Origin: Thermoproteota archaeon
GTDB taxonomy: Archaea; Asgardarchaeota; Jordiarchaeia; Jordiarchaeales; Freyrarchaeaceae
DNA length: 55,167 bases
Reading direction: 5' to 3'
Assembly (NCBI GenBank): GCA_029258835.1
Contig: JAPDJY010000050.1
Span: forward strand, 1-55,167
Shown here: positions 1-55,167 of the stretch, one piece after another
How the letters are laid out: the number at the start of each line of letters is the position of its first letter
Position numbering within the stretch: position 1 is the first letter of the stretch
Notes under the pieces: model-generated
Told to the model about the DNA's origin: nothing
Database searches by the model: none
What the model saw: the letters and a program-made list of their open reading frames with translations, nothing else
Position numbers and translations under genes: made by a program

Positions 1-289
1 GGAAGCCTCGGCGACGGGGGCGGACATCCTATCGGTCTACTGTGGCGGCTGCCTCCTAACCTTCGCTACAGCTAAAGCCATCTATTGGCTCTCGCCGCCG
101 CTCCACCTCACGTTCGAACTCCTTGAGGAGGCTGCAGGCTACACTCCAAAGGTAAGACACGTGGAAAGAGGAAGAAAGATACTGGGTGGAACGCTTCTTA
201 AGATTCCACGCTTTCTCCTCTCACTACGGAGGTTCTGGTTCAAGGAGCTTAAGCCCATGACCCTAACCAGTCTCCCCCCTGGAAGGTAG
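1..289 (+). CDS. (Fe-S)-binding CCG-domain protein, C-terminal part (5' truncated)
   Basis: Manual translation from nt 2: EASATGADILSVYCGGCLLTFA...; TAG at 287-289. Resembles the CCG-domain end of 29796..30836 (AKENGAEAMVFLCPLC). Confidence 0.65.
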   Translation, partial: EASATGADILSVYCGGCLLTFATAKAIYWLSPPLHLTFELLEEAAGYTPKVRHVERGRKILGGTLLKIPRFLLSLRRFWFKELKPMTLTSLPPGR

Positions 290-1954
290 CCCAGCACCAC
301 CCTTTTTCCTCGGCAAAACGGTTATCTTCCTCTTAGCCACGTAGACGTTTCCACCCGTGTCCTTGGCGGTGGCCTTTACCTCGTACACCCCTGGTTTCTC
401 GTAGCTGTGAACCCCTATTGGAAGCCTAGCCTCCGCTCCATCTCCGAAGTCCCAAGCTAGATCCAGTATCACCTCGCCTCCCGTAGTGAAGATCGTGAGG
501 TGAAATATTGCTGGCACACCTTCAACCGGGAGGCTTGGAGTAACGGTGAAGAACAAGCCGCCTCCCCCACCCTTAACCTCGCCTTCCCTCCTAACCTTTA
601 TCTCGCCGCCTCTCTCAAGCTTCCCATCAGCATTTTTAATTTCCTCTCCTGGAATCCTGTGTATGGCGTCGATTATGTGGATGTGCGCCTTCAAGGCTCT
701 CTCAAGCTGCTCAGGGGTGCACCTGTCAACCGTGTCGTACTTCGTATGGTACCATACAGGCTTCCCGATGACCATTATTGAAGGTATGTTCCTCTCTATG
801 AAGGGTCCTAGGTCACTCACCGGAAGCCTCCTAGCTGGAACGTACGCTGAAGGCGTTAACCCGTACTTCAACGCTGCCTCAACCACCACTGGCAGGAGGA
901 CGGGGTTCTCTGACACGAAGAGCCCTCTCTTCTCGTCCTCCCCCGTCTCGACAACCCCCCACTCGGCCTGGTTATAGTACCCCTTAGAGGCAAACCCGTC
1001 GAGCATTATGAACGTTACAACATTCGACAACAAGTCCTCGTGCATCTCAACGAACTTGTTGACGCCGAGGAAAGCCGCCTCATGCCCCGTCCATCCGGCG
1101 AAAACCATCGTTTTCCCTCTGTCCTTCTTAGGAACCCTTGCGTAATGTCTTGCAAGCGCTATCAGGCCCGCGTTTGCCCCCGCATTGTCTATGGCACCCG
1201 TAAACGTGCTGTCGGTGTGCGTTCCAACTAGAATGGTCTCTTCGCTTTCACCGTGAAGCACTCCTATAACCGTGCGGCTTGTCGCTTCGCCCTCCCTAGC
1301 ATCCTCCACGAGCCTGACGGTAACCTTCCCTCTCTTGCAGAGACTTCTTAGGAGCTCCCCGTCGTCGTTGCTTATTGAAAGCATGGGTATCCTTTCCCTC
1401 CACCCTTCCACTCCTTGAATGTAGAAGAGGTATGCAGCCGAGTCCAAAGGGGAACCGTTGATTGCCACCAGCCCGACAGCCCCTCTTTCGGCTGCAAGCC
1501 TGTCGGAGCCAAAAATCTCCCATGTAGGGTAAAAGTTGAGGATCATCCTCCCGTCTATCAGGGCTATTTTACCGTCAACGTCGACCTCATCGAAGTCCGC
1601 TTGGGTTCCGAAGCCCGCGTAAACAAGCTCCGCTGTCACCCCCTCAGGAGGGGTAGCCCCGCTAAACCACACGGGGAAAACGTTTAACTCCACCTCTGAC
1701 GGAAACCACGCAGCCGCCCCCTCACGTAAAAGGGTTAAACCGTACTTTTCAGGCCACCAGCGGGTGAAGACGAACTCTTCAAGTTCAACCTCGTCTAGCC
1801 CTGCATCCTTAAGCTTACCGTAAATATACCTTTCCGCCCTTTCCGCTTCAGGGGTTCCAGCCCAACGCCAACCAAAGGAGCAAATCTCCTCAACCATCCT
1901 ATAGATCTCCTCTCCCGAAGACAAGGCAACCACCCCCCTACTTTCACCCTTCAA
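263..1954 (-). CDS. M28 family peptidase with PA domain and C-terminal PKD domain
   Basis: PA insert (AELVYAGFG..DVDGKIALI), Zn-ligand motifs GTHTDS, GAIDNAG, TGHE, MLDG, YHTKYD; PKD signature WDFGDG..HSYEKPGVY. Confidence 0.85.
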   Translation of the reverse strand: MKGESRGVVALSSGEEIYRMVEEICSFGWRWAGTPEAERAERYIYGKLKDAGLDEVELEEFVFTRWWPEKYGLTLLREGAAAWFPSEVELNVFPVWFSGATPPEGVTAELVYAGFGTQADFDEVDVDGKIALIDGRMILNFYPTWEIFGSDRLAAERGAVGLVAINGSPLDSAAYLFYIQGVEGWRERIPMLSISNDDGELLRSLCKRGKVTVRLVEDAREGEATSRTVIGVLHGESEETILVGTHTDSTFTGAIDNAGANAGLIALARHYARVPKKDRGKTMVFAGWTGHEAAFLGVNKFVEMHEDLLSNVVTFIMLDGFASKGYYNQAEWGVVETGEDEKRGLFVSENPVLLPVVVEAALKYGLTPSAYVPARRLPVSDLGPFIERNIPSIMVIGKPVWYHTKYDTVDRCTPEQLERALKAHIHIIDAIHRIPGEEIKNADGKLERGGEIKVRREGEVKGGGGGLFFTVTPSLPVEGVPAIFHLTIFTTGGEVILDLAWDFGDGAEARLPIGVHSYEKPGVYEVKATAKDTGGNVYVAKRKITVLPRKKGGAGLPSRGETG

Positions 1955-2060
1955 CCTTTATTTCTCTTTTGAGTGATTTAACGCTTCGCTCCGCTCGCAG
2001 CTGCACCACGTCGTCGACGTGAAGGCCTCCCAGCCTCCTTTCCATGTTGCCTGACCTATC

Positions 2061-2074
2061 CGAAAAATTTATTA
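2061..2074 (+). promoter_or_regulatory. BRE + TATA promoter of the NifX/MinD/Mrp operon
   Basis: CGAAAAA-TTTATTA about 65-78 nt upstream of ATG 2139; GGAGGTG RBS before the ATG. Confidence 0.6.
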
Positions 2075-2083
2075 CCCTCGGCG

Positions 2084-2109
2084 TATTTATGTGCATATGA
2101 ACAAAAATA
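2084..2109. promoter_or_regulatory. 26-bp imperfect palindrome, candidate operator
   Basis: TATTTATGTGCAT|ATGAACAAAAATA, 11 of 13 pairs, centred where the transcription start is expected. Confidence 0.6.
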
Positions 2110-2138
2110 TGTTGACGCTAACATGGAGGTGAATTAAA

Positions 2139-2549
2139 ATGGCATGGTTTAGAGGATGGGGCCGAGGTCGAGGCAGGAGATGGTGGTGGTGGAGCTGGTG
2201 GGCAGCATCACAGTCCTCGACGACGTCGTCACAGTCCCCCACACAAGCACCCACCCAACCCTCCCCGCCGGCGCCACGAGGATACCGGTACATCGGTCCA
2301 TGCCGCTGCGGCTTCGGGCCAAACGCATTCTATCAAGACCCACAAGGAAGAATAGTTCACGCGTCACAGATCTTCTGGGGTTCTCCCGCACCTACACCAG
2401 TAACCCCATACACCGAGGAAGCAAGAGAGGAAACCATAGAAGAAAAAATAGAGAAGCTGAGAGAGAAACTCGAAGAACTAGCCGAGGAAATAAGGGAGTC
2501 GTCAGACCAGCAGCCGTCCAGATGGTGGCCCTTTAAGAAACAGGACTAG
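2139..2549 (+). CDS. DUF5320-like small protein (RG/W-rich N-terminus, CxC motif, coiled-coil tail)
   Basis: GWGRGRGRR, YIGPCRCGFGPNAFY, Glu/Lys heptad tail; typical position upstream of NifX genes; strong RBS. Confidence 0.65.
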   Translation: MAWFRGWGRGRGRRWWWWSWWAASQSSTTSSQSPTQAPTQPSPPAPRGYRYIGPCRCGFGPNAFYQDPQGRIVHASQIFWGSPAPTPVTPYTEEAREETIEEKIEKLREKLEELAEEIRESSDQQPSRWWPFKKQD

Positions 2550-2558
2550 GTGGTGGAA

Positions 2559-3047
2559 ATGGTTAAAGTAGCTGTTACATCACAACCTCCAGGAGGATTG
2601 GACGCTCTGGTCGACCCACGCTTCGGCAGAGCCTTCATCTTCACCATAGTCGAATTGAAAGGAGACCGCATAGGGAAAGTAGAAGTAGCAGATAACCCTG
2701 CAGTAAACGCCTTCGGGGGAGCGGGACCAGCAGCAGCGCAGTTCATAGCAAACATGCAGGTTAAAGCCATCATAACAGGGAACATAGGGCCAAACGCGTT
2801 CGCCGCCCTCTCAAGCCTTGGAATAGAAGTATACTTAGCTCCTCTAGGAATAACAGTAAGAGACGCAATCCAAAAATACATATCAAGGGAACTGCAACCC
2901 ATCTCCGCTCCAACAGGACCAGCTCACATGGGAATGGGCCCTGGCTGGGGCCGTGGCGGTGGCTGGGGCCGTGGCGGTGGCTGGGGTCGCGGAGGCGGCT
3001 GGGGTCGCGGAGGCGGCTGGGGTCGCGGAGGCGGCTGGACTCCTTAA
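2559..3047 (+). CDS. NifB/NifX family FeMo-cofactor-binding-like protein with GWGRGG tail
   Basis: KVAV..VDPRFGRA, GAGPAAAQ, ITGNIGPNA motifs; ATG 2559 after GGTGG. Confidence 0.9.
   Translation: MVKVAVTSQPPGGLDALVDPRFGRAFIFTIVELKGDRIGKVEVADNPAVNAFGGAGPAAAQFIANMQVKAIITGNIGPNAFAALSSLGIEVYLAPLGITVRDAIQKYISRELQPISAPTGPAHMGMGPGWGRGGGWGRGGGWGRGGGWGRGGGWGRGGGWTP
2943..3038 (+). repeat. 18-bp coding tandem repeat x5.3 (GWGRGG)
   Basis: 2 x GGCTGGGGCCGTGGCGGT, then 3 x GGCTGGGGTCGCGGAGGC, then GGCTGG. Confidence 0.95.
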
Positions 3048-3108
3048 CCCCCTCTACTTTTAAACTTTTATCCCTTCCGTTTTTTATTCTTAGATTGGAG
3101 GTGCTGGG

Positions 3109-4026
3109 ATGAGCAGTTTCATCCGTAAGAGTCCTGTAGGTGATGGTGCTTTTACTTTAAGTGTAACCGGCGGGAAAGGTGGTACTGGTAAGTCTACTAT
3201 CGCTATTAATCTTGCGGTTTTATTTATGCTCGATGGTTATCGTGTTCTCTTGGTTGACTGCGACGTGGATGCTCCCAATACTGCTTTACTTTTAGATGCC
3301 AATCTTCTGGGTGAGAGGGATGTGACCCGTTTTCTCCCCTTTTTCGATGAAGAAAAGTGTGCTTACTGTGGGAGGTGCGTTGAGTCCTGCAGGTCTCACG
3401 CTCTAGTTCAGCCTGAAGGTCGTCCACCAATTCTTTTCCCTGAACTTTGCAATGGGTGTATGCTTTGTTGGTATGTTTGTCCCGCTGAGGCTGTTAGGGA
3501 AGGATACCAGAAGGTTGGCGTCGTTAAAGACTTCTCCTATAAAGAGTTAGATATAGTGGCGGGGGAGCTTCTCCCCAACGAGAGGGAGGTTACTCCTGTC
3601 GTAAGTTCTCTTCGTAGCAGGGTGGATGAGCTTGTAAGGCAGAAGGGCTATGACGTCGTCGTAGTCGACACGGCTCCTGGTATTCACTGCGGCGTCGTTA
3701 GGGCTTTAGAGATGACCGAGAATGCTTTGGCTGTAACCGAGCCTACCCCTCTGGGAGCGCACGACTTGGACATAATCCTTGAGCTCACGTCTCTTCTGGG
3801 ACTTAACTCCTACGTTGTGCTCAACAGAGCGGGGGTTGGAGACGCCAAGCCCGTCTATGATGTGTGTGAAAGAAGAGGAGTTAAACTTTTATCCGAAATA
3901 CCCTTTGATATGAGCCTCTTTGAGTGCTATGCGAGAAGCATTCCAGTAGTTTCCGGTAATCCCTCCTCGCCCAGCGCTAAAGCAATAAGGAAGCTATATG
4001 AGAAGATTCGGGAGGTAATGAAATGA
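3109..4026 (+). CDS. MinD-family P-loop ATPase with inserted 4Fe-4S dicluster (COG1149 type)
   Basis: GGKGGTGKST, DCDVDAPN, CAYCGRCVESC, CNGCMLCWYVCP, VTEPTP. Confidence 0.9.
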   Translation: MSSFIRKSPVGDGAFTLSVTGGKGGTGKSTIAINLAVLFMLDGYRVLLVDCDVDAPNTALLLDANLLGERDVTRFLPFFDEEKCAYCGRCVESCRSHALVQPEGRPPILFPELCNGCMLCWYVCPAEAVREGYQKVGVVKDFSYKELDIVAGELLPNEREVTPVVSSLRSRVDELVRQKGYDVVVVDTAPGIHCGVVRALEMTENALAVTEPTPLGAHDLDIILELTSLLGLNSYVVLNRAGVGDAKPVYDVCERRGVKLLSEIPFDMSLFECYARSIPVVSGNPSSPSAKAIRKLYEKIREVMK

Positions 4027-4913
4027 TAGAGTTAGTTGTTGTTAGCGGTAAGGGTGGCGTTGGGAAGACGACGGTTTCATCATCCCTAGCTCTTCTAGCT
4101 AACAGGAAGGGTTACATGGTGGTTGCCGCTGACGCCGACGTCGACGCTCCAAACCTCTCCCTCCTGTTGGGGGGAGACCTTGTTGAGGAAAAACGCGTGT
4201 CAGTTTCAGAGAAAGCCTTCATAGATCAAGAGTTATGTGAGAAATGCGGAAAATGCTATGAGTCATGTGTTTTTGACTCCATCGAGAAGCTGAACGGAGG
4301 ATACGTGGTAGTATCCATGTATTGTGAGGGATGTGGTGTTTGCGAAGCCGTCTGTCCGGTAGGAGCTGTAAAGATCGAGCCCGTCGAAAATGGTAGGATA
4401 TCTGTTTTTAAAAGTCGGTTCGGCTTTCCTCTCGTGGTTGGACAGCTGGACGTGGGAGAGTCCGGGTCAGGAAAAGTAGTTTCTGAAGTTAAAGAGGAGG
4501 CTAGAAAACTGGCTAAGCGTGTTGAAGCTTCACTACTAATAGTCGATGGCCCTCCTGGTGCTGGATGCTCAGCTATATCCGCCATAAGTGGAGCCTCCCA
4601 CGTTTTACTAGTAACCGAGCCGACCAAGGCTGCAAGACACGACTTAGAGCGCGTTCTAAGCATTGTCAACCATTTCGGGATACCTTTCGGTGTGGTGGTG
4701 AACAGGTTCGACGCTTACCCTGAAATGTCATCCGAGATCTCACGTTTAATTGAAGACCTAGGAGGGGAAGTCTTAGCTCTGATTCCATCCGACGAGGAAG
4801 TGGTTCACGCCATAGTTGGCGGCCAACCTGTAGTGGAGCGTGCTCCCTCAAGCCCCGCATCAAAGGCATTAAAGGAAGCATTTGAAAGAATTGAAAAACT
4901 TCTCGAGAGGTAG
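4023..4913 (+). CDS. Second MinD-family P-loop ATPase with 4Fe-4S dicluster
   Basis: SGKGGVGKTT, DADVDAPN, CEKCGKCYESC, CEGCGVCEAVCP, DGPPG; ATGA overlap with the previous gene. Confidence 0.9.
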   Translation: MIELVVVSGKGGVGKTTVSSSLALLANRKGYMVVAADADVDAPNLSLLLGGDLVEEKRVSVSEKAFIDQELCEKCGKCYESCVFDSIEKLNGGYVVVSMYCEGCGVCEAVCPVGAVKIEPVENGRISVFKSRFGFPLVVGQLDVGESGSGKVVSEVKEEARKLAKRVEASLLIVDGPPGAGCSAISAISGASHVLLVTEPTKAARHDLERVLSIVNHFGIPFGVVVNRFDAYPEMSSEISRLIEDLGGEVLALIPSDEEVVHAIVGGQPVVERAPSSPASKALKEAFERIEKLLER

Positions 4914-4919
4914 CATCCC

Positions 4920-6299
4920 ATGAAGCATAGTAAACCCGTCCTTCTAAAAGATTATAAGCGTGTGGCACTCGTCTCCTTCCTCACCCTCTTAGTAGTTGCC
5001 GTCGCGGAGTTCGTAGCTGGAAGGGTTACAGGCTCCATAGGGTTGGTGGCCGAGTCATATAATACTTTTTCCGATGTTTTGTCTATCGTAACGGTTCTGG
5101 CAGGACTGATAGTTTCCGAGAAGCCTCCTGACTTCACGCATCCCTACGGGCACTACAAGGCTGAAAACGTGGCAAGCCTCTTCGTAGGCCTCCTGATCCT
5201 CGCTGCAGGCATAGAAGCAATATGGGAATCCATTCAGAAGTTTTGGGTTTTCGAGAGGCCCGATGTAAACATAGTTTCAGTTGCAACCATTCTCTTCGCC
5301 GCGTCATCCTACTGGCTTGTCGCCTTATATCAGAAACGCGTCGGGGAGAGAACTGGTAGCCCCTCTCTCCTAGCAGAGTCAAAGCACTTCTCAACCGATG
5401 TTTACACAGCTCTCGCCCCCATAGCAGGTCAAGCCTCGATCCTCTACGCGTCATATTTCCTCTCCCTGAAACCTCTTGAGCTCATTTTAGAGTACTTCTC
5501 CAGCGTGCTCGGGTTGACTGCCTCCCAGTGGTGGCTCCTCAAGCTATGGGTTGAACACGCCTACCACTCGTACGCCCTCGTTGACCCTGTGGTCGGCATA
5601 GCAATCTCCTTCGTAGTGCTAGCTACAGGGTACGGTGTCGTCAAGAGCTCAATAGACGTTTTGATGGAAGCCGTCCAGTACCCTGAGATCGTAGAGGATG
5701 TTAGAAGGCTCGTTGAGGCTCACCCTAAGGTGAGCAGGCTTGCTCAGGTGAGAGCTAGAGGGGCTGGAAGGTACATCTTGGTCGACTTAACCGTCGAGTT
5801 GAAACCGGAGTTAAGCTTGGAGGAAAGCCATTACGTCTCCGAGGAGTTGAAAAACATTGTTAGAAGCAGCATTCCAAGAATCGGGTACATCCTCATCGAA
5901 ACGGTTCCTGCAAGGGAAAAAGAGGAAAAGGTCATAGCTTTCCCTATAGACGAGGATAGAGGGCTTGAAAGCACCCTTAGCGACCACTTTGGAAAGTGTA
6001 GGAAGTTCCTCATGGTGAAGGTTAAGGGCGGAAAGGTGGCTGAATGGTGGTCTGTTGACAATCCTTCCTTAAGCGTTGAGCATGGTAAGGGGCCGGAGGC
6101 AGCTGAGTTCCTTTACCGTCACGGCATAGACGCCATAGTAGCCACCGGTATGGGCAAGCCGGCATACTACACCCTGAAAAACATGGGAATATACGTGTAC
6201 GGCGCCGAAAGCAACGCTAAGGTAGAAGATCTTGTGAACGCTTACATCGGGAAGGGCCTGAAGCCTTTAGAGAGGCTTCACCCTGGACATGAAGGATAA
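4920..6299 (+). CDS. Cation diffusion facilitator transporter fused to a C-terminal NifB/NifX domain
   Basis: TM helices, PPDFTHPYGHYKAE, HFSTD, dimerisation domain, then IAFPIDEDRGLESTLSDHFGKC..GMGK. Confidence 0.9.
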   Translation: MKHSKPVLLKDYKRVALVSFLTLLVVAVAEFVAGRVTGSIGLVAESYNTFSDVLSIVTVLAGLIVSEKPPDFTHPYGHYKAENVASLFVGLLILAAGIEAIWESIQKFWVFERPDVNIVSVATILFAASSYWLVALYQKRVGERTGSPSLLAESKHFSTDVYTALAPIAGQASILYASYFLSLKPLELILEYFSSVLGLTASQWWLLKLWVEHAYHSYALVDPVVGIAISFVVLATGYGVVKSSIDVLMEAVQYPEIVEDVRRLVEAHPKVSRLAQVRARGAGRYILVDLTVELKPELSLEESHYVSEELKNIVRSSIPRIGYILIETVPAREKEEKVIAFPIDEDRGLESTLSDHFGKCRKFLMVKVKGGKVAEWWSVDNPSLSVEHGKGPEAAEFLYRHGIDAIVATGMGKPAYYTLKNMGIYVYGAESNAKVEDLVNAYIGKGLKPLERLHPGHEG

Positions 6300-6313
6300 A
6301 GGAGGTTGATAGG

Positions 6314-6709
6314 ATGGTTAGAATAGTTGTTCCCGTATTCGAGTTCGTGGGCGAGGACTCAATGGTCTTCGACCACTTTGGAAGGGCTCCGTCGTTCGCT
6401 GTGGTAGAGGTCTCCGAAAGTGGAGAAATAATCTCCATGAGGGAGGAAAAGAACGTAAGCGAGTACTTTGGAGGAATGGGTAAAGCAGCCGAGCTCGTAT
6501 CCCAACTATCCCCCGACGTGTTAATAGTTAAGGGGATAGGGAGAAGAGCTATAAGCCTCCTTGAATCCATGGGTGTCAAGGTTTTCACCTGTGACGCCCC
6601 AACGTTGAAGGAAGCAGTTAAAGCGTATCTTGAGGGACGCGTGGATGCCGCGGAGGCCTGTAGGGAGCCCGGCCACTACGGCCACCGTCACGGCTACGAA
6701 AGGTGGTGA
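6314..6709 (+). CDS. NifB/NifX family protein
   Basis: RIVVPV..VFDHFGRAPSF..GIGRRA; Cys/His-rich tail. Confidence 0.9.
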   Translation: MVRIVVPVFEFVGEDSMVFDHFGRAPSFAVVEVSESGEIISMREEKNVSEYFGGMGKAAELVSQLSPDVLIVKGIGRRAISLLESMGVKVFTCDAPTLKEAVKAYLEGRVDAAEACREPGHYGHRHGYERW

Positions 6710-6711
6710 TC

Positions 6712-7554
6712 ATGTCAGGTAAAGATAAGTCTCCTCAGCAGATGAAGGTGTTTTATGATGAGACTATTAAGAAGCGTATGTCACACGTGAAGCATAAGAT
6801 CGTTGTTATGAGCGGTAAAGGAGGAGTAGGAAAAAGCACTGTTGCAGCGAACTTGGCGGTCGCCTTCGCAAGGATGGGGCGACAGGTCGGCCTGATGGAC
6901 GCCGACTTCCACGGCCCATCCATACCGAAAATACTTGGCGTGCAGGGCTTACAGCCGCAAGTTAGCCCAACGGGCATATACCCGATCATCGCGGAGCTGG
7001 GTATCAGAGTTATCTCCATAGATTTCTTCCTGCCGACGAGCGACTCACCAGTCATATGGAGAGGGCCTTTAAAAATGTCGGCGATAAGACAGTTCCTCTC
7101 CGACGTTGAATGGGGGGAGCTTGACTATCTTTTCGTAGACCTGCCACCCGGAACGGGGGACGAGCCCCTAAGCGTGATGCAGCTTATACCGGGAATAGAC
7201 GGCGTCGTGATCGTGACGGCCCCCTCAGACCTCTCCCAGTACGTCGTCAAGAAGGCCGTTTCAATGGCTCAGAAAATGAACGTGAGGGTGCTGGGCATCG
7301 TGGAGAACATGAGCGGATTCGTATGTCCAAACTGTGGGGCAAGCTACAACCTCCTCGGATCCGGTGGAGGCGAGAGGATTTCGAAAGAGATGAACGTGCC
7401 CTTCCTAGGTAAAATACCAATAGACCCAAGTATAAGCGAGGACACCGATGAGGGGACACCCTTCATAGTGAAGCATCACGACTCTGCAGCCGCGAAGGCA
7501 TTCATGGACATCGTGGAAAAAATAGCGAAAGCCGTTGAAGGAGAAAAAACATGA
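6712..7554 (+). CDS. mrp: Mrp/NBP35/ApbC Fe-S cluster carrier ATPase
   Basis: SGKGGVGKST, DADFHGPSIP, VIWRGP, DLPPGTGD, ENMSGFVCPNC. Confidence 0.92.
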   Translation: MSGKDKSPQQMKVFYDETIKKRMSHVKHKIVVMSGKGGVGKSTVAANLAVAFARMGRQVGLMDADFHGPSIPKILGVQGLQPQVSPTGIYPIIAELGIRVISIDFFLPTSDSPVIWRGPLKMSAIRQFLSDVEWGELDYLFVDLPPGTGDEPLSVMQLIPGIDGVVIVTAPSDLSQYVVKKAVSMAQKMNVRVLGIVENMSGFVCPNCGASYNLLGSGGGERISKEMNVPFLGKIPIDPSISEDTDEGTPFIVKHHDSAAAKAFMDIVEKIAKAVEGEKT

Positions 7555-7588
7555 CAACATTCCCCCTATTTTTGGAGAGTTTTGGAGA

Positions 7589-7921
7589 GTGGCTGCTTTG
7601 TGGGGTCCCGGTGGAAGGAGGAGAAGGTGCAGGGGGAGGCCTCTTGCCCCGAGGGACATAGAGGTGGAGCCCCACGTAACGCGCTTCATACCAGTATTCT
7701 CGGGTTTCAGGCCGCCCCCCCTCCCCCCAGTCACCCTATATCATGACGAACTTGAAGCCTTAAGGCTGGTGGACCAGCTTGGCCTCACACAGGAGGAGGC
7801 GGGTGACAGAATGGGTGTGTCGCGGGGTACCATCTGGCGCCTCCTCCAAAGTGGAAGGAAGAAGGTTATACAAGCCCTTGTTGAGGGAAGAGAAATAATG
7901 ATTTCTCCGAGAAAATTCTGA
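7589..7921 (+). CDS. DUF134 family HTH DNA-binding protein
   Basis: GRP..R N-terminus; DELEALRLVD..LTQEEAG.RMGVSRGTIWRLL.SGRKK; start uncertain (7535/7589/7598). Confidence 0.85.
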   Translation: MAALWGPGGRRRRCRGRPLAPRDIEVEPHVTRFIPVFSGFRPPPLPPVTLYHDELEALRLVDQLGLTQEEAGDRMGVSRGTIWRLLQSGRKKVIQALVEGREIMISPRKF

Positions 7922-7944
7922 GCACCTCGTGTTTTCCCGGCCGT

Positions 7945-9396
7945 TCAATCCTGAACCTGCTGAGGTGGTTTTCCCTTCATTGCCGATGTGCGCCCTTCCG
8001 AGAACACCTCTTCTAGGGCTGCTAGGTCGAAGGCTAGCACTTTTTCCTCCTTGCATAGGCCGAGCGCCGCCTCGGTGAAGCCCCCCGACGAGAAGTATGC
8101 GAAGCGTTTTTCCCCCTCTCCCCCCGTCCACTCCACGTTCTCCGCCTTCCGCATCATGTCTGCTACGTCCCTCGGGGAGGCGGGTTTCTCCCTCCACTTA
8201 CACTCTGCTACCAGCATTTCCCCGGTTTCCTGGTTAACCGCAACCACGTCAATCTCCTGATCCCCCCTCCACCACCTCCCTATCTTTGTGAAGGTGAATG
8301 GCAGCTTCCTGCTAACGTTGAGCTTTTGAAGCGCCTCCCTGCATACGTCCTCGAACGTCTGGGACACGAACGTGTTTATGTCTCTTCGAATAGCCTTCAT
8401 CACGTAGCCGGTTTCCCCCATTTCTATTTCATCCATGTGGGTGTGCACATACCTGAACCAGAACCTGAAATAGTTATCTCTTATCTTGTATATCCCCCTT
8501 CTGCTCTTCTCCGGTCTCCTCTCTGTTACAGGAACCTCCCTCTCCACTATCTGCAGGTCTGATAGGGTCGAAAGGTACTTGGCTACGAGGCCCCTCGGAA
8601 GCCCCGTCGCGTTTATTATCTCCCCAAGCTTGGTTCTTCCATGTGCTATAGCCCTTAATATGGAGAAGTAGTATCTCGGCTCCTCAACCTCCTCTCTTAG
8701 CACGAAGACAGGGTCTTGGTAGAGAAAAGCGTCTGTTCTAAGGATCTTCTCACGTATGTTGTCGAAAACGCTGAGCTTGTCCTCGAACTGGACAAGGTAG
8801 CCGGGTGTTCCGCCGAGGATAGCGTATGCTACTATTTGCTCCCTAAAGTCGTAGCGAGGGAAGAACAATCTGGCGCTACCGAAGGGGAAGGGTTTCACCT
8901 GTATCTGCCCCGTCCTCCTCCCGTATAGGGGGCTTCTAGCCCCCAGTAGCTCCTCCATCATGCCAATACTTGACCCGCAAAGAACCATGAAAACCTTGGT
9001 TGAGTGTAGCTTGCTATCCCAGTAATCCTGTATCACCGAGGGAAGGTGAGGGCTGCCAGCCACTACGTAGGGGAACTCGTCAAACACCACCGTCACCCTT
9101 TCCTTCACGGCTTTCTGGTGGATGTATTCGAAGAATGCGTCCCAGTTCGCGAATGGACTCTTCTCAACGAACTTGTCTCCGAAATGCTCTGCGAGTACCT
9201 GTGAGAACCTTCTGAGGTGATCCATCTCAGACTGCTGCCTCCCTAGGAGGTATACCCCTCCAGCCTCCCCAAGAAACTCCTTAAGGATAGCCGTCTTTCC
9301 AACCCTCCTCCTACCGTAAACTATGATCAGTTCCGCCTTTCCTCTCTTCCACCTCTCCCGTAATGCTCTGAGCTCCTTCTCCCTGTCAACGAACAT
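7945..9396 (-). CDS. Archaeal ATPase (ATPase + wHTH + DUF234 PD-(D/E)XK domain)
   Basis: MFVDREKEL, YGRRRVGKT, VVFDEFP, CGSS, YGRRTG, EIDVVAV..AECKW. Confidence 0.9.
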   Translation of the reverse strand: MFVDREKELRALRERWKRGKAELIIVYGRRRVGKTAILKEFLGEAGGVYLLGRQQSEMDHLRRFSQVLAEHFGDKFVEKSPFANWDAFFEYIHQKAVKERVTVVFDEFPYVVAGSPHLPSVIQDYWDSKLHSTKVFMVLCGSSIGMMEELLGARSPLYGRRTGQIQVKPFPFGSARLFFPRYDFREQIVAYAILGGTPGYLVQFEDKLSVFDNIREKILRTDAFLYQDPVFVLREEVEEPRYYFSILRAIAHGRTKLGEIINATGLPRGLVAKYLSTLSDLQIVEREVPVTERRPEKSRRGIYKIRDNYFRFWFRYVHTHMDEIEMGETGYVMKAIRRDINTFVSQTFEDVCREALQKLNVSRKLPFTFTKIGRWWRGDQEIDVVAVNQETGEMLVAECKWREKPASPRDVADMMRKAENVEWTGGEGEKRFAYFSSGGFTEAALGLCKEEKVLAFDLAALEEVFSEGRTSAMKGKPPQQVQD

Positions 9397-9405
9397 CCTA
9401 CCACC

Positions 9406-9440
9406 AGTATACTTAAAAGTAAACTACTTCAAAGTAAACT
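9406..9440. repeat. Tandem 15-bp direct repeat / three AGTAWACT boxes upstream of the ATPase
   Basis: ACTTAAAAGTAAACT (9411-9425) + ACTTCAAAGTAAACT (9426-9440); AGTATACT at 9406-9413. Confidence 0.7.
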
Positions 9441-9541
9441 AACTAAAAATGTCTTTTAAACGTTCCCAGCGTGATCCATAATCACGGTGATAGCTTAAAA
9501 ACGTCGTGCTGTGTGTTTTAGAAAAGGGCAGGTGAGCAATC

Positions 9542-10297
9542 ATGGTTTACGTATCCTTAAGCATACTCTACGGCTCTGCCACCAGCCTGGCGGCGGGGTT
9601 AGCCACCGGGATTGGCGCGCTCCCTGTTTTCCTCCTAAGGAATGTCCCAGAGAAAGTGATGGATGCACTAGTGGGGTTCGCGGCGGGGGTGATGCTGGCT
9701 GCAACGTTCTTCAGTCTCCTCCTTCCATCAATGGAAATCGGAGGGATAATACCTGCATCACTCGGCTTACTTGCAGGAGTAGCAACCATACATCTAATTG
9801 ACAGGTTCATACCGCACTTCCACCCTGTCACCGGCGTTGAAGGCGGCAGGTCAAAACTGGCAAAGGTTTGGCTGCTCATCATCGCCATGACCATTCACAA
9901 CTTCCCGGAAGGGCTGGCTGTGGGTGTAAGCTTCGGGGGAGGCGCATTCGACGTAGGCTTCACCGTAGCCATAGCTATAGGCTTACAGAACATACCTGAA
10001 GGGTTGGCAGTAGCAGTCCCACTAGTAAATGAGGGCTACGGTAGGCTTAAAGCAGCCCGCTACGCCACACTAACAGGGCTCGTGGAACCAGTTGGCGGAG
10101 TGCTCGGTGCAAGCCTCGTTACAGCGTTCACCGCAACGTTCCCTTGGGCGCTCGCGTTCGCCGCAGGAGCCATGCTCTACATAGTAAGCGACGAAATGAT
10201 CCCTGAAAGCCACGCTAAAGGACATGAAAGAGAAGCAACCCTAGGCGTCATATCGGGATTCATCGTCATGATGATCCTCGACACCATAATGGCATAG
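9542..10297 (+). CDS. ZIP family (ZupT/GufA-like) metal transporter
   Basis: GFAAGVML, HNFPEGLAVG, QNIPEG, AGAMLYIV.DEMIPE. Confidence 0.92.
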   Translation: MVYVSLSILYGSATSLAAGLATGIGALPVFLLRNVPEKVMDALVGFAAGVMLAATFFSLLLPSMEIGGIIPASLGLLAGVATIHLIDRFIPHFHPVTGVEGGRSKLAKVWLLIIAMTIHNFPEGLAVGVSFGGGAFDVGFTVAIAIGLQNIPEGLAVAVPLVNEGYGRLKAARYATLTGLVEPVGGVLGASLVTAFTATFPWALAFAAGAMLYIVSDEMIPESHAKGHEREATLGVISGFIVMMILDTIMA

Positions 10298-10430
10298 GAA
10301 AGCATCGACTACACTTCCAGCATCTATGCGGCCCTACCCACCCCAACGCACCCACCTGCCACCCTAAACCTCTCCACCATGATGGCTATCTTAAAGGGTC
10401 ATCACCCGCATACGAGGGTCAGGAATGCCC

Positions 10431-10871
10431 CTATTTACCTGTTTTCACTTCTACCCTTATCTGGTTAGCTCTTGAGAGCGCTAGCCCCACTGGGCAGCGT
10501 CTCTCAACCTCCCTGATAATTTCCTCCGCCACCTCCTGGCTCGCTCCCTTCACACGTATCTTAACGTTGAAGTCCCTTAGGGCGGCGTCGTGCCCCTCTA
10601 CGCCCTTAACCCCTTCCGGGTCGATGCTCGCCTCAGCGATCACCCTGAGCCCCTCCAGCTTAACCCCCTTCTCCTCTGAAACCATCTTAAACATTTCAGT
10701 AAGGCATGCTGCCAACGCGCTTACGAGTAATTGGGGAGGCGTCGGCACTTCTTCGCCTCCAACGCCGCCGAGGGCAGGGGAGGGAGACGTTTCAAACCTG
10801 AAGCGTCCGCACCTAACCTCGGCGCCTCTCTCACTCACGGTAGCTATCGCACCTATAACAGATTTAACCAT
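10431..10871 (-). CDS. OsmC family protein
   Basis: GG..PTPPQLLVSALAAC and RRCPV two-Cys pattern; ATG 10871 after GGTGGTGG. Confidence 0.85.
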   Translation of the reverse strand: MVKSVIGAIATVSERGAEVRCGRFRFETSPSPALGGVGGEEVPTPPQLLVSALAACLTEMFKMVSEEKGVKLEGLRVIAEASIDPEGVKGVEGHDAALRDFNVKIRVKGASQEVAEEIIREVERRCPVGLALSRANQIRVEVKTGK

Positions 10872-11509
10872 TACCACCACCACTACCACGGTAAGCCTTG
10901 AATGTAATTTAAGCGTTCTGCAACATGACTCTGTCAACTTACTGTTGATTATTGGTGAATAAAAATATAAAATATTGAACCTAACGCGTTTGGCTCGTCA
11001 GAAAAATAAACTTCATTAACTTGGTTTGATGATAAATAGCTTCTCTTATCAAACTTATTAAATCTCCCCCAACCAGCCTCCTATCCAAAAATACTTTTTA
11101 GAAATAAAATAATTGTGGAGTCCATGGGGTTCTTTTTCATGATGGTCAAAACATGATGGTGTAGAGTCTTTAATAAAGGAGATAGTTTTGATGGAACCTC
11201 GTACCTTTAAGGTGTTTTATGCTGATGAAACCCTCAAAGACCGTATAAAAATATAATGTCCATGGTATTCCGGGTGTAGTCAAAAAGGGGTAAAGGGTGT
11301 ATGTATTATGGAAGGATCTGTTGGGGGACGTATAATTTTAAGGTAGCTTCGCCTAGCATTGGCCGTTGGCTCGCCGACGCTCACCCAAACCATTACGCCC
11401 CCTTAATCCCGGCACGCTATGACAAATTTAACAGAACCTGCAGCGTCAAATCCTTTCATCCTTCCTCAAAAAGCATCTGCTGGCGAGTTTAAGGTTACGT
11501 TGCCTTCCG

Positions 11510-11875
11510 CTACTTTTGAATCGGAGTGAAAGAGTGTAATATGATCTTTCTCTCTCCTCCTAGGTCTACTTCGGTGAATTCGAGCTTAACCGGCTGCCCT
11601 ACTTCGAGCTCGTCGATACTGGCGTTTATCAGGGAGAAAACCTTGAACCCCTCTTTTAGCTCTACGATCCCAACCGTTTTCCCTGCGAAGTGCAGTCCCT
11701 CAGGATTCGTTGTGAAAGCGTACAGTGTCCCTTCTCCTTCAACTTCAACCCACTCGGTCCTTCTAGAGTTGCAGAAGGGGCAAAAGTCTCTTGGAGGGTA
11801 TATGTACTTTCCACACTCGTCGCATCTTGGAACCATGAACCTCCTCCTCCCCAACTCCTCAAAAAACCTTTCCAA
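11510..11875 (-). CDS. Zn-ribbon/OB-fold DUF35 protein (thiolase partner)
   Basis: CDECG..PPR.FCPFC, GEGTLYAFT, VELKEG. Confidence 0.9.
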   Translation of the reverse strand: MERFFEELGRRRFMVPRCDECGKYIYPPRDFCPFCNSRRTEWVEVEGEGTLYAFTTNPEGLHFAGKTVGIVELKEGFKVFSLINASIDELEVGQPVKLEFTEVDLGGERKIILHSFTPIQK

Positions 11876-11881
11876 GTCCCT

Positions 11882-13069
11882 TCACCCCGCTTCAAGGATC
11901 ATGACAATGTTCCCGTTCATCATGCCATGCTCCGCGTGGACCAACCCGACTTCAGCGTCCCTCACCTGCCTTACTCCAGCTCTCCCCCTAAGCTGGGTGA
12001 CGACTTCGTATATCTCTGCGAGGGGGGTGACGTAAGGCGGGTGGCCAAGGGAGAGCCGCCCACCTGAAGGGTTTAACGCGACATCTCCCTGGTTTATCAT
12101 TGTTCTTCCCTCTTCCACGGCTTTCCCGGCTTCCCCCCTCTCGAAGAACCCCAGTTCCTCGTAAACCATCAGCTCCGTCCCGCTGAAGGGGCCGTAAACC
12201 TCTGCCACGTCTACGTCCTTAACGTTCACCCCTGCCTGCTTGAACGCCTCATGCGCGGCCATCCTAGCGGATGGGATCTCGGTGACGGAATGGTAGACTG
12301 GGAAGAAGCTCGTAGGGTCGTGCGCCTCCCCTATCCCAGTTATGTAGCACGCCTCTCCTCCCACATCCTTAGCCGTCTTTTCGTCTGCAAGTATCACAGC
12401 TCCTCCCCCCTCGGACGTGGGGCAGCAGTCAAGGAGGCGTAAAGGAGGACAAATCACCCTAGACCTTAAGACGTCCTCCACTGTTATTGGCTCCCTCATC
12501 TGAGCCTTCTCGTTCATGGAGGCGTTCCTCCTCAGGACAACTGGAAGGTGGGCTATGGTTTCCCTTGACACTCCGAACTCGTGCATGTACCTTTGAGTAG
12601 CCATAGCATAATAAACGGCTGCACGCATAACACCATACTTACTGTCATAAGGGCCGTAAAGGCCGTTAACTAAGGGAACAAGGTAACCGTGAACGGACGG
12701 ATTCCACCTCTCCCTGCTAACCAGCTTCTCGGAGGCGTACACCAGAACGGTCCTGCACCGTCCCATGAGGATCTCGTAAACGCCATACTTGACGGCCGCC
12801 ATGCTGCTCATTCCTCCAATGTCCACCATAGCCTGCACCTTGGCGTTGACGAAGAGGTACTCCCCCATTCGTTGAGGGGAAAACCTATCTACGTCTCCTG
12901 GATCCGTGAAGTAGCCCTGCGGGGTGGTGAGTATCCCCTCCACGTCCCTCGGCTCGATCCCAGCGTCGTCTAGAGCCGACTTCACGGCCTCATAGGCGAG
13001 CTGCCTAGAATCCGCATCCCATTTCCTCCTTATCTCCGTTAACCCTACCCCGATTACGGCTACCCTCAA
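11882..13069 (-). CDS. Thiolase-family protein (SCP2/Ltp-like)
   Basis: VAVIGVG, LDCCPTSEGG, NPSGGRLSLGHP, QLRGRAG.RQV; paired with DUF35. Confidence 0.88.
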   Translation of the reverse strand: MRVAVIGVGLTEIRRKWDADSRQLAYEAVKSALDDAGIEPRDVEGILTTPQGYFTDPGDVDRFSPQRMGEYLFVNAKVQAMVDIGGMSSMAAVKYGVYEILMGRCRTVLVYASEKLVSRERWNPSVHGYLVPLVNGLYGPYDSKYGVMRAAVYYAMATQRYMHEFGVSRETIAHLPVVLRRNASMNEKAQMREPITVEDVLRSRVICPPLRLLDCCPTSEGGGAVILADEKTAKDVGGEACYITGIGEAHDPTSFFPVYHSVTEIPSARMAAHEAFKQAGVNVKDVDVAEVYGPFSGTELMVYEELGFFERGEAGKAVEEGRTMINQGDVALNPSGGRLSLGHPPYVTPLAEIYEVVTQLRGRAGVRQVRDAEVGLVHAEHGMMNGNIVMILEAG

Positions 13070-13105
13070 CCTCCATCACCCGCAGTTTTCAGCCGACTAC
13101 GTTTT

Positions 13106-13999
13106 CTACGTTTCAACTCGGAAATATACCTCTCCCTCCCTTTTAACCTTGCCTTTTCTCTCAAGCTCTTCTAAATGCTTTTCAATCATGACCTTTTCCC
13201 AGTACCTTAAAAGCGGCTCAGCGTAGGGGAAACCCCCGTAGATGGGGGCAGCGTCAACGAGCTGCTCGATGCTTCGACCTCTTCCAAGAAGCCTGAAGAT
13301 CCTCTCACTTCTTTCATCAATCTTCATTTGGAAAGCGTCGAACTCTGCCTCCAAGTCCCCCACAACCACCCCCCTATGGCCTGAAACAACGATCCTTGGC
13401 CTTAAAGACTTAATTCGCTCTATGGACCTCCTCGTCTCCTCTATGCTAGACTCCCTGTGACCGTACCATGGGCCGAAGGAGGTGAGATCATAGTCAAATG
13501 AGAAGAGTATCCTCTCATTGGGCTCGTAGAAGCAGTAATGATCGTGCGTGTGTCCGGGAGTGTGAATGGGTAAAAGTACTGTGTCCCCAAACTTGAACAC
13601 CGTTTTCTCATTGTAGCTCTCCGTCGGCCTACAGTTCTTAATCCCCATCACTTTCGTCACGAATCCTATCCAGTACTCTGCCAGCCACCCTGGCTCGGTA
13701 AACCTTTCAGACAACGCCTTTAAGTCTCCGCTCGTAGGAAATCCTTCCTCTGGAACGTAGATCGGCTTACCCTTAAAAAGCCAGTTTCCAGCTGAGTGGT
13801 CTGGGTGGGTATGCGAGTTAATGACTAGGTCAACGTCGTACTTCTTCCTAAGTTTCCTTAGGACGTCCACGCCACACCCGGTGTCGATCAAAACCTTAAC
13901 CTCGTCGAGTATGAGGATTGAGAAAGAATAAGGAAACCTTCCTCCGCCTTTCCCCTTAACCAAGTATATGTTATCTGTTACCTCCCTCACCTTCTCCAA
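13106..13999 (-). CDS. MBL-fold metallo-hydrolase
   Basis: SHTHPDH, TPGHT, SGH; TTG 13999 after GGAGG; paralog of 25487..26395. Confidence 0.88.
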   Translation of the reverse strand: MEKVREVTDNIYLVKGKGGGRFPYSFSILILDEVKVLIDTGCGVDVLRKLRKKYDVDLVINSHTHPDHSAGNWLFKGKPIYVPEEGFPTSGDLKALSERFTEPGWLAEYWIGFVTKVMGIKNCRPTESYNEKTVFKFGDTVLLPIHTPGHTHDHYCFYEPNERILFSFDYDLTSFGPWYGHRESSIEETRRSIERIKSLRPRIVVSGHRGVVVGDLEAEFDAFQMKIDERSERIFRLLGRGRSIEQLVDAAPIYGGFPYAEPLLRYWEKVMIEKHLEELERKGKVKREGEVYFRVET

Positions 14000-14227
14000 A
14001 CCTCCATGAACAGCTAAGCTACTTCCAACAGTCAAACAGCACTTAAAACTATTCATCTAGGTGAAGCGCTGGGAACTGTGAAACTAGAGGATTCGAAGGA
14101 GGTTAACCAGAAAGGCTTTTAACGAAGGCTGACTCGCCTAAAGGCGCAGCCTCCAGCCTACGCGTGGAAGGAATAGAGAAGCAGATCGGTTCTTCACGTC
14201 TGTCCCCCGTTGCAACAGTCTGACAGC

Positions 14228-14351
14228 TAACGTGTACTCCTAACCGTGAAGAAAATAGTCTTAACCCGTCCTCCTCCAGCATCCTTAAGGCTTCCATTAA
14301 GCAGTACTCGGTTGCACCCTTCCTAGGGCTTCCACAGATTCCAACGGTCAT
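14228..14351 (-). pseudogene. Iron-sulfur flavoprotein / NADPH-FMN reductase N-terminal remnant
   Basis: MTVGICGSPRKGATEYCLMEALRMLEEDG, then a frameshift to VKTIFFTVR and a stop; downstream Cys motif absent. Confidence 0.65.
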
Positions 14352-14621
14352 GCTAGCACCAAAAGACAGGAAGAAGACGCTGAAATATAAACATGGCCAT
14401 CGCCTCTCGGAAGGTAACCGTTTAACCATCAAGGGCCACTTGAACCCTGTAAACTGCGGTGAGGGTAATAAAGGAATCCTCCACCACCTGTTCGGAGCCC
14501 TTAGAAAAAACGGTTCCTCATCAGTTGCATGCTGGCGTGGGTAAGCAGTCGATGATTCCCTTCAAATCCTGCGGGAGCGTACGCCAGCCCCTTCCTCCGT
14601 TCACCTACCCGGTAAGTTTAA

Positions 14622-16124
14622 CTAGTACTCTATGCCTCTCCTCGCCTGCACACCCTCCCTGTACGGGTGCTTCACCTCCCTCATCTCCGTGACCAAGTTC
14701 GCTGCTTTGAGCAACTCCTTTGGAGCTTTCCTCCCTGTCAGGACAACTTCAACGTTCTCCGGCTTACCTCTTAAAATGTCCAAGACGTCGCTCAGGCTGA
14801 TGAGCTTCAAGTGAAGCGCTAGGTTCACCTCGTCCAGTATCACAATGTCATACTCCCCGCTCATTACGGCGTCCCTCGCCTTCTCGAGAGCCTTCCTAGC
14901 CTGCTCGTAGTCCTCCTCTGAAGGGCTTCCAAGTATGAAGCGGCCGAGCCCGTAAGCTTCAAGGTGGAGGTTTGGAAGGTGCTTCGAGGAGTAGAGCTCC
15001 CCATAGTCAAACCCTCCCTTAATGAACTGGACCACGCATACCTTCAACCCTCTCCCTACCGCCCTGAGGGCGAGGCCGAACGCAGCTGTAGTCTTCCCCT
15101 TCCCATCACCAGTGTAAACTTGGATCAGCCCCCTCTCTAACCTGTGGCGTGGCCCTGGTGAAACGTACTCGGGCTTCACGACCTTGGCGAATATCATCTC
15201 CGCCGCGGTGGCAGGATCCAGCTCCCCCTTCGCCACCCCCTCCTCGACCTCCCTGAACTCCACCTCGTCCATGAGGGATAAAATCTTCTCCTCTAGGAGG
15301 TCCCTGAGGGCGTCCAAGAGCTCATCCCTCCTCGGCTTCATGACCTCCAGAGGGTACCCCTCAGAAGCTAGGAACTCCCTGTGCTCCTCTATCTTCTGGA
15401 GGAGCTCGTCCACGCCTTCCCCTCTTAAAGCCACCGTTTTAACCACGGGAGGCCTCCACTTCCTCGGGGCGCCTAAGTCTAAGATTTCCTCTATGTCATT
15501 AACTGTTTTATCGGCGTTTCCGACATCGGCCTTGTTCACCACGAAGATGTCCGCTATCTCCATTACCCCCGCCTTCAAGGCCTGGATTTCATCCCCCAAG
15601 ACGGGGGGGAGGACTAGTATGACCGTCTGCGCTATCCCCACGATGTCAACCTCGGACTGTCCAGCTCCAACAGTTTCGATGATTACATAGTCCTTGCCTG
15701 AAGCGTCAAGTATCTTCGCCGCGTTGCTGGTAGCCCTCGCAAGCCCTCCCCTGTCACCCCTAGTTGACATGCTTCTTATGAAAACTCCTTCGTCGAGCGT
15801 TAACCCCTGCATTCTAACTCTGTCCCCTAGGAGGGCGCCGCCCGAGAACGGACTGCTGGGGTCCACGGCAATGATTCCAACCGTTTTACCTCTCCGCCTC
15901 AGCTCCTTAGCCATAGCCGCTATCAAAGTACTCTTCCCAGATCCCGGCGGCCCCGTGACACCTATTATGTGAGCCCTACCAGTGTGGGGGGCGATAAGCC
16001 TAGTTATAACGTGCGCCTCTGCAGGGTTGTCCTCGACTATGCTTATCAGCCTGGCTATAGCCCTCTTGCTACCCTTTAAAGCCTCCTCAACCAGCCTACC
16101 TCTCTCTACATCATCTACAATAAT
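14622..16124 (-). CDS. meaB: MeaB GTPase - cob(I)alamin adenosyltransferase (CobA/BtuR/CobO-type) fusion
   Basis: Frame open upstream of the TTG at 15926: RAIARLISIVE, IGVTGPPGSGKST, AVDPSSPFSGGALLGDRVRM, ETVGAGQSE, NKAD; then GLIQVYTGDGKGKTTAAFG, QFIKG, ILDE, VLTGR, ARRGIEY. Start inferred at ATT 16124. Confidence 0.9.
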   Translation of the reverse strand: MIVDDVERGRLVEEALKGSKRAIARLISIVEDNPAEAHVITRLIAPHTGRAHIIGVTGPPGSGKSTLIAAMAKELRRRGKTVGIIAVDPSSPFSGGALLGDRVRMQGLTLDEGVFIRSMSTRGDRGGLARATSNAAKILDASGKDYVIIETVGAGQSEVDIVGIAQTVILVLPPVLGDEIQALKAGVMEIADIFVVNKADVGNADKTVNDIEEILDLGAPRKWRPPVVKTVALRGEGVDELLQKIEEHREFLASEGYPLEVMKPRRDELLDALRDLLEEKILSLMDEVEFREVEEGVAKGELDPATAAEMIFAKVVKPEYVSPGPRHRLERGLIQVYTGDGKGKTTAAFGLALRAVGRGLKVCVVQFIKGGFDYGELYSSKHLPNLHLEAYGLGRFILGSPSEEDYEQARKALEKARDAVMSGEYDIVILDEVNLALHLKLISLSDVLDILRGKPENVEVVLTGRKAPKELLKAANLVTEMREVKHPYREGVQARRGIEY

Positions 16125-16141
16125 GGACGCCTCCTTCCAGC

Positions 16142-16555
16142 TTACAGGCTTCTCTTAAGGTTCCTCTTTATGAACTCTATTACCTCCTCAGTCATCGTCC
16201 CGGGACCAAACACTTCTGCGATCCCTACCTCCTTAAGGCGGGGCACGTCGTCGTCCGGAATTATCCCTCCCGCCAGGACTAGAACGTCGTCTAACCCATT
16301 CCTCTTCATGAGCTCCATAACCTTGGGAAGCAGGGTCATGTGGGCTCCTGATAGGATGCTGAGGCAGAGAACGTCCACGTCTTCCTGAACGACTGTTTCA
16401 ACTATCTGCTCGGGTGTCTGCCTAAGCCCAGTATATATCACCTCGAACCCGGCGTCTCTAAGCGCTCCTGCTATAACCTTCGCCCCCCTGTCATGGGAGT
16501 CAAGCCCCGGCTTGGCGACGAGCACCCTAATCCTCCTCTTGCTCATCTTAACCAC
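16142..16555 (-). CDS. Acyl-CoA mutase small (cobalamin-binding) subunit
   Basis: [13 protein letters not shown] (DxHxxG), SILSGAH, GGIIP, FGPG. Confidence 0.95.
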
Positions 16556-16572
16556 CCGCTGTAGGAACTATA

Positions 16573-18252
16573 CTAAAAGACTATGACTTCTTGGTGCTCC
16601 CCGTAAACCTCCTTTAGGGTGCCTATTATCTCTCCTATGCTAGCGTACACTTTAACCGCCTCCAAGATATATGGCACGAGGTTTTCACCTTTCTCCGCAG
16701 CCCTCCTCAAGTCCGAGAGCCTTTCCTCCACCTTCACGTTGTCCCTCTCCGCCTTAACCCTCCTTAGCCTTTCAACCTGCTTCCTCTCAACGTCCTCCCC
16801 TATCTTCAGTATGGGCACCTTAATCTTTTCGTCTAAGGCGTACTTGTTGACCCCGACTATGACCCTTTCCTCCTTCTCCACCTCCTGCTGGTACTTCCTC
16901 GCGCTCTCAGCTATCTCCTTCTGGAAGTACCCTCTCTTTATGCACTCTATGACTCCCCCCATGCTCTCTATCCTGTCAAGGTACTTTAGGGTTTCCTCAA
17001 CCATCTTATCAGTTAACCACTCAACGTAGTACGACCCCCCGAGGGGGTCTACCGTGTTGCACACACCGCTCTCATAAGCTATTATCTGCTGGGTTCTAAG
17101 AGATATCCTTACGGCCTCCTCGGTTGGAAGCGCTAGAGCTTCATCGTACGAGTTCGTATGCAGGGACTGGGTTCCGCCGAGCACCGCGGCCAGAGCTTGA
17201 ATTGTAACCCTTATAATGTTGTTCAGGGGTTGCTGAGCTGTTAGGGTACACCCTGAGGTCTGAACGTGCATCCTAAGCCACATGGATCGCTCCTTCTTAG
17301 CGTTGAATCGCTCCTTCATGAGCATCGCCCAAACCTTCCTCGCAGCCCTAAACTTTGCGATCTCCTCGAAGAAGTCGTTGTGCGAGGCGAAGAAGAATGA
17401 AAGGCGGGGGGCGAACTCGTCGACATCTAACCCCCTCTCCAACGTGGATTCAACGTACGTTATCCCGTCAGCTATGGTGAACGCCAGCTCTTGGAGGGCG
17501 GTAGCCCCAGCCTCCCTTATGTGGTACCCGCTAATGCTTATGGGGTTCCACTTTGGCATGTGCTTGGCGCAGAACTCGATCAAATCCACTGAAAGCTTCA
17601 ACGCAGGCTCAGGAGGGAAGATGCAGAGCTTCTGAGCTATAAACTCCTTCAAGTTGTCGTTCTGTGTCGTCCCTCCGAGAGCCTCCATTGGCACACCTTG
17701 CTTCTCGCCGACCGCTATGTACATTGCTAAGAGGACTGACGCGGGCATGTTTATAGTCATGGAAGTCGTAACCTTATCTAGGGGGATCCCCTCAAACAGG
17801 ATCTCCATGTCCCTCAGCGTTGAAACGGCGACACCACACTTCCCAACCTCTCCCGCTGACATCGGATGATCAGAGTCCAAGCCCATTATGGTCGGGTAGT
17901 CGAAGGCTATGCTCAGCCCCGTCTCACCCTCGCTTAGAAGATACTTGAAACGCTTGTTCGTGTCCTCCGCCGTCCCAAAACCAGAAAACTGCCTCATCGT
18001 CCAAAGCCTCCCCCTGTACATCGTGGCATGGATCCCCCTGGTGAACGGGTACTCCCCTGGGAACCCTAAGTCCTTCAGGTAGTTTAGCTTCGCCGTGTCC
18101 TCCGGAGTGTACACGTGCTTCACATCGAACCCCGATGAAACCTTAAAAGACTTCTTCCTCTCGGGAAGCTTTGCAACCCACTTATTCAACGTCTCCTTCT
18201 CCCATTTCTCCCTAGCTGCCCGTATCTCAGCTAGGTCTCCTTCATCAACCAT
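16573..18252 (-). CDS. Acyl-CoA mutase large subunit, isobutyryl-CoA mutase-like
   Basis: PGEYPFTRG, WTMRQFSGFG, QNDNLKEFIAQK, SISGYHIREAG, GGTQSLHTN; ATG 18252. Confidence 0.93.
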   Translation of the reverse strand: MVDEGDLAEIRAAREKWEKETLNKWVAKLPERKKSFKVSSGFDVKHVYTPEDTAKLNYLKDLGFPGEYPFTRGIHATMYRGRLWTMRQFSGFGTAEDTNKRFKYLLSEGETGLSIAFDYPTIMGLDSDHPMSAGEVGKCGVAVSTLRDMEILFEGIPLDKVTTSMTINMPASVLLAMYIAVGEKQGVPMEALGGTTQNDNLKEFIAQKLCIFPPEPALKLSVDLIEFCAKHMPKWNPISISGYHIREAGATALQELAFTIADGITYVESTLERGLDVDEFAPRLSFFFASHNDFFEEIAKFRAARKVWAMLMKERFNAKKERSMWLRMHVQTSGCTLTAQQPLNNIIRVTIQALAAVLGGTQSLHTNSYDEALALPTEEAVRISLRTQQIIAYESGVCNTVDPLGGSYYVEWLTDKMVEETLKYLDRIESMGGVIECIKRGYFQKEIAESARKYQQEVEKEERVIVGVNKYALDEKIKVPILKIGEDVERKQVERLRRVKAERDNVKVEERLSDLRRAAEKGENLVPYILEAVKVYASIGEIIGTLKEVYGEHQEVIVF

Positions 18253-18556
18253 CCCATAGCCCTCCAACGAAACATACAAGGGAAAATTACAACCTATCAC
18301 ACTTAAAGTTTTGTTTTTCTCCAAGGAGCAACATAGCTGGATTCTACCTGACAACAGAACTTTAATGTTATGCTGGCGTTTAGGCAACTGTAAAACCAAC
18401 CCTCCCTGACGCAAAAAATCTACCGTCGCTGGAACCTTAAAGGCATCAATATTTTTGCAAGTGAAACGCTTAATTAAATTGTGTTACCATAATCTTTAAC
18501 AGCGTGTATCATCTTCCAGCTTCCTTTTAACTGGCCGTTCAGGGGGGAGGACTCGC

Positions 18557-19090
18557 GTGGATGTGAACGCTTTATTTAAGATCAGTTATGGAATGTACGT
18601 TGTCACGTCCAAGATGAATGGCAGGGTTAACGGCCAAATCGCTAACACGTTCATCCAGGTTACCGCGGAGCCATTAATGGTTGCAGTATGCATCAACAAG
18701 CTAAACTTAACTCACGAGTTCATACAGAAAAGTAGGGTTTTCGCGGTTTCGATCCTATCGGAGGATACACCTTTACAGTTCATCGGCAGGTTCGGGTTCA
18801 AGACTGGTAGAACCTTCAATAAGTTTGAAGGAGTAAACTTTAGGGTTGGAGTAACGGGAGCCCCTATAATTCTCGAGAACACCATAGCGTATGTGGAAGC
18901 AGAAGTGGTCAAAGAGTGCGACATCAAGACACACACCATGTTCATCGGAAAGGTCGTCGACGCAGGCATGATCAAAGAAGGTGAACCAATGACCTACGCA
19001 TACTATCATACCGTGAAGAAGGGTAAAACGCCGAAAGCCGCCTCAACGTATGTAGGCGAGCCGCCTCCAACCAACCCGTACCACACATAG
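18557..19090 (+). CDS. Flavin reductase family protein
   Basis: ALFKISYGMYVVTS, NGQIANT, FGFKTGR, THTMFIG, MTYAYYH. Confidence 0.88.
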   Translation: MDVNALFKISYGMYVVTSKMNGRVNGQIANTFIQVTAEPLMVAVCINKLNLTHEFIQKSRVFAVSILSEDTPLQFIGRFGFKTGRTFNKFEGVNFRVGVTGAPIILENTIAYVEAEVVKECDIKTHTMFIGKVVDAGMIKEGEPMTYAYYHTVKKGKTPKAASTYVGEPPPTNPYHT

Positions 19091-19221
19091 CCAAAAACCA
19101 CCTTTGTAGTTTAAAGAAGAAACATTCTTGTTCAATTACTATTATTAAGGAAAATCTGATTTATTTCATGTATATTTATATTTTTCATACGTAAAAAGAG
19201 AGCTTAAGGAAAGGGGTTAAG

Positions 19222-19599
19222 ATGACGGAAAGAAGGCAAATCTACAAGTGCAATGTTTGTGGAAGCATAGTTGAAGTTTTACATTCCGGAGTAGGCCGGC
19301 TGGTGTGCTGCGGTAAACCCATGGAGCTGCTAGTGGAGAAAACAGAAGAAGCTGGCGGGGAGAAGCATGTCCCTGTCGTGGAAAGAACCGAAGCTGGAAT
19401 AAAGGTTAAAGTGGGCTCTGTCCCCCATCCAATGACGGAGGATCACTACATAGAATGGATCGAAATATCTGCCAACGGTGAAGTGCACAGAAAATACTTG
19501 AAGCCAGGTGATACACCTGAAGCTGAATTCCCCGTTCAGGCAGAAGAAATAGAAGCAAGAGAACACTGTAGCATTCATGGCCTCTGGAAGTCCAGGTAG
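19222..19599 (+). CDS. dfx: Desulfoferrodoxin (2Fe superoxide reductase)
   Basis: YKCNVCG..CCG centre I; [23 protein letters not shown] centre II. Confidence 0.95.
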
Positions 19600-19623
19600 C
19601 TCCCCTCTTCCTTTTTCCTTTCA
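19600..19623 (+). terminator. Pyrimidine/T-rich archaeal terminator candidate
   Basis: CTCCCCTCTTCCTTTTTCCTTTC directly after the dfx stop. Confidence 0.4.
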
Positions 19624-19712
19624 TTAAAGATATTAGAAGATAACTATCTATACCTATTCAATGGATCTCTCCTCTACAGGGTTAAACACCCACTAAAGGG
19701 TTAAAGCACTCA

Positions 19713-20048
19713 CTACTCCCCTTTAAGCTTCTCTTTTAGGGCTTCTCGTGCCTCTCCGTACACCCTTACAGCTACGTCGGCCTCCATCCTGCTAATGCTT
19801 TCCATTCTATAATCTGCCTTCACCCTCAGCTCATAAAGCTTCCTGAGAGCAAGCGCCACGTTTTTGACCCCTAGGCTATCCAGTACATTAGCTAGCTTGT
19901 CGTCTCTCCTAGGGATGGGCGCCCGGATCCTTAGAAGGAAATCCTCAGCCATCATTCTGAGGGAGAAGTAAAGGGCGGATACAGCCTTGTTGTAGCATCC
20001 AATTTTAACGTCATCAACGGCTTCTTTGAAAAGTTCCTCAGCCTTCAA
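19713..20048 (-). CDS. HEPN domain protein
   Basis: YNKAVSALYF helix; LYELRVKADY (Rx4Y); 4-nt overlap with the upstream gene. Confidence 0.8.
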   Translation of the reverse strand: MKAEELFKEAVDDVKIGCYNKAVSALYFSLRMMAEDFLLRIRAPIPRRDDKLANVLDSLGVKNVALALRKLYELRVKADYRMESISRMEADVAVRVYGEAREALKEKLKGE

Positions 20049-20368
20049 CGAAACGCCTCCAAGAAGAACTCTTTTTCGTCGTCTTTCACTATTATTGGGC
20101 TTATTCCTATTTTCCAGTTGAACTCCTTCTCGACTTCCCGTTCAACTTCAATCACCTTCCAGCGTACGTCGAGCGAGTCCTCCTTGACGACGACCAGCAC
20201 GTTGCCGTCGTGGAAAAGCAAGTCCTCCCTCGGGCTAGCAGCCACGCTCACAAGCACATCGCCAAGAACAACACTAAGCTTATATGCGAAGGAATGGGCG
20301 GCACGACACCAATCGTCATTAAACCTGAAAAGTAAATGCTGCCTCCACGCCAACTTAAAACACCCCAA
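20045..20368 (-). CDS. Minimal nucleotidyltransferase-like protein (MNT-HEPN partner)
   Basis: About 107 aa, GNVLVVV and ISPIIV strands, directly upstream of HEPN; canonical GSx10DxD not evident. Confidence 0.55.
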   Translation of the reverse strand: MGCFKLAWRQHLLFRFNDDWCRAAHSFAYKLSVVLGDVLVSVAASPREDLLFHDGNVLVVVKEDSLDVRWKVIEVEREVEKEFNWKIGISPIIVKDDEKEFFLEAFR

Positions 20369-20545
20369 ACAGGTCTTCGTTTAATGTTTTCAATAGTTTA
20401 ATGAAAGCCCTCCTTATATAAGTAAGGTGTATCTCATTTGCCGAGAGAGAATTATAAGAAAGAAAATTATTATTATATTTAAAACTAGTCAAGACTGAAG
20501 TGGGTTGGTGGTATTCGGATTTGAACAGGTAAGGATGGATGATAA

Positions 20546-21298
20546 ATGGCCAGTTGGCGAGCAACCCTGTCATTGTTGTTCATTCCCGCAGTGGTAAACT
20601 TCTTAATATATCTTCTGTTAAACTATCTGATCGCTCCAATCCTGGCCAAGAGTGGCCCCCTTTTCTCACTTGGCGTAATTCTAGGATTTCACGAATGGTG
20701 GCTACGTTTCATCAGCATTTTCCTTTCGTACTTCTTAGCATACTCTCAGGTGAACTTCCTCATCCCCGTCTACGTTCCACTTCTTCACATAATTTTCCTC
20801 TACTTAACTCTTCGCGTTGCATCTAAAGATAAACTTAGCTTAAAGGATTTAATAGCTTACAAGCCCGAGAACCTTAAGGTTGACGTGCTGATAGCCATCC
20901 TTCTAACAGTTATAATGACACCTACCCTGTACTTCCTTTTCAAGGTTCTATACGGAACATACGGTTTTTTCATCAACATGTTCTTCTACATGACTCCTCC
21001 ATGGTATACTGCAGCACTGGTTATAGTTGCGTTCACAGCCGGAATCTCCGAGGAAGTTATCTGGCGAGGCTACGGAATAACAGCCGTTGAAAGTCTTACC
21101 AAGACGCACAGCAGCCTTAAAGCAATCATACTTACAAGCGTAGCCTTCGCCGTCTGGCACGTCCGCCTCCCCCACCTTCCAGCAACCTTCCTCTTCGGAT
21201 TAGTGTACGCCTACGTCTATACGAAGAGAAGAAGCCTAGTTCCACTAATAGCATCCCACACAGCGATAGACCTGATATTTGCGTTTGTCCCCTACTAG
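20546..21298 (+). CDS. CPBP family intramembrane glutamic endopeptidase
   Basis: Multi-TM; EEVIWRG, FAVWH, H..ID motifs. Confidence 0.88.
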   Translation: MASWRATLSLLFIPAVVNFLIYLLLNYLIAPILAKSGPLFSLGVILGFHEWWLRFISIFLSYFLAYSQVNFLIPVYVPLLHIIFLYLTLRVASKDKLSLKDLIAYKPENLKVDVLIAILLTVIMTPTLYFLFKVLYGTYGFFINMFFYMTPPWYTAALVIVAFTAGISEEVIWRGYGITAVESLTKTHSSLKAIILTSVAFAVWHVRLPHLPATFLFGLVYAYVYTKRRSLVPLIASHTAIDLIFAFVPY

Positions 21299-21518
21299 TT
21301 AGCAAGTCTCCGGCGGTGAAATGCTTCCTGAGAATGTGGAAGAAGCCCCAACATGCAACAGAAATATAATAGTTTAAACCCATAATTTTTAAATGGAAGC
21401 TTGAAGACGGACGGGGTGGCTGGAGGCGTTGAGCATTTCCCTCCTTGGGGATACTTCCATTCTTCACTGCTTTTCGGGTTTGCCTATGTGCCCCCCGGCT
21501 TCTTAGAAGGGTGATTCC

Positions 21519-23705
21519 ATGGGTAGGTTACTGCTCGTTTCGAATAGGCTACCTGTCACGGTGGTTAAGAGAGGTGGAAAGGTAAAGTTTCAGGCGAGTG
21601 CGGGAGGTTTAGCGACGGGTTTAAGCTCCTTTTACAGGTCGCATAGAGGCTTATGGGTTGGATGGCCCGGCATCACGTTGAAGAAGTTAAAGAGGGAAGA
21701 GAGGGAGAAGGTGGAGGAGAAGCTCTCGTCTGACGGTTACCATCCAGTTTTCCTTTCCCAGCACGAGATCGAAAACTACTATCACGGATTCTGCAACAAA
21801 ACAATATGGCCCCTCTTCCACTACTTCACCCAGTACACGGTGTACGATAAGTCGTTCTGGACCGCTTACAAGCGCATAAACGAGGTCTTCTGCGACAAGG
21901 TCTTGGAGGTAGCGAGGGAAGACGACATCATATGGGTTCACGACTACCACTTAATGCTCCTCCCAATGCTCCTGAGGAAGAAGATGTTTAACGCTACGAT
22001 AGGCTTCTTCCTTCACATACCGTTTCCGTCGTTCGAAATATTCCGTCTACTCCCGTGGCATAAGGAGATCTTGGAGGGGTTGCTGGGGGCTGACCTGATA
22101 GGGTTCCACACGTACGACTACGTCCGCCACTTCCTTGACAGCATAAGCCGCCTACTAGGCTACGAGCACACTCTCGGACAGATAACAGTTGACAACCGCA
22201 TAGTGAAAACGGACGTATTCCCGATGGGGATCGATTACAACCGCTTTGCCGAGGCTAGAAAGAACCCGGAAGTGAGGAGGGAAATCGAGAAGATCCGGAA
22301 GAAGGTTGGAAACTATAAGGTTGTGCTGTCAATCGACAGGTTAGACTATACGAAGGGCATACCTCAACGTCTTGAAGCATTCGACCTCTTCCTCGAGGAG
22401 AACCCGGAGTACAGGGAGAAGGTGACCCTCGTCCTCGTGGCAGTCCCGTCACGCACGGGGGTGGAACACTACAAGGAGCTTAAAAGGCAAGTGGATGAGC
22501 TCATAGGGAAAATCAACGGGAAGCATGGGACCATAGGGTGGATGCCCATCTGGTACCTGTACAGGTTTCTTCCTTTCAACACGCTCGTCGCCATGTATAA
22601 CGTAGCCGACATAGCCCTTATAACACCTTTAAGGGATGGCATGAACCTCATAGCTAAGGAGTTCATAGCGACGAAGACCGATGGGAGGGGGGTGTTGATC
22701 CTCAGCGAGATGGCTGGGGCGGCCAAGGAGCTGGGTGAAGCGATCATAGTAAACCCTAACGATAAGGAGGACGTCGCTAGAGCACTGAAGGACGCCATAA
22801 CGATGCCCGAGGAGGAGCAGGTAGAACGTAACAGGGTGATGCAGAGGAGGCTGCAGCGATACGATATTATGCGGTGGGCAAGCGACTTCATAGACAGGCT
22901 CTCCCAGGTTAAGAAGGCTCAGCGGGAGCTCTGCGCAAGGAGGCTTACATCTAAGGATAGGAAGAAGCTGCTCCACGACTACTCTAGGGCTGGCAGAAGG
23001 CTGATCCTGCTAGACTACGATGGAACCCTCGTCCCCTTCGCCGAGAAGCCTGAAAGAGCGAAGCCGGACGAGGAGCTCATAGCAATTCTTGAAGAGCTCA
23101 CCCAAGACGTTAGAAATGAGGTTGTGATTGTGAGCGGAAGGGACAGGAACATGCTGGGTAAATGGTTTGACAGGTTCGACGTGGGCCTAATCGCGGAGCA
23201 CGGAGTATGGGTGAAGGAGGCGGGGGGGTCTTGGGAGACCATTGAACCATTAAGGAACGACTGGAAGGATGAGGTACGCCCACTCCTAGAGCTCTACGTA
23301 GATAGAACGCCTGGCTCCTTCATAGAGGAAAAGGAGTTCTCGCTCGTGTGGCATTACCGTAGGGCTGACCCAGAGCTGGGCTTGATGAGGGCGAGGGAGC
23401 TGAAGGACGACCTACTACACCTCACCGCGAACCTTAACCTTGGAATCCTAGAGGGGAACAAGGTGATCGAGGTTAAGAACGCTGGAATAAATAAGGGTCG
23501 TGCGGTGCTCCACTGGCTTTCAATGGAGAAGTGGGACTTCATCCTGGCCGCAGGGGACGACTGGACCGACGAAGATGTTTTCTCCGTGCTCCCAGAGTCA
23601 GCCTACTCCATTAAGGTGGGTTTATCCCCATCCCAGGCTAGGTTCAATGTGCCATCTTTAGCTGACGTGAGGTCTCTCTTAAGGGAGCTCGCAGGTCAGC
23701 GGTAG
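21519..23705 (+). CDS. otsAB: Bifunctional trehalose-6-phosphate synthase/phosphatase (TPSP)
   Basis: VSNRLP, WVHDYH, FLHIPFP, DRLDYTKG, DGMNL; HAD domain LDYDGTL, GDDWTDE. Confidence 0.95.
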   Translation: MGRLLLVSNRLPVTVVKRGGKVKFQASAGGLATGLSSFYRSHRGLWVGWPGITLKKLKREEREKVEEKLSSDGYHPVFLSQHEIENYYHGFCNKTIWPLFHYFTQYTVYDKSFWTAYKRINEVFCDKVLEVAREDDIIWVHDYHLMLLPMLLRKKMFNATIGFFLHIPFPSFEIFRLLPWHKEILEGLLGADLIGFHTYDYVRHFLDSISRLLGYEHTLGQITVDNRIVKTDVFPMGIDYNRFAEARKNPEVRREIEKIRKKVGNYKVVLSIDRLDYTKGIPQRLEAFDLFLEENPEYREKVTLVLVAVPSRTGVEHYKELKRQVDELIGKINGKHGTIGWMPIWYLYRFLPFNTLVAMYNVADIALITPLRDGMNLIAKEFIATKTDGRGVLILSEMAGAAKELGEAIIVNPNDKEDVARALKDAITMPEEEQVERNRVMQRRLQRYDIMRWASDFIDRLSQVKKAQRELCARRLTSKDRKKLLHDYSRAGRRLILLDYDGTLVPFAEKPERAKPDEELIAILEELTQDVRNEVVIVSGRDRNMLGKWFDRFDVGLIAEHGVWVKEAGGSWETIEPLRNDWKDEVRPLLELYVDRTPGSFIEEKEFSLVWHYRRADPELGLMRARELKDDLLHLTANLNLGILEGNKVIEVKNAGINKGRAVLHWLSMEKWDFILAAGDDWTDEDVFSVLPESAYSIKVGLSPSQARFNVPSLADVRSLLRELAGQR

Positions 23706-23718
23706 AATCACCTAGGAG

Positions 23719-24513
23719 GTGTTGAGGTTGAAGGTTCTCCTCCAAGAGATGACGTATCCTGAGGTTGCCCGCAAGGTTAAGGAGGGCGCACCCGTAATAA
23801 TCCCCATGGGGAGCACCGAGCAGCATGCACGCCACCTTCCCCTAGGAACAGACTTCTTCATAGCCCTTGAACTATCCAAGCTAGTCGCCGAGAAGGCAGG
23901 ATGCGTGGTAGCCCCCATCCTATGGGTCGGCTTCTCCAAGGAGCACATGGCATTTAAGGGAACCATAACCTTAGAGGTGGAAACGCTTGTTAGGGTTCTG
24001 CAGGACGCGATTAGGAGCCTGCTCTCTCACGGCTTCAAGAAGATAATCGTACTGAACGCTCACGGGGGGAACGACGTCATACTCCGCTCAGTGGTTCTGG
24101 ATGCCAACCTAAGCCTAGACGTCGACGTGCTCTACATTGGACTCGACGAGCTCCTATCCCTTATGCCTGAAAGATATAGAGACGAGGCCGCCTCAAAGAT
24201 GGACTTTCACGCGGGCGTACTGGAGACAAGCCTCATGAACCTTATACGCCCCGAACTGGTAAGGGTTGATGAGGCGGTGAAACCCAACGTTTCACTCGGA
24301 GAGTCAGCCATGCGCCTCCTAGAAGTGTTAAAGGGAAACCCCGAGCTCAAGGCGAGGATGCTTGCGAGCACCCTCACACGCTTCGACAAGCTCTCGGACA
24401 CTGGAGCGTTAACCCTCGCGGATCCCTCCAAGCCGTGGGGGAGGCAGGAGACGAGCGAGGCACTCGAGGAGGTAGCCGTGAAAATTAAGGAGATAATAGA
24501 TGCTTGGAAGTAG
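23719..24513 (+). CDS. Creatininase/amidohydrolase family protein
   Basis: GSTEQHARHLPLGTD, GFSKEH, NAHGGN, HAG..ETS. Confidence 0.9.
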   Translation: MLRLKVLLQEMTYPEVARKVKEGAPVIIPMGSTEQHARHLPLGTDFFIALELSKLVAEKAGCVVAPILWVGFSKEHMAFKGTITLEVETLVRVLQDAIRSLLSHGFKKIIVLNAHGGNDVILRSVVLDANLSLDVDVLYIGLDELLSLMPERYRDEAASKMDFHAGVLETSLMNLIRPELVRVDEAVKPNVSLGESAMRLLEVLKGNPELKARMLASTLTRFDKLSDTGALTLADPSKPWGRQETSEALEEVAVKIKEIIDAWK

Positions 24514-24567
24514 CCACCGTAACACCCATATTTGCTGTTTCCCCACCTTGTAAGGGGTGTCCCTCTC

Positions 24568-25026
24568 ATGAAGATTAAGATACGTAACTATCAGACTTCG
24601 GACGGCGATGACACAATGCTCCTCATGAGAGCTCTGGCGAAGGAGGTTGGAGCCTCGTTTAACCCTGAAAAGTGGCGTGAATCCGACTATCTTCGCCTCT
24701 TCAGCCCGGGGTTAAGAAGGCAAACGCTCGTCGCCGAGGACGAGGACACTAGGAGAGTGGTCGGAATGGGAATGGTGGAGGCACGACTTGAACCAACCGG
24801 TCAGCTGGTCGGCTACCTTACAAACTGGATAGTCGACAAGTCCTACAGGGACAAGGGTGTTGGGCGGATGCTCGCAGAGACAGCCATCGACATACTAACC
24901 AGGATCGGAGTAGACCTTGTGAGGGTTAACGTCGGCATGAACGTACTGGATAAGCTCTCAGAGAAGCTGAAAAAGATAGGGTTCAACCCGGTCTACGTGG
25001 TTTTCGAGAAAGAATTGAAAAAGTAG
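24568..25026 (+). CDS. GNAT family N-acetyltransferase
   Basis: KIRNY start, IVDKSYRDKGVGRML acetyl-CoA motif, KIGF. Confidence 0.8.
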   Translation: MKIKIRNYQTSDGDDTMLLMRALAKEVGASFNPEKWRESDYLRLFSPGLRRQTLVAEDEDTRRVVGMGMVEARLEPTGQLVGYLTNWIVDKSYRDKGVGRMLAETAIDILTRIGVDLVRVNVGMNVLDKLSEKLKKIGFNPVYVVFEKELKK

Positions 25027-25095
25027 CCTTCCCGGTTGGTGGACGTTCCTCCTAAATTTTTTATTTGTTGCATTCGACATCCTATTAGAGGGAGG

Positions 25096-25470
25096 GTGAA
25101 GTTGACGGGGAAGCCTGTTTACGGAATAGAGTGGGACGACATGGTCATAGACTACGAGCAGCCCCTAGACAGCGCCGTCCTCGAATCACTGACCATATCG
25201 CAGCTCTTCGAGATGGTGGAGCACATGGAGTACGTCTACGTACACTACCGTAACGACCCATACTGGGCTGAGAAAGGGGACTGGAGGCAGTTCGAGGAGA
25301 ACGTAAAGAAAGTCCACTTCCTCCTCATATCAGCTAGGCTGACCCCGAGGCACTACAGGAAGTGGACTGAGGGTAAGCTTGAGTACGCTAACCTAACCTA
25401 CAGGGAGCACGTGAAAAGGCTCATGGAAGACGAGGAATACTTCGCCAAAGTTGTGGAGGACAGCTTCTGA
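25096..25470 (+). CDS. Hypothetical protein
   Basis: GGAGG RBS, typical codon usage, co-oriented between GNAT and MBL; no recognised motif; start uncertain. Confidence 0.65.
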   Translation: MKLTGKPVYGIEWDDMVIDYEQPLDSAVLESLTISQLFEMVEHMEYVYVHYRNDPYWAEKGDWRQFEENVKKVHFLLISARLTPRHYRKWTEGKLEYANLTYREHVKRLMEDEEYFAKVVEDSF

Positions 25471-25486
25471 ATAGGGGAGGCGTACG

Positions 25487-26395
25487 TTGAAAGCAACCAA
25501 GATAGCTAGCAGCGTGTACTTTCTTGAGGGGGATAGGGGAGGAAGATACCCTCTGTCAAACTCTCTCCTAGTCGGCAGGGAGTCCTTCCTCCTCATCGAC
25601 ACCGGATTCACCCTGTCTCCTGACGGCGTTGAAGAGCTGAAGAAGAATTTCCCCGTTGAAATCGTGGTGAACACGCACTGTCACGAGGACCACATCCTGA
25701 GAAACCACTTCTTCAAAGAGTCACAAGTGTGCTGCCACTTCCTTGACGCTCCAGCCGTAGAAAGCATCGAAGAACTAAATAAAAGGTACATCAGCCCTGA
25801 GGACAAGCACCTATTCATGATGGGCGAGGCGTTCCTACGCGACTTCCTAGACGTTAAGGGGTCGAAAGTGGACTTGGAGTTCGGCGACGGATACACGTTT
25901 AACTTAGAAGGTACGAAGCTCGTAGCCATACACACGCCGGGCCACTCCATAGGTCACTGCTGCTTCTACATTCCAAACGAGAAAATATTATTCCTATCCG
26001 ACATAGACCTCACCTCCTTCGGTCCATGGTACGGCGGTCTCGACTCGAACCTTAAGGATTTCATCTCCTCCATAGGGAAGGTCAAGGAGCTTAAGGCTGA
26101 GGTCGCCCTCACAAGCCATAAGGCAGAGGTGATCCGTGGACAAGACGAAATAATTAAGAGGATAAACGAGTACGAGTCGAAAATATGGGAGAGAGAAAGG
26201 AAAATACTGAAGCTGCTTGAAGGAAAATGGTTAACTCTAGACGAAATAGTGGATCATGCATTAATATACGGCAAGTTCCCCGAGCCAAGGGAGTTCTTTA
26301 GGCTCTCCGAGAAGCTAATGGTGGAGAAACACCTAAAAAAGCTGGTTGAAGAAGGGATGGTGGAGGAGCGAGACGGCAAGTTCAAGGCTAGGTGA
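25487..26395 (+). CDS. MBL-fold metallo-hydrolase
   Basis: THCHEDH, TPGHS, DLTSFGPWYG shared with 13106..13999. Confidence 0.88.
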   Translation: MKATKIASSVYFLEGDRGGRYPLSNSLLVGRESFLLIDTGFTLSPDGVEELKKNFPVEIVVNTHCHEDHILRNHFFKESQVCCHFLDAPAVESIEELNKRYISPEDKHLFMMGEAFLRDFLDVKGSKVDLEFGDGYTFNLEGTKLVAIHTPGHSIGHCCFYIPNEKILFLSDIDLTSFGPWYGGLDSNLKDFISSIGKVKELKAEVALTSHKAEVIRGQDEIIKRINEYESKIWERERKILKLLEGKWLTLDEIVDHALIYGKFPEPREFFRLSEKLMVEKHLKKLVEEGMVEERDGKFKAR

Positions 26396-26680
26396 AGCAG
26401 CACCTAGACGCAGAAGGTCCTCACCCTTCTAGGTAACTATAATCAGAAGGTAAACGCCTGCCGCTTCATCCATCCAACACGTCCTCCAACCTACCGTTCA
26501 TCGGAGATTTCACCCATATCGATGCGAAGCCGAAAATCCGGCTGCACGCACGTTCATTTTTTCCACAGGAAGAAAAAAGGATTAAAAAAGAATTTATGGA
26601 AGCATTTAAAATAGTAATGCTAGGGAATGTCTGAAATAGCCTCCTTTATATAAAATGTTTTATGCTGGGAAGGTGATGGC

Positions 26681-27295
26681 ATGGTTGAGGGTTATGAGGC
26701 TGACGGTGGCGAGCACGGTGGGAGGTATGAGGAGCTGGCCGCTGACTTTAAGAAGCTCATGGAAAAGTTGAAGGTTGACGAAGACGGTAGAATAACGATG
26801 GATGGTGCAAGGTACATCTTCCTCCCTCAAGACCTGCTTGTTAACAGGATCTTCGTGTCCTTCCTGCGCGTCATTGGCCCAACCCTTAACACCATTGTCT
26901 GGCCTGTGATCGGATTTGCGGGCTACGTGGTGGCCCGCCAACTCATGAGCGAAGGCACCCCACCCGAGAAAATCATTGAAGCATACGCTAAATTTAATAA
27001 CCCCCGCGGGTGGGGCCTAACGGAGGCCGTGAGCTTTGACATGGACAAGCCTGAGGCCATTGTTAGAATGAGGAACTCTATGTTCGCCAGAGGGGTTAGG
27101 GAAAGCGTTGAAAACGTTAAGGAATCGTATCCCTTCTACACATGCCCTTGGGGACACGTCTTCCAGGGGGCAATCAGGGCAGCCTTAGAGGAAAGCGGCC
27201 GTCAACCCCCACCATTAACGTATACTGAAACCAAGTGCGAAGCGTTGGGAGATGACTGCTGCGAATGGCACATAAAAAGGAAGGAGGAAGAGTAA
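26681..27295 (+). CDS. V4R domain protein
   Basis: GRITMDGARYIF, GWG, C..ETKCEALGDDCCEW Zn motif. Confidence 0.8.
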   Translation: MVEGYEADGGEHGGRYEELAADFKKLMEKLKVDEDGRITMDGARYIFLPQDLLVNRIFVSFLRVIGPTLNTIVWPVIGFAGYVVARQLMSEGTPPEKIIEAYAKFNNPRGWGLTEAVSFDMDKPEAIVRMRNSMFARGVRESVENVKESYPFYTCPWGHVFQGAIRAALEESGRQPPPLTYTETKCEALGDDCCEWHIKRKEEE

Positions 27296-27840
27296 TGTGC
27301 GCTGAACTCGTCAAACGGTTCATAGAGTCCCTCAGGATAACGGAGGATGGAAGCCTAGTAAGCGATGGGAAGCGCTTCTCCTTCACTGTTCCAGCATTCC
27401 TTGTCTCATCGCTGAAGCTTATACCTGAGGAGAGGGTTGGCAGAGCGGTGGTGGAGCCAATCTACAGGAAATGTTATTCCGACTATGGTGCAGAGCTCGC
27501 CCAAGAAAACAAGGAGTTAAGTCTGAAGGAAACAGTCGAGTTACTCTTAAATTCCTTCACGTGCTACGGGTGGGGCAGAGGCGAACTCCTCCACTGCGAT
27601 GAAGAGAAGCTGGAGGTGTCCTTCAGGGTTTACGCCTCAGTCTACGGAGAGGAATACGCAAACTACTTTAAGGGGAAAGGCGGCGCACCGTACCCGGTCT
27701 GCCCATACGGCTACGCCGTGGAGGGAATCCTAAACGTCTTCGCAGAAAGGAAGGGAGAAAAGAAAACGTTCTCCTCGCAAGAGGTGAAGTGCGTCGCTAA
27801 GGGAGACGAGTACTGCGAGTTCATAGTGAAGGAGCTCTAG
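27295..27840 (+). CDS. V4R domain protein
   Basis: YGWG, VC..EVKCVAKGDEYCEF; TAATG overlap with the upstream stop. Confidence 0.82.
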   Translation: MCAELVKRFIESLRITEDGSLVSDGKRFSFTVPAFLVSSLKLIPEERVGRAVVEPIYRKCYSDYGAELAQENKELSLKETVELLLNSFTCYGWGRGELLHCDEEKLEVSFRVYASVYGEEYANYFKGKGGAPYPVCPYGYAVEGILNVFAERKGEKKTFSSQEVKCVAKGDEYCEFIVKEL

Positions 27841-28035
27841 AAGGATTTCATCCACCGTCTTCCATTATCCCTCATCATCTAAGCCGGATGAGAAAGAGGA
27901 CGTCACTTAAAGCTTTAGAAGCCGCTTCAGCGTCAATACGTCCTCCCTCTTAACTAGCCATCCTCAGCGCTGCACGATCAATTCCCAGGTCTTTAGCGTT
28001 TCATCATAAAAGCATCACCCAACAACCCTCTCTAC

Positions 28036-29199
28036 CTACAGAGGTTCTAGTAGCGTTTCCACACGAACATCACCCAACCTCAGCTGCCTCTCCCCTGATA
28101 TCGAAATGAAGGGGGACGCCCTCCCCATGGAGACCCCCAGCTCGGCAAGCATCCCGGCATCCTTCACTTTTCCACCCTTCTCTCTTAAAGCGGTTATCCT
28201 TCTCGCCGATTTAGGCCCTATTCCGGGAACCCTTAACAGCTCCTCGTAGTTTGCCTCGTTAACATCCACCGGGTAAAGGTGAGGGTTGCTGAGGGCGAAC
28301 GCAAGCTTCGGATCCACCCTCAAAGGAAGGTTTCCCTCCTCGTCAAAGACAAGCTCCTCAAGCTTAAACCCGTAAACTCTTACGAGCCAATCCGCTTGGA
28401 AAAGCCTGTGCTCCCTAACCTTAGGCGCCTTAGGCTTCTCCTCAAACGGGGTTCCCCTTATGGGGGTAAAAGCCGAGTAGTAAACCCTGTTGAGGTCCAT
28501 CTTATCGTAAAGCCAACACACTCTCCTTAGAACTTCGAGGTCTGACTCTCCGCCTCCCCCTATAACAAACTGCGTTGTGTGGCCTGAAGGCAGAAAACCC
28601 CTCCTCTTCAACCAGCTAATCCACCTCATCCTCCTAACTAGATCGACGCCGAAGTCCTTGGTTGAAGACAGCTCCTGAAGCCTTGCCTTGCTGGGAGCCT
28701 CAAGGTTAACGCTAATCCTATCTGCAAGCTTGGCGGCCTCCCTGACCATCGAGTATGAAGCCCCGGGAAGAACCTTCAAGTGTACGTAACCCCTAAAGCC
28801 ATACCTCTCTCTCAAGATCCTCACCGCCTCGACCATCTCCTCCATCGTCGAGTCGCTGTCTCCGCACACGCTCGAGGAGAGGAAAAGCCCTTCCACGTAC
28901 CCTCCGTGGTAAAGCTCCATGAAGAGCCTGGCAAACTCCTCCGGAGTGAACTTGACTCTCCTCCTGCTAGATAAACGCGAGAAGGCGCAGTAGCCGCAGT
29001 CGTGGACACACCTGTTAGTGTAAAGAATTTTAAGCAGGTTCATGCATCCGCCATCCGGGAGGGCTGCAGGATAAACCCAAGGGCCTAGGAGGGGGCAGGA
29101 ACCGGAGCCCCTCCTAACCTTCCTGAGAGTAGGGGATGAAGCACACTTGTCAAACTCGGCCCCAGCACCTAAAACCCTCAGCTTACCCACAGCGTCCAT
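28036..29199 (-). CDS. Putative DNA modification/repair radical SAM protein with HhH domain
   Basis: TNRCVHDCGYC, GLFLSS, GYVHLK, REHRLFQADWL, LLRVPGIGPKSA. Confidence 0.9.
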   Translation of the reverse strand: MDAVGKLRVLGAGAEFDKCASSPTLRKVRRGSGSCPLLGPWVYPAALPDGGCMNLLKILYTNRCVHDCGYCAFSRLSSRRRVKFTPEEFARLFMELYHGGYVEGLFLSSSVCGDSDSTMEEMVEAVRILRERYGFRGYVHLKVLPGASYSMVREAAKLADRISVNLEAPSKARLQELSSTKDFGVDLVRRMRWISWLKRRGFLPSGHTTQFVIGGGGESDLEVLRRVCWLYDKMDLNRVYYSAFTPIRGTPFEEKPKAPKVREHRLFQADWLVRVYGFKLEELVFDEEGNLPLRVDPKLAFALSNPHLYPVDVNEANYEELLRVPGIGPKSARRITALREKGGKVKDAGMLAELGVSMGRASPFISISGERQLRLGDVRVETLLEPL

Positions 29200-29557
29200 A
29201 AAACCCTCCTCAAACCAAAATTACACAAGCAGACTTTTAAACCTCTCCCTCAGCGTCCAGACCCGCCCAGAAGCACGAAATCCCTGAGGAAAACCGACAC
29301 CTCACAAAAATAACATTAACACACTAAAACCATTTAAAGCCGGCAACCAGTCAAACCCCCACAATCGTCTCCACCACTTGAAAGGCTTTTTGAAAAAAGG
29401 AAGAGAGACGGATACGAATGCTTTTTCAGGAGTTTTGCTCTTTGAAGGTTGAATAATGGGGGAAACGTGTTAAGCGTGTCGTCGTATCCGAAAGGATCCA
29501 TCAAGGTCACCGTGACAATACGTTTTCATCGACGTTCTGGTTGGAATGTGAGGGTGA

Positions 29558-29758
29558 ATGGTAGCGAAAGGAAGGAGTATAAAACGTGAGTTGGCAGAGA
29601 AGGTGATGAGTAAGTGCCTTAGCGAATCGTCAGTCTACGATAGGTTATGTGGTCTGCCTTTGGAACAATGGAAAACCGACTTAAAGGTTTTGAAGGCTTC
29701 ATCTGAGAAAACTTCCCCTCAGGCTTCCAGTTCCTTCAAGGCATCGTTTCGAAGGTAA
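29558..29758 (+). CDS. Small hypothetical protein
   Basis: 66-aa ORF with GAGGGTG RBS; no motif recognised. Confidence 0.3.
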   Translation: MVAKGRSIKRELAEKVMSKCLSESSVYDRLCGLPLEQWKTDLKVLKASSEKTSPQASSSFKASFRR

Positions 29759-29795
29759 AAAGGGGGGAGGTTGCTTCGGGTTAGGCCCACCCATA

Positions 29796-30836
29796 CTACT
29801 TGTAGATCTTTCCGGCTCCCCCGTAGGTGAGTTCTTCGCCTAGGGCTAGGCGCACTAGATTACTTAGCATGTACGGCTCTAACCCCTGGGCTTTCGCTCT
29901 GCTCCTCAGACTTAAGGCGCACAGCGGGCATAGGAAGACCATGGCTTCCGCCCCGTTCTCCTTTGCGTCCATTATGTTCTTCATCCTCCACTCCTCCACG
30001 GTCTCCTTCGGAATGGTGGACATTCCAGCCATTGCCCCGCCGCAGCAGAGCGCGTTCAGCCTGTCATACTTCCTCTTAACCCTTTCAACTCCTATCAGCT
30101 CGAAGAGCTCGTCGAGCATCTTGTCCTTCTCGAAGGTGTACCTTGAAGCGCATGGCTGCTGGTAAGCTATCTTCATGTTGAGCTTTTCAACCTCGTCTTG
30201 GTGCTCCTTGACGTAGTCCCTCAGGTACTCTATTATGTGAACTGGCCTGAACGGTAGCTGTATTCCGAACTCTTTAACCTTGTTGGCGAGCATGACGTAG
30301 CAGTCGTCATGGTAGCATATTACCTCCTTTGCCCCAACCTCCCTTACGACCTTCGCCAAGTTATCCACGAACTTCTGAGCGTTATTCCTAACCATGCTGG
30401 GTCTTCCCACATGTATCCAGCCGATGTAGCAGAAGTAGTCTCCACCCTTCGTGATGGTTAACCCGTCGAAGAGCTTTCCCTCTATCACGCCTGGGAGAAG
30501 ATCCACGGTGCAGAGGTTTATAACCGGCTTCCCAGCCTCCCCCTTTATAACCTCAGACGGCATCTGCGACGCCATAGTCATCATGTTGATCGCGTTCTCC
30601 GTAGCCGGGAAGGTTCCAGTTTCCTCTTGCCTCTCGTTAATGAGGTCGAACGGGTTAGCCCCCTCAGGACAGAAGGTGTTGCAGGCAACACAGGTGATGC
30701 ACTCGGAGGTCACAGGGGTCGGCTCGCCCTCAATCAGCTTCCTGAACTCCTCCTTCGCCTTCTCCTCAGGGTACGCTAGGTAGGGGCACCTCATAAGGCA
30801 CTCTCCACAAAGAGTACACTTCTCCCTATAAAACAC
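29796..30836 (-). CDS. (Fe-S)-binding protein: 4Fe-4S dicluster + CCG domains (HdrD/GlpC-like)
   Basis: CTLCGECLMRCP, CITCVACNTFCP, QQPC, LCCGG, CPLC. Confidence 0.88.
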   Translation of the reverse strand: MFYREKCTLCGECLMRCPYLAYPEEKAKEEFRKLIEGEPTPVTSECITCVACNTFCPEGANPFDLINERQEETGTFPATENAINMMTMASQMPSEVIKGEAGKPVINLCTVDLLPGVIEGKLFDGLTITKGGDYFCYIGWIHVGRPSMVRNNAQKFVDNLAKVVREVGAKEVICYHDDCYVMLANKVKEFGIQLPFRPVHIIEYLRDYVKEHQDEVEKLNMKIAYQQPCASRYTFEKDKMLDELFELIGVERVKRKYDRLNALCCGGAMAGMSTIPKETVEEWRMKNIMDAKENGAEAMVFLCPLCALSLRSRAKAQGLEPYMLSNLVRLALGEELTYGGAGKIYK

Positions 30837-30939
30837 TCTAAAATCCCCCCACTGGTGGTGGCAATTAACAATTGGATGTCATATCCTTAAAACCTTTATC
30901 TTAAAGCTCCACTCATGGTGGAGCGCTCAACTTGCTCCA

Positions 30940-31722
30940 CTATTGGCGAAGTACCTCCATCACCATGCTGGCAAAGTCTCCCGGCTTCTCCATAACCGCC
31001 ATATGTCCCGCATCATGGATTAGCGATATGACGTCCCCCTGACCCTTGAACCTTACGTCCCTAGACAGCTTCCTAAAGATCTCATCATGCTCGCCGTAAA
31101 CGAGGCGCACCGTGCTCTTACTGGACAGCACCATTTCCCACTCGTCAAGTAATGGTTCACGTATGTGATCGAAGAATGCTTTCAGCTGTGCTCTGACCAG
31201 GACGCCTGTTTCCCTGTTGAATGTGCTTTTAATCATCTCCTTTACCTCCTCATAGACCGGGCTTTTCCTCCCTTCAACCAGGTAGCCTGAAACCATGGAC
31301 CCTGCTAATGCGCGGAGAAAGGAAAGCGCCACCCTGTTCGTGAACATCCAAGGAGCATACTTGGCTATGTTACGGAGTAACGGGTCCTCGTGGGATTCGT
31401 GGAAGCTGGGGGCATAAATCACAAGCTTCTCCCTTGGCTCCCCCTTGGACAAGTAGTAGAGTAAAACGTTCGCCGAGAACGAGTGTCCAATAATCAGGTC
31501 AGGCTTCGTATCGGATACAAGCTTCCTGAGCCCATAGCAGTATTCCTCCATGCTCTCCCCACATGGGATAATGAGCTCCTCCGGCCCGGCATAGTACTCG
31601 CCATATATGAAACTCCAACCATAAGCGGAGCAGTACTCGGCTAGGCGTCGATAGAGAACCCTGGAGTAGCAGAATCCTCCAGGAAGAACCAGAATCCTTC
31701 TTCCCAAACTTTTACCCTCCAC
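30940..31722 (-). CDS. Alpha/beta hydrolase
   Basis: LPGG oxyanion loop, GHSFS nucleophile elbow, YGEHD, DAGHM. Confidence 0.78.
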   Translation of the reverse strand: MEGKSLGRRILVLPGGFCYSRVLYRRLAEYCSAYGWSFIYGEYYAGPEELIIPCGESMEEYCYGLRKLVSDTKPDLIIGHSFSANVLLYYLSKGEPREKLVIYAPSFHESHEDPLLRNIAKYAPWMFTNRVALSFLRALAGSMVSGYLVEGRKSPVYEEVKEMIKSTFNRETGVLVRAQLKAFFDHIREPLLDEWEMVLSSKSTVRLVYGEHDEIFRKLSRDVRFKGQGDVISLIHDAGHMAVMEKPGDFASMVMEVLRQ

Positions 31723-32064
31723 TTCAATTCCCTCTAACCCCTTTAGAAACGTCTTTCTCCGGTAAATTTAAGGGTTCCCGCCGACGCTGAAAACGTTGAC
31801 CCCACCCCCTCCTTTCCAGTAGCCTTTTGCGAGCATCCCTATGAAGTCTCCTCCACCCCTCCTCCAGAAGGGTCCTCCGCCACCGTAAGCCACGGCTACG
31901 CCCCTTATCGACGCTACCTGAAGCGATGACTTAAGCCGTCTGAAGGTTGGTTCGCCGCCCGGAACACATCCTTGAACACCCTAAATTTTCCGGCTCCTGC
32001 GACAGCAGAATTTTTAATTAGCTCTGCTCTCAGAGTGATGTTACTATGTTAAGGTGAATGGGTT

Positions 32065-33381
32065 ATGGTAGGGTTGGAAGAGCTTAAACAGCTGGTGGCT
32101 GACGAGATAACCCAGATGAGAGAGGAGGGATACGACGTTACGAGGGTTGAGGAGGAGTTCAAGGGGCAGGAGGGGGAGCCGCTTAGAGCTTGAGGAGCTT
32201 CTGAAGGAGCTGGGAAGGTGCCGGTTGAGGCCAAGCTTCCCTTACAAGGAACCCGTAGACCTGAACGGCATAAGGACTGAGAGGCCTGAGGGGCCAAGGG
32301 TCATAGACCTTGACCTGTCGAGGAGGGAGCTCTTAGACAGGATTCTTGGAGGGTGGCTTGGAAGGTGTGCAGGGTGCCTTCTAGGCAAACCAGCTGAACT
32401 TCTGACTAGAGAGCAGATCGAGGAGTGGTTGAGGAGGGCGGACGCCTATCCCCTCAGAAATTACTTCCCGCCATTACCAGAACCCGCCGACTTCCCCGAC
32501 TGGCTTAGGCACCGGCTCCTAAACCGTAGAGTCCTGCTTGGACACATAAGGGGGATGCCGCGCGACGACGACATAGATTACACGATCCTAAACCTTCACC
32601 TACTTGAAACAGTAGGCTTCAACTTCACCACGGTGGACGTCGGCACCGTCTGGCTGACCATGATCCCATACCTCATGGTTTACACGGCGGAACGTGCAGC
32701 ATACAGGAACCTTGTAAACGGCCTCACACCCCCGGAGACAGCCACTTTCATGAACCCTTACAGGGAATGGATAGGTGCGCAGATTAGGGCGGACATGTGG
32801 GGCTACGTGACGCCTGGAAAGCCAGAGCTCGGAGCCGAGCTTGCATATAGGGATGGCAGCCTCTCCCACGTTAAGAACGGCGTGTACGGTGAAATGTTCG
32901 TCAGCGCTATGCTAAGCGCAGCTTTCACGACAAGCGACATCGAAGAAATAGTTGAAATCGGCCTATCCGAGATCCCCAACGGTCAAGGCTTGCGGAGGCG
33001 GTAAGGGACACCGTCAACTGGAGTAAGAAACGTGACGATTGGAGAAGCACGTGGGAGAGAATAATGGATAAGTATGGCCACTACAGTCCAGTACACACAA
33101 TAAACAATGCAGCCCTCGTCCTTCTAGGACTCCTCTACGGGGAGGGTGAATACGAGAAGAGCGTGACGATCAGCGTTATGGGAGGACTGGACACCGACTG
33201 CAACGGTGCAACAACAGGCTCTATACTCGGAGTCATTTTAGGCGCAAAGAACCTGCCAAAGAAATGGATTAAACCCCTTAAAGACACTGTTGAAAGCTCC
33301 ATCACGAACTTCAACAACAGCAGGATCTCACACCTAGCAAGGCGCACCCTCAAACTGGCAGAGGCCACCCTAAACAGCTAG
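32065..33381 (+). pseudogene. ADP-ribosylglycohydrolase family gene split by two frameshifts
   Basis: Three frames join: MVGLEELKQLVADEI.. / ..GCLLGKP..RDDDIDY..IGAQIRAD..SHVKNGVYGE..EIP / RSRLAEAV..GLDTDCNGAT.GS; shifts near 32172-32176 and 32977-32979. Confidence 0.85.
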
Positions 33382-33430
33382 CAAGCCTAAAGGGACAGGT
33401 AGCGTAAAGGGTTATTCAGGGCTAGACCCC

Positions 33431-34474
33431 TCAACCCTCCTCAGCCCTCCTCAGCATTTCATCCACTGACACGTTATGTCTTAAGGCAATCGCTTTAAGC
33501 GCTCTCTCAGCCTCCCTCCTAACCTTCTCCTCCGGATGCAGGCGAAGAGGATCCACAGCCCTTGCCGCTTTCACACCTCCAACCCTGCTTAATGCTTTTA
33601 GTGCAGCCAGCTTAACCTGCAGGTCCACGTCTGATAGGGCTTTGACCAGAGCGTCCTCCGCATCCTCGTCGCCCATGCTTCCCAGCGCTGATGCGGCCCA
33701 GAAGCGAACTCTGGCATCCTCGTCCCTTAGTGCTTCCTCAAGGAACTCCCTTGCCTTAGGGGAACGAGTTAACCCCAGCGCTCTGACAGCGCTCACCCTG
33801 AGCTCAGCCTCCCTCTCCCGCAGCATCCTACCCAGGTATGGGACGACCTCCTCATCCGCTATCTTCCCGAGCGCCTCAGCAGCCTCCCCTCTAACCCTCC
33901 AGTCCCAGTCGTCTAGGAGCCTTAAAAGCTCGTCTTTAGCCCTCACCTCCCCAACCTCGCCGAGCACCCTTGCAGCCCCAGCCCTCACCCTCCAATCGTC
34001 ACTTTTAAGCAGTTCAATGAGCTTATCGGAAAAGCTTGACGCAACCTTTATGAGGGCTTCCATCGCCGCGGTTCTAACGCGCTCATCGTCATCCCCTAAA
34101 GCCTTAGCCAGCACGTCGAAGCTTCTCCCCTTAGAAACATGAATTATCCCTTTAATCGCCGCGAGCCTGACGTCTCCATCCTCGTCGTCCAAAAACTTTT
34201 CAAGATGGGTTAAGGCCTGAGGGCTTCCAATCTTGCTGAGAGCCCTAGCAACCCTGACCCTAACCTCCACTCCTTCCCTTTCAGTGAGCCGTGCAAGCTC
34301 GTCCACCACGTCCGCGTCCCCGAACTCTCCCAGGAAGTCTATGGCTTCAATCCTAGTCCTTTCATCCCTATCGCTTAGAAGGTAGACAAGCTGGAGGATG
34401 GCTTCCTTACGTCTACCAGACCTGTACTTCTCAACCGCCTCCCTGACCTTCCTTGACATGGGACGCATCGTCAC
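33431..34474 (-). CDS. HEAT-repeat (PBS lyase-like) protein
   Basis: About nine LxDxDxxVRxxAxxALG units. Confidence 0.9.
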   Translation of the reverse strand: MTMRPMSRKVREAVEKYRSGRRKEAILQLVYLLSDRDERTRIEAIDFLGEFGDADVVDELARLTEREGVEVRVRVARALSKIGSPQALTHLEKFLDDEDGDVRLAAIKGIIHVSKGRSFDVLAKALGDDDERVRTAAMEALIKVASSFSDKLIELLKSDDWRVRAGAARVLGEVGEVRAKDELLRLLDDWDWRVRGEAAEALGKIADEEVVPYLGRMLREREAELRVSAVRALGLTRSPKAREFLEEALRDEDARVRFWAASALGSMGDEDAEDALVKALSDVDLQVKLAALKALSRVGGVKAARAVDPLRLHPEEKVRREAERALKAIALRHNVSVDEMLRRAEEG

Positions 34475-34621
34475 GGTTCCACCTCTAAACCTTAAAGGCG
34501 TACAACCACCTTTAAAACGTAACCCATAAATTTTTGAGGGTTCGCCGGTTGAAGACCGGTTTTAGCCCGTTGTACCAAGAGGCAGCGTGCCAACAGAAAC
34601 TGGAATTCACGTTCAATCGGC

Positions 34622-35842
34622 TTATTCACCGACTAGTTCTATCTGAAGCCTAAGATGCTCCTTCAAGTCCTTAGTAACCAAAAAGTTCCTTCTGACGTGA
34701 TTCATTCCTTCCTGTCCAAGCTTCTTAGCCAGCCACCTCCTCCTGAGGAGGAGCGTAACCTTCTCAGCTGCCTCCTCAACGCTGTCCACGAGGAACCCTG
34801 TAACCCCATCAATAACCTGTAATGGTATACCCCCCGCCCGGGTTGCTACAACTGGTACCTCCTTCCATAGGGACTCGCTGACCGTCAGCCCGAACCCCTC
34901 CTTTATGGAGAGTTGAAGCGCAACCGAGAAAGACCTCTGGAAAGCGTTAACCTCGACGTCATCAAGGTTTGCCAGCACGTGTACATCCCTGAACCTCTCC
35001 GCCTCCCTAACAGTTTTCTCGTACCATTCCCCACACTCGGGGTCGTCGTGGGCGAAGCTTCCTATGAGGACGAGCTGTACGTCCTCAACCTTCTCCCTCA
35101 CCTTCCTGAACGTGTCTATTACCCCTAAAGGGTTCTTCCAGGGGTCAAACCTCGCAACCTGACCAATAATAGGCCTGTCAGGGTCAACCCCATACCTCTC
35201 AAGAACACCCAAAATCTCAGACTGACCCAAACCCCTATTCTTATCAGACAAAGGATCTATGCACGGGTGCCTTATGAAAACCTTAAAGTTTCTAATGTCC
35301 CCTGGCACATATGCCTCATGCGAGAATATTAGTGCGTCGTATTTTTCGACGTATTTCTTCAGGAAGCTCCAGACCTTCATGTTTGGCTGGGAGGTGTCAA
35401 TGTGGCACCTCCAAACCCACCTACCACCCTCCCTAAACTCCACAAGCGGAAGAGGCTGAGGATCATGGATCACAACGACGCCGTCACTGTCCAAGGAGTC
35501 TGACCTAAGCATCTCAGAATTCATCTCGTTAACTTTAAGGTATATCTCCTGTAGGTCCCTGCCTATTTCTATGGACGCGTCCCCCTGCAACGCGTTGTGG
35601 ATCGACTTGGTTACGTCAAAGAAATCCTTACTTCCACGAATGACAAGCCACTCAGCCTTCACACCAACCGACTTGGTGAGGGGGACGAGGCTTTTTAGTA
35701 TTTCAGCTACTCCTCCACCATATGCGGTAGCGTTCACGTGGATGACCTGTGTACCCTTAACCCTCTCCGCCATGCAGAGGATGTCTTCAACCTCATCCCT
35801 GCCAACAACAGGCTCATACTCTCTGATGTCTCTTACAGCCAT
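34622..35842 (-). CDS. treT: TreT-like glycosyltransferring trehalose synthase (GT4), copy 1
   Basis: HVNATAYGGGVAEIL, IHDPQP, WRCHID, RFDPWK, EGFGLTVSE. Confidence 0.88.
   Translation of the reverse strand: MAVRDIREYEPVVGRDEVEDILCMAERVKGTQVIHVNATAYGGGVAEILKSLVPLTKSVGVKAEWLVIRGSKDFFDVTKSIHNALQGDASIEIGRDLQEIYLKVNEMNSEMLRSDSLDSDGVVVIHDPQPLPLVEFREGGRWVWRCHIDTSQPNMKVWSFLKKYVEKYDALIFSHEAYVPGDIRNFKVFIRHPCIDPLSDKNRGLGQSEILGVLERYGVDPDRPIIGQVARFDPWKNPLGVIDTFRKVREKVEDVQLVLIGSFAHDDPECGEWYEKTVREAERFRDVHVLANLDDVEVNAFQRSFSVALQLSIKEGFGLTVSESLWKEVPVVATRAGGIPLQVIDGVTGFLVDSVEEAAEKVTLLLRRRWLAKKLGQEGMNHVRRNFLVTKDLKEHLRLQIELVGE
35037..35472. repeat. 436-bp identical repeat, copy A (within treT1)
   Basis: No mismatch found by eye against 40424..40859 (offset 5387). 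Confidence 0.9.
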
Positions 35843-36409
35843 GCATCCCACCTGACATCCACTTTCCACTAGTCTCCTTCCCAGCTAAGCCCTCTAAGGG
35901 GCAGCATCCTACTTTTCCCTCCAACAATTAATGGGTAAAGCCCCCCGGCTCAGCACTATAGATCCTCTCTTTCCCACAGTTCTCCTGAAATTCACTAGGC
36001 CACCTTCCCCATCAGAAAGGAGAGTCAACGAAAAACAGGGTTTAGGTTTGACGTTGGGCGTCCCCATCGGATATCACCCATCTTGAAAGCAAGTAACGGA
36101 ACTATTGGGTTATAAATCTTTCTCATAGCTTCCTCCATTCTCAGGTTATACCTCCCGTTAAAACCTCGTGGTCAACGTCACGTCTCCACCCTGCACTTCT
36201 TTAGATTAAGGGTTCCCCGCCTCGGCGACTCCTAGAGTAGAGACTCCGCACTCCACCCCGGTCACGGCGGCCTGCCCGGAAGCGTTATCTCCTTGAACAA
36301 TCATCCCGCCTTTAACCAGCGGGCAAGCCCTTAATGAAGCCTTACTAGCCGTCCACCGCCAAACTCAGAAATCCTTTTAAGCAGCCTCCTTTTTCTGTGG
36401 AAAAGTGAG

Positions 36410-37831
36410 GTGGGAACATTGGATTTCTTCTTTAATCCTAGGAGCTTAGCAGTCATAGGAGCTTCCACCACCCCGGGCAAAGCCGGCTTCATAATTCTAA
36501 AGAACCTCCTTAAGTTCGGTTATAAAGGAGAAATTTACCCGGTTAACCCTAAGGGAGGAGAGGTTTTAGGGTTAAAGTTTTACCACCACATTTCGGAGGT
36601 TCCAAAACCGGTGGACCTGGCTGTAGTCGTGATCCCTCGAAACCTAGTTGTAGACGCTGTTAAGGAGTGCTGCGAGGCAGGGGTTAGACGCTTCATAATC
36701 CCGGCGGCAGGCTTCTCTGACGATGGAGAGGAAGGAAAACTGCTTGAGAAGAGGCTGGTCGAAGTCGCCTCAAGGTATGGTGCCCGCGTTATGGGCCCAA
36801 ACAGCATAGGAACGGTTAACGTTTCAAGCAGTTTAGTTACGTCCTTCGTGAACCTTGAGAAGCCGAGCCTTGGCCCGGCATCCCTAGTAGGTCAGACGGG
36901 GCTCTTCGCGAGCGCCTTCATCCAGTGGATTACGTCATCTCAGAACTTCGGCCTCAGCAAGGTTGCGTGCATAGGCAACAAGTGCGACGTCGACGAGTCT
37001 GACGTGCTCAGCTACTACGCTGACGACGATGAAACAGGCTGCATTGGAATCTACCTTGAAGCGGTCAAGGATGGGCGCCGCTTCAGAAACGCGGTTTTAA
37101 AAGCTCTAAGGGCAGGTAAGCCGGTGGTCGTCGTCAAGGCAGGGGTGACGGAGGAAGGAGCTAAAGCGGCGTCGTCGCATACTGGAGGGTTAACAGGCAA
37201 CTTCAAGGTTTTCGAGGGCTTAGCTAAGCAGACCGGCATGATAATAGTTGAGGACTTCGACCAGCTATTCACAGCCCTTAAATCCTTCTCCTTTCTGCCA
37301 ACTCCGAGGGGGGATAAGCTCTGCATAATAACTCAGACTGGAGCCGGAGGAGTGCTCTCTCTGGACATCTACAAGCGCTACGGTCTTCGCCTAGCAAGGC
37401 TGAGTGAGGAGACGGTGAGGAAGATGAGGAAGGTTTTCCCCGACTGGTCTCCCGTAGGCAACCCGGTTGACATGTGGGCTGCAATAGAGCGTAGCGGACC
37501 GGACGAAACGTTCAGCGTACTTATAAACTCCGCCATGAGGGATCCCTCGGTCGACATGCTCCTCGTGATCTCTGTTCTCTTTAAGGGAGCAGATTTTAAC
37601 CCTTCAATAGTGGTCGATGCGCTGGACAGGTGGGGTAAACCACTCACAGTATGCTTCTTAGGCGGTGAAAGCCTCATGGTAAAAGAGTGGTCTGCAAAGC
37701 TTGAGAAGGGTGGCGTTCCGACATTTACGTCGATGAGGGATGCCATGCTCGCGCTAAGCGTCCTCAACAAGCACCGTCTCAACATGTTAAGGCTTCGCAG
37801 CCTCCAAGCCGCCGACCCAACCAAGCAGTAG
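36410..37831 (+). CDS. acdA: ADP-forming acyl-CoA synthetase alpha subunit (CoA-binding)
   Basis: PRSLAVIGAS, YPVNP, GPNSIG, IGNKCD, ASSHTG phospho-His, GNPVD. Confidence 0.85.
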   Translation: MGTLDFFFNPRSLAVIGASTTPGKAGFIILKNLLKFGYKGEIYPVNPKGGEVLGLKFYHHISEVPKPVDLAVVVIPRNLVVDAVKECCEAGVRRFIIPAAGFSDDGEEGKLLEKRLVEVASRYGARVMGPNSIGTVNVSSSLVTSFVNLEKPSLGPASLVGQTGLFASAFIQWITSSQNFGLSKVACIGNKCDVDESDVLSYYADDDETGCIGIYLEAVKDGRRFRNAVLKALRAGKPVVVVKAGVTEEGAKAASSHTGGLTGNFKVFEGLAKQTGMIIVEDFDQLFTALKSFSFLPTPRGDKLCIITQTGAGGVLSLDIYKRYGLRLARLSEETVRKMRKVFPDWSPVGNPVDMWAAIERSGPDETFSVLINSAMRDPSVDMLLVISVLFKGADFNPSIVVDALDRWGKPLTVCFLGGESLMVKEWSAKLEKGGVPTFTSMRDAMLALSVLNKHRLNMLRLRSLQAADPTKQ

Positions 37832-37924
37832 CCCTTCCCCGAGAAGCACCCAAATCAGCCGCAACCAAACCGCCGCTAAAACGCGGACATGCCGGAAGGA
37901 CGTGGCTTGAAGGATGTTAAGGGT

Positions 37925-39085
37925 TCAAGCGTTCCCTCCGGTGCCTGTAAGCGTCACTTTGGCCGCCTCATCCACTTCGCCGCTCCCCGCCCCGTCGCCT
38001 TCGATCCGTCCTTGTAAATATGCTCCTTGCAAGCGCCTCCGCCGGCCTGAAAACGCTTATGTTCCCATCTCATGCTTCAAGTATCTCCCCGTAGAGGGTG
38101 GCAAAGGTCTGCATGAACTCGTCGATCCTCCTACGTATAATGTACAGGTCTTCGGTTGCGACTACAACCAAGGTGGCGTTCCCGGCGTAACCGAAAAGAA
38201 ACTTCAAGTTCCCCTGATCCACCACCTGACCCGACCTCCTTTACCTGTCCTCTTTAATCCAAGTGACAGCGCCGATAGCACCGCCGCCGTCAAGGCTTGG
38301 TCGGGACCCACGGTGCTCGTTCCGGCCTCAAAATTCACGTAGAAGAGGGGACGCCTGTGAACGAGATAAGGTATATCTCCTTAACCTTAGCATCCCAGTC
38401 AAGCTCCCCAAAGGACGGCATACTCAACACGGCGAAGTTCACCACTATTATTGCCGTCATCAGAACGGAGCCGACAAGGTAGGATAATCCTCCTGAAGGC
38501 TGAACGAAAGGATCGGACGTCAAAGTGTATCCGGATAGGAATAGAATGAAGCCGGCGACGAACAAGTTAATTTACACACTTAAGGGCTCCTCCGCCTTCC
38601 CCTGTAAACTGCGGAATAATAAAATGAAGAACACGGAGTATGCTGGGTTAGAAAAAGAGGTATGAAACATACTTGAAGATGAAGTGGAGGAGAATGAAAA
38701 TGATCAGTATTCCTACTGGCCCAATGAGGTGAAAACGCCATGCGTTAGCAAAATCTTCCTCTCGACGATAGATGTAAATCCTGTGAGACCGGATAGCATG
38801 GAGAAGTATCCCATCTTAAGCCAGAACTCGCGCTCCCAGCTTGGAACATAGAAATCCGAGATAATGAACGATGAAAGCTGAACTATAAGGGCGGCCATGA
38901 AAATTAACTAGGTAAGCGTCGTCGATGCGGCGTAGACTCTTAGCCCACTCGTAAAGAAGCAGAATAAGAAACTCCGCTGAGAAAAGAATTGCAGCCACCA
39001 TGAGGGAAAGCGAGAGGTTCCGTATAAGTCCCGAAGCAGGGGAAAAAAGCCAACTAGGTTTCCTCCTTATGCGGTACATCACCAT
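37925..39085 (-). pseudogene. Multi-pass membrane protein with C-terminal longin/roadblock-like domain, degraded
   Basis: Hydrophobic fragments in several frames, then EIYLISFTGVP / LFYVNF / VVDQGNLKFLF..VVATEDLYIIRRRIDEFMQTF..ILEA*DGNISVFRPAEALARSIF; several frameshifts and stops. Confidence 0.7.
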
Positions 39086-39999
39086 GCTATTAATTTCTTA
39101 ACTGCTTAACTGTTAATTTCATTTTTGTACTTATATTTCTTCAATTCACTTCTATTTTGCAATGTTGACAGGATAGTTTAAAAATTCTATAAATTTATTT
39201 TTGATTTGATTTAAAAGAAGTATATCTTTTATAAGTGGAGGTATTTTGCACATCGCATTCGAGAAAGAAACCTTCCAAAAACTTAGTTATAAAAATAATC
39301 TTCCTTCAGATTTTTCTTAAGGGTCATCGCCTCATTCTGCGTGTGCACAGATAGGCTTTCCTTCGGCTTTAAAAAATTATCATGGTTCCTCGTGGGGGAT
39401 CTCTTCGCTACAGCTTCTTCCCATGAGAGCCAGTGTTTAACGAGGTGTGCCGTCCTAGGTTTATGGCGAGTTGACCGGGTGATCTGAAGATTGGGATGAA
39501 GTGTATGACGAGTGGATCCGCCTCTTCCCGTCAGGAGGCCTCCTTCTGCCTAGACCCTATAAAGTCATCCACACTAGGCGCCGTCCCTTCAGCGGATTCT
39601 ACATATACTCCGTTTTTGGTTTTCGTTACCGGCAAATTCCAGCGCTTGAACGTGAATGATACACCTTGGCGATCGCCTTGCCTACATCTTGGGTTCATTA
39701 GCATCTTCCGGAGAAAGACGCATTCCCCTCCCAAGACCTCCACCTCTTTAGCCTAGATATTGTTAGCATACCGCACAGTTTGGTAGAAGGATGCCCATTC
39801 ATCAATGTTCCCTATAACCTATACTACCCTACCGATTAAGGTCGTTCTCCATGAAATCGCAAAAAATAATCGTCATGTACGCTGTAATCAGCACCTTTTT
39901 AGGGTGTTGCCCCGCATCTATTCCACCCTTTCCTACATTGACTCTCCCTGTGGAAGGGGTTGTTGCGTCGTTCTATCCCGTGTTGCGGCGGATGCCATG

Positions 40000-41211
40000 T
40001 TATTCTCCTACCATTTCTATGTGTAGTCTGAGGTAGTCCTTCAGGTCCTTTGTGACTAGGAAGTTTCTTTTAACATGTTCTCTGCCGTTGTGTCCTAGCT
40101 CTCTCGCCAGCCACCTCCTCTTGAGGAGGAGTGTTACTTTTTCGGCTGCCTCCTCGGCGCTGTCCACGAGGAAACCCGTGACCTCGTTGAGGACTTGGAG
40201 CGGTATCCCCCCTACCCTGGTTGCGACGACTGGCACCCCTTTCCAAAGGGCTTCCGTAACCGCCAGCCCGAACCCCTCCTTTATGGAGAGTTGAAGCGCA
40301 ACCGAGAAAGACCTCTGGAAAGCGTTAACCTCGACGTCTCCGACGCCATCTAAGTTTGTGAGTATGTGTACGTCCTTCGAGCTCTCAGCGTATTTAACGG
40401 TTTTCTCGTACCACTCAGCTCCTTCGGGGTCGTCGTGGGCGAAGCTTCCTATGAGGACGAGCTGTACGTCCTCAACCTTCTCCCTCACCTTCCTGAACGT
40501 GTCTATTACCCCTAAAGGGTTCTTCCAGGGGTCAAACCTCGCAACCTGACCAATAATAGGCCTGTCAGGGTCAACCCCATACCTCTCAAGAACACCCAAA
40601 ATCTCAGACTGACCCAAACCCCTATTCTTATCAGACAAAGGATCTATGCACGGGTGCCTTATGAAAACCTTAAAGTTTCTAATGTCCCCTGGCACATATG
40701 CCTCATGCGAGAATATTAGTGCGTCGTATTTTTCGACGTATTTCTTCAGGAAGCTCCAGACCTTCATGTTTGGCTGGGAGGTGTCAATGTGGCACCTCCA
40801 AACCCACCTACCACCCTCCCTAAACTCCACAAGCGGAAGAGGCTGAGGATCATGGATCATAACCACGTCCCCCTCTAAGTCGAGTATTCCTGCATTACGA
40901 CTGTTGACTTCAAGGTAGATTTTCCTCATTTCCTCGCTTAGTTCGATGGACATGTTCCCCTGTAGTGCATTGTGGATTGCTTTGGTTACGGCGAAGAACT
41001 CCTTGTTTCCACGTAGAACCTCCCATTTCGCGTTTAACCCTACCGACCTCGCTAGGGGGACGAGGCTTTTTAGTATTTCAGCTACTCCTCCACCATATGC
41101 GGTAGCGTTCACGTGGATGACCCTTGCACCCTTAACCCTCTCAGCTAGGCTTACTATGCTTTCAACCTCGTCCCGGCCGACTATGGGCTCGTAGTCCCTA
41201 ATGTGCCTCAC
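40000..41211 (-). CDS. treT: TreT-like glycosyltransferring trehalose synthase (GT4), copy 2
   Basis: Same motifs as copy 1; EGFGLAVTEALWK; GTG 41211 after GGAGG (TTG 41226 is an alternative). Confidence 0.9.
   Translation of the reverse strand: MRHIRDYEPIVGRDEVESIVSLAERVKGARVIHVNATAYGGGVAEILKSLVPLARSVGLNAKWEVLRGNKEFFAVTKAIHNALQGNMSIELSEEMRKIYLEVNSRNAGILDLEGDVVMIHDPQPLPLVEFREGGRWVWRCHIDTSQPNMKVWSFLKKYVEKYDALIFSHEAYVPGDIRNFKVFIRHPCIDPLSDKNRGLGQSEILGVLERYGVDPDRPIIGQVARFDPWKNPLGVIDTFRKVREKVEDVQLVLIGSFAHDDPEGAEWYEKTVKYAESSKDVHILTNLDGVGDVEVNAFQRSFSVALQLSIKEGFGLAVTEALWKGVPVVATRVGGIPLQVLNEVTGFLVDSAEEAAEKVTLLLKRRWLARELGHNGREHVKRNFLVTKDLKDYLRLHIEMVGE
40424..40859. repeat. 436-bp identical repeat, copy B (within treT2)
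   Basis: Matches 35037..35472. Confidence 0.9.
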
Positions 41212-41228
41212 CGTGCACTCCTCCAACC

Positions 41229-42089
41229 CTAACCCATCATCTCAATTACCCCTGCAGCCCCCTTTAACTTCACTATCCCCACTACCAAGTCTACTCTGCA
41301 TACCACGCCTAGAACCCTGCTCTTGGTCGAAACAGGTAGGCAGCTTATGTCGTTTTTAACAACCTTATTTATGGCTTCGCCTACGTCGCTTTCAGAGCTG
41401 ACGGAAATCACCTCACGGTTCATGACGTCCTCAACTCTACTCCTGAAAATGTCCTCGACGTCCACGTTGCGGATCATCACGTCCAAATGCTTTTCCATGG
41501 TTAACACGTGATTTAGAATGTCGGTGACCGTTAGGATGCCGACCATGTTTTCACCCCTAACGACGAACACGCGCCTGACACGTGAATCGATCATCATGTT
41601 CGCCGCGTCAAACAGCGTTGCCTCTGGTGGAACCGTCAGAGCCGGCTGCGTCATCACATCTCCCACTTTAACGTTAAACTTCTTATTCAGAAGTCTTCCC
41701 AAGATAACCTCTTCGTCTATACACCCCTTAAACACCCCGTTCTCGTCGGCTATGATGACGTACCCAACGTTGTTCTCAGCCATGTACTGGAGCACCGTTT
41801 GGAGGGAGACGCTTTCAGGGAATATGTTCCTCGCCTCATCTAGGAAAAGATTTACAGGTTCCCTTAGAACACCCCTCAACCCCTCCTTCGTCTTAAGCGA
41901 CTCACCGCGCCTACCAAGCAAAACCTCTAGGATCCTACGCCCATTTATGACGCCTTTAACCTTGTTTCCCTCGTCGACGACCACGACCCGGTAAGGCGTA
42001 CCCCTCCCACCCAAAATGTTCAATGCTAGGAACAGCTGGTCATTCCACCTGATGATCGGCCTGCAGCAGATGAGGTCAGCGCTCCTCAT
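41229..42089 (-). CDS. CBS domain protein (four CBS repeats)
   Basis: KVGDVMT..TV.PEATL.DA..M..RVRRV.V..GILTVTD pattern repeated; immediately upstream of treT2. Confidence 0.85.
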   Translation of the reverse strand: MRSADLICCRPIIRWNDQLFLALNILGGRGTPYRVVVVDEGNKVKGVINGRRILEVLLGRRGESLKTKEGLRGVLREPVNLFLDEARNIFPESVSLQTVLQYMAENNVGYVIIADENGVFKGCIDEEVILGRLLNKKFNVKVGDVMTQPALTVPPEATLFDAANMMIDSRVRRVFVVRGENMVGILTVTDILNHVLTMEKHLDVMIRNVDVEDIFRSRVEDVMNREVISVSSESDVGEAINKVVKNDISCLPVSTKSRVLGVVCRVDLVVGIVKLKGAAGVIEMMG

Positions 42090-42240
42090 AGACACCCCCA
42101 ACCTACTTAAACCCCCTCCAGTGCTATTAAGCATTTTGACTGCTTAAAGCAGCGGCCCTCCGCCGCCCCCTCCTCCGGAGGGAGAGTTAAAAGTGGCGGA
42201 TCCCATCTTTCTTCTTGGACGCCACTTAGGGGTGTGACAT

Positions 42241-43344
42241 GTGAACGATCACGGTAGCCGGGTGAAGGAGCCATCTAACCTGCCTTCCTCCCACGCCTCC
42301 CGCGGGATTAGGTTTAAGCTGGTATGGTTTGACTCTTTCGGGGCGAAGAGCTCATGCGTGCTCGTTGAGACGGACGATGTCACGGTTCTAATAGACCCGG
42401 GTGTTGCCGTGATGCACCCTTCCTTTCCGGCGAGCAGCGTGGAGAAAGCCTTGTGGGCCGCGAAGGGTAGACGGGCGATAGTTAACGCTGCGAGGCGGGC
42501 AGACGTAATCGTGGTGTCCCACTACCACTGGGATCACTTCACCCGCGACCCGGACGTTTACAGGAATAAGCTTTTGCTTGCTAAGAACCCGAACGAGTAC
42601 ATTAACGACTCTCAGAGGAAGAGGGCTGTCGAGTTCTACTCGAACCTCTGGAAGACGTTCGGCGGAAAAACCATGGAGTTTAAGCCTCGCCGGGACGTGC
42701 GCTTTAAGGATCCGGCAGACGAGCTTTTATCCATCAGCATGAACTTCGGAGGCTACCAAGAGCGGAGACTCGAGCTCCTTGAGGCAGGCAGAAAGTGGTT
42801 TAAAAGGCGCGCCGAGAAGTGGCGGAGCTACAAGGTCATCCCTGAGGCGGAGTTCAGAGACCTCAAGATAGTCTACCCTGAGGGGTGCGAGCTACGGTTT
42901 GGAGGGACGAAGCTGCGCTTCTCCCCTCCGCTCTTTCACGGCATCGAATACTCCCGTGTGGGGTGGGTTTTCTCCACCGTAATAGAGTTTAAGGGGGAGA
43001 AGCTCCTCCACTCATCCGACCTGAACGGGCCGGTGATCGAGGACTACGCCGAAATGATCGTGAGGGAGAACCCTTCCTACATAATCCTCGACGGGCCGAT
43101 GACCTACATGCTAGGCTACACCCTCAACATGGTGAACTTTCGCAGGGTGCTGGAGAACGCCAAGCGGATAGTTGAGGAAGCCGACTTCAAACTTATGATA
43201 TGGGACCACCACTTGCCACGCGAGCCAAGGTTCAGGGAGAGAACCCGTTCAGTCTGGACGGCTGCTGAAAGGAAGGGTAAGCCTTTAATGACCGCAAGCG
43301 AGTTTCAGCTTGGTAAGAAGCCCGTGGTGGAACGCACGCTTTAA
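42241..43344 (+). CDS. MBL-fold hydrolase, UPF0282-like
   Basis: DSFGAKS, IDPG, SHYHWDH, HG, HSSD, DGP, DHHL. Confidence 0.8.
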   Translation: MNDHGSRVKEPSNLPSSHASRGIRFKLVWFDSFGAKSSCVLVETDDVTVLIDPGVAVMHPSFPASSVEKALWAAKGRRAIVNAARRADVIVVSHYHWDHFTRDPDVYRNKLLLAKNPNEYINDSQRKRAVEFYSNLWKTFGGKTMEFKPRRDVRFKDPADELLSISMNFGGYQERRLELLEAGRKWFKRRAEKWRSYKVIPEAEFRDLKIVYPEGCELRFGGTKLRFSPPLFHGIEYSRVGWVFSTVIEFKGEKLLHSSDLNGPVIEDYAEMIVRENPSYIILDGPMTYMLGYTLNMVNFRRVLENAKRIVEEADFKLMIWDHHLPREPRFRERTRSVWTAAERKGKPLMTASEFQLGKKPVVERTL

Positions 43345-43360
43345 AATTCGTCCATCTCGG

Positions 43361-43405
43361 AATATTACCGATAAATCGGTAATATTTAGTTAAAAGTTAC
43401 CGATA
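43361..43405. promoter_or_regulatory. Perfect 12-bp inverted repeat plus third half-site upstream of the ATPase
   Basis: AATATTACCGAT-AA-ATCGGTAATATT (43361-43386); TTACCGATA again at 43397-43405, abutting TTATAAA. Confidence 0.75.
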
Positions 43406-43437
43406 AAATTATAAACTTTTAGGATTAAGTGTTTATC

Positions 43438-44808
43438 ATGATCGGTGAAGACGCCATTCTAGAGGTTCTTTCAGACTGGAACCTCTGGGGAAGTTTTGAT
43501 GTCCCCCTTAAAAGCAGGAGGATATACCTAGGCATCCTTAAAGAGTTCCTGGGGGGTAGAGAAGCCGTCGTTGTGAAGGGTGTTAGAAGGGCCGGTAAGT
43601 CCAGCCTAACGATACTTCTCCTTAAACATCTTCAGGAATTAGGATGGATAACGGTTAAAGACGCCTTAATAGTGAACCTCGAAGACCCACGCTTCCCTTC
43701 CACCCTTTCGTCGGAAGACCTCCTCCGCATCTACCAGGTGTACTTGAAAAAGCTTTCCCCGTCTAGTAACCACGTGGTAGTCCTCGATGAAGTCCAGGTT
43801 GTTAAGGGCTGGGAGAGGTTTGTCAGATACCTTCTAGAGGCTAAAGGCGTTAAAGTGGTTGTGACGGGTTCCTCCTCAAAGCTTATGGGTGAAGAGTACG
43901 CTTCGTCTCTTACAGGGAGACACGTGGACGTTGAGGTTTTCCCTCTAAGCTTCCACGAATACTTGGAATTTAAGGGGTTAGCGTTGACGGGTGAGCTTGA
44001 CGCTGTCAGAGAAAGACATAGGGTGGAGTTTCTGCTGGACGAGTACGTTTACCTCGGAGGATTCCCTGAAGTTGTTCTAGCTGAAAGCAGGGTTAGGAAG
44101 GCTGAGCTGTTAAGGCGCTACTTCGAAGACATAATAGTCAAGGACGTGGTTAAACGGTACAGGGTGAAGCACGTCCACAAGCTTGAAGAGCTGGCGAAAA
44201 TTTTCCTTACAAACGTCTCCATGCTTCAGTCACTTAACAGGATCAGGAAGACTCTAAACTTAAGCCTCGACACGGTTGAAAGATTCTCAAAGTACTTGGA
44301 AACAGCTAGACTAGTATTCTTCATCCCTCGCTTCGGCTTCTCGCTAAAACAGCAGATCCTAACACCTAAAAAGGTCTACGCCATAGACACGGGGCTAGCT
44401 TCAACGCTAGGCTTCAGGACGGCTGAAAACTACGGTCAATACATGGAGAACGTCGTCGCGGTCGAACTACTAAGAAGAAAAACATGGAATCCAAGGATTG
44501 AAATCTATTACTGGAGAGACCACCAGCAAAGGGAGGTGGACTTCCTTCTCAAGGAGGGAGGCGCCGTGAAGCACTTAATCCAAGTGTGCTATGCCTCGGA
44601 CAGAGACGAGGTTCCTCGAAGGGAGGAGAGATCGCTGATGAAGGCGATGGAGGAGCTACACTTAAAACATGCAACAATAATAACCAAAAGCTACCAGGAG
44701 GAAAGGGAGGAGCAAGGGCTAACGGTAAGGTTCATCCCAATATGGAGGTGGATCCTTCAGGAAGCCTTCAGCCCAAACCAGCCCACCAAAACCAAAAGTA
44801 TGTGTTAA
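43438..44808 (+). CDS. AAA_14 + DUF4143 ATP-binding protein
   Basis: GVRRAGKS, LDEVQ, TGSSS, LTGR, GGFPE, KVYAIDTG, EN.V, EVDF, IQVC. Confidence 0.9.
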   Translation: MIGEDAILEVLSDWNLWGSFDVPLKSRRIYLGILKEFLGGREAVVVKGVRRAGKSSLTILLLKHLQELGWITVKDALIVNLEDPRFPSTLSSEDLLRIYQVYLKKLSPSSNHVVVLDEVQVVKGWERFVRYLLEAKGVKVVVTGSSSKLMGEEYASSLTGRHVDVEVFPLSFHEYLEFKGLALTGELDAVRERHRVEFLLDEYVYLGGFPEVVLAESRVRKAELLRRYFEDIIVKDVVKRYRVKHVHKLEELAKIFLTNVSMLQSLNRIRKTLNLSLDTVERFSKYLETARLVFFIPRFGFSLKQQILTPKKVYAIDTGLASTLGFRTAENYGQYMENVVAVELLRRKTWNPRIEIYYWRDHQQREVDFLLKEGGAVKHLIQVCYASDRDEVPRREERSLMKAMEELHLKHATIITKSYQEEREEQGLTVRFIPIWRWILQEAFSPNQPTKTKSMC

Positions 44809-44936
44809 AGTTTTAAGTGGCATCCTTCCGAAGGCTGGAAAGCACCCACTAACCTACTAAATTGGAAATTTAGCCTTTTGAACCCTTAAAGCCTCATTTG
44901 TGGCTGATCGCACCACCCCCTCCTCCCTCACTAATC

Positions 44937-47375
44937 CTAGAACTGGCCGACATCCTCAACTTGGTGGACCCGTGACCACCCACCTTCCTTGGTAACAACG
45001 TACACCGTGTCGGCCGCGTCTTCAAGCTCCCTATCATGGCTCACTATTATGAGCTGAGGAACCACCCTTGCCTCCTCTCTGAAGGCCTTCTTCAGTATCT
45101 CAATTAGTTCCCTCCTCCTCTCCTCGTCTAGGAAGACCGTTGGCTCATCCATTATCATCGTTTCAACTTTACTCCCGGCTATAACCTTCGCTATGGCCAT
45201 CCTGAGAGCTATCGCGAGCGCCACCCTCTCCCCTCCACTTATAGCGCTCACGCTCTGGCTTCCAGACGGGCCTATAACCGTAAGCTCGTAGTCCTCGTCG
45301 AGTCTAACGTCAGAGTACTCGAGGTTGAACTTATTAAGGTACTCTCTCGTGTACCTTTCTATAGCCGGCCTGGCACGAGACCTTATAAGTTTCTGGACGC
45401 CATCCTTCCCGTAAGCGTCCCTGATTTTCCCAAGCAGCTTAACGAATGCTTCAATCCTTTCAACCTCCTTCTCCTTCTCCTCCAACTCTGTAAGCCTCGC
45501 CTTGGCGTCCTCAACCCTCTGCTTCAACTGCTTTTCCTCACCCTCTAGGGAGGCAACTCGCTGCTTCACATCATCCAGCTTAACCCTAACTTCATCCAGC
45601 CTCTCCTTCACCCGCCTATACCTCTCCTCATCATACCCCAACTCGAGAATTTCCTCTCTTAACCTTGAAGCCTCGCTTTCAGCCTCCCTTAACCTATCCA
45701 GAGCCCTCCTGCACTCCTCTCCAAGCCTCTCCTTGTCTCCGAGTCTCTCCAACTCCATTTCAGCCAGCCTGTAATCATCATAATCACCCTTAAGCCCCTC
45801 AGCCTCCTCCCTAACCCTCCTTAACTCCTCCTCTATCCTAGAAAACTTCTCGGCTTTACCTCTCTCCCCCTCAAGCTCCTCCCTAACCCTCCTCATCTCT
45901 TTCCTCTTCTCATCTAAATTCTCCTTAAGATTTCTAACCACTTCAACGTTTACACGCTCAACGCTCTCCCTCCTTTCCTCTTCCTCCCTGATCCTCGCAT
46001 CAACCTCCTCAGCATACCTTCTGGCCTCCTCCTCCTCGCCTCTAAGCCTTCTCTCTTCTCCAATAAGCCTCTCTATCAGCCGCACTTTATGCTCCTCCGT
46101 TAACTTCCTCCCACACAGAGGACACGTAGCCCCAGCTCCTCTAAGCTTCTCAACCTTCTCCTTCACATCTCTAATCCTGCCGGCTACCTCCCCAATCCTA
46201 CCGTTCACCTCCCTCTGCTTAACCTTCAACGCCTCGATGGCCTCCCGGATCTCCTTCATTTTCTCCTCCTTTACACTTGAAATACTATCCGCGTCCACCT
46301 CCACGCCCAACGTCTCCGAGTACTCACGTATTTTCCCGTCGAGCTCCCTCTCCAGCTCCTCCACCTCACCTTTCAACTCCACCATCCTCTGCATTAACAT
46401 TTCAACGGTTCTCCTCGCTCCCTCATACTGCCTCTTCTCCTCCTCAAGCCTCCTCCCCTCCTCCTCAAGGATACAATACCTCTCATACGCACCCCTCTTC
46501 TCCTCAAGCCCTTTTTCCAACTCCTCAAGCCTTTTTAACCTATTCTCCGCCTCCTCCGCTTCCCTCCTTAAAACCTTCAAATCGGCTTCCACGTTGTTAA
46601 GCCTCAATGCAAGCTCGTCATACCTTTTTTTAACGCTCTCCAGCTCCTTAGCCTCCTCCTCAGCGAGTTTAACCTCTCCCTCCACCTCCCTTCTCTCCTC
46701 CTCCGCCCTCGCAATTTTCTCCCTAATCTTCCGCAGCTCCTCCTCCCTGCTCCTCAGCTCCCTTTCAACATGCTCCTTCTCCTTCACTTCTCCTCTAAGA
46801 GTATCCCTCCTGCTCTCATACTCCCTAACTATCTCCCCCATTAACTCCCATGCTCGCTCAAAGTCGTCGATCCCGAGCAGCTTAGATATAAGCCTCTTCC
46901 TCTCAGCAGGCTTTTCAACCACAAGCCTCTCGATCTCACCCTGCCGCACGTAAATAGAGCTCTCAAACATTTCCTTTTCAACATCCAAGGTCTTCTCGAT
47001 TTCAGGCACTATCGTCTTCTCGCCAGCCTCCTTGGTGAGAGGCCTCTCCCTGCCATCCACCACCTCGTAGATCACCCCTTTAGCCTCGCTTCCCCCCTTC
47101 TTTTTCCTCCTAACCTCCCACCTGACAACGTAATCCTTCCCTCTCTCCGGCACCGAGAATCGGAGGCTAACCCTAGCATGCCTCGCCATCCTATTAATCA
47201 GGTTTTCATCCTTCCCCCTAGAGTGGGTCTTGAACAATGCGAAGCTTATCCCGTCGAATATGCTGGTCTTCCCGGCTCCGTTAGGGCCAACTATCACCGT
47301 GACGCCGAGGTCAAAGCTCAGCCTCGTGCTTTTATGGGAGACGAAGTTTTCCAGCTCAACCTCCTTAATGATCAC
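44937..47375 (-). CDS. rad50: DNA double-strand break repair ATPase Rad50
   Basis: LENFVSH, GPNGAGKT, RQGE, coiled coils, CPLCG Zn hook, ISGGE, MDEPT, VSHD; GTG 47375. Confidence 0.95.
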   Translation of the reverse strand: MIIKEVELENFVSHKSTRLSFDLGVTVIVGPNGAGKTSIFDGISFALFKTHSRGKDENLINRMARHARVSLRFSVPERGKDYVVRWEVRRKKKGGSEAKGVIYEVVDGRERPLTKEAGEKTIVPEIEKTLDVEKEMFESSIYVRQGEIERLVVEKPAERKRLISKLLGIDDFERAWELMGEIVREYESRRDTLRGEVKEKEHVERELRSREEELRKIREKIARAEEERREVEGEVKLAEEEAKELESVKKRYDELALRLNNVEADLKVLRREAEEAENRLKRLEELEKGLEEKRGAYERYCILEEEGRRLEEEKRQYEGARRTVEMLMQRMVELKGEVEELERELDGKIREYSETLGVEVDADSISSVKEEKMKEIREAIEALKVKQREVNGRIGEVAGRIRDVKEKVEKLRGAGATCPLCGRKLTEEHKVRLIERLIGEERRLRGEEEEARRYAEEVDARIREEEERRESVERVNVEVVRNLKENLDEKRKEMRRVREELEGERGKAEKFSRIEEELRRVREEAEGLKGDYDDYRLAEMELERLGDKERLGEECRRALDRLREAESEASRLREEILELGYDEERYRRVKERLDEVRVKLDDVKQRVASLEGEEKQLKQRVEDAKARLTELEEKEKEVERIEAFVKLLGKIRDAYGKDGVQKLIRSRARPAIERYTREYLNKFNLEYSDVRLDEDYELTVIGPSGSQSVSAISGGERVALAIALRMAIAKVIAGSKVETMIMDEPTVFLDEERRRELIEILKKAFREEARVVPQLIIVSHDRELEDAADTVYVVTKEGGWSRVHQVEDVGQF

Positions 47376-48519
47376 CGTAACCCGCCTCGAAGAACTCTTT
47401 AACCAGCCTCCTCGCCTCCTCCATTCTCCCCCTTCCACCCCGAAGGATCCTGAAAAGCTCCCATGCAAGCTCGGCGACATCCCCGCCTAAGATCTCCTCT
47501 AAAAGCTCCCTGTGGGAGAGGGCCTTTACGCTGGAAGCCGTCAACTCCTGTCCTGCCTCCTCCTCGAATTCAGGCCTCCATAGGAGTACTTTCCCGGAGA
47601 AAGCCCCCTCCAAAACTTTTAACGCCCCCCTTCTATCAATGTTTGAACCCTTAACTTTAACGTGAACCACGGGTTTCACGCCGCCTTCGAGTCCGGCGAC
47701 CACTCTCCCGACCTCCTCCTCCAGCCTTTCATAGTTGACCTCCACCTCAAGCTGAGGCCTAACATTTAAGTTTACCTCTTGAACGTCTGGAACATCCCCG
47801 CTGAGATCAACAAGGTAGAAACCCTTCCCGTTCCTTTTCCAGTCGCTTATCTCGTCTCTTCTCGTTATCTCGGTGGACCCCGCGTAAGCTAAGACTCCCT
47901 CTCCCAGCCTCATTTTCCGCCTGCTATGCAGGTGCCCTAAAGCGTAGTAGTTAGCCCCCTCAGGGATCTCACCGATGGAAAGCTGGAAGTCGTAGCCCAG
48001 GTAGACGTCTATAGCCTGATGCATGACCACGATGCTCCTCCAGTAATTTCTCCCCTCGTTAACCACCATGCGAAGCTCGTCCAGCAGCAGATTCCTGTGC
48101 CTCCTCGACATGTTCATGATTCCCCCCACATAAACCTCCCTTCCACCCGCTTTAACCACGCACCCCCTCCTCACCCCTCCATCCCTCCCTCTGACGCCTA
48201 GAAGCGTTAACTCGTTTTCGAACAGGGTGTGGGGTGGCATACCCCTTCTCTTAGGAAGATCATGGTCTCCTAGAACCGCGTAGACCTTAACGCCTTTCTC
48301 CTTCAGCCTCGCCAGCTGCCTCTTAGCGTTGTAAAGCGCCTTCACGGGAGGCCTAAACGAGTCGAAGAAATCTCCTGAATGCACCATCACGTCAACGTGG
48401 TCCTCAATAACCCTGTCAACAACCTCCTCAAAAGCCCTGTTAAAATCCTCCTCTCTCTCATCAAGATTGTACTGTTTGTATCCGAGGTGGGTGTCGGAAA
48501 CATGGGCTAAGAGCACCAT
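47365..48519 (-). CDS. mre11: Mre11 nuclease
   Basis: SDTHLG, SGDFFD, GDHD, HQ, ALGHLH. Confidence 0.95.
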   Translation of the reverse strand: MVLLAHVSDTHLGYKQYNLDEREEDFNRAFEEVVDRVIEDHVDVMVHSGDFFDSFRPPVKALYNAKRQLARLKEKGVKVYAVLGDHDLPKRRGMPPHTLFENELTLLGVRGRDGGVRRGCVVKAGGREVYVGGIMNMSRRHRNLLLDELRMVVNEGRNYWRSIVVMHQAIDVYLGYDFQLSIGEIPEGANYYALGHLHSRRKMRLGEGVLAYAGSTEITRRDEISDWKRNGKGFYLVDLSGDVPDVQEVNLNVRPQLEVEVNYERLEEEVGRVVAGLEGGVKPVVHVKVKGSNIDRRGALKVLEGAFSGKVLLWRPEFEEEAGQELTASSVKALSHRELLEEILGGDVAELAWELFRILRGGRGRMEEARRLVKEFFEAGYGDH

Positions 48520-48551
48520 GATATCACTCCTCCACCACCCATACCGTCTCG

Positions 48552-50060
48552 TCATAGTTCCAGCAGCTCGTCCACCTCCCTCCTCTCCTCCTCAACTCCT
48601 CTGCCACCCTCCCTCCACGCTGAAACCACGTCGATATCGGAGCCAACAAGCTTCCCTCTATACTGATCCACCTTCACCAAGGCTGGAACCCTCACCATCA
48701 TCCCCAATACCACCGCCTCCCCGGTGTTGAGGGATGGAAGCTGGCGGAGCAAGTCGTCGCTAAGCGACTCACTAGCCGCTTGAACATGCCTCTGGTCTGA
48801 CGGCTCAACGAGCTTTAAAATTATCATGTTGTTAACCTGAGAAAGGGCGTTGGCGCTTAACGCCTTAGGCCTCTGGCTGACGAGGCAGAGGCCAACCCCA
48901 AACTTCCGCCCCTCCCGCGCTATCCTGCCAATCCAGTAGCTTGAAAGCGTATCCTCAGCCGTCGGCGCCAGTATGTGCGCCTCCTCTATCACGGTTAGGA
49001 CGGGGTGTCTGAATCCTCCTCTCCCATCTTCAACCACGAACCTCTTCCTCTCCTCAAGCAGCCTCCTGAGGGCGTGGCTCACCACGACATCCGCGCAGTC
49101 CTCGTCGACCTGACCTAGGTCTATAACGTTAGCGCATCCAAGCCTACACCTACCGACGATCCCACCTACACCTGGCCTTATAATCCTCGAATACTTCTCC
49201 TCGAAGCCTTCAACCTTGTTTAAAACAGCGGCTACGTCGCTCCTCCTCTCTCTCCTCCCCTCCTCTCCTCCTTCAGACTGCTCCTCCAAGCTCTCCTTAA
49301 GGTACTCGAGGAACCTGGACGGGTCCCCTCCGCCTCTAACCTTCTCCACAGCGTTTCTGTATGCGGCTCTGAAGATCCTCTCCTGCACGTGGTAGTCAGG
49401 CCTTATGTTTGCCAGCTGCATTAGCTCCCACACGCTGAGCGTGTAGGGGTCAAGTATCGGCGTCACCGGGTTCACACGCCCTCCTCCCAGGTCCGAGTCG
49501 AGGTACTCCGAGTGCATGTCAAATATTACAACGGTTCCCCCCATCCTGATAATCCCATCTGATATGACCGCCACCGTGTTGGACTTTCCTGCACCCGTGA
49601 CGGCTAGGATTGCCAAGTGGCGTGAAACCATGCGGTTGACGTCCACGCATACGGGAACGTCGCCGTGTGAGATCAGCGTCCCTATCCTCAGCGACGCGTA
49701 ATCCCTCTCCCCAAAAACCCTCCTGAGCGTCTCCCTGTCAGCTATCTTAACCTCCATCCCAGGGGAGGGTGGGACACGTGGAATCCGCAGCTCGTCCACG
49801 TCTCCAAGGATGCTGATGATCCCCTTAACGTACACGTCCTTTCCCTTCTCCAGCCTTCTTATCCTCTCAACCACCTGCGGGTCGTGTATGTCCTCGCTGA
49901 GGGAGACGCTGCCGCTCACCAGCGCCTGAACCATGCCCAGAACAGTTTTCCCATCGTACTCCATGGTCACGTACTGCCCCAGCCTCGGAGGCTCCACGGA
50001 TATGAAAAACCCCCGCGTTGGGGTTGCCTCCCCTATGATGTACCCTATCACCCTACTCAA
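48552..50060 (-). CDS. herA: HerA bipolar helicase/ATPase
   Basis: HAS barrel, RHLAILAVTGAGKSN, DMHSEY, EEAH, REGRKFG, SQRP. Confidence 0.95.
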   Translation of the reverse strand: MSRVIGYIIGEATPTRGFFISVEPPRLGQYVTMEYDGKTVLGMVQALVSGSVSLSEDIHDPQVVERIRRLEKGKDVYVKGIISILGDVDELRIPRVPPSPGMEVKIADRETLRRVFGERDYASLRIGTLISHGDVPVCVDVNRMVSRHLAILAVTGAGKSNTVAVISDGIIRMGGTVVIFDMHSEYLDSDLGGGRVNPVTPILDPYTLSVWELMQLANIRPDYHVQERIFRAAYRNAVEKVRGGGDPSRFLEYLKESLEEQSEGGEEGRRERRSDVAAVLNKVEGFEEKYSRIIRPGVGGIVGRCRLGCANVIDLGQVDEDCADVVVSHALRRLLEERKRFVVEDGRGGFRHPVLTVIEEAHILAPTAEDTLSSYWIGRIAREGRKFGVGLCLVSQRPKALSANALSQVNNMIILKLVEPSDQRHVQAASESLSDDLLRQLPSLNTGEAVVLGMMVRVPALVKVDQYRGKLVGSDIDVVSAWREGGRGVEEERREVDELLEL

Positions 50061-51117
50061 GGAACTCCCTCCCTCTCTCAGCCTCGTAGAACCCTACAAT
50101 CCTGAAGACCCTCTCGATTTCATCATCGGAAACCTTAACGTCCATATGCGCCTTCCTGAGGGGGTAAGGGTACCCTAAAACAGAGTAAGTGGACGCCTGC
50201 ACTAAGACCTCCTCCACCACCCTGCCTTCAACACACCCCGGAACCTCAAACCTCAAGACGGGCCCCCTATCTTCCAGTCTGGCGTAGAAAACAGTCACGG
50301 TTAACCCTCTGAAGAAGTCGTCGAAGACCGGAAACCTCCACTTAGCCTTGCGGCTAATCTCCAAGTGGAGGGGCTTGGAGTAGCCGGAGCGCCCGGTGAA
50401 CTCGTTGAAAATTGAAATATCAGACTTGAAGGACTTAAAGTAGTCACATCCCCTAGACGTCTTGGAAACGAAAACCAAACGATCCCCGTAGTCCTCAAGC
50501 AGCCTCCTGTAAACTAGGAGCTTTTCGGCGCTCTCAAGGAAGCTGGCTGCAGCCCCTCCCATCTCACCGTAAGCACAAACAACCTCTTCAAGCATCCTCT
50601 TCGAGAAAACAGCCTCATCCAGCATCCTATCCCACGAGTTAACCACCCTCTCAGCGTGCCTTTCAAACCCTCGCTCCCTTAAAGACGCATACCCTCTGAA
50701 GGGAGGCCTGATTAAAACCCCGATAAGGGATCCATCCATGAAAACCCTATCCACCCTCCTGTCCCGGAGTGCCATGTAGGCAGCTTTCCCCTCCAGTATC
50801 TCACTATACGAAGCTATCCTGTCCTCAACATGCCTGTGAGGGTACAGCACGTCCACATCAACCATCCTCACAGACTCTCCTTCCTCTCCATCCGTGAAGA
50901 CGACAGCCTCAGCGTCCACAACGTAAAGGACGAAATCCCTGCACTCAACCCAGTTCCTCCCCCCATCCACTCCAGCCACGCTCCCATTAAAGCCTCCACT
51001 GAACCCCGCGTTAACCCATGTTTCCTCCACGCTCCCAGAATCCAGCTCCACCCTTGAAGCCCTCTCCTTCAAGTACGACACGTTTCTAAGCGCAAGCTCG
51101 TAGGCCTCCCCCAGCAA
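50053..51117 (-). CDS. nurA: NurA 5'-3' nuclease
   Basis: AGVDGG, MDGSL, SKTS, GYPYPLRKAH; start 51117 or 51141. Confidence 0.9.
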   Translation of the reverse strand: MLGEAYELALRNVSYLKERASRVELDSGSVEETWVNAGFSGGFNGSVAGVDGGRNWVECRDFVLYVVDAEAVVFTDGEEGESVRMVDVDVLYPHRHVEDRIASYSEILEGKAAYMALRDRRVDRVFMDGSLIGVLIRPPFRGYASLRERGFERHAERVVNSWDRMLDEAVFSKRMLEEVVCAYGEMGGAAASFLESAEKLLVYRRLLEDYGDRLVFVSKTSRGCDYFKSFKSDISIFNEFTGRSGYSKPLHLEISRKAKWRFPVFDDFFRGLTVTVFYARLEDRGPVLRFEVPGCVEGRVVEEVLVQASTYSVLGYPYPLRKAHMDVKVSDDEIERVFRIVGFYEAERGREFLE

Positions 51118-51310
51118 CCAAACCACCAAAAACCTAAACAAAGACGAGAGTATATGAAGTTACCGCACAAGCCTCCACCCCCGCAATAATCCTTCATTAG
51201 GCATCCTTCCACATTCATCTTCACCAAGGGGGAACCCTAATAAGCATCCTTTCCCTCCCTATATTCTGGTGTTACCGATGGGATCCAAATACCTGAAGAC
51301 GGTCAAGCCC

Positions 51311-51351
51311 AAGCGGAGAATAGGTTACCTTAAGAGGAAGCGGAGAATAGG
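51311..51351 (+). repeat. 14-bp direct repeat AAGCGGAGAATAGG x2
   Basis: Copies at 51311-51324 and 51338-51351. Confidence 0.7.
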
Positions 51352-51368
51352 CGTGGTTGTGAGGGTAG

Positions 51369-51785
51369 ATGGCAGTCAGAGTGAAGCTCAAGGTAAATAG
51401 CGGAATCACGGAGAAAACCCTTACCGCGCTTGTGAACACGGGCTTCGAGTCAGAGACACCAGACCTCCTCCTGCCGGTCACCATAGCCGAGGAATTAGGC
51501 ATTTGGCCTCCAACCTCCAGCATAATGCTGGACGAATACAGCACGGTTTCAGGATCCATATCCCTTGCAACACTACCCAAAGCAGTCAGGGTTCAAGCAG
51601 TCTCCGGCGATAAAGCATCCAGGGAGGTCACCTGCAACGTTGTGGTATCGCCACAGGAAAGCGAGGTGCTAATCAGCGACATGCTGGCAGAAGAACTTGG
51701 AATAGTCATCTTAAAGGCTGGAAGGGGCTACTGGCGCTTCATAGACGACCCGCAAAACGTCGTCAGAACCAGTGAACCACCCTAA
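51369..51785 (+). CDS. Clan AA aspartic-protease-like small protein (NTG in place of DTG)
   Basis: VRVKL..ALVNTGFE, LP..AEELG, EVLISD..LGI. Confidence 0.7.
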   Translation: MAVRVKLKVNSGITEKTLTALVNTGFESETPDLLLPVTIAEELGIWPPTSSIMLDEYSTVSGSISLATLPKAVRVQAVSGDKASREVTCNVVVSPQESEVLISDMLAEELGIVILKAGRGYWRFIDDPQNVVRTSEPP

Positions 51786-51828
51786 AAATAGGTAAGCGAA
51801 GTAAAATTGGAAGAGCAGCGTCACATGC

Positions 51829-53565
51829 CTACTCCTCTACTTCTGGGGGTGTGCAGCCCTCCAGCCAGACCATAGCTAAGGTTGCCAAGTCGGGTGGCGT
51901 TAAATGCACTTCCTGCGAGACCACCACGTCTAGGAGGGCTGGCTGCGCCGCCTCCTCAGCCCTCTCCAACGCCGGAGCTATATCCTCAGGGTTCTCCACC
52001 CTCTCACCATACCAGCCCATCCCCTGCGCCACCCTGTCATACCTTACATCGCTGAAGTCAACCCCTATGTACCTTCCGCCGAAGGAGAGCTTCTGAGCTC
52101 CCTTTATCATACCCCAAGCCCCATCATTCACCACTATGACTGTTATCTTCAAGTTAAGCCTGCTTGCTGTTTCGAGCTCTTGGAGAGTTGTTCCGAAGGC
52201 TCCGTCACCCGTGATCAGGTAAACCTGCTTGTCCGGGGCTGCAAGCTTCGCCCCTATAGCATATGGCAACCCTACACCTAAGTGCCCTGAGTCGGCAGCC
52301 CAGATGAAGCATCTAGGCTCGTATATGCGGTGCATGTAGTACGCCCACACAGCCGTGTTGCCTCCGTCTATGCACGCTATGGCATCCCTCGGATAGTACT
52401 CCCTCACCTCCTTCATCAGCCTGAGCGGGTGGACGGGTTTCTCGTCGCTTTCAGCCTGCTTGGCAAAGTTTGCTATCCACTCGTCCTGAGCCCTCCTATA
52501 CTCCTTCATCTTACTATGTGGCTCCCTCTTCTCCACCTTCTTCTTCACTTCGTCTAGGAGGGCGGAGAGAGTGGACTTTGCATCCCCCACTATAGCTAGG
52601 TCCACAGGCCTGTTTAAAGCTATCATCGTTGGGTCAACGTCTATCTGAATCGTCTTCTGCTTGTCAGGGTCTCCCCAAACCGGCGGTCGCCCCCAGAAGT
52701 CGACGTCTCCGACTCTACTGCCAACTATCAAAACAACGTCGGCTTCGCTCTGAGCCATCAAAGTGCCGGGAGTGTTTGGGATGAGGCAGAGGGGATGATC
52801 CTCAGGGATAACCCCCCTCGCGCCAAGCGTGGTGACGGCGGGCGCCCCAAGGTACTCGGCGAGGGCTACGACTTCCCCCCAAGCACCCGACCTAAGCACT
52901 CCTCCACCGGGATGAATCAGAGGCATCTCGGCCTTGACAAGCATTTCAGCAGCCTTCTCCACCAGCTCCGGGTCCCCGACGGGGGGCTTAGTAGCCCTAT
53001 ACCTCTGAGGCGGGTAAACCCTAACGCTACCCTCCTCTTTCCCCTCAAACATCACGTCTGCGGGAAGGTCAAGGTGCACCGGCCCCGGCCTCCCAGACGT
53101 AGCAACCCTGAAGGCGTGGTGGACGAGCTCAGGGATCCTCTCCCAGTGCGAAACCACAGCGTTCCACTTAGTTATAGGCTTGAAAAGGTGGTACTGGTCT
53201 AGGGCTTGCATGGAGCCATGGTCAGGGTAGCTTCGCCAAGTCTGATTCTGCCCTGTTAAAACGATCATTGGCACGCCGTCAGCCCACGCAGGATAAACTC
53301 CCGGAACGAGGTTAGCGCCTCCGGGGCCGATCGTCCCAATGCACACCCCCGGCTCACCGGTAACTCTTGCCCAAGCATCAGCCATGTTCGCGGCAGCCTG
53401 CTCATGTCTACAGTTAACGAAGGCGAGCCCGTGCCTCTCACCGACCCTCTTTATGGCGTCTAGGATCGTTAAAAGCTGCGCTCCGGGAACACCGAAGACG
53501 TACTTCACACCCTCCTCAATTAAACACCTAACTAAGAGCTCCCCACCAGAAATCTTCTTAGCCAA
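51829..53565 (-). CDS. Thiamine-diphosphate-dependent enzyme (acetolactate synthase large-subunit-like)
   Basis: FGVPG, RHEQAA, GPG, GRPGPVHLDLP, GDGAFG..VND ThDP motif. Confidence 0.9.
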   Translation of the reverse strand: MAKKISGGELLVRCLIEEGVKYVFGVPGAQLLTILDAIKRVGERHGLAFVNCRHEQAAANMADAWARVTGEPGVCIGTIGPGGANLVPGVYPAWADGVPMIVLTGQNQTWRSYPDHGSMQALDQYHLFKPITKWNAVVSHWERIPELVHHAFRVATSGRPGPVHLDLPADVMFEGKEEGSVRVYPPQRYRATKPPVGDPELVEKAAEMLVKAEMPLIHPGGGVLRSGAWGEVVALAEYLGAPAVTTLGARGVIPEDHPLCLIPNTPGTLMAQSEADVVLIVGSRVGDVDFWGRPPVWGDPDKQKTIQIDVDPTMIALNRPVDLAIVGDAKSTLSALLDEVKKKVEKREPHSKMKEYRRAQDEWIANFAKQAESDEKPVHPLRLMKEVREYYPRDAIACIDGGNTAVWAYYMHRIYEPRCFIWAADSGHLGVGLPYAIGAKLAAPDKQVYLITGDGAFGTTLQELETASRLNLKITVIVVNDGAWGMIKGAQKLSFGGRYIGVDFSDVRYDRVAQGMGWYGERVENPEDIAPALERAEEAAQPALLDVVVSQEVHLTPPDLATLAMVWLEGCTPPEVEE

Positions 53566-53777
53566 CCAACCACCCTCCAACCTATTTAACACTTCTCTTA
53601 CCCCTTTTAGACTTAAATAGGTTTTCTATTTACCATCCCTCAGTGGTATGGGCTTCCTCACTCTCTCCGGGCCGTAGACCTGACCACAGACCGTGAAGCG
53701 CCGCACTTCCAGCATGCCACGAACCAAATGTACCTTCCCCTACGGTCTTCCCGTCTTACACCCACCCTCTGCTTTAG

Positions 53778-55167
53778 CTAGAATGGCATCGTGTAGCCAT
53801 AGTACGCTGCCAGCGTGGTTATCCAGCTCGGCAGCCCCAGCTCTCCGGCGCTGACGCCTGCCATGTTCATGAACCCTGTGAGAACCATCAGGAAAAGCTC
53901 GGGGCTCATAGCAGTCCAACCCAAAATGCTAGTTAAGCCATAGAGTAGCCCCGTCCCCATAATAAACGATACCAAGCATAGTGGTCCACCGATCTTGAAG
54001 AAGTTCTTCCATGAGATTGGTGCTCCGTCTCTTTCTAGTATCGATATTGCTAGGAGGTTTGGTATGCCTCCTATCGGGGTTAGGCTAGCCCCAGCGTTAG
54101 CCCCATAAATGAGGGACCATATCACAACCTTGTCCAGAACCATGGCGTTAACCGAAAGGGGGGTTAGAACGTAAAGGAGAGCCGTAGTCACCGAAACATT
54201 ATCCATAACACCCGAAAGAACCCCGGAAACAGTTATCGTCAGGAAAATAGTCGCTAAGGGATTTCCAACAGTTAGGCTTCCGAGGCTTTTACCTATCGTT
54301 TCTAGGACGCCTGTGCTGTGAACCCCGCCAACAATGATGAAAATGCTTACAAGGAAGACCACCAGCCCCCAGTCAACCTCTAAAAGCGTTCTCTCCGGGT
54401 CTGCCCCGCTTAGGAGGAGGAAGGCGAAAGCCGAGACCAGGGCGACCATGTATAGGGGGATGTTAAGCGTGCCGGCGACAACGAAGCCTATCGTGGTCAG
54501 GACGAGCAGCACGGCCATCCTATTGAACAACGCCCTGTTCTCTATAAGCGTCGACTCGTCAAGTGATAGCAGCCTAGCCCTTATCGTAGCAAACTCCTGA
54601 CCCTCGGGTACAGTGAACTCCTCCTTAAACGCCTTCTGAACAATCACCATTGACATTGCTGAGTATGCTGCTGCGAATGGGGCTCCTAGGGCTATGAAGT
54701 GGACATACGAGAGGAAGTAGCCGGGGTTGAGGTTGAAGTGAGCCGAAACCAAAATGTTAACAAAACTACCAACAATGGTTGAAGCGCTCGCAGCGTTTAT
54801 CACGAACACCTCCCCTAGGACGTAGGGGCGCGGATCCACCCCCAAAGCCCTAGTCAAAGTCAAAGTCAAAGCACTAATGATGATAAACGTCGGGTTGTTC
54901 CCTATTATTGCTGTTAGGACGAAGCTCATCAGGCAGAGGTAAGCGAAGAGCTTCTTAGGGTCTCCCCCACTCATCTTAACAACCTTAACACATACGTACT
55001 CGAACAATCCAGACCTAGACGCGACGGTAGCTATTATCACGAGGGAGATTATTATGATTATTGTTGGCCAGTCTATCATTTCTGTGAATACTTGCTGGTC
55101 TGTGAATAGGAGTGGTTTTCCACACGCTGGAACCCCCTGCATCCACGATATTACGCAGTCCGCCACC
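53778..55167 (-). CDS. ArsB/NhaD (SLC13/P-protein-like) permease, 5' truncated
   Basis: IDWPTI, SGLFEY, VDWGLVVF, MDNV, GANAGASLTPIGGIPN; many TM segments; frame open to the window edge. Confidence 0.85.
   Translation of the reverse strand, partial: VADCVISWMQGVPACGKPLLFTDQQVFTEMIDWPTIIIIISLVIIATVASRSGLFEYVCVKVVKMSGGDPKKLFAYLCLMSFVLTAIIGNNPTFIIISALTLTLTRALGVDPRPYVLGEVFVINAASASTIVGSFVNILVSAHFNLNPGYFLSYVHFIALGAPFAAAYSAMSMVIVQKAFKEEFTVPEGQEFATIRARLLSLDESTLIENRALFNRMAVLLVLTTIGFVVAGTLNIPLYMVALVSAFAFLLLSGADPERTLLEVDWGLVVFLVSIFIIVGGVHSTGVLETIGKSLGSLTVGNPLATIFLTITVSGVLSGVMDNVSVTTALLYVLTPLSVNAMVLDKVVIWSLIYGANAGASLTPIGGIPNLLAISILERDGAPISWKNFFKIGGPLCLVSFIMGTGLLYGLTSILGWTAMSPELFLMVLTGFMNMAGVSAGELGLPSWITTLAAYYGYTMPF

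Follow-up and report, generated by a model that had tools for sequence, protein, structure and literature searches.

The locus described here raises the question of what a MeaB G-protein does when it is joined, in one polypeptide, to a CobA-type adenosyltransferase. The adenosyltransferase (ATR) makes adenosylcobalamin (AdoCbl), and MeaB or its counterpart MMAA gates the passage of AdoCbl on to the mutase as well as the way back of cob(II)alamin (PMC10481361, PMC10356863). G-protein metallochaperones are typically stand-alone proteins, with IcmF as a notable exception (PMC10481361), and IcmF has been used for study because its fusion cuts the number of partners (PMC12585393). The route of a cofactor of 1.3 to 1.6 kDa among adenosyltransferase, G-protein and mutase is a standing question.

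We analyzed a 55,167-nucleotide stretch of DNA (the window) from a Thermoproteota archaeon of the family Freyrarchaeaceae (assembly GCA_029258835.1, contig JAPDJY010000050.1). From the letters of the window, the original prediction was that one uninterrupted frame carries a complete MeaB domain, a short linker and a complete CobA/BtuR domain, and that the CobA-type ATR is the direct donor of the cofactor.

Results

One open frame encodes both domains

The fusion gene is a single open frame of 500 codons followed by a stop codon at 14622 to 14624, and the stop-to-stop frame around it spans 16154 to the same stop codon (510 codons). The plus-strand reading of this interval was ruled out by its many stops. 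In the 510-codon frame, the MeaB profile PF03308 matched residues 34 to 293 (E 4.7e-90; 301.7 bits against a cut-off of 23.1) and the CobA_CobO_BtuR profile PF02572 matched residues 340 to 510 (E 1.7e-64; 217.6 bits against 25.7), the latter over all of its profile positions (1 to 172 of 172). Among the NCBIfam models, TIGR00750 (MeaB) scored 346.8 bits against a cut-off of 240.75 and TIGR00708 (cobA) scored 201.1 bits against 167.75, the latter a score typical of an ordinary cobA equivalog. The predicted uninterrupted frame was thus confirmed, on the minus strand and with both profiles above their cut-offs, and every motif quoted in the prediction was found: Walker A (GPPGSGKST), NKAD, the DPATAAEMIF end of the MeaB part, the linker and YTGDGKGKTT...RRGIEY. 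The features of the locus are collected in Table 1.

Table 1. Features of the meaB-cobA locus
Feature	Coordinates	Strand	Evidence
MeaB-CobA fusion gene	14622..16124	-	Open frame, Pfam, NCBIfam, 25 fused homologues
CobA/BtuR/CobO-type ATP:corrinoid adenosyltransferase domain	14625..15137	-	PF02572
Linker KPEYVSPGPRHRLE, residues 317-330	15135..15176	-	Stop-free DNA, poorly conserved columns
MeaB C-terminal helical arm, residues 284-316	15177..15275	-	Alignment to solved homologues, model
MeaB G-domain (Walker A, switch I, II, III, NKAD)	15276..16055	-	PF03308
Probable non-canonical ATT start	16122..16124	-	No canonical start before Walker A; equivalent to ATG of relatives
GGAGG Shine-Dalgarno-like motif	16130..16134	-	5 nt upstream of ATT; read from sequence
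Mutase B12-binding small subunit	16142..16555	-	PF02310; TIGR00640, 187.8 bits
Acyl-CoA mutase large subunit	16573..18252	-	PF01642, E 1e-228
Flavin reductase	18557..19090	+	PF01613; best solved match 1I0R, E 1.5e-61
Metallo-beta-lactamase-fold gene	13106..14056	-	PF00753; conserved downstream neighbor

Neither a stop codon nor an indel was seen at the junction, whether in the junction DNA, in independent assemblies or in DNA runs. In an independent DNA run, a contig of 8,287 nt covers 14500 to 16300 with nine substitutions and no indels, and a second DNA run showed no differences over 14791 to 15298. The fusion junction is not an assembly artefact. Contigs from two metatranscriptome runs, in which DNA carry-over is possible, cover 14500 to 14805, 15390 to 15637, 15896 to 16146 and 16104 to 16300; in these two runs the gene was covered in parts only, and the junction lacked an RNA-library contig. 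A cobalamin riboswitch was not found, as no Rfam family reached its gathering score in the whole window, and a scan for bacterial-type promoters and terminators gave nothing above shuffled controls.

The start of the gene is likely the ATT at 16124. The fusion frame has no ATG, GTG or TTG ahead of the P-loop, so a boundary at 16124 requires an ATT start; the first canonical start is the TTG at 15926, and starting there would remove Walker A. Relatives begin with ATG at the equivalent position. A second assembly (L089) has identical DNA in the start region, and its public record (P0316) calls a 500-amino-acid protein from the same ATT, beginning M-IVDD. It could be argued that the gene is decaying, that its product begins at the TTG and lacks the P-loop, or that the single frame is an assembly error, since a canonical start is missing before Walker A and several gene callers give products of 430 to 434 amino acids. 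We consider this very improbable: about 65 conserved codons upstream of the TTG are open and align residue for residue with the ATG-starting relatives, a GGAGG motif precedes the ATT, all motifs are intact, and the frame is the same in another assembly with identical DNA and in independent runs free of indels.

Both domains retain their signature residues

The MeaB domain aligns to the solved family chains 6CUM, 3MD0, 2QM7 and 8DPB and to MMAA (2WWW). Across 22 fused proteins, invariant columns were found in Walker A and switch I (G61, G63, K64, S65; D88...R104, M105), in switch II (E150, T151, G153, G155, Q156, S157), in the MeaB-specific switch III, GDExQxxKxG (G177, D178, Q181, K184, G186), and in NKxD (N197, K198, D200). 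The CobA columns of the P-loop GxGKGKT(T/S), hhLDE, TGR and the C-terminal KHP...GIEY were likewise invariant in these 22 proteins, and both P-loops and NKxD were kept in all 25 fused homologues.

The alignment to the solved MeaB homologues (6CUM, 3MD0) extends to about residue 312 to 314, and the predicted model has helices at residues 262 to 285, 288 to 298 and 304 to 315. We take this arm to be the dimerization region of the solved MeaB structures. Because both parent families are homodimeric, the fusion is, by analogy, expected to be a dimer. Prediction of two copies of the fusion gave a median score of 0.36 against a mark of 0.42, with controls at 0.00, a result that we count neither for nor against dimerization. 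Between the two confidently folded domains of the model lies the linker of 14 residues, which is modeled with low confidence (pLDDT below 50 at residues 317 to 325).

The CobA domain aligns to residues 25 to 196 of Salmonella enterica CobA (1G5R, 4HUT; E 1.5e-27), an enzyme also known as BtuR/CobO whose structures include PDB 1G5R, 1G64 and 4HUT. As in the Salmonella protein, the fusion has a GxGKGKTT P-loop, FIKG, hhLDE, TGR and a C-terminal KH...GI(D/E)Y. Residues 1 to 24 of Salmonella CobA, which in that enzyme cap the active site of the neighboring subunit, are absent in the fusion, where the MeaB arm and the linker take their place; stand-alone archaeal CobA relatives (175 to 178 amino acids) likewise lack the long N terminus. 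In the HMMER alignment, F91, T92 and W93 of Salmonella CobA face R, F and I of the fusion. In the Salmonella enzyme, F91 and W93 are the aromatic side chains that push the lower ligand off the cobalt, leaving Co(II) four-coordinate. A nearly invariant phenylalanine of the fusion, F396, lies one position off, and a shift of one residue would match it to F91 and leave W93 without a counterpart.

The fusion follows a two-subunit mutase in one operon

The prediction that the gene lies directly downstream of both mutase subunits was borne out: genes with PF01642 and PF02310 lie upstream on the same strand, and gaps of 17 nt separate large subunit, small subunit and fusion in one operon. The order of mutase large subunit, small subunit and fusion is common to Jordarchaeales and Bathyarchaeota. 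The small subunit is the sole mutase-type small subunit found in the assembly, and the MeaB domain is expected to dock on it. Downstream, the metallo-beta-lactamase-fold gene holds the same place after the fusion at three other loci (L089, L090, L093).

In a residue-level alignment to 4R3U, 2XIJ and 1REQ, the large subunit reads RQFSGF, KEFIAQK and GLSIAFD, as compared with RQYAGF and KEFMVRN in human MCM and RQIAGF and GISTDFD in HCM. Phe and Gln thus replace Tyr89 and Arg207 of MCM, and there is no Asp at HCM position 117. By these residues the client mutase resembles isobutyryl-CoA mutase rather than methylmalonyl-CoA mutase. The Phe/Gln pair was present in all mutases beside meaB-cobA at 10 loci. 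A second large subunit, of the Tyr/Arg type, is encoded elsewhere in the assembly. One small subunit and one MeaB-CobA protein might serve two large subunits, an isobutyryl-CoA-mutase-like and a methylmalonyl-CoA-mutase-like one.

The flavin reductase gene, which adjoins a desulfoferrodoxin gene, neighbors the operon at four other loci as well (L089, L093, L094, L095), and its product matches the CobR entry 3CB0 with E 2e-7. It is a weak candidate for the electron source that would reduce Co(II) to Co(I). Given its desulfoferrodoxin neighbor, it may instead serve oxidative-stress defence.

B12 genes in the rest of the assembly

The assembly that we searched is 94.7% complete. Within it we found no PduO-type enzyme (PF01923, for which controls were positive in 9 of 14 genomes), no second MeaB, and none of CbiC, CobS and CbiB, the markers of the corrin ring and the nucleotide loop. 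Since these three markers were not found, the CobA domain probably works on a finished, scavenged cobamide. The setting of Salmonella CobA is the cob/cbi pathway, whereas that of the fusion is the operon of an AdoCbl client in an assembly in which corrin genes were not found. A second, divergent CobA lies 13 nt after the B12-dependent NrdJ, and one adenosyltransferase therefore lies beside each of the two AdoCbl-enzyme loci, mutase and NrdJ.

CobA-type enzymes are the housekeeping adenosyltransferase class in Salmonella, and with its cobA equivalog score the domain could be a general housekeeping corrinoid adenosyltransferase whose position behind meaB is incidental. The rest of the genome makes this improbable, as the other CobA sits with an AdoCbl-dependent enzyme of its own and the corrin-ring and nucleotide-loop genes that a housekeeping enzyme would serve were not found in the 94.7%-complete assembly; the Phe/Gln signature shared by the mutases at the 10 meaB-cobA loci speaks against it as well.

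Fused and split forms of meaB and cobA

Public databases already contain proteins with this fusion, annotated with generic names. The fusion is kept at 45 to 74% identity in Jordarchaeales and Bathyarchaeia, and the close relatives are not all split, since Jordarchaeales at 73 to 74% identity carry the same 500-amino-acid fusion. In the sister family, meaB and cobA are separate adjacent genes, about 30 to 90 nt apart in four genomes and in frame with a single stop in two. In a sample of 301 Bathyarchaeia genomes, counted by hand, 2 had the fusion, 9 had one in-frame stop in the linker, about 29 had the genes adjacent in other frames, 1 had the pair 1.8 kb apart, and about 9 had the genes on different contigs. 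Adjacency of meaB and cobA is therefore the rule in the sampled Bathyarchaeia and the sister family, and cobA, meaB and a mutase gene lie together at three bacterial loci as well. When contigs were scanned with the fused alignment, the full-length matches among those listed were adjacent pairs (L009, L010, L059, L082) and no fusions, a result that does not bear on whether bacteria have fused forms; one fused protein (P0019) was present among the best 150 representatives at 50% identity.

The split pairs of Bathyarchaeia and of the sister Jordarchaeia family are orthologous to the fusion, with 47 to 72% identity per domain. Where the mutase lies within the retrieved stretch, they have the same gene order (mutase large, small, meaB, cobA) and the Phe/Gln mutase. 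Unlike the fusion, they make two polypeptides, either because the genes overlap by 14 nt in another frame (L009) or because one in-frame stop interrupts the linker (L097, L098, L100, L101). The stop codon or the gene overlap of the split relatives falls at the position of the linker, and the sequences indicate that the fusion arose from neighboring meaB and cobA genes by the loss of a stop codon or an overlap.

The CobA tree mixes fused with split forms, and a single fused clade is rejected by the AU test (P = 0.004); the MeaB tree forces at least three changes of the fused state. By both domain trees, quick trees whose deep branches are weak or long, the fused state has changed at least two to three times. 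Fused-only clades reach down to 45% identity, among them a starred clade of 16 clusters in the MeaB tree. Because the fusion is more similar to Bathyarchaeia proteins (55 to 57% identity) than to those of the sister family (47 to 48%), it is conceivable that the operon moved horizontally between Bathyarchaeia and the Jordarchaeia family studied here.

These distributions bear on whether the tether matters at all. The fusion could be a nearly neutral accident in which both domains are active, a stop was lost between co-transcribed neighbors, and the tether adds nothing mechanistic, with AdoCbl being freed to the solution or passed on as in the split systems. The split, overlapping and one-stop forms do outnumber the fusions (in the sampled Bathyarchaeia, about 38 adjacent pairs to 2 fusions), the state flips repeatedly, and the linker is short, unconserved and predicted to be flexible. 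We nevertheless regard this explanation as unlikely, though less so than the others considered above, because the persistence of fused-only clades to 45% identity suggests that the fusion is maintained rather than transient, and because close linkage of the two genes in two archaeal classes, and in some bacteria too, in itself implies that their functions are coupled.

MeaB is also extended at its C terminus in other proteins, namely MeaB-Glyoxalase_4 (epimerase-like, about 466 to 474 amino acids) and MeaB-XdhC_C. In the former the Glyoxalase_4 domain is likely a pathway partner; in both, the partner differs from ours and there is no adenosyltransferase. All other long MeaB proteins that we scanned were fusions to Glyoxalase_4 or XdhC_C or had no second domain at E ≤ 1e-8.

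Discussion

Taken as a whole, the domain content, gene neighborhood and distribution suggest that the fusion is probably a bifunctional B12-handling protein reserved for the two-subunit acyl-CoA mutase encoded next to it. Most likely, this client-dedicated module converts scavenged B12 to its adenosyl form and passes it on with GTP as the gate, the hand-over being what we infer from the parts. The CobA domain would bind scavenged cob(II)alamin and ATP, and after a one-electron reduction, for which the neighboring flavin reductase might supply reduced flavin, would make adenosylcobalamin. The N-terminal MeaB domain would dock on the B12-binding subunit of the mutase, and its GTP state would open that subunit, as in the studied MeaB/MMAA systems. 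Hydrolysis of GTP would then gate traffic in both directions, with AdoCbl entering and inactive cob(II)alamin going back to the adenosyltransferase. A flexible tether of about 14 residues would keep the donor and the acceptor of a scarce cofactor at a 1:1 ratio and at high local concentration. Several observations weigh against this reading: the F91/W93 pair of Salmonella CobA has no one-to-one match, the N-terminal segment of that enzyme is missing, the start codon is non-canonical, the RNA-library contigs leave the junction uncovered, the flavin reductase may have another role, and the frequent switches of state and the many one-stop forms would also fit a nearly neutral fusion.

The three functions encoded together here are those of the system of MeaB/MMAA, a PduO-type ATR (MMAB, M. 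extorquens ATR) and MCM, and the MeaB part of the fusion keeps Walker A, switches I to III, NKxD and the C-terminal arm of that system. In the known system the ATR is of the PduO type and separate, whereas here it is of the CobA type, with a P-loop fold, and is covalently joined to the G-protein; the MCM of that system has Tyr/Arg where the mutase here has Phe/Gln. To our knowledge, direct hand-over of AdoCbl has so far been demonstrated for PduO-type enzymes only, the fold of which is unrelated to that of CobA. The expected logic is otherwise the same: AdoCbl would be loaded, and cob(II)alamin unloaded, under the control of GTP (PMC10356863, PMC10481361).

IcmF is also a natural fusion with a MeaB-like G-domain, and the mutase here shares its Phe/Gln residues. 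IcmF, however, joins the G-domain to the mutase and leaves the ATR separate, whereas here it is the ATR that is joined to the G-domain and the mutase consists of two separate subunits. The IcmF model NF045497 gave 380, 55 and 118 bits on three separate genes, against a cut-off of 1,500 bits.

The proposal that a CobA-type ATR is the direct donor gains comparative support from the adjacency of meaB and cobA, from the repeated gain or reversion of the fused state, and from the fact that PduO and corrin markers were not found in the assembly; the hand-over and its gating are the parts of the proposal that stay conditional. A wider reading is that CobA-type ATRs independently gained an escort role, with direct hand-over of AdoCbl, return of cob(II)alamin and gating by MeaB, and were welded to the G-protein several times in Jordarchaeales and Bathyarchaeia. 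We hold this more general reading tentatively, and with somewhat more doubt than belief.

As gene-fusion ("Rosetta stone") evidence, the protein suggests that client-dedicated partners of MeaB can come from the CobA class as well as from the PduO class known from humans and Methylobacterium. We found no description of this architecture in the literature searched, in which subscription journals were poorly covered, and the original prediction had likewise known of none. The fusion is real, recurrent and, in that literature, uncharacterized. It rearranges known parts, from which its function can largely be predicted, and so does not amount to a new kind of system.

The fusion is a natural simplification complementary to IcmF, with G-protein and ATR in one chain and the mutase in two small pieces, and it could help to capture the elusive hand-over of the cofactor. 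The overlapping, one-stop and fused versions of meaB-cobA are natural matched controls. Since the sequence is present in hydrothermal-vent and sediment metagenomes, our guess is that the proteins are thermostable and well suited to structural work. If the wider reading, in which CobA-type ATRs gained an escort role, is true, the fusion and the flavin reductase would form a self-contained module for activating and repairing scavenged B12 in an archaeon that is apparently unable to make the cobamide itself.

Results

The original prediction placed a complete MeaB GTPase and a complete CobA/BtuR adenosyltransferase in one uninterrupted frame, and the analysis bore this out. On the minus strand, 510 codons read without interruption from 16154 down to the terminating codon at 14622-14624; both Pfam domains were found in this frame (see the table), and both halves passed the cut-offs of the NCBIfam equivalog models MeaB and cobA. 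A plus-strand reading of 14622-16124 was ruled out by its many stops. Profile and motif tests assign the protein to the MeaB family as well as to the CobA family, and the NCBIfam profile scores distinguish it from IcmF. As was also predicted, the gene lies directly 3' of both mutase subunits, with the large subunit, the small subunit and the fusion on the same strand and spaced by 17-nt gaps.

Features of the fusion locus and of related loci in the same assembly (G000)
Feature	Position	Strand	Remark
MeaB-CobA fusion gene	14622-16124	-	500 codons
MeaB domain PF03308	frame residues 34-293	-	Pfam, E 4.7e-90
CobA_CobO_BtuR domain PF02572, full-length (profile 1-172 of 172)	frame residues 340-510	-	Pfam, E 1.7e-64
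MeaB/CobA junction, peptide KPEYVSPGPRHRLE	15135-15176	-	DNA without stop
Mutase large subunit	16573-18252	-	5' of small subunit and fusion
Mutase B12-binding small subunit	16142-16555	-	5' of fusion
Flavin reductase	18557-19090	+	best solved match Archaeoglobus 1I0R, E 1.5e-61
Desulfoferrodoxin gene	19222-19596	+	after flavin reductase
Small ORF, 109 codons, TTG start	14103-14432	-	between fusion and beta-lactamase-fold gene
Metallo-beta-lactamase-fold gene	13106-14056	-	after fusion
Second large subunit, Tyr/Arg pattern (RQYAGF, KEYIARG)	contig C43 (L102:6253-7917)		among thiolase and DUF35 genes
NrdJ and second CobA	contig C57 (L008:2-2335 and 2348-2872)		13 nt apart

From the TAA that closes the frame (16157-16155) to the P-loop there is no ATG, GTG or TTG. 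Because the first canonical start in the frame, TTG 15926, lies just past Walker A, several gene callers returned products of only 430-434 aa. The likely start codon is ATT 16124, with CTG 16094 as the alternative. GGAGG stands 5 nt ahead of the ATT, and relatives at 73-74% identity have ATG at the equivalent position. A second assembly of the locus (L089) has identical DNA in the start region, and its record, P0316, is a 500-aa protein called from this ATT.

The single frame is not an assembly artefact. Members of the same-protein cluster were found on at least five separate contigs (NCBI, ENA, JGI and Logan), and in an independent DNA run a contig of 8,287 nt reaches across 14500-16300, with nine substitutions and no indels. 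Another DNA run covers the junction without any difference, so that the sequencing check proposed for this site came out in favor of the fusion. The stretch is present, at least in part, in about 19 runs from 18 studies; the runs with a large share of it are hydrothermal-vent and sediment metagenomes.

Across 22 aligned fused proteins (45-74% identity), the MeaB half shows no variation in Walker A, switches I and II, the MeaB-type switch III or NKxD, and the CobA half none in its P-loop (Y337 to T345), LDE, TGR or C-terminal KHP...GIEY. Both P-loops and NKxD are kept in all 25 fused cluster representatives. The MeaB half aligns to the solved MeaB-family chains 6CUM, 3MD0, 2QM7, 8DPB and 2WWW, and the CobA half to residues 25-196 of Salmonella CobA (1G5R, 4HUT). 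In place of the first 24 residues of Salmonella CobA, the fusion has the MeaB arm and the linker. The F91/W93 pair of Salmonella CobA is not matched one for one, but one position off there is a nearly invariant Phe. The AlphaFold2 model has two folded domains (mean pLDDT, 76), with confidence below 50 in the linker (317-325), the switch loops and the C-terminal 16 residues.

The large subunit in the window has Phe (RQFSGF) and Gln (KEFIAQK) at the Tyr89 and Arg207 positions of methylmalonyl-CoA mutase, and Ala at the Asp117 position of 2-hydroxyisobutyryl-CoA mutase. At the level of residues, this is the isobutyryl-CoA-mutase pattern. The Phe/Gln pair also occurs in mutases adjoining meaB-cobA at nine other loci, in archaea and bacteria. 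The second large subunit of the assembly, on C43, is accompanied by neither a small subunit nor a MeaB. Since the assembly yielded a single mutase-type B12-binding small subunit, and none at C43, the small subunit and the fusion in the window may serve both large subunits.

The assembly (2.72 Mb, 94.7% complete) has one MeaB, the fused copy, and two CobA domains, along with genes for three AdoCbl-dependent enzymes. The second, divergent CobA lies 3' of an intein-containing AdoCbl-dependent NrdJ (TIGR02504, 640 bits versus a cut-off of 400). At this completeness, CbiC, CobS and CbiB were not found. The organism therefore probably scavenges a complete cobamide and probably, with CobA at both the mutase and the NrdJ loci, keeps an adenosyltransferase beside each of the two AdoCbl-enzyme loci.

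The flavin reductase adjoins the mutase/fusion operon in the window and at three other Jordarchaeales loci, and is only distantly related to the corrin reductase CobR (3CB0). That it reduces Co(II) is a plausible but weak proposal, because the desulfoferrodoxin gene also adjoins. The metallo-beta-lactamase-fold gene is a conserved neighbor, following the fusion also in L089 and L093 (Jordarchaeales) and in L090 (Bathyarchaeota), and thiolase and DUF35 (zf-ChsH2/OB) genes lie near the fusion at several of these loci. Pfam gave no match for the small ORF, and L089 has a called gene of 99 aa in the corresponding place.

A protein search returned about 26 fused clusters at 90% identity, which, where sources name them, belong to Candidatus Jordarchaeales or Bathyarchaeota. 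The search of the class of the window genome covered 11 genomes. In the one further genus searched of the window's own family, the matches were a contig-end fragment and a truncated derivative (P0324, from genome G004). In the sister family, meaB and cobA are separate genes, spaced by about 30-90 nt in four of six genomes and in frame with one stop in the other two. Close relatives are not all split, since those at 73-74% identity are fused. Among 301 sampled Bathyarchaeia genomes, counted by hand, 2 have a true fusion and 9 have a single in-frame stop within the linker. In about 29 the two genes adjoin in another frame (L009, for instance, with a 14-nt overlap), in 1 they are separated by 1.8 kb, and in about 9 they lie on different contigs. 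The stop in the one-stop forms (L097, L098 and L100 in Bathyarchaeia; L101 in the sister family) is TAG, TAA or TGA. Separate cobA, meaB and mutase genes are also clustered in three bacterial loci (Bacillota, a deltaproteobacterium and an unclassified bacterium).

In the CobA-domain tree, stand-alone and fused forms are interleaved, and a single fused clade was rejected (AU test, p = 0.004). At least three state changes are required on the MeaB-domain tree, in which 16 clusters form a clade of fused forms only. The conserved meaB-cobA pair has therefore been fused repeatedly, in a form that is easily reached and sometimes kept for long.

The syntenic locus of G004, another Jordarchaeales genome (L095:7001-7720), lacks both the mutase genes and the G-domain of MeaB, and a 239-aa protein corresponding to fusion residues 262-500 (MeaB arm, linker and CobA) directly follows the flavin reductase gene; it looks like a deletion derivative of the fusion. 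Other MeaB fusions (P0142, P0161, P0165, P0183, P0185, P0198; P0239) carry Glyoxalase_4 (466-474 aa), probably a methylmalonyl-CoA epimerase, or an XdhC_C Rossmann domain (443 aa).

Discussion

G-protein metallochaperones typically stand alone, with IcmF as the notable exception (2023, PMC10481361). We found no published description of the MeaB-CobA architecture, in agreement with the original prediction; the sequences are public under generic names, either MeaB or cob(I)yrinic acid a,c-diamide adenosyltransferase.

The analysis shows an intact and conserved gene within a mutase operon, and the recurrence both of the fusion and of meaB-cobA adjacency. From the established MeaB/MMAA-adenosyltransferase systems (PMC10481361, PMC10356863) and knowledge of CobA, we infer the activities, a dimeric state and direct hand-over for the fusion. 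The CobA domain would adenosylate scavenged cob(II)alamin, and the MeaB domain would dock on the B12-binding subunit and open it with GTP. GTP hydrolysis would control when AdoCbl enters and when damaged cofactor goes back, and the flexible tether would provide fixed stoichiometry and proximity. Unlike in PduO-type systems, the adenosyltransferase half is of the CobA type, and no PduO-type enzyme was found in the 94.7% complete assembly.

The fusion is largely predictable from its parts. The abstract of a 2025 paper (PMC12585393) emphasizes how difficult the three-protein hand-over complex is to capture. The fusion is a natural single-chain model, useful to the B12-trafficking field, and evidence for CobA-type enzymes partnering MeaB.
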